A stretch of DNA of 64,000 nt, taken from NCBI GenBank assembly GCA_029838195.1, contig JALGVJ010000001.1, positions 64,001 to 128,000 on the forward strand. The letters are read 5' to 3'. Within the stretch, counting starts at the first letter, position 1. Each line of letters starts with the position of its first letter. Positions 1-64,000 of this stretch are shown one piece after another. This stretch comes from Promethearchaeota archaeon. Its GTDB lineage: Archaea > Asgardarchaeota > Lokiarchaeia > Sigyniarchaeales > SOKP01. Below the pieces are notes generated by a model. That model did no database searches. It was not told the origin of the DNA and saw only the letters and a program-made list of their open reading frames with translations. The translations under genes were made by a program, and so were the position numbers.

Positions 1-248
1 TATTTTATAGAGAGGGAAATGAATCCAAATATTAAACCAATCGAACCCAATGCACCATATTGAGCATATGCTACATTTGCTGGGACTCCACGGGAAATTA
101 AAAATTCATCCACGACATAAGAAACGATTAATGGTCCGGCATTTGAAGTGAAGATATCGACTAAATTAATTAATCCCATTACGAAAAGGGAGTAATAGAT
201 ATATTGTTTCGTATAGGTAATTTTCTTCTTTTCGTTTTGTTGTTCCAT
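1..248 (-). CDS. Membrane protein, probably MFS transporter N-terminus (runs off window)
   Basis: ATG at 248, open to window edge: MEQQNEKKKITYTKQYIYYSLFVMGLINLVDIFTSNAGPLIVSYVVDEF...; TM1/TM2 pattern of MFS. Confidence 0.6.
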   Translation of the reverse strand, partial: MEQQNEKKKITYTKQYIYYSLFVMGLINLVDIFTSNAGPLIVSYVVDEFLISRGVPANVAYAQYGALGSIGLIFGFISLSIK

Positions 249-445
249 TTAACTTCATCTTTTTTTTTATTGTTGTTAATTTAGAAAAAAAAAGTTTAAA
301 TTGAGATAATTCAAAAGTTTATTTAAATATTTGTCTTATTTTTATATAAATATTTATTAAGAAAAAATACATTTTTTAATTTTGAACATGCTTTAAAGAA
401 AGAAACTCTTTAGAGCTAAATTGCATTAAAAATTAATTAGTCTTA

Positions 446-1081
446 ATGGATAATCGTGAAATGAAGAGTAAGCATCATGGCGGACGAATTATCAGTTTTA
501 GGCTTTCTGAAGGTCTTAGCAAAATGTTAGATGATATAAAACGGCATAGCAAGCAAACTTTAAGTGATTTCATGCGGAAAGCTATTTATAATTATATAAT
601 AATGTTTTATGTGAATCCTCAATTTGGAAATCCTCAAATGATATTCAGTAAAAATCTCATTTTCAAAATGTTCAATTTTCTTAATGAAAGAGAAGTGGAA
701 GAAATTGCAGATCTTGCATTTCAGAATTCTTTAAAATCAATGGAAAAATATAAAACTCTTTTGAAAAAAGACAAATTTGCGAATGAAAAACCATCTAATT
801 TCATGCATCAAATCTATTATTTCTTGAATACATTTAAGGAAACCGTGTTTTCTCCCCATGCGCAAAACTGGATGAGTTATTTTGATTTTAAAATACAAAA
901 GGATACAATACTAATTTTAGGAAATCATGATTTAGGCATGCACTTTTCCAATTTTGTAGCCTCGCTTCTTGAAAAACATTTGACACGATATTCATTCATT
1001 TTAGAAAATAAAAAGTTTTTTTCTAAAGATACGGAAGGAAAAAATTATAATATAGTTTTGAAGTTTAAAATTAATTTATAA
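446..1081 (+). CDS. Ribbon-helix-helix domain protein with C-terminal uncharacterised domain
   Basis: N-terminal IISFRLSEGLSKMLDDI..QTLSDFMRKAI is a CopG/RHH pattern. Confidence 0.6.
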   Translation: MDNREMKSKHHGGRIISFRLSEGLSKMLDDIKRHSKQTLSDFMRKAIYNYIIMFYVNPQFGNPQMIFSKNLIFKMFNFLNEREVEEIADLAFQNSLKSMEKYKTLLKKDKFANEKPSNFMHQIYYFLNTFKETVFSPHAQNWMSYFDFKIQKDTILILGNHDLGMHFSNFVASLLEKHLTRYSFILENKKFFSKDTEGKNYNIVLKFKINL

Positions 1082-1523
1082 TGATAGGAATTAAATTTTT
1101 TCTAAAACAAGAAATAGAATGGATAAAAAATGAAATGTTCGTGTTTCCTTTTCCTCTTGAAAACTATCTATCGTTAAAACCTAATATATAAAAAACATGA
1201 GATAAATGAACCATTCTTAAATATTTTCCAACGAAAATAATGTAATAAAAATTTTTAAAATGCAGTAGTAGTCTTTTTTTGAAAAAATAAAAATTATTAT
1301 TTCACTTCTCAAAAATTAGAAATTTAGGTTTAATAGTTTTATTTTATTATCAAATTTACATTCATCCTTTTAAATGATACTTAAACCAATCAATTTTTTC
1401 TATTATACTCATTACTCATTGAAAATCATGAAAGAGTTAGTTAAGATGACAAAATTTTTTTCTAAATTTTTAACATTTTTCGGGGAGAGAAAAAAAAAAC
1501 TAAGGTTTAAAGTATAATCCCTC

Positions 1524-2306
1524 TTATTTAGTTGTCCATCCTCCATCCAAGCGTAAATCTGCTCCTGTCATGTAGGAGGATTCGTCTGATGCTAAAAATA
1601 AAATTCCTGAAGCGATTTCTTCTGGCCTTGCCCATCTTCCCATGACACCTTCTTTTTCAAATTCTTCTTTCACGACTTCATAGGGAATTCCTCTATCACG
1701 TGCTTGTTTCTCAACATCGCTTCTTAGCATTGGCGTATCCGTTGCGCCAGGAGAAACACTATTTACGCGGACGTTGTAAGGAGCTAAATCCAAGGCCAAG
1801 CCCCTTGTATATCCTAATACGCCGGCCTTCGTGGAGCAGTAATTTGCGTGGGCCACTTGGCCGATATGTGCCGCTACGGAGGCTAAGGTTATGATCGAGC
1901 CAAATTTTTGTTTTTTAAAATACGGAATCGCATACTTACACGTGTAATGAGTTCCCTTTAAATTTACATCAATTAATAAATCATATTCTTCGTCGGGAAA
2001 ATCTTCTACGGGACCCACACGAACGACTCCTGCGTTAACTACCAACACGTCAATTCTACCATGCATTTCAATGGTTTTATCTATCATTTCTTTAACATTT
2101 TGAGAATTCCTCACGTCTACTTTCATGATGGTTGTTCTTTCTCGTCCGCCTTCTTCTTTAATTAATTCTAAGGTTTTTTTCAATTCTTCTTCATTTATAT
2201 CGGCTAAGACCTGAATTGCTCCCTCTTTAGCGAATAAAATGGCTGTAGATCTTCCAATTCCTCGGGCACTTCCCGTTATCACGCAAACTTTATCTTTCAA
2301 TCTCAT
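1524..2306 (-). CDS. Short-chain dehydrogenase/reductase (FabG-like)
   Basis: TGSARGIG, NAG, YCSTK, PG..DT, DGG motifs; GGTGA SD upstream. Confidence 0.95.
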   Translation of the reverse strand: MRLKDKVCVITGSARGIGRSTAILFAKEGAIQVLADINEEELKKTLELIKEEGGRERTTIMKVDVRNSQNVKEMIDKTIEMHGRIDVLVVNAGVVRVGPVEDFPDEEYDLLIDVNLKGTHYTCKYAIPYFKKQKFGSIITLASVAAHIGQVAHANYCSTKAGVLGYTRGLALDLAPYNVRVNSVSPGATDTPMLRSDVEKQARDRGIPYEVVKEEFEKEGVMGRWARPEEIASGILFLASDESSYMTGADLRLDGGWTTK

Positions 2307-2471
2307 GCTTTTTTCACCTAACGATTAAATGTAATTTATCTAATCTTTTTTTGCATTAATTAAAATTTGTTTTCAATAAATGATATTAACTGATACATGA
2401 TTATTTAAACAGATTGGGGAAATATTATAAAATAATTCTTCAATGTTTCCCTAAAGTTTTTTTAATTTTGG

Positions 2472-3608
2472 TTATTTGACCATGATATTTTTTTCAAGCG
2501 ATGATAGTGGTTCGCATCCTGTATTGGTGATTTTATAGCAATCTTCCACTCCCACTAATCCTTGTCCTCTTACATTTAGCCAGACTTCAATATCTAATAC
2601 CATGTTTTCTTCGAAAGGTATATCCATTCCCCCCATGGGGCTGAATAAATGGGCTTCTTCGCACTCTAACCCAATGGAATGTCCTGTTATCAGATAAAAA
2701 CCTCGTTTTGAAAGAGATTTCAAATATGTATAGGCTTCCTTGCTGACCGTCTGGGCCTTAACACCTGGTTTTATTTTATCCACGCAAAATTCTTGGAGTT
2801 GGATCATGATTTCCATGGCTTCTCTGGCTTTCTTGGGGACTTCTCCAATAACCACGCCTCGGCTTACATCTGAAATATACCCTTCCCAAACTGCACCAAT
2901 ATCAAATCGAACTATATCGTTAGGGGTAGCAGGAATTCCTAATCCAGGAGCTTCCGGATCGGATGGGCCAATGTTCATTGTCAAGTGATCCCAACCCCAC
3001 GCTCCCTCATCGACAATTGTTCGGCGTGCTACTTTCAACAACTCTGTATCAAGCACGTTCAATTCTGTTGCGTTCATGCAGTTTTGAATCGCCTTTTCCG
3101 CTACTTCCGTGGATTTCTTGATTCTTCTGATTTCTTCGGAAGATTTTATTAAGCGCATGTCTAAAAAAGCACCGTCCGCATCTATAAAATTCGCATCTGG
3201 AAATTTATTTCGAAGCGCTTCAGATTGATATCTAGGCATATAGGATTCCAAGCCGATAGTTTTTTTACCTCCCATATCCCATTCTTCTACTTTCTTCAAA
3301 AGAGTATTCACGGCGGCTTCGAGGGAGCCAATGCGAAACACCTCACTAGGAGATACCCATGAAAATTCTTCAATGCTGTCATATAATGACCATACTAATG
3401 CGCTTACTTTTCCATTCCTCTTGATTAATGCCAAATTAGGATATTGATTTGAAAGCACGTACAATATGGGATTCGGAGCTACGTGAAGCACGGGCAATCC
3501 GGTGGTATAAAAAACGTTTACAGGAGTGGATGCTATGAGCAGGTCAATGTCATACTTGTTTAGGATTTCTTCTGCCCGTTTCTTATCATAACCTATAGGT
3601 TGTACCAT
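2472..3608 (-). CDS. M24 family Xaa-Pro peptidase / creatinase-like protein
   Basis: Creatinase_N domain plus DIG..GYISD, GHSIGL, E..GVED metal ligands. Confidence 0.9.
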   Translation of the reverse strand: MVQPIGYDKKRAEEILNKYDIDLLIASTPVNVFYTTGLPVLHVAPNPILYVLSNQYPNLALIKRNGKVSALVWSLYDSIEEFSWVSPSEVFRIGSLEAAVNTLLKKVEEWDMGGKKTIGLESYMPRYQSEALRNKFPDANFIDADGAFLDMRLIKSSEEIRRIKKSTEVAEKAIQNCMNATELNVLDTELLKVARRTIVDEGAWGWDHLTMNIGPSDPEAPGLGIPATPNDIVRFDIGAVWEGYISDVSRGVVIGEVPKKAREAMEIMIQLQEFCVDKIKPGVKAQTVSKEAYTYLKSLSKRGFYLITGHSIGLECEEAHLFSPMGGMDIPFEENMVLDIEVWLNVRGQGLVGVEDCYKITNTGCEPLSSLEKNIMVK

Positions 3609-3819
3609 TTTTCATCATTTCATGAAAAATTAATTTTATTTTAATCGTAGTAAAAACATTCTATTTAATTTTTTATATATATCTCCATTAATAAAAGCTT
3701 GAATCTCTTAGAAAATATTACAATGAAAATTTCTCAAGATATTGATTAATTATTTTGAAAATCTATTTAATTTTACGTTCATTCCTCATTATAATTAACT
3801 TTTTTCGTTATTTTAGAAA

Positions 3820-4947
3820 ATGAGCGAAAGCGTAAGATTTGGAATCATTGGAGCCGGAAGTGTCTGGAGATTTCATCACGTCGGCACAAAAAATAATCCA
3901 AAAATTAAATTTGTCGCAGTACATGATACGAATGAAAAAAATTTAAAAAAAATTGCCAAGAAATTCAACATGGAGCCCTATTCTAACTTAGACGATTTTT
4001 TAAAAAGTGATATCGATGCTGTTTTAATCATGGTGCCTCATTTTCTACATGAACGCATGGTAGCTGCCGTTGCCGAAGCAGGAAAACATATTCTCTGTGA
4101 AAAACCCATGGCCATCACGCTAGAAGGCTGCGACTCTATGATTGAAAAAACTAAAGAAGCCGGAGTCAAATTCATGATTGCCGAGAATCATCGTTTTTTA
4201 CCCGCACACGAGTATATTGCAAGAGCTGTCCAGGAAGGCTTAATAGGAAAACCCTTTTTAGTAAGAGCTTATGAAGGCGTGAATGAAATTCCGGGACTCA
4301 TGAAGCCAGACAGCTGGAAGGGAGATCCACTAAAAGCGGGAGGTGGAGCTTTAATGGACATGGGAGCTCATAAATTTGCGACTATCAATTGGATCTTGAA
4401 AGATACCGTAGAATCTGCGAATTGCTGGATTACGAAACAATGCACTAATTTGAGCTCTAAAGGAGAAGATAATGCGATCGCACTATTGAAATATAAAAGT
4501 GGTGTTTTAGCAGAAATTACAACTAGCTTTACGGTGGTCTCACCACCGACAAATTCATTGGAAATCTATGGAACAGAGGGTACTATTATTGAAAATCATG
4601 AATGGATAAATCCTGTAAGAATCTTTTCTAATCATGAGAACATGGGAGAATTTAGAGGAAAATGGCATGAACCGGAAATCGAGCATGGCCCTTTTCCAAT
4701 TTATTATCGAATTTCCATGGAAAGAGAAGATGCTCATTTTGCGGAATGCATTTTAGAAAATAAAACTCCCGAATTTACACCCGAACAGGCAAGAGAAGCA
4801 ATTAAAGGAGTATTATTGGGGTATTTATCGGCAAGAGAAAACAAAGAAGTAAAAATGGATGAGTTAATGGATATCTATCAAAAAAAAGGCACAAAAAGTA
4901 TTTTAATAGGATTAGAAAATTACGTTAAGAACAATTATTGTATCTAA
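3820..4947 (+). CDS. Gfo/Idh/MocA oxidoreductase
   Basis: GIIGAG, CEKP, GGGALMDMGAH. Confidence 0.93.
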   Translation: MSESVRFGIIGAGSVWRFHHVGTKNNPKIKFVAVHDTNEKNLKKIAKKFNMEPYSNLDDFLKSDIDAVLIMVPHFLHERMVAAVAEAGKHILCEKPMAITLEGCDSMIEKTKEAGVKFMIAENHRFLPAHEYIARAVQEGLIGKPFLVRAYEGVNEIPGLMKPDSWKGDPLKAGGGALMDMGAHKFATINWILKDTVESANCWITKQCTNLSSKGEDNAIALLKYKSGVLAEITTSFTVVSPPTNSLEIYGTEGTIIENHEWINPVRIFSNHENMGEFRGKWHEPEIEHGPFPIYYRISMEREDAHFAECILENKTPEFTPEQAREAIKGVLLGYLSARENKEVKMDELMDIYQKKGTKSILIGLENYVKNNYCI

Positions 4948-5077
4948 TTTAGCTAAGACAATTCCACTGAAGCTTTTTATTTACTTTTTTATTAAAAATA
5001 ATATTATTATAAAATCTTAGATAATAAGATACGTGACATTTTAAATGAAAATATCAAATTAAGGAGATAAATAGCTC

Positions 5078-5572
5078 GTGTTTTACTTTGAGATTTTATC
5101 CTCGCTCTATAATAATAAAATAAAATATTTAATTGTGGGAGGATTAGCCGTGAACTTACATGGCATACCGCGGGTAACTCAAGATTTAGATATAATCATG
5201 TCCTTAAAAAAAAATAATATCTTAAAATTCATTGACATGCTAGAAGAACTTGGATATGTCCCCCGCCTTCCTATAGATCCCCATGACCTTTTAAACCCCA
5301 AAATAGTACGGGATTGGATCGATAATCGAAATCTTAAAGCATTTACATTTTATAATAAAATAGATAATTATAAAGAAATAGATCTCGTATTAGCCCATCC
5401 ATTAAATTTTGATCAAGCATTTGAAAAAAGAATCAAAAAAAAAGTTGAAGATATTGAGATATACCTCATTTCATTAGATGATTTAATAATAATGAAAAAA
5501 AAAGCGGGAAGAAAGCAAGATCTTAGCGATGTGAAGCTATTAGAGAAATTAAAACAAGAATTAGGTGAATGA
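5078..5572 (+). CDS. Pol-beta-superfamily nucleotidyltransferase, MenT1/DUF6036-like putative toxin
   Basis: VGGLAVNLHGIPRVTQDLD and LIIMKKKAGRKQDLSD motifs. Confidence 0.8.
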   Translation: MFYFEILSSLYNNKIKYLIVGGLAVNLHGIPRVTQDLDIIMSLKKNNILKFIDMLEELGYVPRLPIDPHDLLNPKIVRDWIDNRNLKAFTFYNKIDNYKEIDLVLAHPLNFDQAFEKRIKKKVEDIEIYLISLDDLIIMKKKAGRKQDLSDVKLLEKLKQELGE

Positions 5573-5573
5573 T

Positions 5574-5744
5574 TTGACAAATGGTTATGAATATACCGTT
5601 GAGGAAGATAAAATTAAAAAATATCTTAAACTATCTACTAAACAAAAATTGGAATGGTTAGAAGAAATTAATAAACTTACAGACTTAGTTCTTACTCCTA
5701 AACAGAAAGAAGTCAGAAATAAATTTCGATCAGGAGAAATTTAG
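5574..5744 (+). CDS. 56-aa small protein, putative antitoxin partner (not in ORF track)
   Basis: TTG start 1 nt after NTase stop, SD AGGTGA 5563-5568; MTNGYEYTVEEDKIKKYLKLSTKQKLEWLEEINKLTDLVLTPKQKEVRNKFRSGEI*. Confidence 0.7.
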   Translation: MTNGYEYTVEEDKIKKYLKLSTKQKLEWLEEINKLTDLVLTPKQKEVRNKFRSGEI

Positions 5745-5789
5745 ATAATTCCCCTTTCATAAAAATTCTTAGGTGTGAATTGACATTCC

Positions 5790-6365
5790 TTATTGGGCAT
5801 TTACTATAATTTTTGCAGTAGGATCTTTTTCATATCCAAAATACTTTCCATGTTTACCATGTAAAATAATCGTGGAGTTTTCACCCATTAGAGCACCACA
5901 ATAATCTCCTATTGTACCTCTGATCTTCAGAACCTTATCCTTTGGTAATAAATATCCAATAAAATCCAGAGAATATCCGATTTTATTGTCGTCAGAAGGA
6001 CCTCTTGCTCTCATATCAACATTTGAAGATGCATTATTAATTATTCTTGAGTTAAATAGTTCTAAGTCAATACTTATCTTATCTTGATTTTGAAATAATC
6101 GCTTTAAAAGGGCGTTAAGAAATAAGCCCGCAAATACGGGAAAAAAAGGTTTATCACAATATTTGTAAAACTCATTATTTAGAAGGAATTGGACATCTGC
6201 CACCTCAAATGAATCAATTATCTGAACCATTTCAACAAATTCTTGAAACATGCGAAAAATTTTATCTAGATATTCTTCCGGTCTGTTAAGAGAGATTTCA
6301 ATTAATTCGTCCAGCAAACCATAATATTCAAATATTTCTTTAAGGGCTTCACTTAATGCACTCAT
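5790..6365 (-). CDS. Hypothetical protein with C-terminal GXGXG (GltB/FwdC-like) beta-helix repeats
   Basis: IRGTIGDYCGALMGENSTIILHGKHGKYFG. Confidence 0.6.
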   Translation of the reverse strand: MSALSEALKEIFEYYGLLDELIEISLNRPEEYLDKIFRMFQEFVEMVQIIDSFEVADVQFLLNNEFYKYCDKPFFPVFAGLFLNALLKRLFQNQDKISIDLELFNSRIINNASSNVDMRARGPSDDNKIGYSLDFIGYLLPKDKVLKIRGTIGDYCGALMGENSTIILHGKHGKYFGYEKDPTAKIIVNAQ

Positions 6366-6558
6366 CCTAATAATTGTGTAATAAATTTAATATTTAAAAT
6401 TATTTTTCAGAAATAGGAGGCCAATTTCTATTAATTTTTTGCTCTCGTTTTAATTCTTTAACATGAAGATATTTCTACTATTTAGGAATCTTGAAGATTC
6501 TAAACTTGGAAAAATTCCTTTATAACATGAATCTGGATTCATTACAAATAAACTTGAA

Positions 6559-7473
6559 ATGAAAGTAAATATAAAATTAAATATGGATGGTTTTTCTTAT
6601 TGGCTTGGCGTTTTTTTGGCAATTTTAGCCGGAATTATCATGAATTATGGAATCCTATTACAAAAACAAGTTATCGTGTCCCTCCCTAAAGAAGCAAAAT
6701 TTATGAGAACCTTGATTAGAACACCCCGTTGGATAATTGGTTTGATTTTAGGCTATATAGTCGCCGGATTATTTTATATTTTGGCCATGCTATTCATTGG
6801 ACCTGCTCTCGTTCCGGGGCTTTTAGCTTTGGGGATTGTCGTTCTTGCTATCGGGTCGGTAAAAATTATAGGAGATCGTCTTAAAAAGGAGGAAATTGTA
6901 GCAATTATTTTAATGATAATTGCTACATTTTTATTAAGTTTTTCCGGGTTATCCATAGCAATAACGGAATATAATTTTATAGAACTTAATTTTATAATCC
7001 GTTTAACCATTTTCACCTTCGTATTTTTCATTGTATCCATTATTTTAGAACTCATCCAAAGAAAAATTAGCTATCTAAAGGGTTTTTCTTTAGCACTTAT
7101 TGCAGGTTTTATGTACGCTCTCACGGATTTCTGGATGGGTATTCTAGTAGGACTCCTTCCTCGTTTATTTCAAGGACTCTTGTTGATGGAGGAAATTATT
7201 TTATTTATCATTTGTGGAGTCATTTTAATCGTTACCAATGTATTTGCCGTAGTAAAACTACAACAAGCCTTAAAACAAGGTGTAGCCAGTAATATCATGG
7301 TCATGCAACAAATTCCCATTAATTTCATTCCCTTTCTTGCTTATTTGGCCATATTTTTATTAACACCCCCATCCATTTATTCCATTTTGCTAATAATTGT
7401 GGGCTCCATTTTAATCATTATATGCTCTTATCTGTTAGGCCGTAGACAAATCGAATTAGAAAAAATTCATTAA
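6559..7473 (+). CDS. DMT-superfamily membrane protein, NIPA Mg2+-transporter-like
   Basis: About 9 TM; LAILAG..LQK, PRWIIG, GPALVPGL..GDRL pattern. Confidence 0.65.
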   Translation: MKVNIKLNMDGFSYWLGVFLAILAGIIMNYGILLQKQVIVSLPKEAKFMRTLIRTPRWIIGLILGYIVAGLFYILAMLFIGPALVPGLLALGIVVLAIGSVKIIGDRLKKEEIVAIILMIIATFLLSFSGLSIAITEYNFIELNFIIRLTIFTFVFFIVSIILELIQRKISYLKGFSLALIAGFMYALTDFWMGILVGLLPRLFQGLLLMEEIILFIICGVILIVTNVFAVVKLQQALKQGVASNIMVMQQIPINFIPFLAYLAIFLLTPPSIYSILLIIVGSILIIICSYLLGRRQIELEKIH

Positions 7474-7582
7474 AGTTCCTTTTTAGATATTTTTTTCTAA
7501 ATTTTCTTTTTTATACCTTAACGGCTTAGGTTCCTTTCCTTTTAATCTATTACGATTACGAGTTATAAAATCATTTCTTTTA

Positions 7583-7620
7583 AAAAACGAGTTAAAAAAT
7601 GAAGAAATTCACTCGTTTTT
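7583..7620. terminator. Inverted repeat between convergent genes, possible bidirectional terminator
   Basis: AAAAACGAGT (7583-7592) / ACTCGTTTTT (7611-7620). Confidence 0.35.
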
Positions 7621-7722
7621 GCTTTTCCCATCTCTAAATAATTTATTTATCGATTATCTATAACACTATTTTTGCCCAGTTAGAATTAATTTCACACATC
7701 CCTCAAATTAGAAATAACACCA

Positions 7723-8961
7723 TCAATTCAAACTTTTTACAAATATTATTGTGAGAATGAGCGTAATGGAAATTAAAACGCCGATAAAATAAAACGGAAG
7801 AAATAAATTTAACGTTCCTAAAAATGACAATACAATGGGTCCTATAGCCCCGCAAAAAAATCCTAATGAATTATTCAATCCAAACCCAGAACCCTTTAAA
7901 TTTGGATTCACGTGTTCAATCTTTTTGAGAAGATTCGTATTTCCCGCTGTTTCAAACATCCCTAAGCCGAGCGATGAAAATAATCCCGCAATTATAAATA
8001 GTAAAAAACTTAAAGTGAAAGAAACAACGATGAACAACAAACCAAAAGAAATGATTATAGCCTGACCAAGAATCATTATCTTTCTTGGGCCTAAAATGTC
8101 CACCAAGCGCCCCGTTACAATGACAAAAGAGATATAAATTAAAATCAAAACTAATAAGAGATAACTCGTCTCTATTTCATTCAACCCAAATTGGATTTGC
8201 ATGAGCCAAATTAAATACGCCACGATGCTTGAAAAAGTAAACCAACGAATGCAATTAATTAAGACAGCCATTTTGTATTGAAAATCTCTGATCAAATGCT
8301 TGAGTTCATTAGTATTCACGTGTAAGATGGAAGTTTCCTCTCCCCAAGCATTATTATTATTATTTTGAGTTGCAGTTTTTCCATGTTTTTCCTTTAAAAA
8401 AATTAAAATCAACAACCCTGAGATTGTCGCTAAGCATCCCGAAATGAGGAAAATATATCTGAAACCCAAATAATATGCGATGTAACCGCCGATCATCACG
8501 CCTCCGAAATAGCCCAGCGTAAAAGATATGGAAAAATAAGACATTCCCTTTCCTTTTTCTTCTTTCTCGTACAAATCAGCAACGATTGCCATTAGGATGG
8601 AAGTATATGCGCCTGCGCCTTGAATGGCACGAAATATGATGAATTGCAAGATGGATTGACTAAAATAGCAGAGAAACGTGCCCAAAGTGTATATAAAAAT
8701 TCCCATTAATACGATCTTTTTTTTTCCATATTTATCAGATAGTGCCGCCATGGGAAATTGAAATACACTCTGAGTTACGGAAAAGATCCCTATGACTAAT
8801 CCGTAAGAGATGAGAGTACCTGAAAGACTGATGATAAATCGAGGCAACCCTATTTCAATAACAGAAAGTCCAATGGAGCGAAAAAAATTTGAAAATAAAA
8901 TTACAAAAACCGTAATGCGTGCGAAAGCAGTATCTTTTCGTGCTTTTGACCCTCTTTCCAT
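7723..8961 (-). CDS. MFS transporter (YajR-like), tandem paralog A
   Basis: 12 TM, LSDKYGKK motif A, RAIQGAGA. Confidence 0.9.
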   Translation of the reverse strand: MERGSKARKDTAFARITVFVILFSNFFRSIGLSVIEIGLPRFIISLSGTLISYGLVIGIFSVTQSVFQFPMAALSDKYGKKKIVLMGIFIYTLGTFLCYFSQSILQFIIFRAIQGAGAYTSILMAIVADLYEKEEKGKGMSYFSISFTLGYFGGVMIGGYIAYYLGFRYIFLISGCLATISGLLILIFLKEKHGKTATQNNNNNAWGEETSILHVNTNELKHLIRDFQYKMAVLINCIRWFTFSSIVAYLIWLMQIQFGLNEIETSYLLLVLILIYISFVIVTGRLVDILGPRKIMILGQAIIISFGLLFIVVSFTLSFLLFIIAGLFSSLGLGMFETAGNTNLLKKIEHVNPNLKGSGFGLNNSLGFFCGAIGPIVLSFLGTLNLFLPFYFIGVLISITLILTIIFVKSLN

Positions 8962-9144
8962 TATTTTGGAAATTAAAGATTAAATTTAAATTTAATTTCT
9001 CGAATGAAGAGACCACTAATGTGGTTCCCCGCATTTGTAGTTTAGAAATTAAAGGATATATTTAATTAATAATTTTTTTTTAATATCGAAAGCAAATTAG
9101 AGAGAGGGTAATAGGTAAGAAAAAATATTTGGTATTCCTTTTTT

Positions 9145-10362
9145 TTAATCTTTCAATTTCAATGTAAAAATCATTGCCGGAATCATCATGATCATTATAA
9201 AATAATAAGGCAAGTAAATATCTATTTCCCCTAAAGCGCTCAAAATAATGGGGCCTAAAGCACTACAAAGAAATCCGATTGCATTTGCGAATCCTAATCC
9301 AGCTCCTTTCAAATCGGGGTTTTCTTCACTAATTTTTTGTAAAACGCATGTATTGCTTGCTGTTTGAATGATTCCAAAAAATAGGGCATTAAGCAAGCTA
9401 GCAATCATGAAAATAAATAGATCTTGAGTAAGGCTTACGAGAATAAATAAAAATCCAAACAGAATAATGGCGATTTGGCTTATTAATAGCATTTTTTTAG
9501 CACCGTGTTTATCCACGAATTTTCCCGCTATTAAGAGGAAAATCGTGTAAATGAGGACATTTATTATTAAAATATAACTTGTATCGATTGAATTGATTTT
9601 AAATTCTACTTGCAATACCCAAATGAGATAAGAAACAATAGCACCAAATAATAACCATCGCACGCAATTTATAAGAACGGCGAATTGATATTGGTTATTT
9701 TTTAATAAGAATTTTATTTCTTGAATTCTATTGTTCACTTTTGGCTTAATTAAAGATTGAATCTCTTGTTGATCTTCTTTAGTATTCATTGGTTTTAAAA
9801 AAATCACTAATAAAATAGCAGTTATAATCGCTAGGAGTCCCGTGATTAAAAAGATGCTTCTAAAACCCAAATAAAAAGCTACATAACCTCCAATAGCAGT
9901 TCCAGCAAAATATCCTAACGATATAGTCAGTGAATACAAAGCCATTCCCTTTCCTTGCTCATCCCTTTTGTACATGTCCCCAACTACTGCTTGCAAGATG
10001 GAACTATAAGCGCCTGCCCCTTGAATAGCTCTATAAATCAATAATTCTAAAATACTATTAGCTATATAACATAGAAACGTGCCTGCTATGTAAATTAATA
10101 ATCCAATTAATACCATGGTTCTTCTCCCATACTTATCACTCAAGGAAGAAAAAGGGAATTGAAAAAGGGATTGCGTGATATTAAAAATACCTATGACCAA
10201 TCCGTATGAAATCAAGGTTCCTGACAAATCAAGAACAAACTGTGGGAGTCCAATTTGAATAATAGACACTCCGATATATCGGGTTAAATTTGCCGTTAAA
10301 ACAACGAATAATAACACCTTGCTTCTAACCTCAATTTCAAGATCCTTGATCTTTGTTTCCAT
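9145..10362 (-). CDS. MFS transporter (YajR-like), tandem paralog B
   Basis: LSDKYGRR, RAIQGAGA; shares LSGTLISYGLVIGIF with paralog A. Confidence 0.9.
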   Translation of the reverse strand: METKIKDLEIEVRSKVLLFVVLTANLTRYIGVSIIQIGLPQFVLDLSGTLISYGLVIGIFNITQSLFQFPFSSLSDKYGRRTMVLIGLLIYIAGTFLCYIANSILELLIYRAIQGAGAYSSILQAVVGDMYKRDEQGKGMALYSLTISLGYFAGTAIGGYVAFYLGFRSIFLITGLLAIITAILLVIFLKPMNTKEDQQEIQSLIKPKVNNRIQEIKFLLKNNQYQFAVLINCVRWLLFGAIVSYLIWVLQVEFKINSIDTSYILIINVLIYTIFLLIAGKFVDKHGAKKMLLISQIAIILFGFLFILVSLTQDLFIFMIASLLNALFFGIIQTASNTCVLQKISEENPDLKGAGLGFANAIGFLCSALGPIILSALGEIDIYLPYYFIMIMMIPAMIFTLKLKD

Positions 10363-10650
10363 GGTATTTAAAAAATAAGATTTTTCATGTAATATAATTT
10401 AATTTATCTCGAAAGGTTTAAAAAATTTTCAAATAAAGGGAAGCATGTTTATTAATTGAACTTTTTTATTCACGTGAATAATACACATTGGCGAATAATA
10501 CGCATGAGCTTCTCAAAACAATTTTATTTTCATGAAAAAAGAGATGGATTTAAATGTTTAACAATTTATCACGAATAAATAAAATGCTATACGAAAAATT
10601 AATGAATTGTTTGAAAAAATTAATATTAAGAATTACCATTTAATGATCTC

Positions 10651-11790
10651 ATGACGTTTAAACCTAAGATCTATTTCACTTCTAATGTATTTTCACCCGA
10701 GCAGATTGGCTCTAATGAAAAAATCAGCCCGGAAATTAGGAAAAAAATATCGTATTTATGGCAAGAGTTAAATGAAATTGCGGAACTCAAGGTTTTCGAT
10801 GGACGGTTTCCCACGAATGAACAATTGAAAAGCGAATTTAAAGAGTTTCGGCCAAATTTCATAGGTTGTCATTTAAGTCATCCGATCACGTTAGAAATGA
10901 TTAAAAATTTGGAACTTTACGCCATTTGCACTTCTACGGCAGGGTTTAACCATATAGAACGATCGAAGATAGATGATATTCTCCTTACCCATACGCCAGG
11001 AGTGTTACACAAAACGGTGGCAGATTACACCATAGCGGTGATCATGGCGAACTTAAGAAATTTAATAGATCTTCATCAATATGTATGGGATGGCCACTGG
11101 ACTCCTAGAGATAAATGGGATTTGGACCAAAGTTTATGCTCCACCATTGATAAAAAGATTGTAGGAATTGTAGGGTTAGGTGAGATTGGAAAGGAATTAG
11201 TAAAGAGATTATATCCTTGGGGCTTACGCATTCTTTATTATGATATTCAACAGCAGAAAGATTTTGAAAGAGAGTTTCCAAATATCGAGTTTAAAGAAAA
11301 TTTGGAAGATATCTTTAAACAAGCAGATATCGTGAGCATTCATGTTCCCTTGAACAAGCATACGGAGAAAATGGTGAACCGAAACCTTCTAATGCTCATG
11401 AAAAAGGATGCCCTTTTAGTAAATACTGCTCGAGGACCGATTGTTGATATGGAAGCGTTGTTAGATTTATTAGAAAAAAAAGAAATACAAGTAAATATCT
11501 CATTTGATGTTTTTCCAATTGAACCGATTGATGAAAATACCTTAATACGGCTGAAAAACATAAAAAAAGAGCGTCCAGAAATTCGAATGGTATTAATTCC
11601 TCATAATGCCTCAGCGGATGCCGACACAAGAGGAAAAATGGACGTTATTTTCTTAGAAGATTTAATCAATCTGGCAAGATCAAAAAAATTGGAAGATTTA
11701 GAACGAGTTCATCTCATTCCGCAACATCGAAGAGAGCTTAAAGAAAGAAAATGGAAAATAGAAGAATATTGGAAAAAATGCTCTCAATAA
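10651..11790 (+). CDS. D-2-hydroxyacid dehydrogenase (glyoxylate reductase-like)
   Basis: GIVGLGEIG, NTARG, DVFPIEP, PHNAS. Confidence 0.92.
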   Translation: MTFKPKIYFTSNVFSPEQIGSNEKISPEIRKKISYLWQELNEIAELKVFDGRFPTNEQLKSEFKEFRPNFIGCHLSHPITLEMIKNLELYAICTSTAGFNHIERSKIDDILLTHTPGVLHKTVADYTIAVIMANLRNLIDLHQYVWDGHWTPRDKWDLDQSLCSTIDKKIVGIVGLGEIGKELVKRLYPWGLRILYYDIQQQKDFEREFPNIEFKENLEDIFKQADIVSIHVPLNKHTEKMVNRNLLMLMKKDALLVNTARGPIVDMEALLDLLEKKEIQVNISFDVFPIEPIDENTLIRLKNIKKERPEIRMVLIPHNASADADTRGKMDVIFLEDLINLARSKKLEDLERVHLIPQHRRELKERKWKIEEYWKKCSQ

Positions 11791-11994
11791 ATAAGATTGA
11801 TCTTGCTAAGATTTTATTAATGATTATTAATCTCTTTATAATAACGAATTAAAGAACTTATTGGTATTCCTACAATGAAAATTTAAAAAAAAAAGTCAAG
11901 TATAATTTTTATTTAAATTGGATATTAATCAAAAGCCTAATTCTCCTTTTTATTATATAAAAATTCATTGCCAATAACTAAGTGTTAGAAAAAG

Positions 11995-12855
11995 CTATGT
12001 CCCATTTAACATGTTTTTAGGTAAAAGCGTGATTTGCTTACATTCTGAGCTAATGAAATGATTAAATAAATGCTCATATCCTAAAATTTGTTTATTGGTG
12101 CCGTTTTCAAGCCAGATTCCCGAGGTATATTCGGGGGCTTCTCTTACTTGATCCAAGGTGGTAAGTAAGAAATCATTATCCGTTATTAACAATCCGAATG
12201 GGATCACATTCACGCCCGCAATTGAATGAATAGAAATGTTTAATTTTAATAACTTTTTTATTTCTTCTTTCAAGGAATTCCTGTATTTTAATGCGATAAT
12301 GATTTGCAAATTATTATTGGAAAATTTTTTGTTCCATAAGTCCTTTAAAATCCAACTATTTCCCTCCACTTCCTCCATTAATAAATCAGGAGTAATGATA
12401 AAGTAGATTCTCTTCTTCGATTTTTTAATGAGTTCTCTCATTTTTTTTCTGATTTTCTCTTTCGAGGAAATACTCCATACTCTCGGCTCTTCTTTCTCAT
12501 TTTCAACGCTCAATTCTTTAATTGAACGTTCGATTTGGATGGTATATTCTATCTTCTGTTTATATTTTTCCCGAAGACTTTTAAAAATGCGCTCAATTGG
12601 GATAATTTTATAAGTGGCACCTCTTTTTACGGGCTCTTTTTGGATATAACCCTTATCCATTAAACGGTTTAAAGAATCATAAACGCGAGCCCGATCCACA
12701 TCAGAATATTTTGCAATATCTGCTGGGCTTAAAATTTTATACTTGCATAACGTTAACAGAACTTTAGCATCGTTCTTGGTAAATCCCAATTTCTTCAAAA
12801 AATGCTCAATTTCCTCCTCAGATAAAATAGTTTCTTGAACCAATGCTAAAAACAC
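11995..12855 (-). CDS. TrmB-family transcriptional regulator
   Basis: LGFTKNDAKV..DIAKYSDVDRARVYDSL wHTH plus effector domain. Confidence 0.9.
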   Translation of the reverse strand: MFLALVQETILSEEEIEHFLKKLGFTKNDAKVLLTLCKYKILSPADIAKYSDVDRARVYDSLNRLMDKGYIQKEPVKRGATYKIIPIERIFKSLREKYKQKIEYTIQIERSIKELSVENEKEEPRVWSISSKEKIRKKMRELIKKSKKRIYFIITPDLLMEEVEGNSWILKDLWNKKFSNNNLQIIIALKYRNSLKEEIKKLLKLNISIHSIAGVNVIPFGLLITDNDFLLTTLDQVREAPEYTSGIWLENGTNKQILGYEHLFNHFISSECKQITLLPKNMLNGT

Positions 12856-13987
12856 TCGATAATTAATTTATTTCATTTAAACTTTAAACCCAAACTTTTC
12901 CTTTTTATTCAAAATTGATCTTTTCCTGTTGTTCTATTAAAAGAGATTAAAATAAATGTTATTTTATAATTGTAATGAAGGATATTCTTAAAAAATCCAT
13001 ATAACTTTTCTTATTTAAATAAAAGATTTTTTAACAATAAATTTTTTGTTCATGAAAAATAAATAAAAAGTTCGAAATTCAACATTGAATTTATCTGCTC
13101 TCTCTCAAAATTATGTGAAAGATTTCCAACGGGCCAATTGATGAAAACATGAAAAAATTGGAGATATTTAATGTTTTCTCTGTATTTTACTCATAAACGC
13201 GTGCTCATGGAAGGAAGATGAAGATTCTATCACTTTCTTCTTTTTATAAACTTGGAATTAAGAGGAAATCAAAACTTATTTTTATTTCTCGAATTTGAAC
13301 CTCATGATAGAAAAAATAGGAATATCCTCAATGAATATTTATCTGATATATTAAAACGTTAAAACAACCACCTTTTTATTTTTTTTAAATTTAAAATATT
13401 GAGAATTTTTCAATTTAGAAGAAAAGAAACCACAAATATGATCATTATGAAATTAAAGATTTATTACATTTTCCCATGAAAAATACATCAGTTTCAATTC
13501 AGATTAAAAAAGATTAAAAAAAAACAAATTTAAAAGAATGAAAAACGATATTTTAATGATTGGAAAAAATACTTTTCAACATGTAAAATTTCGTATTACT
13601 CTTGAGAATATATTTTGACTCTTTAAAAAAAAATTAAAATTTTTTTTTTTCATGAAAAACATGCTGAAATATAAAATAACTAAAATAAATTGTTTTTTCA
13701 TGCTAAAAACTCATCTATATTTATTAGAACATTTATATAGAGTTAAATTATAATTCGATTATATTCTCAGTCTTGATGAAATAAAATATATTTTTTTATT
13801 TTGTCGGAAAAATTAAGATCCAATTATTATAACGATCTGAATATCGAAAGTTCCGATTTCTCATGTAAGATTGATATGGAAATGAAATCGAAACATAACA
13901 TTTAAATAAGAGTAATGTCCATTATTATATAAAAGTAATTGAATTAAAAATAATTTTTAAATTACAAAATTAGTGGAGGAATAAAAA

Positions 13988-14236
13988 ATGGCAAAAAAAA
14001 AACCAGCTAAAAAAGCGCCGGCTAAAAAAGCCGAAACCTATATTGCTAAAGCCCCTATTCGGCGATTAATGAAAAAAGAAGGTGCGGATTTAGTAGCTGC
14101 AGAAGCACTTGATAAATTAATTAACTTTTTAGAATCAAAAGCAGCTGACGTCACGAAAGAAGCAATAAAAATCTGTAAAGCAGATAAGCGAAAAAGGGTC
14201 ACGGCTACTGATATTCGAAAGGCTGCTCAAGCATGA
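13988..14236 (+). CDS. Archaeal histone with Lys-rich N-terminal tail
   Basis: Histone fold IAKAPIRRLMKKEGA..RKRVTATDI; tail MAKKKPAKKAPAKKAE; SD GGAGG. Confidence 0.95.
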   Translation: MAKKKPAKKAPAKKAETYIAKAPIRRLMKKEGADLVAAEALDKLINFLESKAADVTKEAIKICKADKRKRVTATDIRKAAQA

Positions 14237-14391
14237 ACATTAGGAAGTAATAATTAATTCTCTTTTTTTTCTGATTTCTATTCTCCTTGTTTTTCGAGAT
14301 TTTTGAATTTCTTCTTAAAGTAATATATTTTCTTCTTTTTAAGTGCATGATTTTTAGTAAAAAAAAGTTTGAAGCCAGAATAACCCGGATA

Positions 14392-14925
14392 TTAAAAATT
14401 AGTGAAGAATTCGGGTGTTAAATAGTCATGTATTTTACTTTCTACTTTTTTCTTAACATTTTCTAATCCTTCAGGTACAACCCTAGCTTTTCCAATAATA
14501 TCAATATACCCTAATTCACTTTTATAGCGAGGCACGAAATGAAAATGTAGATGATCAATACTAGCGCCGGCACATTTTCCTTGGTTCATGCCAAGATTAT
14601 ACCCTTGAGGGCTGTACAAATCATTCAATAATAATTGTAATCCTTGTACTGCCCGAAAGCAATGATGTATTTCTTCTCTTGTAAGATCAAGAAATTTAGT
14701 AACATGGCGCGCGGGAATTACCATCATGTGGGCAGGATTATAGGGATAGAGGTTTAATACAATAAAAATTAGCTTATCTTGGTATACCTTTAAGGATTTT
14801 ACTCGGTCATCATCATCTCTTATAGCGCATAAGATACAGGCCACCTTTGGTCGTGCTTTTCCTTGGACATATTCCAGCTTACCTATTGCTCGCAACCACT
14901 TTTGAAACATGAGACGGTAAGGCAT
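14392..14925 (-). CDS. HIT-family nucleotide hydrolase/phosphorylase
   Basis: CILC, NLYPYNPAH, HLHFH triad. Confidence 0.92.
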   Translation of the reverse strand: MPYRLMFQKWLRAIGKLEYVQGKARPKVACILCAIRDDDDRVKSLKVYQDKLIFIVLNLYPYNPAHMMVIPARHVTKFLDLTREEIHHCFRAVQGLQLLLNDLYSPQGYNLGMNQGKCAGASIDHLHFHFVPRYKSELGYIDIIGKARVVPEGLENVKKKVESKIHDYLTPEFFTNF

Positions 14926-14940
14926 TAATGTTAATTTAAG

Positions 14941-15486
14941 TTAAATATATAAGGAATAATCTAAACTGGAAGAAAAACCTTTAGCTTTTTTAATCTCTTG
15001 CTGATTTTCAGAGCTTAAAAACATCTCGGTAAACAAGACATTACTGAAAATATAACAATTATAGATTTTTTTAATACATTTATGAAGCTTAATTTTTAAT
15101 GTATTTAGATCGCTTGCGTGCCAATACAATTTTTCGTTGATTTCATACCTCATCTCTTTAGGGGAAATGGCATAAAAGACATCTTTTAAAAGAAAATATT
15201 TTCGTAATTCCAAAAAATACAACATTTTTGCTTCCTCGCTAATCGAGTTAAGAAAGATAACATGTTCCTTAGAAAATTGAACAGCAAAACTCATGATGAG
15301 ATAATCTTTTCCTGTAGGCTTATAAATTACAAAAGTTTTTTCTTTGATACGGTCTTCCGTGTTTATTTTGGGCGGATATTTGAAATTAATTATAAAATCT
15401 AATTCGGGTTCTTTTTTAATCTCATGGTTCAAGTTTTCTTCGTTTAGAAACCTAATAATACATTCTTTAATATCAATATTTTCCAA
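14941..15486 (-). CDS. Uncharacterised archaeal protein (DUF2299-like)
   Basis: Open 181-aa frame; IRFLNEENL..DFIINFKYP pattern. Confidence 0.5.
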   Translation of the reverse strand: MENIDIKECIIRFLNEENLNHEIKKEPELDFIINFKYPPKINTEDRIKEKTFVIYKPTGKDYLIMSFAVQFSKEHVIFLNSISEEAKMLYFLELRKYFLLKDVFYAISPKEMRYEINEKLYWHASDLNTLKIKLHKCIKKIYNCYIFSNVLFTEMFLSSENQQEIKKAKGFSSSLDYSLYI

Positions 15487-15788
15487 TCAATACCACTTGC
15501 CTTTATTATTATTAAATTCACTATAGACCCTTTCCGATCAAAAAAGAAAGAATGCTATTAAATGCTTGGTTTACCTTGGTATTCAATTTTGTCCTTTTTC
15601 CCATTAAACTAACTTCATCCAGATATAGCATTAAAATTAAGAAAAAAATGAGGATTATTTAGGGAAAATTTTTCATTGGGGTAAATGGTCTTATCTCGCT
15701 TCGGAATTCATGTATTAATATTAAATTTCTCCGTATTCCTTTATTGAAACGCCGAGATAATTAAAATAAGAAGGGAAATCCTTATTTA

Positions 15789-16061
15789 TTATTGTTCCCC
15801 GTGGGCCTCATTATCAATAATTACCTCATCGACACTATGAAGCGCACAATTATTCTCCTCTAATGTTTTTTTAATTTCATCAAGAGATATATCCCCTGTG
15901 CCTTTAATCGTAATATAGACGGAAGTGGTAACATTATCAATCTCATCGACTTTTATATGAACATACTTGACGCCGTTAAGTTTTTCTAAAGTTCGTGCAA
16001 GTAAATCATTATTTGGGTCATGAGGTTTGAGAACATCCAAAGCGTAAGTAATTCTTGTCAT
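15789..16061 (-). CDS. DUF211 family protein
   Basis: LDVLKPHDP..HSVDEV signature. Confidence 0.85.
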   Translation of the reverse strand: MTRITYALDVLKPHDPNNDLLARTLEKLNGVKYVHIKVDEIDNVTTSVYITIKGTGDISLDEIKKTLEENNCALHSVDEVIIDNEAHGEQ

Positions 16062-16192
16062 CCTTTTTATACTATCTCCTCAATTTTCAATTTTTTTGGA
16101 TTTAATTTCTCATTATTTTATATTTTTCGTCATGCTGTAATAATGATACTATTATTTTTAGTATTTTTCTATATAAATTTTTTTCGTCAATA

Positions 16193-16885
16193 TTAAAGTA
16201 GGGATTTTATAGCTTCTATTAATTTTGAAGGGAGCTTCGTTTCTTGAATTATGAAATCAGCTTTATCTATCATGTCTTTGCTCCAATTTTTAGAAATCTT
16301 GGTGAGAATGAGGATGGAATGAGCACCCAATTCTAATGCTCCTTGAATATCTCGATCGGAATCTCCAATTACCACGACTTCTTGAGGAGAAACCCCAAGT
16401 CTTTCACAAATTAGGTTTAGATGATCGGGATGGGGTTTAGGATTATTAACATTATCGCGACCAATTATTAAATCAAAAAAATCAATAATATTGGCTATTT
16501 GTAAAGATAGTTCCGCATTTTTTTGCGTATTATACGTATAAATTGCTTGCCTTAAATGATGGGCTTTAGCAAATTTCAAAACTTCTTGCATTCCATCAAT
16601 GACTTTTGCTTGAAGCGCAGCTTCACGTTCTACCTCTTGAACGGCCTCATCTACTTCTTTAAGAATTTTAGAAACTTCTTCGGGCTCTCTTTTAGTTTTT
16701 TCAAAAAAGAGTCTTGCCTCCCTAATATTATCTAAGATACTGAATTTCACTGTAAGAATCTCTCGTGGAACACCACTTTTTTTCAAGAGTTCAATTGCAT
16801 TACGTCGAGCCCGTAAAAAATCGATTTTAAAATGGATTAATGTACCGTCAAGATCCCATACGATAGCTTTTATCGGTTTTTTCAT
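16193..16885 (-). CDS. HAD-family phosphatase
   Basis: WDLDGTL, KPHP, IGDSDRD. Confidence 0.92.
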   Translation of the reverse strand: MKKPIKAIVWDLDGTLIHFKIDFLRARRNAIELLKKSGVPREILTVKFSILDNIREARLFFEKTKREPEEVSKILKEVDEAVQEVEREAALQAKVIDGMQEVLKFAKAHHLRQAIYTYNTQKNAELSLQIANIIDFFDLIIGRDNVNNPKPHPDHLNLICERLGVSPQEVVVIGDSDRDIQGALELGAHSILILTKISKNWSKDMIDKADFIIQETKLPSKLIEAIKSLL

Positions 16886-16886
16886 T

Positions 16887-17459
16887 TTAAAATACCAATG
16901 TACTATAAATTGGCCCTTTTGGTGTTAGAACTGACTTCTTTAATTTTATTGTATCTACGTGGAAGTGTCCAAATTCCTTTTCCTTGTTTTCAGAAATAAT
17001 CATCTTAAATTTTTCAAATGTTCCATGGTTTACTTTCTTTCTATTTAACCGTCCAATTGTTAAATGAGGATTAAATTCGCCTCTTTTATCTTTTTCAAGA
17101 TTAAATTTTCTTTTTAATAAATCCTCAACACGAGTTTTTATTGATTGTAAAAAGGAAATATCTCCGATGAGTTTAACCCAAATAACAGAATAATTTCTAA
17201 ATTGTCCCGTACCTTTGAGATAATATTCACGCGTTATTCCTTGAAAGATTTTTTCATTTATTTCTTCCTTTAATACGTTATATATCTTGGGGGCTAAGGA
17301 ATCTGGTATGTTTCCTAAAAATTTAATAGTCATGTGTAAATTTTCTGGTTCCACTAATTTGATACCTGGTTGAATATTCTTTAAAATTTTACCAAACTCC
17401 TGGATATTCTTTCTTGTTTCTTCTTCCTCCAAATCAATGGCTATAAAGGATCGAATCAT
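16887..17459 (-). CDS. thpR: RNA 2',3'-cyclic phosphodiesterase (2H family)
   Basis: RSFIAI, HMT and HLT motifs, SVLTPKGPIY. Confidence 0.92.
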   Translation of the reverse strand: MIRSFIAIDLEEEETRKNIQEFGKILKNIQPGIKLVEPENLHMTIKFLGNIPDSLAPKIYNVLKEEINEKIFQGITREYYLKGTGQFRNYSVIWVKLIGDISFLQSIKTRVEDLLKRKFNLEKDKRGEFNPHLTIGRLNRKKVNHGTFEKFKMIISENKEKEFGHFHVDTIKLKKSVLTPKGPIYSTLVF

Positions 17460-17936
17460 GGGATATACCTTTCAAGCATTCTCTTATATTTATATAAGTT
17501 CTCTAATATTTCAATTTTTTGAGTTTTTTATGGCCATGTCCCGGGCATATTCAATATTCCTTATATTTCTGGAGAAATAAGGTTATAGGGAATAAATGAC
17601 TCTTGGGAATGGTATTCTCCTTAATTTAACAATATTTCATCTTTCTCTGAGATTTTCGATAATTTTTGGAGCGAAAATGAAATGCTCATGCTTTTCTCCT
17701 TCATTGTTAAATCTCATGAAAAATTAAATTAAAATTTTATAAAATATTCATTTCTTAATCAAACGGAAAAAAAAGATTCACATTAAAAAATGGGCTTCAA
17801 TACCTCATATTTGCTCTTAAATTAATTACATGAGTAAAAATATTAGAATCTAATCAAAGAAAAATTACATAAATTTATATAGTAATTTTATTTTATATCA
17901 ATCAATCGGGCAGTCTAATTTATTTTTTTCATTCAT

Positions 17937-18842
17937 TTGGTGGGCTTAAAATTGCCAATATTAGAAAGTGATGCTAATAAAGAGGTATTAGTAATTTGCC
18001 CTAAATGTAAAAAACAAGCACGCATTCCCATTCCTCAAAATATTTTTAAGGAAGTAAATAAAACTCTCGCTACCGTTAGAATAGAAAAAAACGTTACGTG
18101 TGAACATGAGTTTATAATTTATATCGATAGAAATTTCGTGAGTAGGGGTGAAATGGCTTCAGATTACATTATCTCTCCTGTCATTTCAACGGAAAGAATT
18201 GAACTAAAAAAAGATCTGATGAGTGAATTTGATATTACAATCATCAAGGTTAATTTATATCCCTTAGCCTTATGCTATACCCTCCGTGGATTATTATTTG
18301 GAAGCCAAGTTCTTATTATAATTGAGGATGAAAATGAATTTTTACGCCAACATTATAATGCCTTCATTTCTTACATTTTCTCCAATTCATTCGATATAAG
18401 CCAAAAATTTGCCGTGGAAACCGTGAAGAATTATGAATCAAATAAAAAGAAATATAAAGAATATCTTATCATAAAAAATGTTGATATCCTTCAGGATAAG
18501 AAAAAATTCATTAAATCTCATGACTTAGGCGTTGAAAGAGGAATGGCAAATATTTTTTATGAAAATACTTCTCCCCTTGAAAGCGTTTTACTCCTCAACA
18601 ATGAAGTTCAAAAAGTTGCTTTATTAACAAATTCTCTATTAAAATTATTTAATAACGGAAATCAATTAAAAAACCTCAACATGAGCATGATTATAGATTA
18701 TTTAGAAAAAACTCATGAAACAAAAGTTAACATCAAATATTGCGAATTTTTACTTCAAATTATAAAATATCGATATCAGAAATCCATTCCCAATCTTTAT
18801 AGGGGAATGGAATTTAGTAAATTTTATAAATTAAGTAAATGA
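17937..18842 (+). CDS. Zn-ribbon protein with a possibly DENN-like C-terminal region
   Basis: CPKC..CEH N-terminal motif; DENN resemblance is by eye only. Confidence 0.55.
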   Translation: MVGLKLPILESDANKEVLVICPKCKKQARIPIPQNIFKEVNKTLATVRIEKNVTCEHEFIIYIDRNFVSRGEMASDYIISPVISTERIELKKDLMSEFDITIIKVNLYPLALCYTLRGLLFGSQVLIIIEDENEFLRQHYNAFISYIFSNSFDISQKFAVETVKNYESNKKKYKEYLIIKNVDILQDKKKFIKSHDLGVERGMANIFYENTSPLESVLLLNNEVQKVALLTNSLLKLFNNGNQLKNLNMSMIIDYLEKTHETKVNIKYCEFLLQIIKYRYQKSIPNLYRGMEFSKFYKLSK

Positions 18843-18843
18843 G

Positions 18844-19590
18844 GTGGAAAATGACTTGGAGGAAATTATTTATCATGGTTTAGGATTTATCATAATCATA
18901 TTACTATTAATTATTGCGTATAAATTTTTAAGTAATTATAGAATCACGAAACAAAAAGAAATTATCGCGGGACTTCTCATGTTCCTTTTTTTCCTTGCAG
19001 GATTATTTTTCCATAATTCTATTTTTTTATTAAATGTTATTTTCAATTATTATCCAACTATTTCTGATGAACTTTATTATTTTTTTAATTTTGGATTCAT
19101 TCCGGTCGTGTTTCTCTCTTGGTTTTATTGTTTTATGAATATAATATATCCCGAATCAAATAAATTAAAATATACCTTTTACGTTTTAATTATTTTGAGT
19201 ATCATTTATGAAATCTTTTTCGTGGTTTATTTATTTTTTGGAGCGGAATTAGGAGTGCTAATAAATGACCCAAATCATCCCTTTATTATCATGTATCGTT
19301 TTCCCGCTCAATTTATTAGTCTACTTTTAGCAATTATATTAGTGGTAAAATCTATATTGTCTAGAGATCTTGTATTACAACTTAGAGGTATATTTTTAGC
19401 TGTTGTTTTTATTTTTATGGGAATTGGGTTAATTCTTGATACGGGAATATTCGTCAATACCATCCAACAACTAATCGGAAGAATACTTATTATCATTGGA
19501 GCTTATTTTATATATTATGGTTTTTTCCTCACGGAAGATCACAAACTCTTTCAATTCATTTGCCGAGTTTTCTCTATTTCCATGGAATAA
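18844..19590 (+). CDS. Stand-alone 7-TM membrane protein
   Basis: Seven hydrophobic segments, no cytoplasmic output domain; 1 nt after upstream stop. Confidence 0.75.
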   Translation: MENDLEEIIYHGLGFIIIILLLIIAYKFLSNYRITKQKEIIAGLLMFLFFLAGLFFHNSIFLLNVIFNYYPTISDELYYFFNFGFIPVVFLSWFYCFMNIIYPESNKLKYTFYVLIILSIIYEIFFVVYLFFGAELGVLINDPNHPFIIMYRFPAQFISLLLAIILVVKSILSRDLVLQLRGIFLAVVFIFMGIGLILDTGIFVNTIQQLIGRILIIIGAYFIYYGFFLTEDHKLFQFICRVFSISME

Positions 19591-19911
19591 TTTATAGCCC
19601 TAATATATAAAAAATCCCCGCTCCAATGCCATTCGGGGGGAAATTAGAAAATTTTTTAATGTGTCAATACTACGATTAAACTGATTAGGCGCTATTTTCA
19701 TATTTTAATAATCGGTATAATAGCTGAGTAATTTCATTATAAGATTAGTAATTTTAACTATTTAACAAGGTTTTATAAAAATAATGATGGTTGAAAAAAT
19801 AAAGTTTATAAATTTTTTAATTTATTCAAAATTGATTACTTATTTTTTGAAGGAGAATAAATATTCAAAATTATAATATCTATATGTCTTAAATCTAGGA
19901 GGAAATTACCT

Positions 19912-20481
19912 ATGAGCTTAATTGGAAAGGTAATAATCATTGGAGACGCGGAAGTGGGTAAAAGTAGTCTGCTTTCCAGATATATTGATGGTACTTTTCC
20001 AGACAGATATGATCAAACTGTAGGAGCAAATTTTCTCATTAAAGAAATTGATTTAACTAAAAGGTTAGAAAAAGTTGAAGGTATACCCGATAATTTGAAA
20101 CAAAAAATACTCGAAAAAGGGTTTAAATTATATTTCTGGGATATTGGAGGCCAAAAATCCGTGCTTCCCGTTGTTGAATATTATTTCATACAAGCAGTAG
20201 GTGCTTTAGTGGTATTTAGCCTAGTAAATAAAGAAACTTTTGAGCATGTAGATTTTTGGGTCTCCAAAATGAAAGAGTTTAATGGAGATATTCCATTCAT
20301 CTTAATAGGGAATAAAGCAGATCTTTCTGATCAAAAACTAATTGCTAAATCAGAAATAGAAAAAAAAGCAAAAGAATTGGGCGTAGAATATTTTGAAACT
20401 TCCGCAAAATTGAATCTAAACGTGGATGATGCATTTTTAGAATTAGCCCTTCAAATCTTAAAGCATGCTTTTAGAGGTTAG
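19912..20481 (+). CDS. Rab-like small GTPase
   Basis: GDAEVGKS, TVGANF, WDIGGQ, NKAD, ETSAK; SD AGGAGG 19897-19902. Confidence 0.95.
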   Translation: MSLIGKVIIIGDAEVGKSSLLSRYIDGTFPDRYDQTVGANFLIKEIDLTKRLEKVEGIPDNLKQKILEKGFKLYFWDIGGQKSVLPVVEYYFIQAVGALVVFSLVNKETFEHVDFWVSKMKEFNGDIPFILIGNKADLSDQKLIAKSEIEKKAKELGVEYFETSAKLNLNVDDAFLELALQILKHAFRG

Positions 20482-20582
20482 ATATCAGTCATTTAATAAT
20501 GCATCATCTTCATGACAATTATTTTGAAATCTTTTTAATGATTCATTATATAATAATAAAATTTTAAAGTTCAATTCTAATA

Positions 20583-21308
20583 ATGAGTTACCTATTAATA
20601 CCCATTGCTCCACTATCCCGAACGAAATCACGCTTAAGAGGATGTTTTTCAAAAGAAACATTAAAAGAATTAACTCTAGCCATGTTTATTGATTTGGCTA
20701 CCACCTTACAAGATGTGGGGTGCTTCAAGGAAAAAATAGTATATTGCAATAGTTCCGAGATTTTAGATCTAGCAGAATCTCATGGTTTCATGGCGATAAA
20801 AGAAGAATTGGACTCATCCCCTAAAGTTTTCGATGATACCATCAATCAGTTAAATGATATTGCATTACAAGAAAATGCTAAAAGCACAGTCGTTATTTTT
20901 TTAGACGTGATTTTAATAACTTCTAAAAATTTTTACGAGATTAATTCTCTCTTATCCAAAAATCAATTAGTAATATGCCCGGCAATCCATTCTGCGGGGA
21001 TATCTATTTTGGGAAGAAAACCTCCCGATGTAGTTCCTACTTGTTTTTCCGATCCCCTTAAACCTTCCTTTATTGCCCAAATAAATAAAGCTCGAGAAAT
21101 GGGCTTGTCAAAAATCGCAATATATGACTCATTTCGGGCAGGATTTGATATAGATATTAAACAAGATTTAGTTTTAGCCTACGAGTATTTAAAATTGTTT
21201 AATCTTACTCACACGAGAACTTATAAATTGTTAGAAAAATTTAAGTTCTCCCTTCAAAAAGCGAATAGCAAGGACAATAGAAAATTTTTTATCATTGAAA
21301 AGAAATGA
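20583..21308 (+). CDS. cofC: 2-phospho-L-lactate/PEP guanylyltransferase (F420 biosynthesis)
   Basis: LIPI..TKSRL..LAMFID, DID..QDL. Confidence 0.8.
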   Translation: MSYLLIPIAPLSRTKSRLRGCFSKETLKELTLAMFIDLATTLQDVGCFKEKIVYCNSSEILDLAESHGFMAIKEELDSSPKVFDDTINQLNDIALQENAKSTVVIFLDVILITSKNFYEINSLLSKNQLVICPAIHSAGISILGRKPPDVVPTCFSDPLKPSFIAQINKAREMGLSKIAIYDSFRAGFDIDIKQDLVLAYEYLKLFNLTHTRTYKLLEKFKFSLQKANSKDNRKFFIIEKK

Positions 21309-21313
21309 CTTCT

Positions 21314-22546
21314 TTAAAAAGAAAACATGATATTTATTTTCACCTCTTCATTCATGACATTGCTAATCGCTTGTTGCAAGGTTTCCCGTTCTTTTTTTAA
21401 AGAACTTAGATATCTCAAGTAATCTTTATTTTTTTTGTCTAAATCATTCTCAAGATGCTCTAACTTCACCGCATTCAGAGATATTTCATTTTTTAACTCT
21501 TTAATTTTTTTATCCAAACCTTGTTCTTGAATTTTTTTCTTGAGTTGTTTTATTCTCTCTTCTATTTGTTTGTATTGCTCTAGATCTTCTAAAAGATATT
21601 TTTCTTCAAAAATTTGGTTAATTTGTTCAATGGTTTTTTCCTTTTTATCTTTTTTAAGATTCAATTTATTTTCTTCCAGAGCATGTCTTAAATTAACCAA
21701 TAATGCTCTAAATTTGGGTAAATCTCTTGATTCTTTAGTTAACGTATTGATGGGGTTCTTTAAAAAATTTTGGATGTAATTTAAATTAATATTGGGTACG
21801 TGGAAAGATTCTCTTTCTAATTCCACTTTCATTTTCTTTAAAGCTTTTTTGAATGCTAAATAATCGTCAATCTTTATCTTCAGCGTGAATTTTTTCTCTT
21901 GTTCTTTTTCTAATTCTCTAAATAACCGATTTTTTTCGAGTTCTACCAATTTTGAATTTAAACTGTTAGCTTTTTTTTCCAAAACTACTTTTTCTTTCTC
22001 AAAAGTTTCTATATCTCTTTTAACATTTTCAATATTTTCTTTTAAAGTAAATAATTTCGGGAATTTTTTCATGAGATCTTCAGCTTCTCTTATTTCTGAA
22101 TATCGTTTTCTTATGAATTTATCAAGAAATTGTTGTTTTTTACCCAATTTTCGCGTGATATAATTTAATTCCTTGATTTCGGGTTGAACTTCCTTTTTAA
22201 ACTTGGGAAGAGATTTACGAGCAATTTCATTAATGGTTGTAAATAATTTTTTAATGGAATTTAATAGATCTTGAAGATTGTCATATGTTATGTTTTTTTC
22301 GGGTATTTTAATATCATCAGTTTCTTTTCTGATCCGTTCCGTGAAAAGTTTCAAGGAACGCATGGTTTTATCGTCAATTCGTTCTTTACCTGCTTCAACA
22401 AAATGATTCATGCTTAATTTAATGCTCACGAGATCTTTATTTATATCGTCCAATAATTTCTGGATGATTTTCTTTTCCTTTGAGAAGATTTCTTCTAATT
22501 GATCTTTATAAAAAGTTTCAAGTTCTTCTAAATTAACTTCAATCAT
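21314..22546 (-). CDS. Long coiled-coil protein, function unknown
   Basis: K/E/L-rich heptads; start moved to ATG 22546 to avoid overlap with serS. Confidence 0.7.
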   Translation of the reverse strand: MIEVNLEELETFYKDQLEEIFSKEKKIIQKLLDDINKDLVSIKLSMNHFVEAGKERIDDKTMRSLKLFTERIRKETDDIKIPEKNITYDNLQDLLNSIKKLFTTINEIARKSLPKFKKEVQPEIKELNYITRKLGKKQQFLDKFIRKRYSEIREAEDLMKKFPKLFTLKENIENVKRDIETFEKEKVVLEKKANSLNSKLVELEKNRLFRELEKEQEKKFTLKIKIDDYLAFKKALKKMKVELERESFHVPNINLNYIQNFLKNPINTLTKESRDLPKFRALLVNLRHALEENKLNLKKDKKEKTIEQINQIFEEKYLLEDLEQYKQIEERIKQLKKKIQEQGLDKKIKELKNEISLNAVKLEHLENDLDKKNKDYLRYLSSLKKERETLQQAISNVMNEEVKINIMFSF

Positions 22547-22562
22547 TATTTTTATTATTAAA

Positions 22563-23849
22563 TTATTGTTTATTAATAGTTTTCTTTCCTCCCATGTATT
22601 TTTGCAAGACTTTTGGAATGGAGATAGAGCCATCTTCATTTTGATAATTCTCTAAAATGCAACAGATGGTTCTTTCAGTTGCTATTGCCGTAGAATTTAA
22701 TGTATGCACTATCTGTTTTTGCTCCGCACCTCCTACTTTTCCCATCCTAATTTTTAATTTTCGTGCTTGGTAATCCAAGCAATTACTACATGATACTAAT
22801 TCTCTATATGTTTTTGAGGCCGGAAACCATGCTTCTAAATCATATTTCTTAGCAGCATTATCATTTAATTCTCCAGAAGCTATATTTACAATTCGATATG
22901 GGATTTCTAATCCTTGATAAAGTTCTTCCGCATTTCTAATCAATTCTTCATGAAATTGCCAAGAATCTTCCGGTTTACAAAAGATAAATTGTTCTACCTT
23001 TTCAAATTGGTGTATTCTAAAAATTCCTAATGTATCTTTTCCGTGAGAACCAGCTTCTCTTCGGAAGCAGGAAGATATGCCAGCATATTTTAACGGAAGT
23101 CTTTCCGGATCGATTATTTCATCATAATGATACGCAGCGAGCGTTTGTTCAGAGGTCGCAATCATGAAAAGATCCTCATCCTGAACCTTATATAATTGCT
23201 CTTCAAAATCAGCAAGTTCTGCAGCAGCTTTTATGACCTCATGTTTTATGAAAAAGGGAGTCCACATGGGAAAATAGTTTTTTTTCATGAGATGATCTAA
23301 AGCGTAGCGCATGAGAGCTAAATTCAACAATACTAAATCTCCTTTTAAATAATAAAAACGCGATCCTACCACCTCAGAAGCTTTTTTTGTATCAGCTCCA
23401 TTGATTAATTCAATCAAATTCACGTGTGATTCGGGGTCAAAATTAAATTCTGGCAATTTACCTACTTCCCGGATGATCTCATTCCCTTCTTCTGTCTCAG
23501 CTATAGGAACTGATTCGTGAACTATATTTCCCACCATGTACCGAAACTCTTCCCTCTTTTCGAGGTATTCTTTTTGCTTATTCTCTACTCTTTCAATTTG
23601 CGTTTTAATTTGCTTCGATTTCTTAATCGCTTCATTTGCTTCTTTAGTTTTTTTTTCCTTTTTATATTTTCCTATTAAAGTAGAAATTTCATTGCGTTTT
23701 TGACGTAAATCTTGTAATTCTGCTAATGCCGACCTCCATTTCTTGTCATATTCTAATACTTTATCCGCGATTGAAGGGTCCTTAAATCGTTTTCTTTCTG
23801 ATTCTTTAATTACTTCCAAATTTTTCCTAAAAATTTCAATATCAAGCAC
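22563..23849 (-). CDS. serS: Seryl-tRNA synthetase (standard type)
   Basis: N-terminal coiled arm, TSE, FRREAGSHG, ELVSCSNC, HTLNSTA. Confidence 0.97.
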   Translation of the reverse strand: MLDIEIFRKNLEVIKESERKRFKDPSIADKVLEYDKKWRSALAELQDLRQKRNEISTLIGKYKKEKKTKEANEAIKKSKQIKTQIERVENKQKEYLEKREEFRYMVGNIVHESVPIAETEEGNEIIREVGKLPEFNFDPESHVNLIELINGADTKKASEVVGSRFYYLKGDLVLLNLALMRYALDHLMKKNYFPMWTPFFIKHEVIKAAAELADFEEQLYKVQDEDLFMIATSEQTLAAYHYDEIIDPERLPLKYAGISSCFRREAGSHGKDTLGIFRIHQFEKVEQFIFCKPEDSWQFHEELIRNAEELYQGLEIPYRIVNIASGELNDNAAKKYDLEAWFPASKTYRELVSCSNCLDYQARKLKIRMGKVGGAEQKQIVHTLNSTAIATERTICCILENYQNEDGSISIPKVLQKYMGGKKTINKQ

Positions 23850-23954
23850 GTTAAATCTCTCTTATTTTATTTTTATTCATTAAAAATCTTCTCAAAAACT
23901 CAATTTTTTTTAATTTTTATGTCAAGACTGAGATCAATTTTGAGGATCTTTTTC

Positions 23955-24410
23955 CTAATGAAGGCGTGAAGATAAACTTGAACGTAATAATCCGGTTTTT
24001 ATTTTCTTTTTATCCCATCCCACGTGATCAATGATTTTCATTATTTTAATACGATTGGATTTTCCCTTTAACCCCAATTCGTCCATGACTTCCCCAGCAA
24101 GTTGTTCTTTAGCTTTGTAGTTTAAAAAGGCCTTTTTAATTCTCTCTTTATCAGAACCCCATTGATCAATAAAAGTCATTAAAATATTTGGTATTAGTCT
24201 TTCTTTAATGTTTAATTCTTGAAGTATATCTCTCGCTAACGTTTCCTTACCCTTTAAAATTAAATATTGTTCTTTTACTTTTTCTGGATCAAGTCCAACT
24301 GAAGAAATGATTCTTTTAACTTGATTCAAAATTAATTTTCCTTCCAAACCTTCATTATTCATGAAATCTATCGCAAATTTCTCAATTTGCTCTTTATCAT
24401 CTCCCGACAT
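23955..24410 (-). CDS. Hypothetical protein made of three ~46-aa helical repeats
   Basis: Repeated E.LA..M.E.GL.GK....I..VG.D.EK(I/V)K units. Confidence 0.7.
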   Translation of the reverse strand: MSGDDKEQIEKFAIDFMNNEGLEGKLILNQVKRIISSVGLDPEKVKEQYLILKGKETLARDILQELNIKERLIPNILMTFIDQWGSDKERIKKAFLNYKAKEQLAGEVMDELGLKGKSNRIKIMKIIDHVGWDKKKIKTGLLRSSLSSRLH

Positions 24411-24898
24411 GGTAATCTCATTATTCTAAAATTAAAGATGTAAGAAAAATTTTAAAGATTCCATTTAACAAAAAAAAATAACTCGCTCTCAGTATTCATT
24501 CAAGTAAAAGTAAATTTATATATTACTTACCGATATTTTTTTATGTAATATTTGACCCGCATGAAAACGTTCTTTTCATTGGTTAAATCATGTTTCCAAT
24601 ACTTCCTGCCTTAACACTTATCATTAATTTTGAACGAAATTAATTTAAATTTCTAATTTTGTCTTGGCTTGTTGAATTCCAACTTGATATTTTTCTCTGC
24701 TCTTTCTTTCCTGATGGATTATTCTTTTTTAACAGGCGATGCAAATTTTAGATCATTCATTGAAGAAAATGAACACTATGTTTTCATAATAACAAAATAT
24801 TTTTTGCCTAATTAATTCAAACTATTAAAGAAATGTTAATCTCTCAATTACAATCATTAAACCAGAATTAATTGGTGGTCCAAAAAAGGGGAATGTAA

Positions 24899-26908
24899 AT
24901 GTCTGGTTCACAGACCAAGGATTCTAATGAAATCCGTATCGGAGTTTATGTTTGTGAATGAGGAGTCAACATTGGACTTTTTGTTGATTGCGCAGCACTT
25001 AAAGAATTTGCTGAAATCCAACCAAATGTCGTGGTGGCAAGGATGAATAAATTTACCTGCAGTGATCCAGGACAAAATCTCATAAAAAATGATATCTTGC
25101 AATTAGATTTAAATAGAATCGTTGTAGCCGCTTGTACTCCTAAAATTCATGAGCCAACTTATCGAGCCGTATTAATTGAAGCCGGTCTAAGCCCTTATTA
25201 TTTTCAAATGGTGAATATTCGCGAACACTGCTCTTTCGTGCATCAAGAGGATAGAGCCGCAGCTACTGAAAAAGCTAAACGACTATTACTTGCCGGCATT
25301 AACCGAGCAAGAGAATTAGAAAGCCTTCCGCGCAAAGAAATTCCCATAACCAAAACCGTTTTAATCGTTGGTGCAGGAATAGCGGGAATGAACGCCGCCT
25401 TAGACTTGGCGAATCAAGGAATTGAAGTCTATTTGGTTGAAAAAGAAGCGACAATTGGCGGCAAAATGGCACAACTTGACCGGATCTTTCCAACCGATGA
25501 TTGTGGAATTTGAGTATTGGCTCCAATCATGGTAAATGCTTCGAAGCATCCTAACATTAATCTCTTTACCTATAGTGAAATCATTGGATTTTCTGGAGTC
25601 ACGGGAGAATATAATGTTAAAATCAGGAAAAATCCAAGATATGTGGATGAATCCAAGTGCACGGGATGCGGATTATGCACCACGAAATGTCCCATAAAAG
25701 TTCCTGATGAATTTAATAGGGGTATTGGAGAGCGGGGCGCTATCTACATTCCGTTTCCTCAAGCCGTTCCAAAACTCGCAGTAATTGATAAAGAGGCTTG
25801 TATAAATTGCCGTAGTTGCGAGAGGGAATGTCCTGCTGAAGCCGTTGATTTTAACCAAGAGGAGCAAATCATTGATGTAAAAGTGGGAGCTATAATAATT
25901 GCGACGGGCTGGGATGAATATCCGATAATAGAGAGTAATGAGTATAATTATGGGATTTATCCGGATGTAATCACTCAGATCGAATTGGAGCGCATGCTAA
26001 GTCCCATTGGTCCTACGAGCGGACATGTATATCGAATCTCTGATGGAACGATTCCGAAAAAAGTAGCGATGATTCAATGTGTTGGGTCTCGTTCCCTGAA
26101 AGCAAACTCTTATTGCAGTGCGGTGTGTTGTAATGTATCGCTGAAAAATGCTCAATTATTAAAACAAGAATATCCGGACATGGAGATCACGATTTTTTAC
26201 ATTGATATTCGAACGTGGGATAAAAATAATGAAGAATATTATCGAAACGTGCGAGGACAAGACATAAAATTCATAAAAGGAAAGCCAGGGGATATAAAAT
26301 TAAATGAAGATGGCACCATGCGATTATACTTTGATCTTTCCTTGGAAAACAAGGTCACATGGAAGGACTTTGATTTAGTGGTATTATCCACGGGAATGAT
26401 CCCTTCGAAAGGTACCAAGGAGATCATTGACATCTTGGGCTTGAGTAAGGGACCAAATGAATTTTTATCCGAAGTACACGGATGCTTAAAGCCCGTAGAA
26501 ACAAAAGATGCAGGAATTTACATTTGTGGGTGCGCGACAGGCCCTAAAAACATTCCATACTCCGTTTCTTCCGCTCTTGCTGCTTCGAGTAAGGCTGCCA
26601 CGTTGTTGTCGAATGACACCTTGAGTCAAGAATTACTCATAGCTGAAGTAGATGAAAATCTCTGCATGGGTTGTCATAGATGTGAAAAAACGTGTGAATT
26701 CGATGCAATTCATGTAAATGAAGAAGAAATTGCTGTAGTAAACGAGCTGAAATGTAGGGGCTGTGGTGCATGCGTTACAAACTGTCCAGCAAGAGCCATT
26801 GAGTTGAAATATTATAGAGATAGCCAATTTGAAGCTGAAATTCAAGGGATTACCTTATTAGGAATGAACTCTCGTAAAGAAAAGGAAAAAGAAAGTATAA
26901 AAAATTAA
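24899..26908 (+). CDS. hdrA: Heterodisulfide reductase subunit A, selenoprotein with 2 Sec (669 aa)
   Basis: ATG 24899 in frame with track ORFs 25031 and 25517; TGA 24959-24961 in RIGVYVCE-U-GVNI and TGA 25511-25513 in TDDCGI-U-VLAP, both conserved Cys positions; GAGIAG FAD motif, CVGSR, ferredoxin motifs. Confidence 0.93.
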
Positions 26909-26926
26909 ACAAGAAAGATGAGGATA

Positions 26927-27379
26927 ATGAGTGAAAAAATACAAGAAACAAGAACGATTGTAGCGTTCGGGTGTGAAAAATGAGGATATGCCGCCGCTGA
27001 TTTAACAGGAACGACCAGGCGATCTTATTCTCCTAATTTTCACTTGATTCGGGTGAGATGTACCGGACGAGTGGGCGTTCACTTAATAATGCAAGCCTTC
27101 TTGAACGGCGCTGATGGCGTAGCCATTATTTCTTGTCATGAAGGAGAATGTAATTTTGGTCATGCTAACATGAATACATATGCTCACGTTCAAACTTTAA
27201 AGAAAATCTTTCAACAACAAGGGATTCATCCCGATAGAATCCAACAATACTTTTGTGCTGCGGCAGAAGTCGAGAATTTCGTTGCGGCCGTAGAAGACAT
27301 CACGTCACGAGTCTTCGCGTTGCCTCCTCTACCGAAAAAAGGAAATATTAAACCGAATGAGAATGCTCCTCTCAAGTAA
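26927..27379 (+). CDS. mvhD: MvhD/VhuD [2Fe-2S] subunit, selenoprotein with 1 Sec
   Basis: MSEK..IVAFGCEK-U-GYAAADL (TGA 26981-26983), IRVRCTGRV, GADGV, CHEGEC; alternative ATG at 26918. Confidence 0.92.
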
Positions 27380-27425
27380 AACGTAGGTTGAGGGGAAATC
27401 TAACCCGTGGCATGGGTATTCGGTT
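27351..27425 (+). promoter_or_regulatory. Structured RNA element spanning the mvhD stop (SECIS or regulatory candidate)
   Basis: AACCGAAT/ATTCGGTT outer stem, CCTCTCAA/TTGAGGGG hairpin, ACCCGT/ATGGGT hairpin. Confidence 0.5.
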
Positions 27426-27483
27426 AAACTGAAGTTTTAAGTAATAAAAAATTGTAATTTATTATCACGAGTAAAGACTAAAA

Positions 27484-28995
27484 ATGACTCAAGAAAAAGA
27501 ACTAACGTGGGACTCCTTGAGAAATTTAGCTGATGCCCTAGATTCATATAGAGTACGGGCGTTCATTGATGCTAAAAGGGACATTTTGAGTATGGGAGTC
27601 TACTCCGAGGAGCAATATTACTCCATTTTATTTAAGATGATTGAAGAAGAGAAATTGAAATATGGCTTGTTTGAGGAGATCAAGGAAGGAAACATTTCTC
27701 GATACCATCATTTAAAATCCTTCGCAAGGCGAGTTTCAATCCCTCCTAAAAAAGCGTATAGCTTACTTAAATTACTCCAAGTAGAAAATTTAATACACGT
27801 TGACCCCATCTTGGAAGAAAAAATTGATGTAACTGAAGAACAAGACAAGAATGCATTTTTTACTCCTAAAATTCAAGATCTTAAGATAAAAGTGCTCAAT
27901 AAGGATTTTCTAAAAGTAAAATCAATTTATGAGCCTGTTCGGGTCATTTTTGAGTCTAAAATCTGTTCAGGATGCGCCATGTGCACGAGCACGTGTCCCA
28001 TGAATTGCCTTGACATGTTTAATGGATTTGGTAAATTTGAGGAATCTTCTTGTATTCGCTGCGGATTGTGTTATCTCGTTTGTCCTCGTTCCTTTCTCCC
28101 AATAGATGTAATGCACATGACAGTGGAGGAATCTGATGTGGTTAATAATTATTCAGTAATAGGAACGTACCTGGAGATTCATTCGGCTCGCACTAAAATT
28201 AAGAAGATTGCTACTAATTGTCAAGATGGAGGGATTTCCAGCACCATTCTCTATTATCTTTTTGAAAAAGGTATGATTAATCGTGCGGTTGGCGCAACAA
28301 TGAGTACTACGCCATGGAGGCCAGAACCCATGATTTTACACCAGAAGGAGGAGGTTTTTTTAACTCTAGGGACTAAATACGTGAATAATCCATCGCTTAA
28401 AATGCTAAAACAATTCAACGGCACTAAGGACCCCGTAGCCGTTGTTGGCGTTCCTTGCATGATGCAAGCTCTATTAAAAGCTCAAATTTATGATGTTAAT
28501 CTTCCATTTATCAACAATATAAAATATCGAATTGGTATTTTTTGCATGGAATCCTTTTCTTATCAATCTCTCTTAGAGATTTGTAATAAACTTGACGTGG
28601 ATATCAAACAAGTTAGCAAGATGGATATCAACAAGGGCAAGTTCTTCCTGTACACGAAAGACGGACAAAATAAGAGTATTCCAATGAAAGAAATCTCCCA
28701 CCTCGCTCGTGAAGATTGCGAGGTCTGCCCTGACCTCACGTCAGAAGCCGCTGATATTTCAGTAGGATCTATTGGCTCCGCCCCCGGATTCAACACGGTG
28801 ATCATCAGAACCCAAAAAGGAAAGAATCTCTACGAGAAATTAATCGAAAATGATTTTATAGAATCCCACGAATTGGAAAATGATTCCCCTAACCTCTCCT
28901 TACTGTTTAAAATCGCCAATTCTAAAAAAAATAAGTGTAAAAAACACTTGAAGGAGAAAAAAAATAATAACTTGCGACATCCCCTATATTACTAG
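27484..28995 (+). CDS. FrhB/FdhB-family F420-binding subunit with extra ferredoxin domain and N-terminal helical extension
   Basis: CSGCAMC..CP, CIRCGLC..CP, QDGG, GTKY, VGVPC, GIFCME, ADISVG. Confidence 0.9.
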   Translation: MTQEKELTWDSLRNLADALDSYRVRAFIDAKRDILSMGVYSEEQYYSILFKMIEEEKLKYGLFEEIKEGNISRYHHLKSFARRVSIPPKKAYSLLKLLQVENLIHVDPILEEKIDVTEEQDKNAFFTPKIQDLKIKVLNKDFLKVKSIYEPVRVIFESKICSGCAMCTSTCPMNCLDMFNGFGKFEESSCIRCGLCYLVCPRSFLPIDVMHMTVEESDVVNNYSVIGTYLEIHSARTKIKKIATNCQDGGISSTILYYLFEKGMINRAVGATMSTTPWRPEPMILHQKEEVFLTLGTKYVNNPSLKMLKQFNGTKDPVAVVGVPCMMQALLKAQIYDVNLPFINNIKYRIGIFCMESFSYQSLLEICNKLDVDIKQVSKMDINKGKFFLYTKDGQNKSIPMKEISHLAREDCEVCPDLTSEAADISVGSIGSAPGFNTVIIRTQKGKNLYEKLIENDFIESHELENDSPNLSLLFKIANSKKNKCKKHLKEKKNNNLRHPLYY

Positions 28996-29016
28996 CCTTG
29001 AAAACCTATTTCCTTA

Positions 29017-29056
29017 CATGATTCCGGATTAAATCTCTTGATCACTGGTTGACATG
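29017..29056 (+). promoter_or_regulatory. Eukaryote/Loki-type SECIS candidate in operon 3' UTR
   Basis: AUGA (29018-21), stem CCG-GAUU, AAA loop, GAUC-AC-UGG, GA (29051-52); 22 nt after the last stop of the operon. Confidence 0.5.
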
Positions 29057-29223
29057 CTCCACCATTTTCTCTCATTGAACTAACCAGCTACAAAAAAGAA
29101 TTCTCACCCTCCTTACCTCTAAACGAAAAGCATTGCAAAATTTTAAAATCATGATTTTTAACTAATGTATTTTTTTTAAAGTTAATTTAGTTCCTAAAAA
29201 ATTAATAAAATTGAATAATAATT

Positions 29224-30594
29224 ATGAATGAACAAGGATTTAGTAAATGGCAAAAATGGAGCTTCGGAATGGGGTCCTTCGCTCAATGGTTCGTAATGAG
29301 CGCTTTTAATACGTGGGTCTTCACGTTTTACTTTTCCGCTGTTAAATTGAATGTGAATCTCATAATGCTTGCTTATATTACCTGGACGATCTGGAATGCT
29401 ATTAATGACCCTTTACTGGGATATATCTCGGATAGGACTCGAACGCGATGGGGGAGAAGGAAACCTTTCATAATTCTAGGAACCATCCCTGTTTTAATAA
29501 TTGAGATAATCTTATGGATTCCTCCTACGGGTAACCCAATATATACTTTTATTTATTTACTCATCATGCTAATCTGCTACGATACATTTTATACCATGAT
29601 CACTTTTTTCGATGCATTATTTCCTGAATTGTATGTTTCCGTAGAGGAGCGAGCAGAAGTAAACACCATCAAGCAAATTCTAGCCACGGTTGGCTTGCTC
29701 TTTGCATATTTAATTCCGGGTATTTTCATAGGAGATCTTACTGTAAAAGAGGGTTATTTAATAAATGGACTTGTTACGTCCATTATCGTGGGCATTTCCT
29801 TATTTATAGCGATTTATTGGGGCGTGAGAGAAAAGGAGGAATTTAAATTTGACCATCAGCATGAATTCAATTTTTTCGAGGGTTTAAAATATGCTTTCAA
29901 GAATAGAGGTTTTGTACTTTACACCATCATGTTTTTTCTCTATGAATACATTCTCCTGGTATTAGGTACGACAGTTCCGCTCTATGCGACCCATGTTCTT
30001 CACGTGAGCAATACGTTTCAGATTTCCCTACTCCTTGGCGTCATGTTCGTAGTGGGTGTTTTAACCGTGCCTATTTGGAGAAAGCTGGATGTAAAAATGG
30101 GTAGTAAAAGAGCATATGGTGTTTCCCTCGTGGCATATCTCCTCACTACCGTCCCTCTCTTGGTTGTTGCAGATTTTCAATCGGCCATTATTACCGTCGT
30201 GTTCATGGGGTTCGGTTTCGGTGGAATGCTTTATTTTATTTATTTAATCATTGCGGATGTCATTGATGAGGATGAATTGCGTACGGGTGTTAGAAGAGAA
30301 GGTACGTTTTTCGGGGTAACGAATTTTTTCATGCGATTAGCCATGATATTATCCATCATAACGGTCGGCATGGTTTTTAACACCACGGGTTGGGAAGAAT
30401 ATGTTCCCAATCCCAATGTCAATGTCATTCTTGGATTAAAACTCTTGGTATTCTTGTTTCCAGCGCTTGCAATTGTTGTTACAATGATTTGTTTATATTT
30501 TTACCCTTTTCCTAAGGAAAAAGTTGAACAAATGAAAAAACAACTCGAAGAATTACATGCTAAGAAAAGAGAAAGAATCCTTTCGAATCAATAA
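29224..30594 (+). CDS. MFS transporter, GPH/MelB-like family
   Basis: NAINDPLLGYISDRTRTRWGRRKPF, IADVIDEDE..TGVRREG. Confidence 0.92.
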   Translation: MNEQGFSKWQKWSFGMGSFAQWFVMSAFNTWVFTFYFSAVKLNVNLIMLAYITWTIWNAINDPLLGYISDRTRTRWGRRKPFIILGTIPVLIIEIILWIPPTGNPIYTFIYLLIMLICYDTFYTMITFFDALFPELYVSVEERAEVNTIKQILATVGLLFAYLIPGIFIGDLTVKEGYLINGLVTSIIVGISLFIAIYWGVREKEEFKFDHQHEFNFFEGLKYAFKNRGFVLYTIMFFLYEYILLVLGTTVPLYATHVLHVSNTFQISLLLGVMFVVGVLTVPIWRKLDVKMGSKRAYGVSLVAYLLTTVPLLVVADFQSAIITVVFMGFGFGGMLYFIYLIIADVIDEDELRTGVRREGTFFGVTNFFMRLAMILSIITVGMVFNTTGWEEYVPNPNVNVILGLKLLVFLFPALAIVVTMICLYFYPFPKEKVEQMKKQLEELHAKKRERILSNQ

Positions 30595-30673
30595 ATAATT
30601 TTAATTTCTCCGTTTTTATTTATTCCCTTACATGAACCCCCGTTTTTTTCCAGAGGTTAATAAAAGAAAAAAA

Positions 30674-31954
30674 TTAAATTTTTGAAAGAGCTTGATCGAA
30701 ATCTTCAATTATATCCTCGGGATCTTCAAGTCCTACCGAAAAGCGGAAATGGGTGGGCGGAATGTTCATGGATCTCTTTTCCCAAGAGGCCAGGTCGATG
30801 CCCGTCATGAAAGGAGTAAATTGAATTAAGGATGTGCTGTCGCCCAAAGAAACGCCTACTTTAATTAATTTGAAATTTTCCATCAATTTTTTACAATCTT
30901 CTTCATTGCTTACTTCAAATCCAATCATCCCCCCGAAATGCTTCATTTGTTTTTTAGCTATTTCATGACCAGGATGCGATTCTAAGCCGGGATACATGAC
31001 TTTTGAGACCTTGGGGTGGTTCTCTAAATATCGACTTATTTCCATTGCATTCCGGGAGTGGCGTTCCATTCTCATGCCTAACGTGCGCATGCCACGGAGA
31101 ATGAGCCAAGCGTTAAAAGGACTGAGCACTTGTCCCTGAAGCTCTTGCCAAAAATATCGGATGTTCCTGATATGATTTTTTTCGCCAATTATGGCCCCGC
31201 CTAAGACGTCTCCGTGCCCATTTATGTATTTAGTCAAGCTCTCCACGACCAAATCCGCACCTAAGTCCAAGGGACGCTGTAGCGCCGGGGAGGCCCATGT
31301 ATTGTCCACGATCAATTTTCCGCCCACCTCATGAATTAAGGCAGCACATGCCTCTATATCAATGACATCAACGGTGGGATTGGCCGGTGTTTCGAAAAAG
31401 AGTAATTTGGTATTCTCGTCAATCGCTTTTTCCAATGCATTTAAATCCGTGAGGTCCACGCGCTTGGTCTGAATTCCTAATTGACAGTAAAGATTCGTAA
31501 AAAGCCTATAAGAACCCGTGTATTGATTTAAATGCGTTATCATGTTAGGAATGGCATCGGGCGTTGATTGAGGATAGTATTTTTTTATTTTTTCCGGGCG
31601 GATGCGTTCCAAACGCTCTTGCAGCACGCTGGAACATGCTAAGTGAACGGCGGCCATCCCTGATGCTACTGAAATTGTCGCCTCTCCCCCGTGGAGTACC
31701 GCTAATTTCTCATCAAGGGCATAAAGCGTGGGATTTTCCGTTCTCGAATAAAAATAGTGATTTTGAAGTAATTCTGATAAAGTCGCATAGGTATACGATT
31801 TTGTCGCATAAATGGGCGTTCTCAACCCATGAGAAGTTTCCGGATAAGGATCTTCTCCGGCTCGAATTGCTTGAGTGTCGAACCTCATGGCTGCCCAAGC
31901 CTGGCGAGTCTTTTCTCGTTCTTGAACGTCGTCTTTCTTTTCTTGTTCACTCAT
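30674..31954 (-). CDS. PLP-dependent Cys/Met metabolism enzyme, methionine gamma-lyase-like
   Basis: YSRTENPT, SGMAA, ETPANP, DNT, SLTKYINGHGD, VSLGD. Confidence 0.88.
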   Translation of the reverse strand: MSEQEKKDDVQEREKTRQAWAAMRFDTQAIRAGEDPYPETSHGLRTPIYATKSYTYATLSELLQNHYFYSRTENPTLYALDEKLAVLHGGEATISVASGMAAVHLACSSVLQERLERIRPEKIKKYYPQSTPDAIPNMITHLNQYTGSYRLFTNLYCQLGIQTKRVDLTDLNALEKAIDENTKLLFFETPANPTVDVIDIEACAALIHEVGGKLIVDNTWASPALQRPLDLGADLVVESLTKYINGHGDVLGGAIIGEKNHIRNIRYFWQELQGQVLSPFNAWLILRGMRTLGMRMERHSRNAMEISRYLENHPKVSKVMYPGLESHPGHEIAKKQMKHFGGMIGFEVSNEEDCKKLMENFKLIKVGVSLGDSTSLIQFTPFMTGIDLASWEKRSMNIPPTHFRFSVGLEDPEDIIEDFDQALSKI

Positions 31955-32056
31955 TTTTTATCACTTTTTTATATCATGATGATTAAATTTAATTTTTAAA
32001 ATAATAATGTTATATGCCGTAATTCTTTTTTTAGAATGAGCCTTGAGCATCGAATA

Positions 32057-33565
32057 TCATGTTCCGGGAAGATTAAGGGAATCTTTCGATTGATCTAACC
32101 CTTCTGCTATTTGATAATCTTCCATCGTTCGCTTGCTCACCATCTTAGTGTATTCTTTAATCTTCTTTTCAAGTTCGGGAGATAAACCGGGCCCTTTCTG
32201 GGTTTGGAGGATCTCGTTGACTTTCAAGCGAGCTCTTTCCATCATCGTGGTACCACCTTGTCTTAACCATGCCCCCCTTCTCTGCCGATCTGCCAATTGC
32301 GGCACGAATAATTCCTTTCTCGTATTTTTTGCGGTATGCCTCAAGCTTAAATAATTCTTCCCGCTTAAAGCAATTTCCTTGATCTGTTCAATGGCTAAAG
32401 CCTCTTCATCCATGCGAATTCCTTCTAACCCCCGCATGACGATGCTTATCAGCTCATCATCTATAACCAGCAATTCAAACGCTTCCGAAAGAGAACTCTC
32501 GTAGGTACCCGCGCATGTTATGTAATTGATTCCCGCTTGAGAAGAAAAAAATAGTGTCATGAGTCTCTCATGGCCATTCTGAATATCGAAGCATTTGGAT
32601 TCCGTCACGCAGCCCGGACCCCGTGAAGGAATGCCATAAAAACGGGCTAATTGTGCCATTCCTGCCGTAATTAACCCTGTTTCAACTGAACCCCACGCCA
32701 CATTTCCCGTAACAGGATCCATGGGCGCACTCATGGTAGAATAAAGAATTGGAGTACCAGAATTGATGAGTTGAGCAAGTACCACGGAGGAAAGAATTTC
32801 CATGTTGGATTGGATTAACACACCTGCTAAAGTCACGGGGGCTGTAGCTCCCGCACTTGCCGCAGGCGCAATTATGAGTGGTTGATTGTATTTAGCAAAA
32901 ATGAATAATCCGTTTAACATTATTCGAGTAAGATGAAGCGGACTTGTCGGATTGAAAAAACCTATCAAGCGTGGACGTTTTCTGAGTTCATCCTCTCCTC
33001 CTACAATCATGGATGTTAAATTCATCATGTCTTGACTGGCAACTCGTCCATAACATCCAAGACCGTAAGGCTTATGCGAATGTTTAGCCCATACTCTAAT
33101 GGCGTGGCAATGTAATTGCAAATAGGGGACATCATTCGGCCACACGTCAACATGACTCGCTATAATATTTTTTAAACTATCTACTATTCGAATTTGGTTA
33201 ATAGTATCTTCTAACACGCTCTTACGTACCCCTTTTTTCTTCGAAAGATCATGCATTTTAACCGGCGTGCCGACCGTGGCATGATGGATGGAATTCGTAT
33301 CAATTTTTACTTGAAAAGAACCATCGGGCCCGTATAAGGTAAAAGCATTTGGAACTTTTTTTAACTGCTCTTCCACCAAAGTTCGGGGAAATTTAATAAA
33401 AATGCTGTTTTCCCTTGTATCGGGAAGAGCTCCGTTATTAATTAATAGTTCACGAGCTTCTTCGGATTCTACTTTTACTCCCACTTCTTCTAATAAATTT
33501 AAAGTAGAGTCATGGATTACTCTTATTTCTTGTTCCGAAAGTACTTCCATTTTTTTCATCTTCAA
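32057..33565 (-). CDS. MttB-superfamily methyltransferase, non-pyrrolysine (paralog 1)
   Basis: SPL, APVTLAG, GIPSR, DIQNGHER with Arg at the Pyl-equivalent site; no in-frame TAG. Confidence 0.9.
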   Translation of the reverse strand: MKMKKMEVLSEQEIRVIHDSTLNLLEEVGVKVESEEARELLINNGALPDTRENSIFIKFPRTLVEEQLKKVPNAFTLYGPDGSFQVKIDTNSIHHATVGTPVKMHDLSKKKGVRKSVLEDTINQIRIVDSLKNIIASHVDVWPNDVPYLQLHCHAIRVWAKHSHKPYGLGCYGRVASQDMMNLTSMIVGGEDELRKRPRLIGFFNPTSPLHLTRIMLNGLFIFAKYNQPLIIAPAASAGATAPVTLAGVLIQSNMEILSSVVLAQLINSGTPILYSTMSAPMDPVTGNVAWGSVETGLITAGMAQLARFYGIPSRGPGCVTESKCFDIQNGHERLMTLFFSSQAGINYITCAGTYESSLSEAFELLVIDDELISIVMRGLEGIRMDEEALAIEQIKEIALSGKNYLSLRHTAKNTRKELFVPQLADRQRRGAWLRQGGTTMMERARLKVNEILQTQKGPGLSPELEKKIKEYTKMVSKRTMEDYQIAEGLDQSKDSLNLPGT

Positions 33566-33757
33566 GAATTTTTCACCAACATGTTCGTGTTAAAAAGAGT
33601 AATTGCTCATTATCCTTGATAATATTACATGCTTCTTAAATGCTAAAAATTCCGTTTTATGTTTTCCCGAATTATTTTGAAAAAGTTTTTTTGTCAATGG
33701 AATTTAAGTGATATTAAAAATTTAATTGCTTAAAAATTGATACACGAGTTAAAAAAA

Positions 33758-34408
33758 ATGAGTCTGGAAGAAGATATTAAAACTTCTATCTTAGAATTTG
33801 ATGAAGATGGATTAAAAAAAAGGATTGAAACTGCTCTCTCCACGAAAGAAGCAGATCCGCTAACCATTCTCAAGATTATCGGGAATGTTATGACTTTAGT
33901 AGGAGATAAATTTGAAAAGGAAGAATATTTCTTGCCCGAATTAATCATGAGCGCCAATATCGTGAAATCTGCTATTGATGAAATATTGGATCCCGCTCTG
34001 AGGAACACAGGACAGAAAAAAGAATCTTTGGGCAAGGTCGTTATCGGAACCGTAGAAGGCGACGTTCATTCAATAGGAAAAGACCTCATTGCTTCTTTCT
34101 TGTTTTCCAATGGATTCGAAGTGTACAATCTGGGAGAAGAAGTGCCCGCTGAAAAATTTATTAATAAAGCAGAGGAAGTAAATGCCCATATCATTGGTCT
34201 AAGCTCCTTGCTCACGATGTCCATGGATTTCCAAAGGCAGGTCATCCAAGAATTAAAAAAGCGAGAGCTCCGAGATAAATATAAAGTAATTGTCGGTGGC
34301 AGTCCTACTTCGGAAGAATGGGCGGAGCAAATTGGCGCCGATGGATGGGCGGATGATGCTCTTGAGACCGTGGCCCTTGTTAAAAAATTATTAAATATAA
34401 ATGAATAA
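33758..34408 (+). CDS. Cognate corrinoid (B12-binding) protein
   Basis: FLPELIMSA cap, EGDVHSIG (DxHxxG), SSLLT, VGG, IGADG. Confidence 0.95.
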   Translation: MSLEEDIKTSILEFDEDGLKKRIETALSTKEADPLTILKIIGNVMTLVGDKFEKEEYFLPELIMSANIVKSAIDEILDPALRNTGQKKESLGKVVIGTVEGDVHSIGKDLIASFLFSNGFEVYNLGEEVPAEKFINKAEEVNAHIIGLSSLLTMSMDFQRQVIQELKKRELRDKYKVIVGGSPTSEEWAEQIGADGWADDALETVALVKKLLNINE

Positions 34409-35960
34409 ATTACAAGAAAGAGAACATGTCATGAAATTCAAGCGAATAGATTTGTTTTCGAAAGATGAGATTGAAGAGATTCACGGTGCCAGCATGCAAC
34501 TTCTCTCAGAAGTGGGTATGAAAGTAGATTCTGAGGAAACACGTGTCCTCTTAGCTAAAAACGGGGCTATAGTAGATGAAAAATCTAATTTCGTGCGTTT
34601 TCCGGAATCTTTAATTAAAGAAAAACTAAAAACCGTTCCGAATTCCTTCACCTTATATGGTCCAAACGAATCATTTCATTTTGAAGTGAACACGACAAGT
34701 ACTCAATTCGGAACTATCGGTACTCCCGTAAAAATATATGACCCCCAAAGCAAAAAGGGAGTACGCAAGACCGTGATGGAAGATACCATCAAGCAGATTC
34801 GCATAGTGGACAGCTTAAAACACGTCATGGCTTCTCACGTTGATGTATGGCCAAATGATATTAATTATTTAGCCCTTCACGTGCATTGCATTTATCAATG
34901 GGCGAAAAATACGAAAAAAGCTTATGGTTTAGGATGTATTGGGAAATTAGCTTCGCAAGATATGATGAACATGGTGTCTATTGTAGCGGGAGGAGAGGAA
35001 GAAATAATTAAAAAGCCCCGCCTCATAGGGTTCATGAATCCCACATCTCCTTTACATTTGCCCCAAATCATGACGAATGGCTTTTCTATTTTCACGAAAT
35101 ATAAACAGCCAACCATTATCGCTCCCGAAGCGCTTGCAGGAACCTCTTCACCCATCACCATTGCTGGTCTCTTAGCCCAAACTAATGCTGAAATCGTGGC
35201 AAGTGTAGTTTTATCTCAAATCTATAATCCGGGAGCGCCTGTTTTTTTTGGCACGGTCTCCCACGTGACGGACATGAAAACGGGGAATTCTGCCATCGGT
35301 TCCGTTGAAACAGGGTTAATTTCCGGAGGAATTGCGCAATTAGCACGTTTTTATGGCATTCCTTCACGGGGACCTGGAGCTGTTACAGATTCTAAATTAT
35401 TAGATCTCCAAAATGGCATGGAAAGAATGCAAACGTTAATGTGGGCTGCATTGACGGGCATAAATTACGTCACGTGTGCGGGAACTTTCGAAGCAACTTT
35501 AAGTGAGGCACTGGAATTATTAGTGATTGATGATGAATTGATAGGAATGATAAAACGGGCATTAGAAGGAGTAGAGGTAAATGAAGATACGTTGGCGGTA
35601 GATTTGATAAAAAAAATTGCTTTGAGTGAAAAAAAAGGGTCGAACTTTTTAGGGGAAATGCATACCATGAAATACATGAAAAAAGAGTTATACATGGCTT
35701 CTTTATTGGATAGAAATAGGAGAAACACCTGGTATAAAAAAGGTTCTAAAGACCTCATTCAGGTGGCACGAGAAAAAGTGGAACAAATTCTTCAAACATA
35801 TGAACCTCCTGAACTAGATCCTACTATAGAGGCGAAGTTAAAAGAATATATTAAAGAGGTAGAAGCAAGAACTTTTGAATATTATAAGAAAGTAGAGGGA
35901 ATCACGTCGGGCTCGGTGTCGATAAGCGGAGTCACGGAGATCAAATCAGATGATGCATGA
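34401..35960 (+). CDS. MttB-superfamily methyltransferase, non-pyrrolysine (paralog 2)
   Basis: Shares ASHVDVWPND, NPTSPLHL, GIPSRGPG with paralog 1; DLQNGMER. Confidence 0.9.
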   Translation: MNKLQEREHVMKFKRIDLFSKDEIEEIHGASMQLLSEVGMKVDSEETRVLLAKNGAIVDEKSNFVRFPESLIKEKLKTVPNSFTLYGPNESFHFEVNTTSTQFGTIGTPVKIYDPQSKKGVRKTVMEDTIKQIRIVDSLKHVMASHVDVWPNDINYLALHVHCIYQWAKNTKKAYGLGCIGKLASQDMMNMVSIVAGGEEEIIKKPRLIGFMNPTSPLHLPQIMTNGFSIFTKYKQPTIIAPEALAGTSSPITIAGLLAQTNAEIVASVVLSQIYNPGAPVFFGTVSHVTDMKTGNSAIGSVETGLISGGIAQLARFYGIPSRGPGAVTDSKLLDLQNGMERMQTLMWAALTGINYVTCAGTFEATLSEALELLVIDDELIGMIKRALEGVEVNEDTLAVDLIKKIALSEKKGSNFLGEMHTMKYMKKELYMASLLDRNRRNTWYKKGSKDLIQVAREKVEQILQTYEPPELDPTIEAKLKEYIKEVEARTFEYYKKVEGITSGSVSISGVTEIKSDDA

Positions 35961-36153
35961 AAAAGGAAAAATTAACATGTAAAAAATGCCGCAAGGATCG
36001 AATTAACGAGGAGATAAAGGGTAAAATGGAATACGTGATTTTTTCTTTTTCTATTATAAGTTAATTAATTTTTTTTTATTTGAGGGGCAAGAAAAGCGGG
36101 AAAAAATCATCCAAAAAATTAATATTAAATTGAATATTTTAGTACCTTGTAAC

Positions 36154-36648
36154 ATGTCAGTAACCGCTATTAGGCCTAAAAATTTTAAAGAAAAAATATT
36201 CTTTCGCAAGTTAAGAACGCAAGTAGACGGAAACGCTAAAATGGAATACGCACTCACTCAAATTAGGGGAGTGGGAAGAAGATTTGCTCAAGCTATAGTT
36301 AAGGTGGCAGAAATCGATCCAAGAGCACGAATAGGCACGATTTCGGAAAAAGAATTAAATCTACTCGAAGACATAATACTGAATCCTAAGGAACACGGAA
36401 TTCCTTCTTTTCTATTAAACCGCAAAAAAGATCCACGCACGGGAGAAGATTTACAAGTCGTGGGAAACCAACTGGAGATTACCGTGAAACGCGATATTGA
36501 TAAAATGAAAAGAATTAAAAGCTATAAGGGCGTTCGCCACTACTTGGGATTAAAAGTACGAGGACAGCGTACGAAAAGTACGGGAAGACACGGTCTTGTC
36601 GTGGGCGTTATAAGAAGAAAACAAAAGCAACAAAAAGGGAAAAAGTAA
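36154..36648 (+). CDS. rps13: 30S ribosomal protein uS13
   Basis: ALTQIRGVGRR, SYKGVRHYLGLKVRGQRTKSTGR; ATG 36154. Confidence 0.97.
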   Translation: MSVTAIRPKNFKEKIFFRKLRTQVDGNAKMEYALTQIRGVGRRFAQAIVKVAEIDPRARIGTISEKELNLLEDIILNPKEHGIPSFLLNRKKDPRTGEDLQVVGNQLEITVKRDIDKMKRIKSYKGVRHYLGLKVRGQRTKSTGRHGLVVGVIRRKQKQQKGKK

Positions 36649-36661
36649 AAAGGTGATTATC

Positions 36662-37171
36662 ATGGGAGACCCAAGGAGATTAAAAAAAAAATACAAAAAA
36701 CCGAGACATCCTTTTGAAAAATCAAGAATCTTAGAAGAGCTTGAATTTTTAGGGAAATATGGATTGAGAAACAAACGCGAGTTTTGGAAAATGCGCTCGA
36801 TCTTGAGCAATTGGAGAAACATCGCACGACAGTCGAGGGCTCTGCCTAAAGAAAGAGCTATCGAAGTGCAGCAGACTTTATTAAGAAAACTTAATCGTTT
36901 AGGAATTATTGGGCCGGAAGCAGAATTTGAAGATGTCCTACTGTTGACTGTCGAAGATGTCTTAAAGAGGCGCTTACAAACGCTAGTGTATGAAAAAGGT
37001 TTAGCCAAGACTATCAATCACGCTCGTCAATTAATAGTTCACGGGCATATTCAAGTAGGAAATAAAAAAATAACCTCTCCCTCTTATTTAGTAAAATTAG
37101 AGGAAGATGATTTGATCACGTATGCGCCAAACAGTCCCTTAGCAGGGAAAAAAGTGGAAGAAGCGACATGA
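36662..37171 (+). CDS. rps4: 30S ribosomal protein uS4
   Basis: MGDPRR..YGLRNKRE, RRLQT, ARQLIVHGHI; SD AGGTGA. Confidence 0.97.
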   Translation: MGDPRRLKKKYKKPRHPFEKSRILEELEFLGKYGLRNKREFWKMRSILSNWRNIARQSRALPKERAIEVQQTLLRKLNRLGIIGPEAEFEDVLLLTVEDVLKRRLQTLVYEKGLAKTINHARQLIVHGHIQVGNKKITSPSYLVKLEEDDLITYAPNSPLAGKKVEEAT

Positions 37172-37211
37172 AAATTAGTAATTAATGAAAAAACAATGGA
37201 GTAATATTAAA

Positions 37212-37613
37212 ATGAGTGAAAAAACCACAAAGAATAGATGGGCTATTGTTCATATCTTTTCTTCTTATAATAATACAATTGTTACCGCAACTGACCTTTC
37301 GGGACAAGAAACCTTTTCAAAATGCTCCGGTGGCATGGTCGTTAAAGCAGATAGAGATGAGAGCAATCCTTATGCTGCCATGCAATGCGGCTTTCGTGTT
37401 GCGAATGACTTATTGGACAAAGGCATTGGAGCTGTTCACATAAAAGTCAGGGCTCCTGGAGGGAATAAATCCCAAACACCTGGACCGGGAGCTCAAGCTT
37501 GCATTCGTGCATTAGCACGAGCTGGACTTCATATTGGACGGATTGAAGAGGTAACACCCAAGTCTCATGATCATTGTCGTAGAAAAGGAGGACATCGAGG
37601 CAGGCGAGTATGA
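37212..37613 (+). CDS. rps11: 30S ribosomal protein uS11
   Basis: [30 protein letters not shown]. Confidence 0.97.
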
Positions 37614-37893
37614 TTTATTTTTTAAAAATTTTTTATACCTCCTTTAAAATTCAATATTTTTGGAAGCGTTTCTTTTCACTGTAGTTGAAATTTTCGGGCT
37701 TGCAAGCATTCAGTTCGGAAGAAGAGAAATTATTTAGAAATAATTTTTCTTTAGAAATGCTACCAAGTAGAAGTTCATCTTAATCTTGTTAATGAATGGA
37801 AAATTTTATTAATTATTTTAGCAAAATTTACATGTTACGCTTTAATATTTTTTAATTCTATTATTTTGGTAAAATTTGGAGTATTATTTCCTT

Positions 37894-39060
37894 ATGAATT
37901 CTAAAATTAAATCGATTAAATTAACACCCGTCCATGTTCCGTTTAAACCTGCTGTAAAGAAAGCCATGGCAGAGAGCGAAGGTGGATTAGGCATGGCAAT
38001 TGGCGCTGAAGAGGCATGGTTGGGGGGAGATTTCGTTATATGTCAAATTTTTGATAACCAAGGAAACATGGGAGTGGGAGAAGTATTTTTATGGCTTCCG
38101 GAGACGGGAATATCCCCAGAACAACTCATCAGTACTATTAAATCAGGACTTTACAAGTATCTTATTGGAGAAAATCCATTTAACATTAGGAAGATAAATT
38201 ATCGCATGGACATTAATCTTGCTCGTAATGACGTGGCGAAGGGCTTGTTAGACATGGCATGTTACGATTTAATGGGACAAGTAGCAAATCTTTCTGCATG
38301 TGAGTTAATGGGAGGAAGATGTGCAGAAACGATTCCTTTGGCAGCTTTAATTCCCTTAGGTTCTCCCATGTTGATGAAAGGATTAGTTAGAAGCTACTAT
38401 AAAAAAGGATATCGCACGTTCAGGTTAAAATTGGGAAAGGGGATTCAAGATGATGTTGAGATCGTGAGTATGATTAGAAAAACTTTTGCTCATGAAATAC
38501 GGTTGCGCGTGGATTATAATCAAGCCTACACACCGGCACAAGCCATTCAAGCTATAAATGCAATTGAACCTTTTCAGATTGATTATGTCGAGCAACCCGT
38601 GAGGATTGATGATTACATTGGAATGGCTCGAGTTCAAAGAAATGTTAAAATCCCTTTATTATCTCATGAAGGCTGTTTTTCCCTTCAAGATTTCATAACG
38701 TTAGTAGAAATGGGTGCGGTAAAAGTTTTAGGTATTAATTCAGAACGGCCAGGAGGGGTTTCGAAAGCATTAGATGCGTTGATTTATGCCCGGATTAGGG
38801 GATTAGGCATCGTGCTTCATAACCAACCCTTAGGAATTTCTTCGGCCTTCCAACTACACCTTCATGCTTCTCATTATTATTCAATTGAACATGCAACCGA
38901 ATTATTCGGCCAAGAAATGCTGGAAGATGATTTAATTGTTAAACCGCTTGAAATATTTAATGGTAAAGCAAAAATACCTGAGGGACAAGGATGGGGTGTT
39001 AAGTTGGATGAGTCTGCGTTAGAGAAATATGCAGTCGCTCCTCCTGAATATTTAGAATAA
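37894..39060 (+). CDS. Enolase superfamily (MR/MLE-type) enzyme with atypical active site
   Basis: LDMACYDL.G, RLK, DYNQ, EQP, PEGQGWGV. Confidence 0.88.
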   Translation: MNSKIKSIKLTPVHVPFKPAVKKAMAESEGGLGMAIGAEEAWLGGDFVICQIFDNQGNMGVGEVFLWLPETGISPEQLISTIKSGLYKYLIGENPFNIRKINYRMDINLARNDVAKGLLDMACYDLMGQVANLSACELMGGRCAETIPLAALIPLGSPMLMKGLVRSYYKKGYRTFRLKLGKGIQDDVEIVSMIRKTFAHEIRLRVDYNQAYTPAQAIQAINAIEPFQIDYVEQPVRIDDYIGMARVQRNVKIPLLSHEGCFSLQDFITLVEMGAVKVLGINSERPGGVSKALDALIYARIRGLGIVLHNQPLGISSAFQLHLHASHYYSIEHATELFGQEMLEDDLIVKPLEIFNGKAKIPEGQGWGVKLDESALEKYAVAPPEYLE

Positions 39061-39301
39061 GGGAGGAGAAAATATAGTAAATTAAAACAAAATCCAAATT
39101 AATGCATTTTCTTAATTATTTCTTCATTCTCATGGAATAAAATGATTTCATGTAAATCATTTTTCAAAATAACGTAATATAAGAAAAAATAGTACTTGTT
39201 TTTAAAATTCTTTACAAACATATAAAAAAAATTAAATTGATGAGTTTCTTTCTAAAGCATGTAAAGGATTTTTAGGAATTAAAGGGAAAAAATTATTATA
39301 A

Positions 39302-41362
39302 ATGAGTGAGAAATTGAAATTTAACTCTTTATTACAAGAGATTAAAGAAATTTACCTTTTGCTGACGGAAGGAGAACCTTCCCCTGATGATGAAATTGAA
39401 GCTCGGGAAAATTTTATTCGGTTCTTTAAAAATTTAAAACTGGTCACTTCCGATCCTAAACTTGAGATTTTAATTGATGAGTGTTTGGATAAACTAGAAA
39501 AATGGGACGTATTAGAATTATGGTTTGTTGAGGTGCCGGGTTTAAAAAAGTTAATTAAGCAAATTTTAGATCAAGCGGGCATTGAATTACCTGCTCAACA
39601 AGAACTCATTACCCCTACCCAAGAAAAGGTCGAATTTGAACCTATTAAAAAGGAGCGGGACGTGGACGTCGAGGAGGTTGTAGAAAAAATCACGGAACAA
39701 TTTACGTCTCAAATCAATGATTTAAAAAAAGAAATTGAACGGCTCCAACAAGAGCTAAAAAAAGGAGAAACACCCTCAGAGTCAATAAGAAGAGAATTAA
39801 AAGAGGAATTAAAAGAATTAAAAATAATGAAAAAAAGGGGAGAATCCCCCCCTATAAAAAAACCAAAATTATCTCCTCCTGAGATTAAATTACCTAGATT
39901 AAAAATTACGAAAACACCTCCTAAAATAGCTAGCGAAAAAGGAGAATCAGAAGATCTATTTTCTAAAAGATTAAAAAAAATACAAGATATTGCAGCTCCC
40001 TTTAAATTAGCCGTTTCGAAGGAGAAAAAAGGATCTCAAGAAGATATTCCAGCAGCCGAGGAAGAAAGTCAAAATTTACAACAAATCGATATGAGTTCGG
40101 AGAAGGAACAAGTGTTTCTGAAAGAGGATTCTGAAATTCAAGAACCAATAGAAAAAATGGTTCCTTCTCCTTCTCCTGCTTCTGAGGAAGTTGAAGATGC
40201 ACCTGAGGAAATAAATCCAGAAATATTAAAAACTCCGGAAAATATTAATACTAAAACCCAAGATTTATTAAATCTGGAAGAAACACTAAAGAAATTAGAA
40301 GAGTTAGAAAATTTAGATACTCTTGAATCAGAGAAAGAAGTTGGAGTTCCCGAGGCGGCACCAATAAATGAATTAGTTCAAAAATCTTCGGAAGATTTTC
40401 CTACTCTAGAGCTCAATGAGATTGAGGCTAAGGAAATACCAAGTATCTTGCCAGAACCCTCTCTCATTCCACCCCCTCCTCCAAAAACCGTTTCTCCTCC
40501 AGAAGAATTATCACCCGTGCCCCAAACTCCGTTTAAAGAAATAGAACATGAAGAAGATTTATCCCCAATTCCTAAAAAACCTCAAAAGGCAGCAATAAAC
40601 GTGGAGACTCCTCCAAGCAGAAAAATGCCAAAAATTTCGTTTGAAATTAAAGAAGAACCAATAGAGAGTAAACCATCAGAATCAACTCCATTTGTTGAGC
40701 CACGTTTTCCTAAAGAAAAAAAAATTCCTATCGTACCTGAAGTTATTGAAGAATCAATAGAAGCTTTCCAACCGGAAAAACCTCCTTTTATTCCAGAAAC
40801 AGAGACTGAAATCAAAACCGAAGAACCCGTGAAAAAAGAAGAACCATTAAGCCAACCATTTAATTTAATCGAATTAGGGAAGAAATTAGAATCAAAAACA
40901 GCTGAAAGTTCTAATTCTATTAAAACTACTAAGATTGATTTATTTGAAGCTTTTACATCGGTCGGAAAAAAACAAGTGAAAAAGAGCGAGAAAGGCACCG
41001 AATTTTTTAACCTTTCAAGGCAAAAGAAATTAGTCAAAGAAGAATCTAAAAGCGAACAAATTTCTCCTCCCCCTTTTTTTAAAGGTATTGGTGCGATCAA
41101 AAAAGAATCTCTTGAAGTTGATATAATTCCCATTAATATCGATGAGCTTCCCCGTGATAAAGATAAGTTATATCAAGAATTAATCGTTCATGAAGGCAAG
41201 AGATATAAACTCGAAAAGCTTTACAAAGAAGTGGAAGATAAACATGAAAGAGGAATGATAGATGATTTAGAATTTAAAAATGAGATCGGTCAATTGAAAA
41301 AGAAACTCAATCTTATTACCGAAATCATCAATGGAATAAGACAAGTTATATCAACATTATAA
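39302..41362 (+). CDS. Large Pro/Glu/Lys-rich protein: helical N-domain, coiled coil, disordered linker, C-terminal steadiness-box-like hairpin
   Basis: Composition and C-terminal LYQEL..RGMID..F..I..L pattern. Confidence 0.7.
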   Translation: MSEKLKFNSLLQEIKEIYLLLTEGEPSPDDEIEARENFIRFFKNLKLVTSDPKLEILIDECLDKLEKWDVLELWFVEVPGLKKLIKQILDQAGIELPAQQELITPTQEKVEFEPIKKERDVDVEEVVEKITEQFTSQINDLKKEIERLQQELKKGETPSESIRRELKEELKELKIMKKRGESPPIKKPKLSPPEIKLPRLKITKTPPKIASEKGESEDLFSKRLKKIQDIAAPFKLAVSKEKKGSQEDIPAAEEESQNLQQIDMSSEKEQVFLKEDSEIQEPIEKMVPSPSPASEEVEDAPEEINPEILKTPENINTKTQDLLNLEETLKKLEELENLDTLESEKEVGVPEAAPINELVQKSSEDFPTLELNEIEAKEIPSILPEPSLIPPPPPKTVSPPEELSPVPQTPFKEIEHEEDLSPIPKKPQKAAINVETPPSRKMPKISFEIKEEPIESKPSESTPFVEPRFPKEKKIPIVPEVIEESIEAFQPEKPPFIPETETEIKTEEPVKKEEPLSQPFNLIELGKKLESKTAESSNSIKTTKIDLFEAFTSVGKKQVKKSEKGTEFFNLSRQKKLVKEESKSEQISPPPFFKGIGAIKKESLEVDIIPINIDELPRDKDKLYQELIVHEGKRYKLEKLYKEVEDKHERGMIDDLEFKNEIGQLKKKLNLITEIINGIRQVISTL

Positions 41363-41466
41363 ATTAACTACTAACTAAGCCTTTTTTAGCTTGATATTAA
41401 ATTGAAAAACCTCGTTTTGATGTTGTATTTATTGAATTTAAAAGACTCTAAATACTATAATTATAC

Positions 41467-42234
41467 ATGCGGAAATTAAATTATGTAAAATTAATAGACG
41501 ATATTGCAAATTGGATAAGAGGGTATGTATTATCAGCAAATTGTCAAGGAATCGTCGTTGGAATTAGTGGCGGAATAGATTCCGCCGTAACATCTGCTCT
41601 TTCGGTTAAAGCTTTGGGAAATAAAAAAGTACTGGGAGTTGGATTACCTTGTGAATCAAATCCTCAAGACCTAGAAGATTCTAAATTAGTCGCTAATCAT
41701 CTTAAAATTCCATATCATGTTATAGATTTAACTCAAACTTATCAAAAATTTTTAGAAAGCTTTCCCGATGAAATTAAAAAAGAGCCCATGGCATTAGCAA
41801 ATATCAAACCACGCTTGAGAATGACTACCTTATACTATTTGGCTCAATCGCTCGGCTATTTGGTGGGAGGAACGGGAAATAAAACGGAATTATTGATTGG
41901 GTATTTTACTAAATATGGAGATGGAGGGGTGGATATAGAACCCATAGGAGATTTATATAAATGTGAAGTACGAGAAGTAGCAAGAATTTTAAACATCCCG
42001 GAAAAGATAATTACTAAACCACCCTCTGCTGGTTTATGGAAAGGTCAAACAGATGAGGGTGAAATAGGAATTACTTATGATGAATTAGATGAAATATTAT
42101 ATAAAATAGAACATGGATTCGATTTAGACGATCTTAATCAAGCAAACGTGGAAAAAGTAAAATTGCTGATGAAAAATTCTCAACATAAAAGAAATCTTCC
42201 TCCTACATTTAAAATAAAAATTGAATCTGGCTAA
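41467..42234 (+). CDS. nadE: NH3-dependent NAD+ synthetase
   Basis: GISGGIDSA, NIKPRLRM, GYFTKYGDGG, PPSAGLW. Confidence 0.97.
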   Translation: MRKLNYVKLIDDIANWIRGYVLSANCQGIVVGISGGIDSAVTSALSVKALGNKKVLGVGLPCESNPQDLEDSKLVANHLKIPYHVIDLTQTYQKFLESFPDEIKKEPMALANIKPRLRMTTLYYLAQSLGYLVGGTGNKTELLIGYFTKYGDGGVDIEPIGDLYKCEVREVARILNIPEKIITKPPSAGLWKGQTDEGEIGITYDELDEILYKIEHGFDLDDLNQANVEKVKLLMKNSQHKRNLPPTFKIKIESG

Positions 42235-42383
42235 CTTGGAGTGTGTTTCCCATACAGGATTAACATCTGAATATTGTTTAACATAAATTTCTTTTTTATC
42301 AAATATTTATATAATTAAACTATTAAAATTATATATAATCGAACATTTTTAATAAAAAAATAATTAATTCCCATATTTTTACC

Positions 42384-42800
42384 ATGAGCGAAGAATTAAA
42401 ACAGATTATCAACTCGTCTTATGATAATGGCGTTCCGATTTGGATTTATACTCAAGATTATATTTATGGGCTCGTTCCTGCCGATCCAGAAGGAAATAGA
42501 TGGACTGAATATGTTTATACCTTTCAAGAACCCGATGAGCCCCTTGAAAAAAAAGAAAGAAATGCTGGTCTTTCTTATCAATTTCTCTTCGAAGAGGTAG
42601 AAAAAGGCGTTTCATTTTACGTGAAAGATTTAAACGTCTTAAAATTAAAAGAATTCGTTAAAACTATAGAAAACAAACCTGATCCTGAAAAGTTAAAAGC
42701 TTTAATCAATGAATTGATTACTAATGCAGGTAGTTATTCTGCAAATTTGCCCATCATTAAATCTAAAGAAGAATTAAGTATTTTAATTGAAAAGCTTTAA
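42384..42800 (+). CDS. Hypothetical protein
   Basis: 138-aa ORF with own upstream TATA-like region. Confidence 0.7.
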   Translation: MSEELKQIINSSYDNGVPIWIYTQDYIYGLVPADPEGNRWTEYVYTFQEPDEPLEKKERNAGLSYQFLFEEVEKGVSFYVKDLNVLKLKEFVKTIENKPDPEKLKALINELITNAGSYSANLPIIKSKEELSILIEKL

Positions 42801-42812
42801 ACTTTTATTGTA

Positions 42813-43313
42813 TTAAATGTAAAGACCATCTCGTTGTGGAAATCGCTTGATAAATTCTTCATCGATTTTTTTTCTTATTACTTGAGGGATATTAGAATCT
42901 CTCTCACTGATAATCTTTTTTATGTAATTAGCATGATTTTGACTATATTTTTCTACTCCTGCCGCAATCACGTTTTGATCTTTATTAATAGGAACGACCA
43001 TTCCAAATAAACGTAATATGTCATCTTTAGTTAATGTTTTTCCGATTTTTTCATCAATATCTCGATCAATATTTCGTATTACTGTTCCCATGGACAATGC
43101 TGAATAGGGACTCAAAGCCTTAGATTTTAACCAATACATATTGGGCTTTTTATTAATGAACGTATCGGTATTTCCCCCTTCATCTGTACTTCCCACGACG
43201 CTCCAGCCTTTCGGGTCTTTATCATATTCCTTTTTCATCTTTTTAAAAATCGACTGGATCGGTTCTATCCCGTGATAACCCGCTTTTTCCTCTTCTTCTT
43301 CCTCTCTTCTCAT
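42813..43313 (-). CDS. Hypothetical protein
   Basis: 166-aa ORF, convergent with the previous gene. Confidence 0.7.
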   Translation of the reverse strand: MRREEEEEEKAGYHGIEPIQSIFKKMKKEYDKDPKGWSVVGSTDEGGNTDTFINKKPNMYWLKSKALSPYSALSMGTVIRNIDRDIDEKIGKTLTKDDILRLFGMVVPINKDQNVIAAGVEKYSQNHANYIKKIISERDSNIPQVIRKKIDEEFIKRFPQRDGLYI

Positions 43314-43479
43314 GGTCTCAATTATATAAAATAAATAGAACTATAAAAATTTAGAGAAATTTTTAAACAACCATGCGCTTGATTTGAATTGATTTGGTAA
43401 AAAAAGTTTTTAATAAAAATGTAATAAATTTAATCAAAAATTTCAAATATTAGAAAGGTTACATGGCATTTAATAAAAC

Positions 43480-45411
43480 ATGATAAAAAAAGAACATGAA
43501 ATTGACTTAAAAAAAATTAGTACTGCCATTCAAAATTTAATTTTTAAGCAAGATATTAGAAATATTTTTTCTTATTTGAATGAATTAGATGAGATTGAAT
43601 CAAATTTCTTGGAGAGTTATAAAAATAGGAAAAATGAGGGTGTTTTTTTTACAAATCACGAGATCTCTGAATTCTTGATAAATAGAACACTTTTGATAAT
43701 TATTAATAAATTTCTTGAAAATAAAAGATCATTACAGCCGCCTCTCCTTGAAAATTTAGACCAAGTAGAGAATTTAAATGACAAAACTAAGGTACAACTT
43801 CAAGATTTTTTACTACATCTTACCACTTGCGATCCGGCATGTGGTTCTGGAATTTTCCTTTTAAAACTTGCTGAAAGTCTCTTTAACATTATAGTGAAAT
43901 TAAATCCACGAGTTAATAGAGAGGAACTAAAAGCGAAACTGCTCTTAAATCTTCATGGATTAGACATCAATCCCTTCGCGCTAAACATGACCATTTTAAA
44001 ATTAATAAGATGGTATTATACCGGAGGAGATAAAAACAACTGCGCAAATCTTCTCTCCCCCTTAATATCTCATTTTCAAGTAGCTAATGCCATGCTAACT
44101 CCTAATTGGAGAATTTCCCTCTTTAATCAACGCTATTTTGACCTCATCACGTGTAATCCTCCTTATGGAAATATAATTAAAAATTCATTAGATAAGGAAA
44201 TCTTAAAATCTCAAAACCATTTTGTTCAAGATGTGTATTGCATTTTTCTAATGAAAGCTCTTGACTGGATCAATAATGGAATTGCCTCTTTCTTAATCCC
44301 AAAAAGTTTTCTTCTTCGCCAAAACTACATTCATTTTCGAAATCTTTTCCTTTCTCAAGCACGCCTCATTGAACTTCATGATTTAGGCTCTAAAATATTC
44401 CCCCGTGCCACTAATGAAGTACAAATCCTTATTTTTGAGAAACAAGGGGGGAAAAATAGCGATTTTAAAACGAAGATATATGATTATCCTTTAAAATTAT
44501 TAAATGTTTATTCTAATGGAGACTATGATTTCCTAAATTTTTGTTTAAATAGTGATTGTGAATTAAATTCACGTCGGAAAAAATTTCATGTTTATACGCC
44601 GCAACCGGAATGTCCTTATTGTAATTCAAAAACCGTTCCCATGAATCGTATTAGAATCAAAATGACCCCTTTTATTTCTTCAATTATCAAAAAGATTGAA
44701 ACCTTAGGCGATTTGAATTATTTAAACTTGAAAGATTTCCCCAAATTAATTCGGGGAGAAGAAGATAAGGGATTAAAAGAACTGAAAAAATATCTAAAAC
44801 AAAATACCGAATTTTCTTGTTATTTTATTGATGCGAAGCAAGATTTTTCTTATTTTCATTTAGACTTGAACAAGAGCGTGGATCTAAATAAAATCGATCC
44901 TCATTTATTAAAAGGCGATGATTTTGAATTTTATCTCCAACCTAAACTCTTGATTAAACATAATAATAGATTTCCCGAAACAATCTATACCGAACGTCCG
45001 ACATGTTTCACGTCCTCTATTTATTCTCTCTTACATGAGGATCGCAACGAATTAAAGTTCTTGTGTGCTGTTCTTAATTCCGGACTCATTCAATTTTATT
45101 GCTTGTATGGAATAAATAATCAAAAAAATACTACAATTAACTTGAATCAATACATGATACGACATTTACCCATCATTCGACCAGATCTAAATATTAAAAA
45201 TGCACTATCCTCTAATGTTTCAAGTTTGCTGGAGCTACATGATAAAACCAAGGGAAAAATAAATTCTAATATTAAAAAACTCATTCAAGAAAATGATGAT
45301 CTCATTTTTAAATTATATAATCTAACGGATGATGAAAAAAAACAAATTATTATTGCCATTACTCTTCATGTTGAATATTTCAAACAAATTTACGGGGAGA
45401 TGATCGCATGA
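43480..45411 (+). CDS. N6-adenine DNA methyltransferase (Eco57I/TaqI-like gamma class) with C-terminal TRD
   Basis: GVFFT, DPACGSG, GLDI, NPPY, LCAVLNS..LPI; Cys cluster CLNSDC..CPYC. Confidence 0.9.
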   Translation: MIKKEHEIDLKKISTAIQNLIFKQDIRNIFSYLNELDEIESNFLESYKNRKNEGVFFTNHEISEFLINRTLLIIINKFLENKRSLQPPLLENLDQVENLNDKTKVQLQDFLLHLTTCDPACGSGIFLLKLAESLFNIIVKLNPRVNREELKAKLLLNLHGLDINPFALNMTILKLIRWYYTGGDKNNCANLLSPLISHFQVANAMLTPNWRISLFNQRYFDLITCNPPYGNIIKNSLDKEILKSQNHFVQDVYCIFLMKALDWINNGIASFLIPKSFLLRQNYIHFRNLFLSQARLIELHDLGSKIFPRATNEVQILIFEKQGGKNSDFKTKIYDYPLKLLNVYSNGDYDFLNFCLNSDCELNSRRKKFHVYTPQPECPYCNSKTVPMNRIRIKMTPFISSIIKKIETLGDLNYLNLKDFPKLIRGEEDKGLKELKKYLKQNTEFSCYFIDAKQDFSYFHLDLNKSVDLNKIDPHLLKGDDFEFYLQPKLLIKHNNRFPETIYTERPTCFTSSIYSLLHEDRNELKFLCAVLNSGLIQFYCLYGINNQKNTTINLNQYMIRHLPIIRPDLNIKNALSSNVSSLLELHDKTKGKINSNIKKLIQENDDLIFKLYNLTDDEKKQIIIAITLHVEYFKQIYGEMIA

Positions 45412-45950
45412 AAGGGCCTTTATCTTGGGAACAATTAAAACAAACTGATTTTTATTCGTTTTTTAACTTGAGCGAAATAACTCAAGAAAAAGTCTCTGAA
45501 GGAAAGATTATAAAATATGTCAAACCAGGCGGATTTCAAGAACACATTAACTTGCGGTTTTGGATTAAAGAAGAAATAATAATAAAAGCGTTACTTGAGT
45601 TGGATAGGGCATGGATTGGAAATGCTAGTCATCTCAACCCATTTGCTAATGATATAACGAAGAGTTTTTTAAGCGCCTTGCTACCAGATGAGCTTCAAGA
45701 ATTTAAAATCGTCCTCGTTCAAAACATTTGGAACCTACGAGGTTCAGAAGATATTGTTATTTGCTTGGATGAAGTCGTGAGAAAATGGGAAGATGCTCAT
45801 CCCAAAATTAAAAAATTTCTTGACGTGTATCGTGGAATAACGGAATTTAATGAAAAAAACCTTGAAAATCTTACTCTTACCATGAGGAATCAAGTAAATG
45901 AAAAAGAAGGGAAAAACCTCTTTTTTACCATTATTACATGGCGATTATAG
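45408..45950 (+). CDS. Hypothetical protein translationally coupled to the MTase
   Basis: ATGA overlap, SD GGAG. Confidence 0.7.
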   Translation: MKGPLSWEQLKQTDFYSFFNLSEITQEKVSEGKIIKYVKPGGFQEHINLRFWIKEEIIIKALLELDRAWIGNASHLNPFANDITKSFLSALLPDELQEFKIVLVQNIWNLRGSEDIVICLDEVVRKWEDAHPKIKKFLDVYRGITEFNEKNLENLTLTMRNQVNEKEGKNLFFTIITWRL

Positions 45951-46048
45951 GAATATTTTCTTGTGTTCATGCTTGAACAGGTAAATTCATAAAAGAGAAT
46001 AATTTTCAAAAAGAATATGGTTAGTTATTAAAAAACGCATGAGTAAAA

Positions 46049-47092
46049 TCAATATTTACCGATTTTTTCAGTTAAGGTCTTAGCCATCCCCAAATTCCTA
46101 CAAGCCATTTCAATTGGCTCCCAAGGCCACTCACATCCCGCCGCATACATGTATTGTCCGCCTGGCTTGCCGGCTGCTATAGTTTTCGTGATTTCATCCA
46201 TCACTTCATTAATCGTATAAGTTAATGAACCTAAGATTTGTGTATTTGTATTTCCACGAATACAATGGTCTTTACCAATTTTCTCTTTAGCCATTTTTAA
46301 GTCCACTTGATAATCTAAATCAATAATATCAGCTCCCGTGCCTGAAATTAAATTTAACATGTCTCGTCCTTCCTTGTCTATTTTTGAGTTGTCTCCACAA
46401 ACATGATATAGAACAGGAACTTTTCTTTTAATGTAGGAAAATAAGTCTTGAGTGGCCTTTAAACAGCAGCGCTCGTATCTCATGGGACCTATTTGAGAGA
46501 TAGCAGAATCGCCGGCGCCGATAATATCTGCTCCCGCTTCTATTTGCATGCTCGCAAACTCTTTTTGGACGGGTAATATCCTTTCAATTAATTTTGCAAT
46601 TCTTTTATCCCAATCCGGATGTCTACACAACAATAATACATCAATTAAACCAAATAAACAGCAAATTTCAGCAAAAGGAGCTTCAATCCATCCAACGATA
46701 CATTGTTGTCCCCCTACTTTTTCGTGTAAAATCTCCACTGCTTTTACCCTATCATTCACTCTCTCGCTTTCAAGAAGATCTGGCGTTTCAATTGAGTCAA
46801 ACTCCTCAATTTTTAAATGCGTTTTCGCAATGGGAGTATTTCCTTCCCAATTTATTTCCACACCCCAAGCACTCGCTTCTCTATACGCATCCGTTGATAC
46901 GTTCACGTGGTCAATGCCAAACATTTCTGAACATTTAATTTGAGCGTTTGCGAGAATTTCGGCATTTTGACAATATTCTTGATTATAATTTACCCCGGCT
47001 AAAGAAGCTGCAAAGTGCATGATGAATGGATTGAATGGTATTTTTTCGGGAATGCCTTTAATTGCTGTTAATGTGAGTTCTAACGAATTCAT
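46049..47092 (-). CDS. URO-D/MtaA-MtbA family methylcobamide methyltransferase (MT2-like)
   Basis: EASAWG, QIEAGAD, HVCG..GCE Zn ligands (HxC..C). Confidence 0.85.
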   Translation of the reverse strand: MNSLELTLTAIKGIPEKIPFNPFIMHFAASLAGVNYNQEYCQNAEILANAQIKCSEMFGIDHVNVSTDAYREASAWGVEINWEGNTPIAKTHLKIEEFDSIETPDLLESERVNDRVKAVEILHEKVGGQQCIVGWIEAPFAEICCLFGLIDVLLLCRHPDWDKRIAKLIERILPVQKEFASMQIEAGADIIGAGDSAISQIGPMRYERCCLKATQDLFSYIKRKVPVLYHVCGDNSKIDKEGRDMLNLISGTGADIIDLDYQVDLKMAKEKIGKDHCIRGNTNTQILGSLTYTINEVMDEITKTIAAGKPGGQYMYAAGCEWPWEPIEMACRNLGMAKTLTEKIGKY

Positions 47093-47170
47093 TGTTAATT
47101 TTTTTTTTTTAGATTCTCTTTTTCTTTATCTAAAATAATGATTAATTTTTAAGGCTCAATGGGATATTTT

Positions 47171-48199
47171 TTATTCTTTTAAAATAAAATGGAAATCACA
47201 TTCAGAATCTCCTAAACCAATAAAAGTGCTGCGTTTCAATGAGATTTTAGGATTAAACTCCTCTATAGCGGGGATAAAAAACGGAATGCACATGTCTTTA
47301 CATATGAATGCCATTTTATCCCGACGTTCTGGGTTTCTTTCCATGGCTTCGATGTAAGGGCAAGATTTTAAAACCATTAAAGCTTCATTTTTTTCATTTT
47401 TAATTATTTCGTAGTCATACCCTTCAGCCTCAAAACAAAAGAACAGAATATTTAAAAGATCTTGGAGAGTCCTATCTTGGAGTGTTAAATATTTAATCAA
47501 TCGTCTAAAATTTATTTTATAGAGAAGCTGCCACACAATTATGTCTAATTTTAAAGCTCTCTCAAAACCTAATTCGTTTTCCGTCTCAATCATCCACAAT
47601 CCGTCCAAAGTGGTGAAATTTCGCTCAAAATAAAATAGCTTATCTTCCACGGTTAGGTCTTCTTTTCTCAAGAAATTCGCTTTCGAAAGAGCTTCGGTTT
47701 GTGAGCAGGGAAATCTAAACCTACAATTAGCATCGACCTTCTCCAAAAAAATCTCTCGCTCTACTTTAATGCCGTCGTTGAATTCACGGATTACTTGTTC
47801 ATAAAATGGGAGGCACATGTCCTTACAGATTAACGGGATTTTATTTTGACGTTCTGGATTTCTTTCCATTGCAGCTTTATAAGGACATGTTAAAATATCG
47901 ACAATAATTTCTTTTCTTTGATCAAATTTAATTTCATAATCCCATCCTTCCACGCTCCAACGGAAGGTAAGAATCTTGAGTAAATCGGAAAGCGTGTTAG
48001 TTTCGATCTTTAAATATCGCTTTAACCGCCGAATAATAGCTTTCATTAATTTAATCCATACTATAAGGTCAATTTTTAATGCAGTTTCCCAATCTGACTC
48101 TTTCTCCGTTTCAATCATCCATAAACCGTCGAGCGTGAAAAAACTTCTGCTTAAATAAAATAGTTTATCCTCTTTTGTAATGTTCTTAAAATCGCTCAT
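47171..48199 (-). CDS. Tandem duplicated DUF6125/V4R-like domain protein
   Basis: Two copies of DKLFY..TLDGLWMIETE..CPY..AMERNPER..ICKDMC..C.F. Confidence 0.75.
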   Translation of the reverse strand: MSDFKNITKEDKLFYLSRSFFTLDGLWMIETEKESDWETALKIDLIVWIKLMKAIIRRLKRYLKIETNTLSDLLKILTFRWSVEGWDYEIKFDQRKEIIVDILTCPYKAAMERNPERQNKIPLICKDMCLPFYEQVIREFNDGIKVEREIFLEKVDANCRFRFPCSQTEALSKANFLRKEDLTVEDKLFYFERNFTTLDGLWMIETENELGFERALKLDIIVWQLLYKINFRRLIKYLTLQDRTLQDLLNILFFCFEAEGYDYEIIKNEKNEALMVLKSCPYIEAMERNPERRDKMAFICKDMCIPFFIPAIEEFNPKISLKRSTFIGLGDSECDFHFILKE

Positions 48200-48334
48200 G
48201 TGATCGTTGGGGTAATTCTCACTTGAATTATTAAATTTGAATGAATTATAATATATAGTTTTATGGATAAAATTGAAATGGAGGATCCTTTACAATCATC
48301 AGTTTCGTGTTTGTACTCGTGTTATGAAAACTTA

Positions 48335-49091
48335 TCAAAAAACCCTAAAAATTCTTTCAGCATTTTTATAAAAAAAATTTTTTCATAAAACTCCCGTGAT
48401 AAATCCATTTCTAATAATCAGCTTGTCGAACATTCATAGTTATAAGAAATAAGATTCGATCTTGATATGCTAATAATTCTTCTTTAGACGGTTGCTTTGT
48501 TTTTCTCTCTGGAAATATATTATTTGGAATAAATATCATGGCAGTATCTAAATACAAGTTTAGATAATTTTAAAAATTTTTTATATTTAAAAGCTCCCAT
48601 GTGAACGACGATTGCGTTTATATCTGGATATTTTTCTAAAAATTTAATGAAATTTTTATATCCCACATGCCGATTGCGATAAGATGCCGTACCTGCGTGA
48701 AAACATAGCCATTTTCCTTCATCCAAAACCATATCATAAATTTTGTACATATGGGCATCGTCGGGATAGAAATTTTGAACTAATAGTTGTAATTTTAATC
48801 CGTGAAAGTTCCATTCATCAAATATTTTTTGCACATATTCTTCTTTATTCTCATCATCCGGCCACACGCATCCAAACGGAATTGCCCCATCATGAGTGCA
48901 TGCTAACTCATGAGTCCAATAATTAATATATTCAGCAACTCCTTTTTTATGGGCATAATTATACGTGGTGTATTTTTTAACATTTTTTGCTTTTAAAGTT
49001 TCAATTAATTGCAAATAGCTTCAAAAATGCTCGGAGGAAATAGATGAACATGCGTATCAATGAATTGAAAGTCAAAATTCGACCATATCAA
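48335..49091 (-). pseudogene. Degraded amidohydrolase_2 family gene
   Basis: IDTHVHLFPP, HAG..HMGA, NLYLDTAM..QDRILF and LSREFYEKIF..NAERI segments are separated by frameshifts, with deletions and a stop. Confidence 0.8.
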
Positions 49092-49276
49092 GTAAGAAAA
49101 AAAGAGCTTTCTTTTATTACTTATCCTTATGTTTGAAAAAGCAATTCAAATTAGATCTTATTAAAAATCTCTCATGCGTGCTGAATTTTGAAAGAAAATA
49201 ATTATTAGAAAAAAAGCCTTCTCATCTTTCATTGAAATGGATAAAAAATAAAAAAATTAAGAAAAAAACCTGTAAT

Positions 49277-49432
49277 TTAATCTCTTCTGGAAAGAGAACT
49301 CAATTCGGATTTTAGCAGATCTCTTATTGCAATTCTTATTACTTCTGATCGATTAGGATAAAGATTTTTATTGACAAGTTCTTCTATTCCCTCTATATAC
49401 GCTTCCGGAATGTGGCACGTAATTAACTTCAT
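49277..49432 (-). CDS. Small RHH transcription factor, CdrS/CopG-like (not in ORF track)
   Basis: MKLITCHIPEAYIEGIEELVNKNLYPNRSEVIRIAIRDLLKSELSSLSRRD*; SD GGAGG upstream. Confidence 0.88.
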   Translation of the reverse strand: MKLITCHIPEAYIEGIEELVNKNLYPNRSEVIRIAIRDLLKSELSSLSRRD

Positions 49433-49841
49433 GAATTATCTCATTCCTCCTTTTCATTTTATTGTTTACTGTTAATTCAAAAATGTGATGATTTAGATAA
49501 ATATGATTATATTATAACGATGTTACTTCCATGATGTCATTTGGAACAAAGTCCCTATTCTCTTCTTCGAATGGATTGCTTTTTATTAATAATAACATGG
49601 CTTTTGAAAAATGGTAAAAAACTAAACATCATTTTTTTCAATCATTTAAATGAAGTTCATAGCTTCCACGGGTATTGTCGTTCTTTCACTTGATGATTTT
49701 TTCACCAAGTATGACTCTTGGGGTTATCTAATAATCAATGAGAAAGATTATCACGTTTAGGAAACAAAAAACAACATAACAATAGATTTGATAAAATCGA
49801 ACATAAAAAAAAAGTAATGGGTAAAAAAAAATAATGCAATT

Positions 49842-50843
49842 TTATTCTTTCAATTCAAGGATCGAACTAGATTTCAATCGTGGTTCCTTCTTCTTTTTTC
49901 TCATTCGATACATGATATAGATGAAAATAACGCCTATTAGCGGGATTCCAAATAAGAGAGCAATATTCAAGGCAATATCATGAGAATGCGTGCTGGTAAT
50001 TTGATAAATTACTGACCCATACACGTTTTTTACCGTAAAAGTTTCCTGCGTCCCCCGTTTTCCAAATGTGACTTCAATGAGCAAGATATCTTTTCCTAAT
50101 CTACGAAAAATCAATGTATTATCTTCCACCCTGACATTGGCGCTACATCTAAGAGCCTCTACTAAATTTGATAGATAGAGATTTGCCGGTTGAGGAATGA
50201 TCAATCCGTTTAGAACTAGATTCCATAAATATTCATCGGGAGTAAATCGGGGGAAGATTAAATTGAGAAATTTAATTAAAGGTTCACGGTTAATATCTGT
50301 TATTAAGTCATTGTAAGCCTCCAGAGCTTTAGCATGATCTGCGGGGTCCTTAAATATAGGCGTGGAATACCACGTGTAATTTGCCGTTTCATTAAAGGTG
50401 TCTTTCGTAAAAAACCATTTTGCTTGATAGACGTTCCATATTGCAAATTCCTCGTCATACGTCTCATTGATATATTCTTTATCATAATCCAAGCTTCCCA
50501 CAAGCGCCGCGAGGGCATAAGACGACTCTATACCGTAAATCATAGGTAAAAATTGTTGAAGAAATACATCATACATCCCCCATGTCCAATTAGTATAAAT
50601 CGCACGAGTCGTGACCTTGCTTTTTGCCCCGCTTTTATTACAATCCCCTTTAAACCAGTCTGTTACTGTCTTAGCCCATTTTTCTTCATCATAAGGCTGA
50701 ACTTCATAGGTTTGCGTTCCTTTAGGTATCGCAATCGAGTAAATCGAGCCTTGAGCAATCACCGGCTTGCTCATCCCTATTAAAATGAATAGCAATAAGA
50801 GGATACTTGCCATTTTTTCATTTTGAATTCGTATTTTTCTCAT
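49842..50843 (-). CDS. Secreted/surface protein with signal peptide and C-terminal TM anchor
   Basis: Start MRKIRIQ at 50843 with SD GGAGGAG; hydrophobic N-terminus; C-terminal TM plus RKKKK. Confidence 0.75.
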   Translation of the reverse strand: MRKIRIQNEKMASILLLLFILIGMSKPVIAQGSIYSIAIPKGTQTYEVQPYDEEKWAKTVTDWFKGDCNKSGAKSKVTTRAIYTNWTWGMYDVFLQQFLPMIYGIESSYALAALVGSLDYDKEYINETYDEEFAIWNVYQAKWFFTKDTFNETANYTWYSTPIFKDPADHAKALEAYNDLITDINREPLIKFLNLIFPRFTPDEYLWNLVLNGLIIPQPANLYLSNLVEALRCSANVRVEDNTLIFRRLGKDILLIEVTFGKRGTQETFTVKNVYGSVIYQITSTHSHDIALNIALLFGIPLIGVIFIYIMYRMRKKKKEPRLKSSSILELKE

Positions 50844-50863
50844 CTTTATTCTCCTCCTTTTCT

Positions 50864-51709
50864 CTATAATTGTCTCCTCGTAAATATGATTGAAGCTAAA
50901 ATTAAACAAACAAGTGTATAAAGAAGCATAACTTGAATGCCCATCTCGATTGTAGGAACAATCCATGTTCTAACCTTGAAGGTTCCAAAAGAAATTTCAA
51001 TGTATCTATCCTCAAGTTCTGTTGGAAAATGCACCTCTAACACGTATAGAATGAGATTACTCACGTAGGAAAGATCCCACACGGGTTCCATGTCAGGATT
51101 ATAAAGCACAATGATTTGGGTTATGATGCTGTAAACAATAAACAACAGAATGATGGTAATCACGATGGTTAAATTTACGTTAGGCATGAAAGAACTAAAG
51201 AAAGTCACGAAGGCACTCACTGCTAATAAATACAGAAATGCCATTAAAAATGAAAGATAATATCGGCTAATGATGGGCGTACCATAATAATATATTGCAA
51301 TCATTCCTAATAAAAAGTAATAAACACCGAGTACACCCGTTAACAGGGTTAAATTTCCGAAGTATTTCCCAATCACGAGTTTGTATTTATTGATTTTAGG
51401 AAACACGATATATCCTGTTTTATCGCTATATTCTGCGCAAATGATGCCGGCGTAGAAAAATGCCCCTCCGAAAATGATGAACCAATTCATGAATCCCAAC
51501 CCATTTTGAAGAAAATTGTATTGATAGGATGAAATTTCGTTTTCCGGAACAATCAAGTAAGGTATCAAGCTGGATAAAATCAATATAGCAATGATGACGA
51601 TCAAAAAGACTAAAAAATGCTTTTTGTGTTTTTTTAGCTCAAATACGTACGTGTGAACAATGGGTTTTACGATATAATAGGGTGATTTTAAAATGCTTTT
51701 CATGCTCAA
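50864..51709 (-). CDS. ABC-2 type exporter permease
   Basis: About 6 TM, ICAEYSDKTG..PKINKYKLVIGKY. Confidence 0.88.
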   Translation of the reverse strand: MSMKSILKSPYYIVKPIVHTYVFELKKHKKHFLVFLIVIIAILILSSLIPYLIVPENEISSYQYNFLQNGLGFMNWFIIFGGAFFYAGIICAEYSDKTGYIVFPKINKYKLVIGKYFGNLTLLTGVLGVYYFLLGMIAIYYYGTPIISRYYLSFLMAFLYLLAVSAFVTFFSSFMPNVNLTIVITIILLFIVYSIITQIIVLYNPDMEPVWDLSYVSNLILYVLEVHFPTELEDRYIEISFGTFKVRTWIVPTIEMGIQVMLLYTLVCLILASIIFTRRQL

Positions 51710-51715
51710 TTCATT

Positions 51716-52753
51716 TCACCTTTTTTTTTCATTTTCAAATCTTTCATCATCTTCTTTTATCATTTGGGAGTAGATTCCTTCTAATTGAGAGGTTCTTGGT
51801 CTTGTAAAGGACACTACTGAGAAATCCGATTCAAACTCATTAATTAAAATTTTTAATATTTCAGCCCTGACGTTTTTAGACCCTTCATAATAGATCTTAA
51901 ACACTTGTTCATTCGGCATATATTTTATGGGAATTTTCGAAACTTTAGGATCTAAATCCTTATCTAAATAAGGCTCTAAAGCCACTGTTAGCCGTTTAAT
52001 GATATTTCCAAGAAGTTCTGGTGGTATGGGTTCTAATATTTCACAATCAATTTCTTTTCGTTTAAGGGTCTTTTCTAAATTATCAATAGTATCAAAAGCA
52101 ATTATTTTCCCGCGATTAATGAGAGCTATTTTATTACATACTTCTGAAATCTCATATAATAAGTGAGATGCGACAAAGATGGTTTTTCCTTGATCCTGAA
52201 GGTATCTAATGAGTTGACGGATTTCAATTCGGGCGTTAGGATCGAGACCTGTTTGAGGCTCATCTAAAATTATGAAAGATGGGTCATGAATGATTGCTTG
52301 AGCAATTCCTAATTTTTGTTTCATTCCTTTGGAAAATTTACTAACTTTTTCATGTTTCCATTTGGTTAATTTAAACAAAAACAAGAGTTCATTAATACGC
52401 TCATCGATTTTGTTTCTAGGATAATTTCGAAGTAAAGCAAAATATCTAAGTAAATCATTAGCTGACATGTCATAAAAAGCAGGAATGTCAATTAAGAAAC
52501 CCATCTCGATGAGATTTCGAGCATTCCAATGCAAATCTTGCAACTCGCCTTGCTTATTTTTCAATAAAATTTTTCCTGAAGTAGGACGTAGTAGTTTAGC
52601 AATCATTTTAATCGTGGTAGTCTTGCCTGCACCGTTAGGGCCTACCAGACCAATGACTTCTCCTTCAAGAACCTCCAAATCAATGTTATCAACAGCCCGC
52701 AAGGCACCAAAATTTTTGGTAAGGTTTTCTAATTTTATTACGGGTACCGTCAT
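51716..52753 (-). CDS. ABC transporter ATP-binding protein
   Basis: GPNGAGKTT, FSKGMKQ, LDEP, SH. Confidence 0.96.
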   Translation of the reverse strand: MTVPVIKLENLTKNFGALRAVDNIDLEVLEGEVIGLVGPNGAGKTTTIKMIAKLLRPTSGKILLKNKQGELQDLHWNARNLIEMGFLIDIPAFYDMSANDLLRYFALLRNYPRNKIDERINELLFLFKLTKWKHEKVSKFSKGMKQKLGIAQAIIHDPSFIILDEPQTGLDPNARIEIRQLIRYLQDQGKTIFVASHLLYEISEVCNKIALINRGKIIAFDTIDNLEKTLKRKEIDCEILEPIPPELLGNIIKRLTVALEPYLDKDLDPKVSKIPIKYMPNEQVFKIYYEGSKNVRAEILKILINEFESDFSVVSFTRPRTSQLEGIYSQMIKEDDERFENEKKR

Positions 52754-53550
52754 TGTTCTTGTTCATCCAAAATTAAATTCGTTGTTATATCAAGTTGAAG
52801 TTCAGTTCACATTTTTTAAAATCATGGGAGGCCAATTTTTATTATCTCTTATAAAAATCATCATAGAAATAAATCTTTCTTTTCTTGGGATTTCTACTCT
52901 ATGAGTTAAAAAAATATCTGTTAACAAGAAGAATAAAAGTTTCTTCTGATTTAAATATGCCGAAATTAAAGAATGAATGCAATGAAAAAAAAAGATTTCA
53001 AGATCGCATGTAACTTTCCAGAAAATATTAAGAATTAATAGAGAAGGGAATAGTTTCCAACAATGAAATGAAATACTACAATCGCAATTTTTCACGGGCT
53101 CACTTTCATGAAATTAATCCTTGAATTCTCTTGTGTTCTCTTTTAGCGTCCACGTGATGGAGATTTAAATTCAGCCCTTTTTTAAAACACTTTATTGCTC
53201 TTTAAAATTTGAGGTATTATCGTTCTGAACGCCGAGTTGCGTGTCCATTCGGAAATGCTCTTGGCATTAATTTTTTGGCTCATTATTAGCACTCTTATAA
53301 TTTCATTTTTAATTTTTAATAGAAAATAAAAGTTATAAAATTAAGATCTTGAAATGGAAAATTTATCTTTCTCAAGATTGTAATAATTTCTCCCAATTTT
53401 TTATAGTTTTTTAATAAGAGCAAAACAACATGTTCTTAAATAAAATTATACATTAATTGAAATTTCTGAAGGAGGGAAAACATACCTCTTTATTCACGAA
53501 GAACTTTATTAAATTGTGAATACAATAAATAATTAAAGATTAATGAGAAG

Positions 53551-54399
53551 TTGATGGAATTAATGAATTCCCCTCAGAAATTAAATATTCTCGTAATTAT
53601 GGCCCATCACGATGATGCTGCATTTGCGTGTGGCGGGACTTTAGCTAAATGGGCAGAACAAGGGTATGATATTTACATGATAAGTGTCACGAGTAGCGAT
53701 ATTGGAACTTTACGCTCAGATATCCCGAGTGAAGAGTTAAGAGAAATTTGCGAAAAAGAGCTTCTTGCGGCTAATGAAATTATTGGCATAAAAGAGACAA
53801 TTTTTCTCAGATATCCCGATGGGGGCTTCATAGACGGCGCAAAACTTCGAGAGCAATTAATTTTTTATGTGAGAAAGTTAAAAGCCGATAGGATTGTCAC
53901 GTTAGACCCGTGGCAGCCTTATGAAGTCCATCCTGATCACGTGATCGTGGGAAAAATGGCAGCAGAAGCAGGAGCTTTTTCCGCTTTCCCATTATTACAT
54001 CAAAAACACCTTAATAAGGGATTAATCCCTCAAGAATGCTCAGAAGTATGGTTCATGGGAACCCTTGGACATGCTCCAAATTGCTATGTTGATATTTCTT
54101 CCACTCTCGAAAAAAAAGTTTCCCATATTTTACAATTTGAATCGACCTTTACACTTCTTTCTGAGCTATTTGCTCCCGATATTGATCCGAGAAATGTAGG
54201 TTCAATTGAATTAAAGCAACTCAAAAAACTGGCACGTAGACTGCTCAATTCCTTGGCATTGACATTCGGTAAAAAAGTGAATTTAAAAGCAGCGGAAGCC
54301 TTCTATGTTCAAAAAACTCTTCCGGGACATTTTGATAATTTCATTCAAATGACGCAAGAAATGTTAGGAAACACGCCTGAACCTCCTAAAATCTGTTAA
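53551..54399 (+). CDS. PIG-L/LmbE family N-deacetylase
   Basis: AHHDD, HPDH, YVDIS. Confidence 0.9.
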   Translation: MMELMNSPQKLNILVIMAHHDDAAFACGGTLAKWAEQGYDIYMISVTSSDIGTLRSDIPSEELREICEKELLAANEIIGIKETIFLRYPDGGFIDGAKLREQLIFYVRKLKADRIVTLDPWQPYEVHPDHVIVGKMAAEAGAFSAFPLLHQKHLNKGLIPQECSEVWFMGTLGHAPNCYVDISSTLEKKVSHILQFESTFTLLSELFAPDIDPRNVGSIELKQLKKLARRLLNSLALTFGKKVNLKAAEAFYVQKTLPGHFDNFIQMTQEMLGNTPEPPKIC

Positions 54400-54488
54400 A
54401 GAACTTTTTAAACACGCAACAAATAGCACGTGCTTTTTTGATAACAAGGCATGAATAAAATTAAAAAAAAAGATTGATTATCTATTAT

Positions 54489-54591
54489 TGGAGTGCTTTA
54501 AATTAGGTGCTTGGATCTTTCGCTATTCATTTGCATCTCACCCTTAGAAAAAATGAATCCGCGATTCATCATCAAATACTAAAGCACTCCA
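54489..54591. ncRNA. Multi-stem structured element (ncRNA or MITE candidate)
   Basis: Perfect 12-bp terminal IR TGGAGTGCTTTA/TAAAGCACTCCA enclosing two hairpins. Confidence 0.45.
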
Positions 54592-54738
54592 CTTTTATTC
54601 ATTATATCTCCTCAATATTTGATTCTTCTGCTGATTGCACGCCTCAGCATTCGTTATTCAGCTCTTTTTTCTGTATTCTCATTGTATTGCCATTCTTCGA
54701 ATTTACTAGATTAGAAAATGAGAATCCCCTTGAAAATA

Positions 54739-55263
54739 CTAAGATTCATCGGAGGTCACGTCAATTTTTTTGGGAGGTTTTTTATCAATCTTTATTTTCA
54801 GCAGTCCATTTTTCAAAACGGATTTAATCGATTCAGGATTTGCATCAGCCGGCAAGGGTATATCTACATTAATGGGTCTTTCCCAGAAATCCATGAATCC
54901 TCTGAAAGAGCATGGAATTTTTCCTTGTTCTCTATTTTTCTGCTCCTCCCCTCCATTTTTGGGTAGCTTTGAAGCCGTGATGTTTATATTCCCGTTAATT
55001 AAGGATACTTGGACATCCTCTTTTGTAAAACCTGGCAAGGGCACCTTTATGACATAATATCCTTCAGCTTCTTCAATTTCATGCGGAATCCATCCTTCGA
55101 ACCGTTCCATGCAATCTTTTACGTGAAATATTAAACCTCCAATCATTTTAGGTATTTCTTTTCCAAAAATATGGAAAAAAGGCGGCGGTGGTGGTGGCGA
55201 ATGATGATAAGGCCACTTAAACCCGTACTTTACTCTTGAATGCGAGCCTGGTTCGCAACACAT
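54739..55263 (-). CDS. Hsp20 small heat-shock protein
   Basis: LPGFTKEDVQV, LPADANPESIKSVLKNGLLKI, C-terminal IDV. Confidence 0.92.
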   Translation of the reverse strand: MCCEPGSHSRVKYGFKWPYHHSPPPPPPFFHIFGKEIPKMIGGLIFHVKDCMERFEGWIPHEIEEAEGYYVIKVPLPGFTKEDVQVSLINGNINITASKLPKNGGEEQKNREQGKIPCSFRGFMDFWERPINVDIPLPADANPESIKSVLKNGLLKIKIDKKPPKKIDVTSDES

Positions 55264-55355
55264 TTTGTATTACATCTCTCTTTTTTCTAATTTTTTTTAT
55301 TTATTTTATTTAAATCCTTAATTTTGTTAAATCTATTATTTAATTTTTTTAATTT

Positions 55356-55967
55356 TTAAAAATTCTCAAATTCCTCATCGTCATCTACTATTTCAATATT
55401 TTTTGCATTTTTATGCCGTTCTGCTATTAATAGATCTCTGAGGCGTTCATGTTCTTCAATTTGATTTTCAATATATTCCTCCTGCTTTTTCATTCGTTTT
55501 AAGTGATTTCTAAGTTCTCTTATTCGATTTTCCACTTTTTTGATATTTTCTAACGAACAATCTGAAGCGTCAATCTTATCAAGTCTAAAAGGCGGTTTGG
55601 GGAAAGGGAAAAAGGCAATCATTTGATTGAAAAATTGGTCCTCAGGAACAGACGCCTTGACTATGGTTTTGATGTAATCGCCTAATGTTTGTAAACTAAT
55701 TTCAAGATTATTTTCAAGTATGTTTTTTAATTCTTCCTTTCCCTTAATAGTTATATTAAATAACTTCTTTTGCCGCCCTCCTTCCGTGATCTCTTTACTT
55801 GCGATAAATCCTCTCTCTTCTAACCGGTTTAATAGAGGATAAATCGTACCTGCCGACGCTTTCCAGAGATCCTTGAATTTATTATTGATCTCTTGAATTA
55901 AATCATAGCCCGTGATATCCGAACTAGTTTTTATCATGGAAAGAACTAGCACTTCCAAGCCTGACAT
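55356..55967 (-). CDS. PadR-family transcriptional regulator (possibly starting at ACG 56009)
   Basis: GYDLIQEI..WKASAGTIYPLLNRLEERG..ITIKG. Confidence 0.93.
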   Translation of the reverse strand: MSGLEVLVLSMIKTSSDITGYDLIQEINNKFKDLWKASAGTIYPLLNRLEERGFIASKEITEGGRQKKLFNITIKGKEELKNILENNLEISLQTLGDYIKTIVKASVPEDQFFNQMIAFFPFPKPPFRLDKIDASDCSLENIKKVENRIRELRNHLKRMKKQEEYIENQIEEHERLRDLLIAERHKNAKNIEIVDDDEEFENF

Positions 55968-56045
55968 TTTTACATTGCGATATCCCGTGAATTTTTTTCC
56001 AAAGAACGTCTTTATTCACCGCTTCTCTTAATTTTTGATGGTGTC

Positions 56046-56137
56046 TATTCGATTCATGATATTTCAATATATCGAAAATCGAATAGCCACGTGATTATAT
56101 AGGAATTATCATATTTAAATATATCGAAAATCGAATA
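56046..56137. promoter_or_regulatory. Repeated operator sites upstream of padR-hsp20
   Basis: AATATATCGAAAATCGAATA at 56066-56085 and 56118-56137, inverted partial copy at 56046-56062. Confidence 0.7.
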
Positions 56138-56303
56138 AAAAAAAATCCATGAGATCAGTCAGAAATCTTTTAACTATATTATAAATGATGTTCTTTCAAA
56201 ACGATACAAAAACTCTTTTGCACTTCATGATGAATTATTTAGAATCGTTAAATAATGGAAAAAAAACTTAAATTTTTTATACATGTATTTTTAAGATTTA
56301 TTT

Positions 56304-57059
56304 ATGGTAGATCCGGTTTTTATTGGAATGGTTTACGAATTGATCATAATCATTATCGGGGCTCTTTTAGTAATCCTCATTCTGAACCGTTATTTCGTAA
56401 AAAGACATGTTTTAACACTTTATTTAGTATTTATTTTTCTTTTCATGCTCATTTCCATTGTTTTCTCATGGCTTTCTAAAATTATCGTGTTGACTACGGA
56501 ACTTGATTACGTATATAATGAACCCATCCCAAATGTAAATCCTGACGTTCCATTCCCGTGGCTCCTTACCCGAATCGTGGATTTTAGAATAAGCATATTT
56601 TTCGTGGCATTAGGCGTTTTCCTTTCTTATATATTAAGAGTAAAGGTATTTGAAAAAGGATATAATTCGCTTGAGCGGGCAATTATTATTATTTTTGGAA
56701 TCTATACCTTATTTTTCACGCTCTTTATCTACGTGAGAGGTAACACCCTCTTAGACGCCATCAATTTTTTCAATATCTTGCTTTACATGTTCATGGTGTA
56801 TTTACCGTTCACGATAAATTCATTAAAAGCCTATAAAGCAGTAGAGGAACCCGGATTTAAAAGAGCTTTTGCCTCTTTAGCTTTCATGTCCGTCTCTTTC
56901 ATATTAGTACTCATTAACGTATTAATCGATAGAATTACCATTCTTTTAGGATCAAGCGGATTTACTGCCTTCTATTTCGCTGCCTGGGCATTTGTAATTA
57001 TTGGATTTACAGGAGCATATCTAGGATACATTCGCCCTTCAAGCCCTAAAAAAAGCTAA
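56304..57059 (+). CDS. Stand-alone 7-TM membrane protein
   Basis: About 7 TM, same layout as 18844..19590. Confidence 0.75.
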   Translation: MVDPVFIGMVYELIIIIIGALLVILILNRYFVKRHVLTLYLVFIFLFMLISIVFSWLSKIIVLTTELDYVYNEPIPNVNPDVPFPWLLTRIVDFRISIFFVALGVFLSYILRVKVFEKGYNSLERAIIIIFGIYTLFFTLFIYVRGNTLLDAINFFNILLYMFMVYLPFTINSLKAYKAVEEPGFKRAFASLAFMSVSFILVLINVLIDRITILLGSSGFTAFYFAAWAFVIIGFTGAYLGYIRPSSPKKS

Positions 57060-57334
57060 TACACGTGATATGATTCAACAAAAATTAAAAGCATGAAATT
57101 AATCAATTAAATTCATTTATTCTTTTTTTCCAAATTTTATTCCATCTTTACATGAAATAAATCAAAAATAAAGGTTCGTGAGTAAAAATTCAATTCTATT
57201 TTTTAATAATTTTTAATAAACCATGTTTAAACAATTTAAACATCAGTTTTTTGGCAGTTTTTCTAAAAAAATAAATTTTTTTAAGAAAAAATATTATTAA
57301 TATTACAAAAATCATGTAGATATACATAGTCAAT

Positions 57335-57745
57335 ATGATTCAACGCATCTTGATTTGCGACTCGCGTGGTTACCCTTTTTATTCTCGTAAAATTGATAAT
57401 AATTTACCTGAAATAGATAAAATCCTATTAAGTGGATTCATATCTTCGATAGGTACCCTTGGGAGTGAACTATTTAATAAAAAAGTAGCTTCTATCACGT
57501 TTGGAGAAGATTTTGATAAATCTCACGTCTACGTGGTCACTCGGGAATTCTTAAGTGAGAAGAAAACGATTTATTTCGTGTTTTTCATGAAAGGGGAATG
57601 CAATACAAAGCTTGCCAAGGAAATTTCTACGACAATATTTATAGAAAGCAAAAATGAACTCAAGAAAACGGATGCGAATATAAGGATTGATAAAAAAATA
57701 GATACTATTATAGATAATCGATTTAATGGATTAAAAAACTTGTAA
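57335..57745 (+). CDS. Longin-like domain protein
   Basis: MIQRILICDSRGYPFYSR..LLSGFISSI..ELF pattern typical of longin/sigma-adaptin folds. Confidence 0.7.
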   Translation: MIQRILICDSRGYPFYSRKIDNNLPEIDKILLSGFISSIGTLGSELFNKKVASITFGEDFDKSHVYVVTREFLSEKKTIYFVFFMKGECNTKLAKEISTTIFIESKNELKKTDANIRIDKKIDTIIDNRFNGLKNL

Positions 57746-57876
57746 AACATCACAATTCTCTCATTTTTTTATCTTGTTTACAAGATAAAACTTTCTTTTT
57801 CTTAAAAATATTTAATGTTCATTTCATTTAGATTATAAAATAAGATTAAAAAAAAAAGTACAATGGAGTTAAGTTC

Positions 57877-58986
57877 ATGAGCTTAAATATTGGCGTGATA
57901 GGGGCGGGTTCTATTGGAACGGTGCATTTAGGGTGCTTGAAAAAAATCATCGATGAGGGAATCTTTTCTAAATACGGGAAAAAAATTAGAATAAGAGGAG
58001 TTTCAGATATAAATGAAGAAAAATTGAATCTTTTAAAGCAAAAAAATCCCTTTAACATTGATATGTTTACTACAAATCCAGAGGATTTAATTAATGCTCC
58101 TGACATTGATGTTATCTATATTGCAGTTCCTACCAAATTTCATGAAGAATTATATGTCAAGGCAGCGGAACAGGAAAAACATGTTTTCTGCGAAAAACCT
58201 CTTGCCTTTACTACTGGTGAAATCGAAAACATGATTAAAATTGAAAAGAAAAATGGAATATTTACTCAGGTCGGATTAGTTTTACGGCATTGCCCTGTTT
58301 TTCTAAAAATGAAACAAGAACTAAAAGAAAACCAAGAAATTTTAGGAAAGGAGTTGGCATTTATTTTTCGTGATATTCAAGAGTGGCCCGTAGGGTCAAG
58401 AATGCATCCCTCTATTTGGAGAAAAGACCCTGCTCTTGCCCATGCGGGCTGTTTATTTGAACATAGCATACATGACGTGGATTTATTAGAATTCTTATTT
58501 GGGGATTCGAGAAAACTTTCCAAAATACATGCCCTAATTCGATATATCTCTCCGCTTACTAAAGGTAGCTTAGAAGATGTGTCAATCATAGATTTAGAAT
58601 ATTCTGATGGTTTATCAGGAAATTTAACGAGTATTTGGAATCATGCCAGAATAGACGAGAGAAGGGTTGAGATTTATCACGAAAATGGGTACATGATACT
58701 TGATGGGTATACGGGATTTGGATTTAATGATTTTTCCTTTTTAATTAAGAGAAAGAAGCACAAGTTAAATTACGAGAAAATAACTAAAGATTATCTACAT
58801 GATAAAGGCTATACCCTTTCGAGTTTGGGACTAGGTCCCTATTTATATGAAAACATGAGTTTTTTAGAATCTATCCTTTTAGAAAAAAGGCCCTATCCCG
58901 GATTAGATATTGGTCTTCGAGCCCATCAAATCATAGAAGCAGCCTATAACTCATCCAAAATGAAGAATATCATTTCTTTTTCTTAA
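57877..58986 (+). CDS. Gfo/Idh/MocA oxidoreductase
   Basis: GVIGAGSIG, CEKP, EHSIHDVD. Confidence 0.92.
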   Translation: MSLNIGVIGAGSIGTVHLGCLKKIIDEGIFSKYGKKIRIRGVSDINEEKLNLLKQKNPFNIDMFTTNPEDLINAPDIDVIYIAVPTKFHEELYVKAAEQEKHVFCEKPLAFTTGEIENMIKIEKKNGIFTQVGLVLRHCPVFLKMKQELKENQEILGKELAFIFRDIQEWPVGSRMHPSIWRKDPALAHAGCLFEHSIHDVDLLEFLFGDSRKLSKIHALIRYISPLTKGSLEDVSIIDLEYSDGLSGNLTSIWNHARIDERRVEIYHENGYMILDGYTGFGFNDFSFLIKRKKHKLNYEKITKDYLHDKGYTLSSLGLGPYLYENMSFLESILLEKRPYPGLDIGLRAHQIIEAAYNSSKMKNIISFS

Positions 58987-59073
58987 GCTTTTTTTTTAAA
59001 TAATTTCTTTAAAAAGAGAGGGATCGCGATTCAATGAGGATAGTAAAAATCCCTGCGTTCTTCCTCTATCTTT

Positions 59074-59370
59074 TTATTCTTCGTGGAAAAAGTTAATGGT
59101 CCGATTAACTTTGAATTCTTTATTTTGGATCTTTTTCTTGAGCTGCTTGACACCCTCATCATTTTCTATTAAATCCAACACGCTATTATGAAGGATTAAT
59201 AGATTATCCATCACTAAATCCGAAAAGAAATTTTCTTTGGAGAGAGTGATGTCAATGATATCATGGATGCCTTTTAAGCATTCTTTAATGAGATTATAAT
59301 TTTGTATGGCTTTATCTAAATTATTCGTATTCTTTTCTTCTAAACTGAAAATATCATATATTCTCATCAA
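59074..59370 (-). CDS. Hypothetical helical protein
   Basis: 98-aa ORF, no motif recognised. Confidence 0.55.
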   Translation of the reverse strand: MMRIYDIFSLEEKNTNNLDKAIQNYNLIKECLKGIHDIIDITLSKENFFSDLVMDNLLILHNSVLDLIENDEGVKQLKKKIQNKEFKVNRTINFFHEE

Positions 59371-59533
59371 TTGAATAAAAAAATAAATTTCTATTAAACC
59401 ATGGGATAATAACCTAATTTTGTTGCTTTATAACGAACTTATAGATAATAATTTCGGGAAGTAAAACAATAATTTTTTAAAAGATAGGTTTTAATATACT
59501 TTCGTTCCAAAATAAATAATTCTTGTACATGAA

Positions 59534-60451
59534 TTAATCTAATTCAATGAATTGAATTTCAACTCGTTTTTTGATTCCCATTTTTTTAGCCATGCCCCTA
59601 ACATATCGTCTTGTCAAGGATTTCGATAATTCCATGAACATGACCGTGGGTAAGATGGAAATGGTTATTAAAAAAATTAACGGAAAGAAAATCATGGAAT
59701 TTACTACAATATAAAGGAAATGAGAGGTAGTAATTTCCCGATTAGTAGGTACCAAGATTCTAAAAAAGTTTAGAACCAATAAATAGTAAGAGAAAATAGT
59801 GCTTATACCCGCATAGCCCTTGAGGAAATAATAGTAGTAATTTCCTAGCGTTCTTGCTTCTAATGGCTCATCTTTATTGTTTTCCAAGATTCTACTTTTA
59901 TTGGAATAGACGATCCCGGCATCTAACAAGTACCACACGGGAGTGAATAGCGCCATGGATATTGCAATCATTGGCGTTAACAAAATGAAAAATGTAAATA
60001 AATAGATCGTGATGCTCCTCATTATTGGGTCGGGTATCACGATGAATTGATCAATATTTAATACGAGGGAAATCATGTTTTCATTGGAGGCAAAAAATAG
60101 TGAAAAGTTAATGGCCATTAAAGAAGGAAAAAACCCTCTAAAATATTTATTGAATTTATCAGATGACTTTACTTCTTCGATGCCATATTTCAAATTACGT
60201 CCTATAATCTTTTTATGGAAAAAAATATATAATGGTAAAATAATATGGCTAAGAATGGAAGTTCCAATGAAGGCTGCTAATGGCCAAAATACCACATAAA
60301 TTAAAATCAATTCAATTGCACCCTTTCCAAAAACTAACGGAGAGATATTTCTTCCGGCAAAAGGGGGTAATACGATTAAGAAAAAGAAAATAAAGAAAAT
60401 CTCATAAGCGATAAAGACAATCAGTGGTTTAATAAATTTTGAACGCATCAC
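59534..60451 (-). CDS. Hypothetical multi-pass membrane protein
   Basis: About 6 TM. Confidence 0.7.
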   Translation of the reverse strand: MMRSKFIKPLIVFIAYEIFFIFFFLIVLPPFAGRNISPLVFGKGAIELILIYVVFWPLAAFIGTSILSHIILPLYIFFHKKIIGRNLKYGIEEVKSSDKFNKYFRGFFPSLMAINFSLFFASNENMISLVLNIDQFIVIPDPIMRSITIYLFTFFILLTPMIAISMALFTPVWYLLDAGIVYSNKSRILENNKDEPLEARTLGNYYYYFLKGYAGISTIFSYYLLVLNFFRILVPTNREITTSHFLYIVVNSMIFFPLIFLITISILPTVMFMELSKSLTRRYVRGMAKKMGIKKRVEIQFIELD

Positions 60452-60555
60452 TTTCTCTCACGTTTATTTTTTTAATACAACATGTTTTTCTATTACATGG
60501 TCTTCATGATTTATAAATTTATGGTAATCATGAGGAGATCATTCCCATCACTCTT

Positions 60556-61386
60556 TTATTTTTCTCCTTTTGAACCAAACTTAATTAGCTGTGTTTCAAA
60601 TAAAAAAGGACTTTTCAATACTAAAAAGAGGAATATAAATTCAATAGAGAAAAAAATAATAATTCTTGTATCATTTGTGGTAAAGACTCGAATGGATTCA
60701 AAAAAAAATAGTAAAGCAAGTGTTATTAAAATGATTGACAAATAAGGATGGAGCAAAATGATGATCGCCAGTAATATAAGATATATAATAACCACGACAG
60801 CATTACTCATCGAAAATTTCAGAATTTCTACGATTTCAATAATTCCAATTAAGAAAATAAGGAGAAAAGGTAAGATCAAGGTTCGAACATCCTTTAATTT
60901 TCTTGTAATCAAAAGATAAATGCTGAAAAATAAAAGAGTGGTATAAAACCAACCCGCAAGGAGATCAGAAGCCGCATAACTAGAAGTTTCGAAAAAAACT
61001 TCCCACCATCCCATGTACATCGCCAAGGTTTCAATGGAAAAGCATATTACTGATGAAAAAATGGAACATGCCATCATTAATCGTAAATAATCTTGATGAG
61101 TTTTAATAAGAATTAATTTTGAACAGAGAGCATGTCCCAAGTAAAATGTAAAAATCCAACCAAAAATAATAGTAAGAGGAACATCAGCCACTCGCAAGGG
61201 CATTTGTCCAAAAGAATAATTTTTAAACCAAGTCCTATAGATTATTTCTCTAATTAATCCGAAAAGAAATCCGAATCCAAAGAAAAGCGTGGTCTCTCTC
61301 ATGCCTTGCTTTTTTAATGAATGAATGATTAAAAAGATAAATGCAATTAATACTGAAAACATGAATACTTGAAAACTATATTCCAT
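60556..61386 (-). CDS. Membrane protein, CruF/DUF422-like
   Basis: E..Y.F..VPLTIIFGW..E..A..GWW..GWF pattern. Confidence 0.55.
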   Translation of the reverse strand: MEYSFQVFMFSVLIAFIFLIIHSLKKQGMRETTLFFGFGFLFGLIREIIYRTWFKNYSFGQMPLRVADVPLTIIFGWIFTFYLGHALCSKLILIKTHQDYLRLMMACSIFSSVICFSIETLAMYMGWWEVFFETSSYAASDLLAGWFYTTLLFFSIYLLITRKLKDVRTLILPFLLIFLIGIIEIVEILKFSMSNAVVVIIYLILLAIIILLHPYLSIILITLALLFFFESIRVFTTNDTRIIIFFSIEFIFLFLVLKSPFLFETQLIKFGSKGEK

Positions 61387-61561
61387 TATCCTCTTTCCCC
61401 CATTTTCTCATTTGGTAAAAAAAGTATATTATAAGGAAAATTATTAACGGAATTAACGAAATAACGATCTCAATAGCACGGGTGAGTATAAATGCAAACA
61501 TGAAGACTCCAAAATAAATAATAAGAACAAAATAGATGAAAATATCGGAATTTTCGTTCAT
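61376..61561 (-). CDS. Small 2-TM protein
   Basis: Overlaps the start of the downstream gene; two hydrophobic helices. Confidence 0.55.
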   Translation of the reverse strand: MNENSDIFIYFVLIIYFGVFMFAFILTRAIEIVISLIPLIIFLIIYFFYQMRKWGKEDNGI

Positions 61562-61889
61562 TCAATTTCCCTTTTAAGAATCATTTGGTATTTAATTATT
61601 ATAAAGTGACGTTTTTTTAATTAATTTTTTTAATCATTTTGCACGTACCAATTTTCAGGCTTTAAAGTATTTTCTTTCAAGAATCCATTTAGAAGAAGAT
61701 CTGGATAAACTTAATATATTCTTAAAATGGTCTTATAACGAATGAAAATTAAAATTTTAAATTAAGAAGACTTAAACTAGAATCTTTTAGCTTTAATTCA
61801 ATTAAGATGAAGTCTATAAATACAATTCCTTTTTTTCATAATAATAAAAAAGGAATGAAATGGTTATGGGATTAAAAATAGTTTATTTC

Positions 61890-62093
61890 TTATCCAATAT
61901 TAATGGAATTCTCTTCTCCTTCAGCAGAAGCGCCATACATCGTATAGGAATCTTGAATTTCCGAAAAATCTAGGGTTATTAGAGTATGACCCGCATGGTT
62001 GCGTTCAAACTCTTTGATAAGAAATAAATTTTGAGGGTCATTTGGCCTGACTAAAACGTATTCCTTGCATTTAATACATGCCCTTGCTCTCAT
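61890..62093 (-). CDS. Small C2H2-type Zn-binding protein
   Basis: CIKC..FERNHAGH; SD GGAGG. Confidence 0.7.
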   Translation of the reverse strand: MRARACIKCKEYVLVRPNDPQNLFLIKEFERNHAGHTLITLDFSEIQDSYTMYGASAEGEENSINIG

Positions 62094-62347
62094 TTTTTCC
62101 CTCCTTTATGTTATATCTTTTTAGAAGATTAAAATATATTTTTTTATATAGCTTTAATTTGTAAGAAATGCCCCTATTTTTTATGCATGTAAAAATCGAG
62201 TCATGAGCTTCTAAAAGAAATTAAAACATATAAGAATAAATAATTTTTCCTTTTAAATTATTTCTTAATTTAAGTATTCACAGATTCTTGATTTCTTTTT
62301 TTCTTTTCTTTAATTATTGCTTTTTTATATAGAACTTTATTTAGAAG

Positions 62348-63784
62348 TTATGATTTTAAGGAAATTAACTTCAATTTTTTTCCTTCATCTTCCAATTTAG
62401 CTTGGAATTCCGTACTAAAACAACTTTTACATGTTAATTCTTTTTTTATTCCCAAGGATTGACTTAATCCTTGCAAGGTTTGGAATTTTAAAGAATCTGC
62501 TCCAATATATTTTCGTATTTCTTCAACATAATTTTTAACATTCATTTCTCTCATTCTACAAGCAATTAACAAGTTTCTATCGGAAAAGCTATCATTTTTC
62601 TCACAATTGTTAATGATTGGGGGAGCGCTAACTCTCACATGAACGGATTTTACACCTGCTGCTTTTAACATGGAGATGATCTCTTTTATCGTTTTTCCAC
62701 TTAAAATAGAATCATCAATTAGAATCACGTTTTTATTCCTCACAACATTTTTTATCACGTTTAATTTTTCTCTTAAATCATCAATTTTAAGCTTCCAAAC
62801 ATATCTATTCTTTATTAGACCTTCTTGATAGGGCAATTGAGCCTCCCAAGCATAGCCCATAGCAGCAGAGCGGCCAGAATCCGGCACGGGAACCACGATG
62901 GTATCTTCAAGGTCAAAAAAATCATTTTTCGCCAGCGATTTTCCAAGACGATATCGAACGTCGGCAATGGATATGCCCTCCATGATAGAATCTGGACGAG
63001 CGAAATAAATATACTCGAATAAACATGGTAATGTATTCTTAGATTTTGTTATTTGAAACGAAGATATTCCTGAAACAGGATTGATTTTTATCACTTCTCC
63101 GGGCTTGACATCTGCAATTAAACTTGCCCCTAACACGTCTAAAGCGCAAGATTCTGATGCAACGATGTAAAATTTTTTGCTTTCCAATGAAAGAATTCCA
63201 TGACAGAGTGGTTTATATCCTCCTGGGTCTCTAAAGCAGTATATATTTCCATCATTATTTAATAAAACGCCTGAATATGCTCCTTCTAAAACTTCAAAGA
63301 TTATTTTAAAGGTATCAATCATATTTTTCTTTTCATTAAATCCATAAAAAGTATCAATGAGTGTCGCTATTAATTCCACATCACTATTTCCAGTAATAAT
63401 TTTTCCCATGTCACGTAATTTTTTAATGATCGCCTCACGATTTGAAATAGTGCCATTAATTGCTATTGAAAAATCATTTTCTACGGAAGAAAAATGAAAG
63501 GGTTGAGCATCTTCTAAGGAGGTAATCCCCCTTGTTCCGTAATTCACGTGTCCAATACCGATATTTCCGGAAAATTCTTTCAATTTTTTGGGATGTAAAA
63601 CTTTTGAAACAATACCTCGGTTTTTATAAGTAAATATTTTTTCATTACAATAGGTTGAAATGCCGGTAAATAATTGACCACGATGCTGCAAGGCCATGAG
63701 TCCGTTATAAATCATGCCTGCTACGGAATAGCTGAAATCATTACAAGTTATTCCAAAAACTCCACAAGATTCTCTTTTTTCCAT
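62348..63784 (-). CDS. purF: Amidophosphoribosyltransferase homolog, divergent
   Basis: ESCGVFG, QHRGQ, CLFEYIYFARPDS, VPDSG, DDSI, CKSC. Confidence 0.85.
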   Translation of the reverse strand: MEKRESCGVFGITCNDFSYSVAGMIYNGLMALQHRGQLFTGISTYCNEKIFTYKNRGIVSKVLHPKKLKEFSGNIGIGHVNYGTRGITSLEDAQPFHFSSVENDFSIAINGTISNREAIIKKLRDMGKIITGNSDVELIATLIDTFYGFNEKKNMIDTFKIIFEVLEGAYSGVLLNNDGNIYCFRDPGGYKPLCHGILSLESKKFYIVASESCALDVLGASLIADVKPGEVIKINPVSGISSFQITKSKNTLPCLFEYIYFARPDSIMEGISIADVRYRLGKSLAKNDFFDLEDTIVVPVPDSGRSAAMGYAWEAQLPYQEGLIKNRYVWKLKIDDLREKLNVIKNVVRNKNVILIDDSILSGKTIKEIISMLKAAGVKSVHVRVSAPPIINNCEKNDSFSDRNLLIACRMREMNVKNYVEEIRKYIGADSLKFQTLQGLSQSLGIKKELTCKSCFSTEFQAKLEDEGKKLKLISLKS

Positions 63785-63824
63785 TTTTTAACGATACCTT
63801 GATTGAGTATTTTAACGTGTTTAT

Positions 63825-64000
63825 TTAAATATCCATGATTTCATGAAGAGTAGACTCATGGAGATGCTTCATTTTTAATACATCCAATTCAATTTCCTTT
63901 CTTTTTTTAAGCCCTTTTATTAGGATTCGGGGCTCCGAAATGATTGAACCAATTCGCATGATTGGAACCCCGTGATCTTGAGCCATCTGCGCGATCTCCT
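63825..64000 (-). CDS. purL: C-terminus of probable PurL (partial)
   Basis: ..GVPIMRIGSI..IELDVLKMKHLHESTLHEIMDI*, directly upstream of purF. Confidence 0.6.
   Translation of the reverse strand, partial: EIAQMAQDHGVPIMRIGSIISEPRILIKGLKKRKEIELDVLKMKHLHESTLHEIMDI

Follow-up and report, generated by a model that had tools for sequence, protein, structure and literature searches.

Non-pyrrolysine MttB enzymes are widespread and, to our knowledge, substrates have been established for a handful of them only, all quaternary amines; we know of no MttB-family enzyme that acts on a sulfonium compound. Onium donors methylate folate-type carriers without energy input, which thioethers cannot do, and the carrier of the MtgB/MtgC-type system is of the BCCT type. 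The closest described system is MtgB/MtgC of Desulfitobacterium hafniense (PDB 2QNE, 9YCE; PMC13080624), in which a non-pyrrolysine TIM-barrel enzyme of the MttB superfamily is paired with a cognate corrinoid protein bearing a DxHxxG motif. MtgB has a binding motif of four residues, in which Y97 and F356 make cation-pi contacts and R312 and H348 bind the carboxylate; according to PMC13080624, every characterised member keeps R312 and takes an acidic quaternary amine as its substrate. Pyrrolysine MttB of Methanosarcina barkeri (PDB 7XCL) has the same superfamily fold, and the gamma-butyrobetaine and L-carnitine methyltransferases MtyB and MtcB of Eubacterium limosum offer a likeness in substrate chemistry. 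Here we analyse a window of 64,000 nucleotides (contig JALGVJ010000001.1, positions 64,001 to 128,000) from a Loki-type Asgard archaeon, in which a cassette combines a presumed importer and B12-dependent demethylating enzymes with a methionine-lyase-like enzyme. A literature search returned no paper that joins MttB with methionine gamma-lyase (MGL) or MttB with S-methylmethionine.

Results

The cassette consists of the following features, in window coordinates.

29224-30594, + strand: MFS_2 (GPH-family) secondary carrier, presumed importer (Pfam PF13347, 226 bits)
30674-31954, - strand: sequence-divergent trans-sulfuration-family PLP enzyme (methionine-gamma-lyase-like) (Pfam Cys_Met_Meta_PP PF01053, 412 bits)
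32057-33565, - strand: A-type non-pyrrolysine MttB (MttB_A), in an operon with the lyase, optional part (PF06253, 322 bits)
33566-33757, no strand: divergent intergenic region, AT-rich, common to both transcription units (read from the sequence)
33737-34408, + strand: corrinoid (cobalamin-binding) protein (B12-binding PF02310 and B12-binding_2 PF02607)
34401-35960, + strand: B-type non-pyrrolysine MttB (MttB_B), core methyltransferase (PF06253, 359 bits)

The two MttB genes point away from each other across some 190 nt (33566-33757), and their products are 56% identical. The corrinoid protein gene, with its likely start at the ATG at 33758, overlaps the MttB_B gene by 8 nt and is translationally coupled to it; the lyase gene follows 102 nt after the MttB_A gene and is convergent with the carrier gene. 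Coordinates and Pfam domains bear out the arrangement given in the first-pass annotation, namely two MttB paralogues diverging from a single intergenic region, a corrinoid gene coupled to one of them, a PLP lyase gene after the other and an adjoining transporter gene.

Both MttBs are clear members of PF06253 (322 and 359 bits; cut-off 25), and MttB_B is distant in sequence from MtgB (272 bits against 2qne/9yce) and from M. barkeri MttB (250 bits against 7xcl). Both frames are open with no in-frame stop, and both products score below the model of the pyrrolysine-dependent TMA methyltransferase, TIGR02369 (378 and 421 bits, cut-off 525), with no UAG codon. In an HMMER alignment to M. barkeri MttB, the pyrrolysine X of GSXSDAK aligns with Val328 of MttB_B (GAVTDSK), and the pyrrolysine position is Val in MttB_A as well (GCVTESK). 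The Arg that had been placed at the pyrrolysine site instead lies five residues upstream (PSRGPG, R323), where it matches R312 of MtgB; it is retained in both paralogues, at a position where pyrrolysine MttB has a Tyr. R312 is the only residue of the MtgB motif to be kept. Y97 is replaced by I/V, F356 by T/S and the H348 region by T-C, leaving three of the four glycine-betaine contacts missing, and an ITCAGT motif is specific to the cassette MttB clade. An R312-type Arg was seen in about 45 of 140 representatives of the MttB superfamily in a fast, uncertain alignment and is therefore not universal.

Fixed differences between A-type and B-type enzymes were found at nine positions, two of which fall on the MtgB contacts Y97 and F356. 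Only some cassettes include the A-type, in each case beside the lyase, and no A-type was found anywhere in five checked genomes with B-type-only cassettes. A heteromer of the two MttBs had been raised earlier; an obligate one is unlikely because many cassettes hold the B-type only. Elsewhere in the genome, a fifth MttB match (C35) had been listed with an internal TGA; its real ORF lacks one, and the idea of a Sec-MttB was set aside. In a second MttB cluster, the C77 copy has as neighbours genes for an M20 peptidase, an FAD amine oxidase, a further MFS_2 carrier and DUF711/ACT. Beside six orthologues this linkage is missing, so a general tie between MttB and amino-acid enzymes finds no support in it.

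The corrinoid protein has the B12-binding and cap domains (PF02310, PF02607) and the DxHxxG motif (GDVHSIGKD) of a cognate corrinoid protein. Its nearest models are MtgC and MtbC, though it falls below both cut-offs, and of the six corrinoid proteins in the genome it alone adjoins an MttB. The carrier belongs to the broader MFS_2 family and falls below the GPH cation symporter model TIGR00792 (180 bits, cut-off 231); nearly all loci with a long enough flank have a carrier orthologue of 57-75% identity next to the lyase gene. The genome encodes about 90 MFS_2 carriers, so the carrier family is little guide to the substrate. Adjacency of URO-D and MFS_2 genes was not above random placement, and MFS_2 was rejected as a marker of methyltransferase loci.

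The PLP enzyme is the sole true PF01053 protein in the genome and has the full catalytic set of that family, taken as the PLP Lys, the Asp at N1, the stacking Tyr, the carboxylate Arg and the Tyr/Arg pair for the phosphate. Residues K242, D217, Y145, R404, Y69 and R71 are invariant, and the equivalents of the MGL PLP Lys, Tyr113, Asp185, Arg375 and Tyr58/Arg60 are retained. MGLs (Citrobacter freundii 2RFV, Pseudomonas putida 1GC0) are the best match in both sequence and fold, with 39% identity and TM 0.86-0.93 for the best PDB matches (AF2 model, pLDDT 89), and an MGL-like Tissierellia clade forms the sister group. The lyase reaches the cut-off of no NCBIfam model, including that of methionine gamma-lyase, TIGR01328 (369 bits, cut-off 550), and in the alignment C115, K239 and D240 of C. 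freundii MGL are replaced by G, Q and E. We take the network of MGLs proper to be Cys116/Lys240/Asp241 (P. putida numbering); the position of cystathionine gamma-lyase Glu339, mapped by motif, is presumably Val. The stem branch of the clade is long (1.05 changes per site). Because of this branch and the missing MGL signature, plain methionine may not be the substrate of the lyase.

The catalytic residues are intact and the entrance motifs are altered. Compared with MGL, YGCT has become YTGS, HPASMTH has become FTPFMTG and VVHS has become VVES, and an N-terminal helix has been added. New acidic residues line the entrance (H238E, and Q/E replacing K/D), QYTGS stands where 71 homologues have LYGG(T/S), and a basic insertion of 21 residues follows SGMAA (residues about 113-133). 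The YTGS variant and the insertion had both been picked out in the first-pass annotation, and both are found in all Asgard orthologues of the lyase and only there.

In each of the 30 short loci the lyase has an MttB or corrinoid gene as its neighbour, and the carrier is there too wherever the flank is long enough; the adjacency is also seen in nine Asgard loci from the genome collection, in one member of another family (G073) and in two Asgard loci from metagenomes, the only further loci recovered by a metagenome scan with generic peptide patterns. The core set of carrier, lyase, corrinoid protein and MttB is complete in each of the 15 loci of 20 kb, four of which have unrelated flanks; the core MttB is the B-type and the A-type paralogue is optional. 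No MttB or corrinoid gene was found in approximately 150 loci (1.9 Mb) around bacterial lyase homologues, and a second type of PF01053 homologue (about 555 residues), carried by relatives without the cassette, has no MttB linkage. The lyase is present in 75 of 400 genomes of the phylum and in 71 of 134 other genomes of its own family. Across 135 family genomes, B-type MttB orthologues with 60% identity or more accompany it nearly one for one, and the exceptions sit at contig ends. The idea of a candidate undescribed demethylation pathway thus holds up: the cluster of demethylation and lyase genes is undescribed, and the adjacency of lyase and mttB, whose loss would have spoken against the idea, is retained in every Asgard locus examined. 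Genes for VTT, RDD, a DNA methylase, a Ras-like GTPase, Ogg and a P-type ATPase flank many loci and were set aside as synteny of related genomes, not function.

The 15 loci of 20 kb contain no MT2 or RamA-type activase in the cassette, and hence no complete three-component locus. The genome encodes a single RamA-type activase, two MtrH, two pterin-binding genes and 26 URO-D genes. The MT2-like gene pointed out earlier at 46049-47092 is indeed of the URO-D family, but it is one of these 26 and keeps its place in the sister genome only. The adjacent HdrA/F420 module had been suggested as a partner of the cassette, which is not supported: HdrA/MvhD/FrhB adjoins it in this genus only (the window and L003) and is missing from its other genomic contexts. 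Synteny with the cassette is thus at genus level only for both the module and the MT2-like gene.

Discussion

We consider it probable that the cassette serves the catabolism of a methylated, carboxylate-bearing onium compound with a free alpha-amino group, and the host probably feeds on a methylated amino-acid-like compound. From gene identities, linkage, near one-to-one co-occurrence and residue patterns we infer the direction of flow, the order of steps and the substrate class as follows. The MFS_2 carrier would bring the compound in, and the B-type MttB would methylate Co(I) of the coupled corrinoid protein with one methyl group taken from the onium centre. The resulting methyl-Co(III) would feed the C1 pathway via a methyltransferase of MtrH, pterin-binding or URO-D type whose gene lies outside the cassette, and oxidised cofactor would be repaired by the single RamA-type activase. 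Cleavage of the demethylated amino acid by the MGL-derived PLP enzyme would then yield a 2-oxo acid and ammonia along with a leaving group, with the 2-oxo acid going to fermentative ATP synthesis. The A-type MttB, where present, may use the same corrinoid protein for a slightly different substrate or methylation state. Such a scheme has the carboxylate-binding Arg in common with MtgB/MtgC, as well as an MT2 and activase in trans or nearby, but differs from it in the linked PLP lyase and the MFS_2 carrier. Besides linkage, co-occurrence and residue patterns, the activase and methyltransferase genes in trans and the ability of onium donors to methylate folate-type carriers speak for the scheme. 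Points against it are the three lost MtgB contacts, the altered MGL signature and long stem branch of the lyase, the lack of an MT2 or activase gene in the cassette, the large number of MFS_2 carriers and the fact that we know of no MttB-family enzyme with a sulfonium substrate.

PLP chemistry requires a primary amine, so the onium group cannot be the alpha-nitrogen. An onium amino acid such as S-methylmethionine, named in the first-pass annotation, stays the most coherent candidate because the carboxylate-binding Arg is kept, the lyase is of MGL-like descent and PLP needs a free alpha-amine. Our leading guess is S-methylmethionine itself; demethylation would give methionine, which the lyase would split into methanethiol, 2-oxobutyrate and NH3. 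By chemical inference, MtyB and MtcB provide a precedent for the geometry, given that their substrates carry the onium group three carbons from the carboxylate, as S-methylmethionine does; these substrates lack the alpha-amino group, however, and no lyase step follows. That this is the first corrinoid-dependent demethylation of a sulfonium amino acid, with an MttB-family enzyme acting on S-methylmethionine (or the selenium analogue) and an MGL-derived lyase releasing methanethiol and 2-oxobutyrate, is a tentative proposal that we hold to be possible but doubtful.

The linkage data leave the order of steps free, and the PLP enzyme could instead act first, on an imported amino acid with a gamma or beta substituent, and set free a methylated onium leaving group that the MttBs then demethylate. 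A charged, bulky substrate would suit the remodelled entrance with its new acidic residues and the basic insertion. However, the retained R312-type Arg implies an acid group on the MttB substrate, which a freed onium fragment usually lacks; we know of no natural compound suited to this route and regard it as unlikely.

It is also quite improbable that the MttB and corrinoid pair acts on a betaine already known as a substrate, such as glycine betaine, carnitine or gamma-butyrobetaine, next to a merely co-inherited lyase with a separate role, for example in the general breakdown of methionine or homocysteine. Every characterised non-pyrrolysine MttB does act on known quaternary amines, and the corrinoid protein is nearest to MtgC models, albeit below cut-off. 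Against this, the linkage persists through several gene-order rearrangements and unrelated genomic contexts, the lyase and B-type MttB co-occur almost one to one, the insertion-bearing lyase clade is seen beside MttB only and the MtgB contact residues are not retained.

An anabolic or salvage role, with a PLP enzyme of sulfhydrylase or gamma-synthase type making homocysteine or methionine and the methyl group of an imported donor ending up in methionine, would agree with the lack of a clear MetE (a 31-bit match only) and of a second PF01053 enzyme in the genome and with the lyase YxGSYRLF motif, which with its Arg resembles cystathionine gamma-synthases, but is very unlikely given that the cassette is patchy, that PF01053 enzymes are missing altogether from 52 of 135 family genomes, that lyases are the closest relatives and folds, and that no zinc-type homocysteine methyltransferase is linked to the cassette.

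For the catabolic reading that we prefer, an Asgard-specific MttB clade is tied to a dedicated, remodelled PLP lyase, which narrows the probable substrate to an amino-acid-like onium compound. If true, this would add a new substrate class to the MttB family and a new energy source to the Lokiarchaeia, the closest cultured relatives of eukaryotes. Methylated sulfur or nitrogen osmolytes of anoxic sediments could then also have a new sink, one that competes with methylotrophic methanogens. Should the sulfonium route prove true, Loki-type Asgard archaea would be unrecognised players in the organosulfur and methyl cycling of sediments.

Linkage of a PLP lyase to non-pyrrolysine MttB genes

The window belongs to a 4.5-Mb Asgard genome with approximately 32% G+C, and its proteins have nearest homologues labelled Promethearchaeota or Lokiarchaeota. 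The positions that the first-pass annotation gave for the five cassette genes agree exactly with Pfam and NCBIfam.

Genes of the cassette, as identified with Pfam and NCBIfam
29224-30594 (+), MFS_2/GPH-family carrier
30674-31954 (-), Cys/Met-metabolism PLP enzyme (PF01053), the lyase
32057-33565 (-), MttB-family gene, A type
33737-34408 (+), corrinoid protein with a DxHxxG motif; likely start, ATG at 33758
34401-35960 (+), second MttB, B type

The corrinoid gene and the B-type MttB overlap by 8 nt, the lyase follows 102 nt downstream of the A-type MttB, and these two divergent units are separated by an AT-rich gap of approximately 190 nt. The two MttBs share 56% identity.

Among 400 genomes from the phylum, 75 encode a lyase orthologue (61–79% identity for full-length matches); of these, 71 belong to the window's family, which has 134 further genomes. 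In all 30 loci examined with 1.5-kb flanks the lyase adjoins an MttB or corrinoid gene, and the carrier lies on its other side wherever the flank is long enough. The same adjacency is seen in nine Asgard loci from the genome collection, in two metagenome loci and, outside the family, in genome G073. The four core genes (carrier, lyase, corrinoid protein and B-type MttB) are present in 15/15 loci of 20 kb; four of these have entirely different surroundings, and the flanking genes common to the others have unrelated functions. Gene order varies, with the A type before the lyase, after it or missing, but the adjacency, for which the first-pass annotation had proposed a conservation check, is kept in every Asgard locus examined. 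The occurrence of B-type orthologues (at least 60% identity) matches that of the lyase in a nearly one-to-one manner, the exceptions lying at contig ends. Besides the lyase, the window's genome has no real PF01053 protein, and 52 of the 135 family genomes lack PF01053 proteins altogether. No MttB or corrinoid gene was found in the loci of bacterial lyase homologues (approximately 150 loci, 1.9 Mb).

Cassette-less relatives encode another PF01053 homologue (G165:C9:47436-48452, G206:C19:170541-171533, G227:C1:156722-157717 and others; genome, contig and positions). It has approximately 555 residues, is extended at the N terminus, shares only 28–32% identity with the cassette lyase and is not linked to MttB. 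One cassette-lyase orthologue (G241:C65:50052-51311) has an in-frame TAG; the gene could be a pseudogene or recoded, or the TAG could be a sequencing error.

Two neighbouring modules do not belong to the cassette: HdrA/MvhD/FrhB adjoins it only in this genus (the window and locus L003), and the genome has 26 URO-D genes, among them the MT2-like one at 46049-47092, whose position is kept in no genome but the sister genome. Elsewhere, the genome encodes one RamA, two MtrH and two pterin-binding proteins. The URO-D/MtaA-like gene pairs with one for a DUF6125/ATC_hydrolase/MetOD1-domain protein (46049-48199, -), at the same relative place as in the sister genome (77% and 63% identity). An enolase-superfamily (MR/MLE) gene (37876-39060, +) follows the genes for ribosomal proteins S13, S4 and S11 and stays with them in the sister genome. 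MFS_2 carriers are hugely expanded in the window's genome (G000), with approximately 90 matches above the Pfam cut-off (for example C28:71385-72605 and C1:134334-135593); their adjacency to URO-D genes there shows no excess over random expectation.

MttB active site and paralogues

Both MttBs had been read as having Arg at the pyrrolysine site. Alignment to M. barkeri MttB (7xcl) instead places Val there: opposite the pyrrolysine, the B type has Val328 (in GAVTDSK), and the A type has GCVTESK. The Arg lies in PSRGPG, five residues upstream, and is equivalent to R312 of the glycine betaine methyltransferase MtgB. In a 2026 study of MtgB with glycine betaine, Y97 and F356 make cation–pi contacts, and R312 and H348 grip the carboxylate; R312 is reported there to be shared by every characterised member, each with acidic quaternary amines as substrates (PMC13080624). 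The numbering of the paper and of the aligned chain differs by a constant offset of two, which fits all four contact residues. The Asgard MttBs retain the Arg, but Y97 is replaced by I/V, F356 by T/S and H348 by a T-C pair.

Comparing 10 A-type with 13 B-type orthologues, we found 106 positions invariant in both and only nine fixed differences. Two of the nine fall on MtgB contact equivalents: at Y97 the B type has I and the A type V, and at F356 they have T and S, respectively. It is unlikely (roughly 0.002) that two of the four known contact positions would be hit by chance. Another fixed difference is Glu243 in B, Ala in A. The two types therefore most likely differ slightly in the substrate, or the methylation state, that they bind. 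It is unlikely that they are interchangeable or form an obligate heteromer; five genomes checked that have single-MttB cassettes encode no A type anywhere.

The cassette MttB clade is isolated, its representatives at 42% identity or more forming five clusters (one named Promethearchaeota, one with a Bathyarchaeota-labelled member and three nameless) and the remaining superfamily at 38% or less. Earlier work described Asgard MttB homologues as quaternary-amine methyltransferases and left the substrate unassigned (PMC11291895). A literature search for MttB together with methionine gamma-lyase (MGL) found no paper.

The window's genome encodes a third paralogue with 57% identity to the B type (5842-7362, -, in L112, G000:C77:21000-35000), beside an M20 peptidase, an FAD amine oxidase, another MFS_2 carrier and DUF711 plus ACT; none of these neighbours was present beside six orthologues in other genomes. 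Another MttB homologue, a distant one (30% identity) at L111 (G000:C35:90000-104000), adjoins two P-loop proteins of the CbiA/ParA type that contain ferredoxin domains; a molybdopterin oxidoreductase read through TGA is encoded close by.

A divergent MGL-like enzyme

The family catalytic residues of the lyase (K242, D217, Y145, R404, Y69/R71 and S98-G99) are invariant. Compared with 71 other homologues, at positions where these are conserved to 85% or more, the Asgard clade shows the changes H31R, E81D, E88H, G114R, L144Q, A207I, G146T (YGG to YTG) and H238E (VVHS to VVES), with (F/Y)TxxMTG in place of HPAxMTH. The clade also has a 21-residue basic insertion, with R114, R117, P128, Q129 and P132 invariant in 24 orthologues. 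MGLs are the top matches in both sequence and fold (AF2 model, pLDDT 89; TM 0.86–0.93 to 2rfv), but the lyase has G/Q/E for the C115/K239/D240 signature of C. freundii MGL, and no NCBIfam equivalog model attains its cut-off. The lyase shares the Arg of YxGxxR with cystathionine enzymes; by motif, it has what we take to be Val for Glu339 and Phe for Glu59 of cystathionine gamma-lyase, both MGL-like. A quick maximum-likelihood tree recovers the Asgard clade as monophyletic, with a long stem (1.05 changes per site) and a Tissierellia pair as its sister (aLRT 91, subject to long-branch effects); the one member of that pair that was scanned scores best as MGL.

Proposed substrate

PLP chemistry requires a primary amine, therefore the methylated centre cannot be the alpha-nitrogen, and the Arg kept in the MttBs argues for a carboxylate on the substrate. 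To our knowledge, onium donors alone can methylate a folate-type carrier with no input of energy; in methanogens, transfer from thioether-level methyl groups depends on the Mtr complex. Taken together, these considerations point to an amino acid that bears an onium group on its side chain, and we consider it moderately probable that such a compound is demethylated by MttB and the corrinoid protein and then cleaved by the lyase. Less probably, the lyase acts first, or a known betaine is the MttB substrate and the role of the lyase is unrelated, or the cassette is an anabolic methionine supply.

For demethylation followed by cleavage, S-methylmethionine, the best-known natural amino acid with a side-chain onium, has the same onium-to-carboxylate spacing as gamma-butyrobetaine and carnitine, both known substrates of the MttB family, and is the leading, though rather doubtful, candidate. 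In that version, S-methylmethionine would be demethylated to methionine, which the MGL-derived enzyme could split into methanethiol, 2-oxobutyrate and ammonia.
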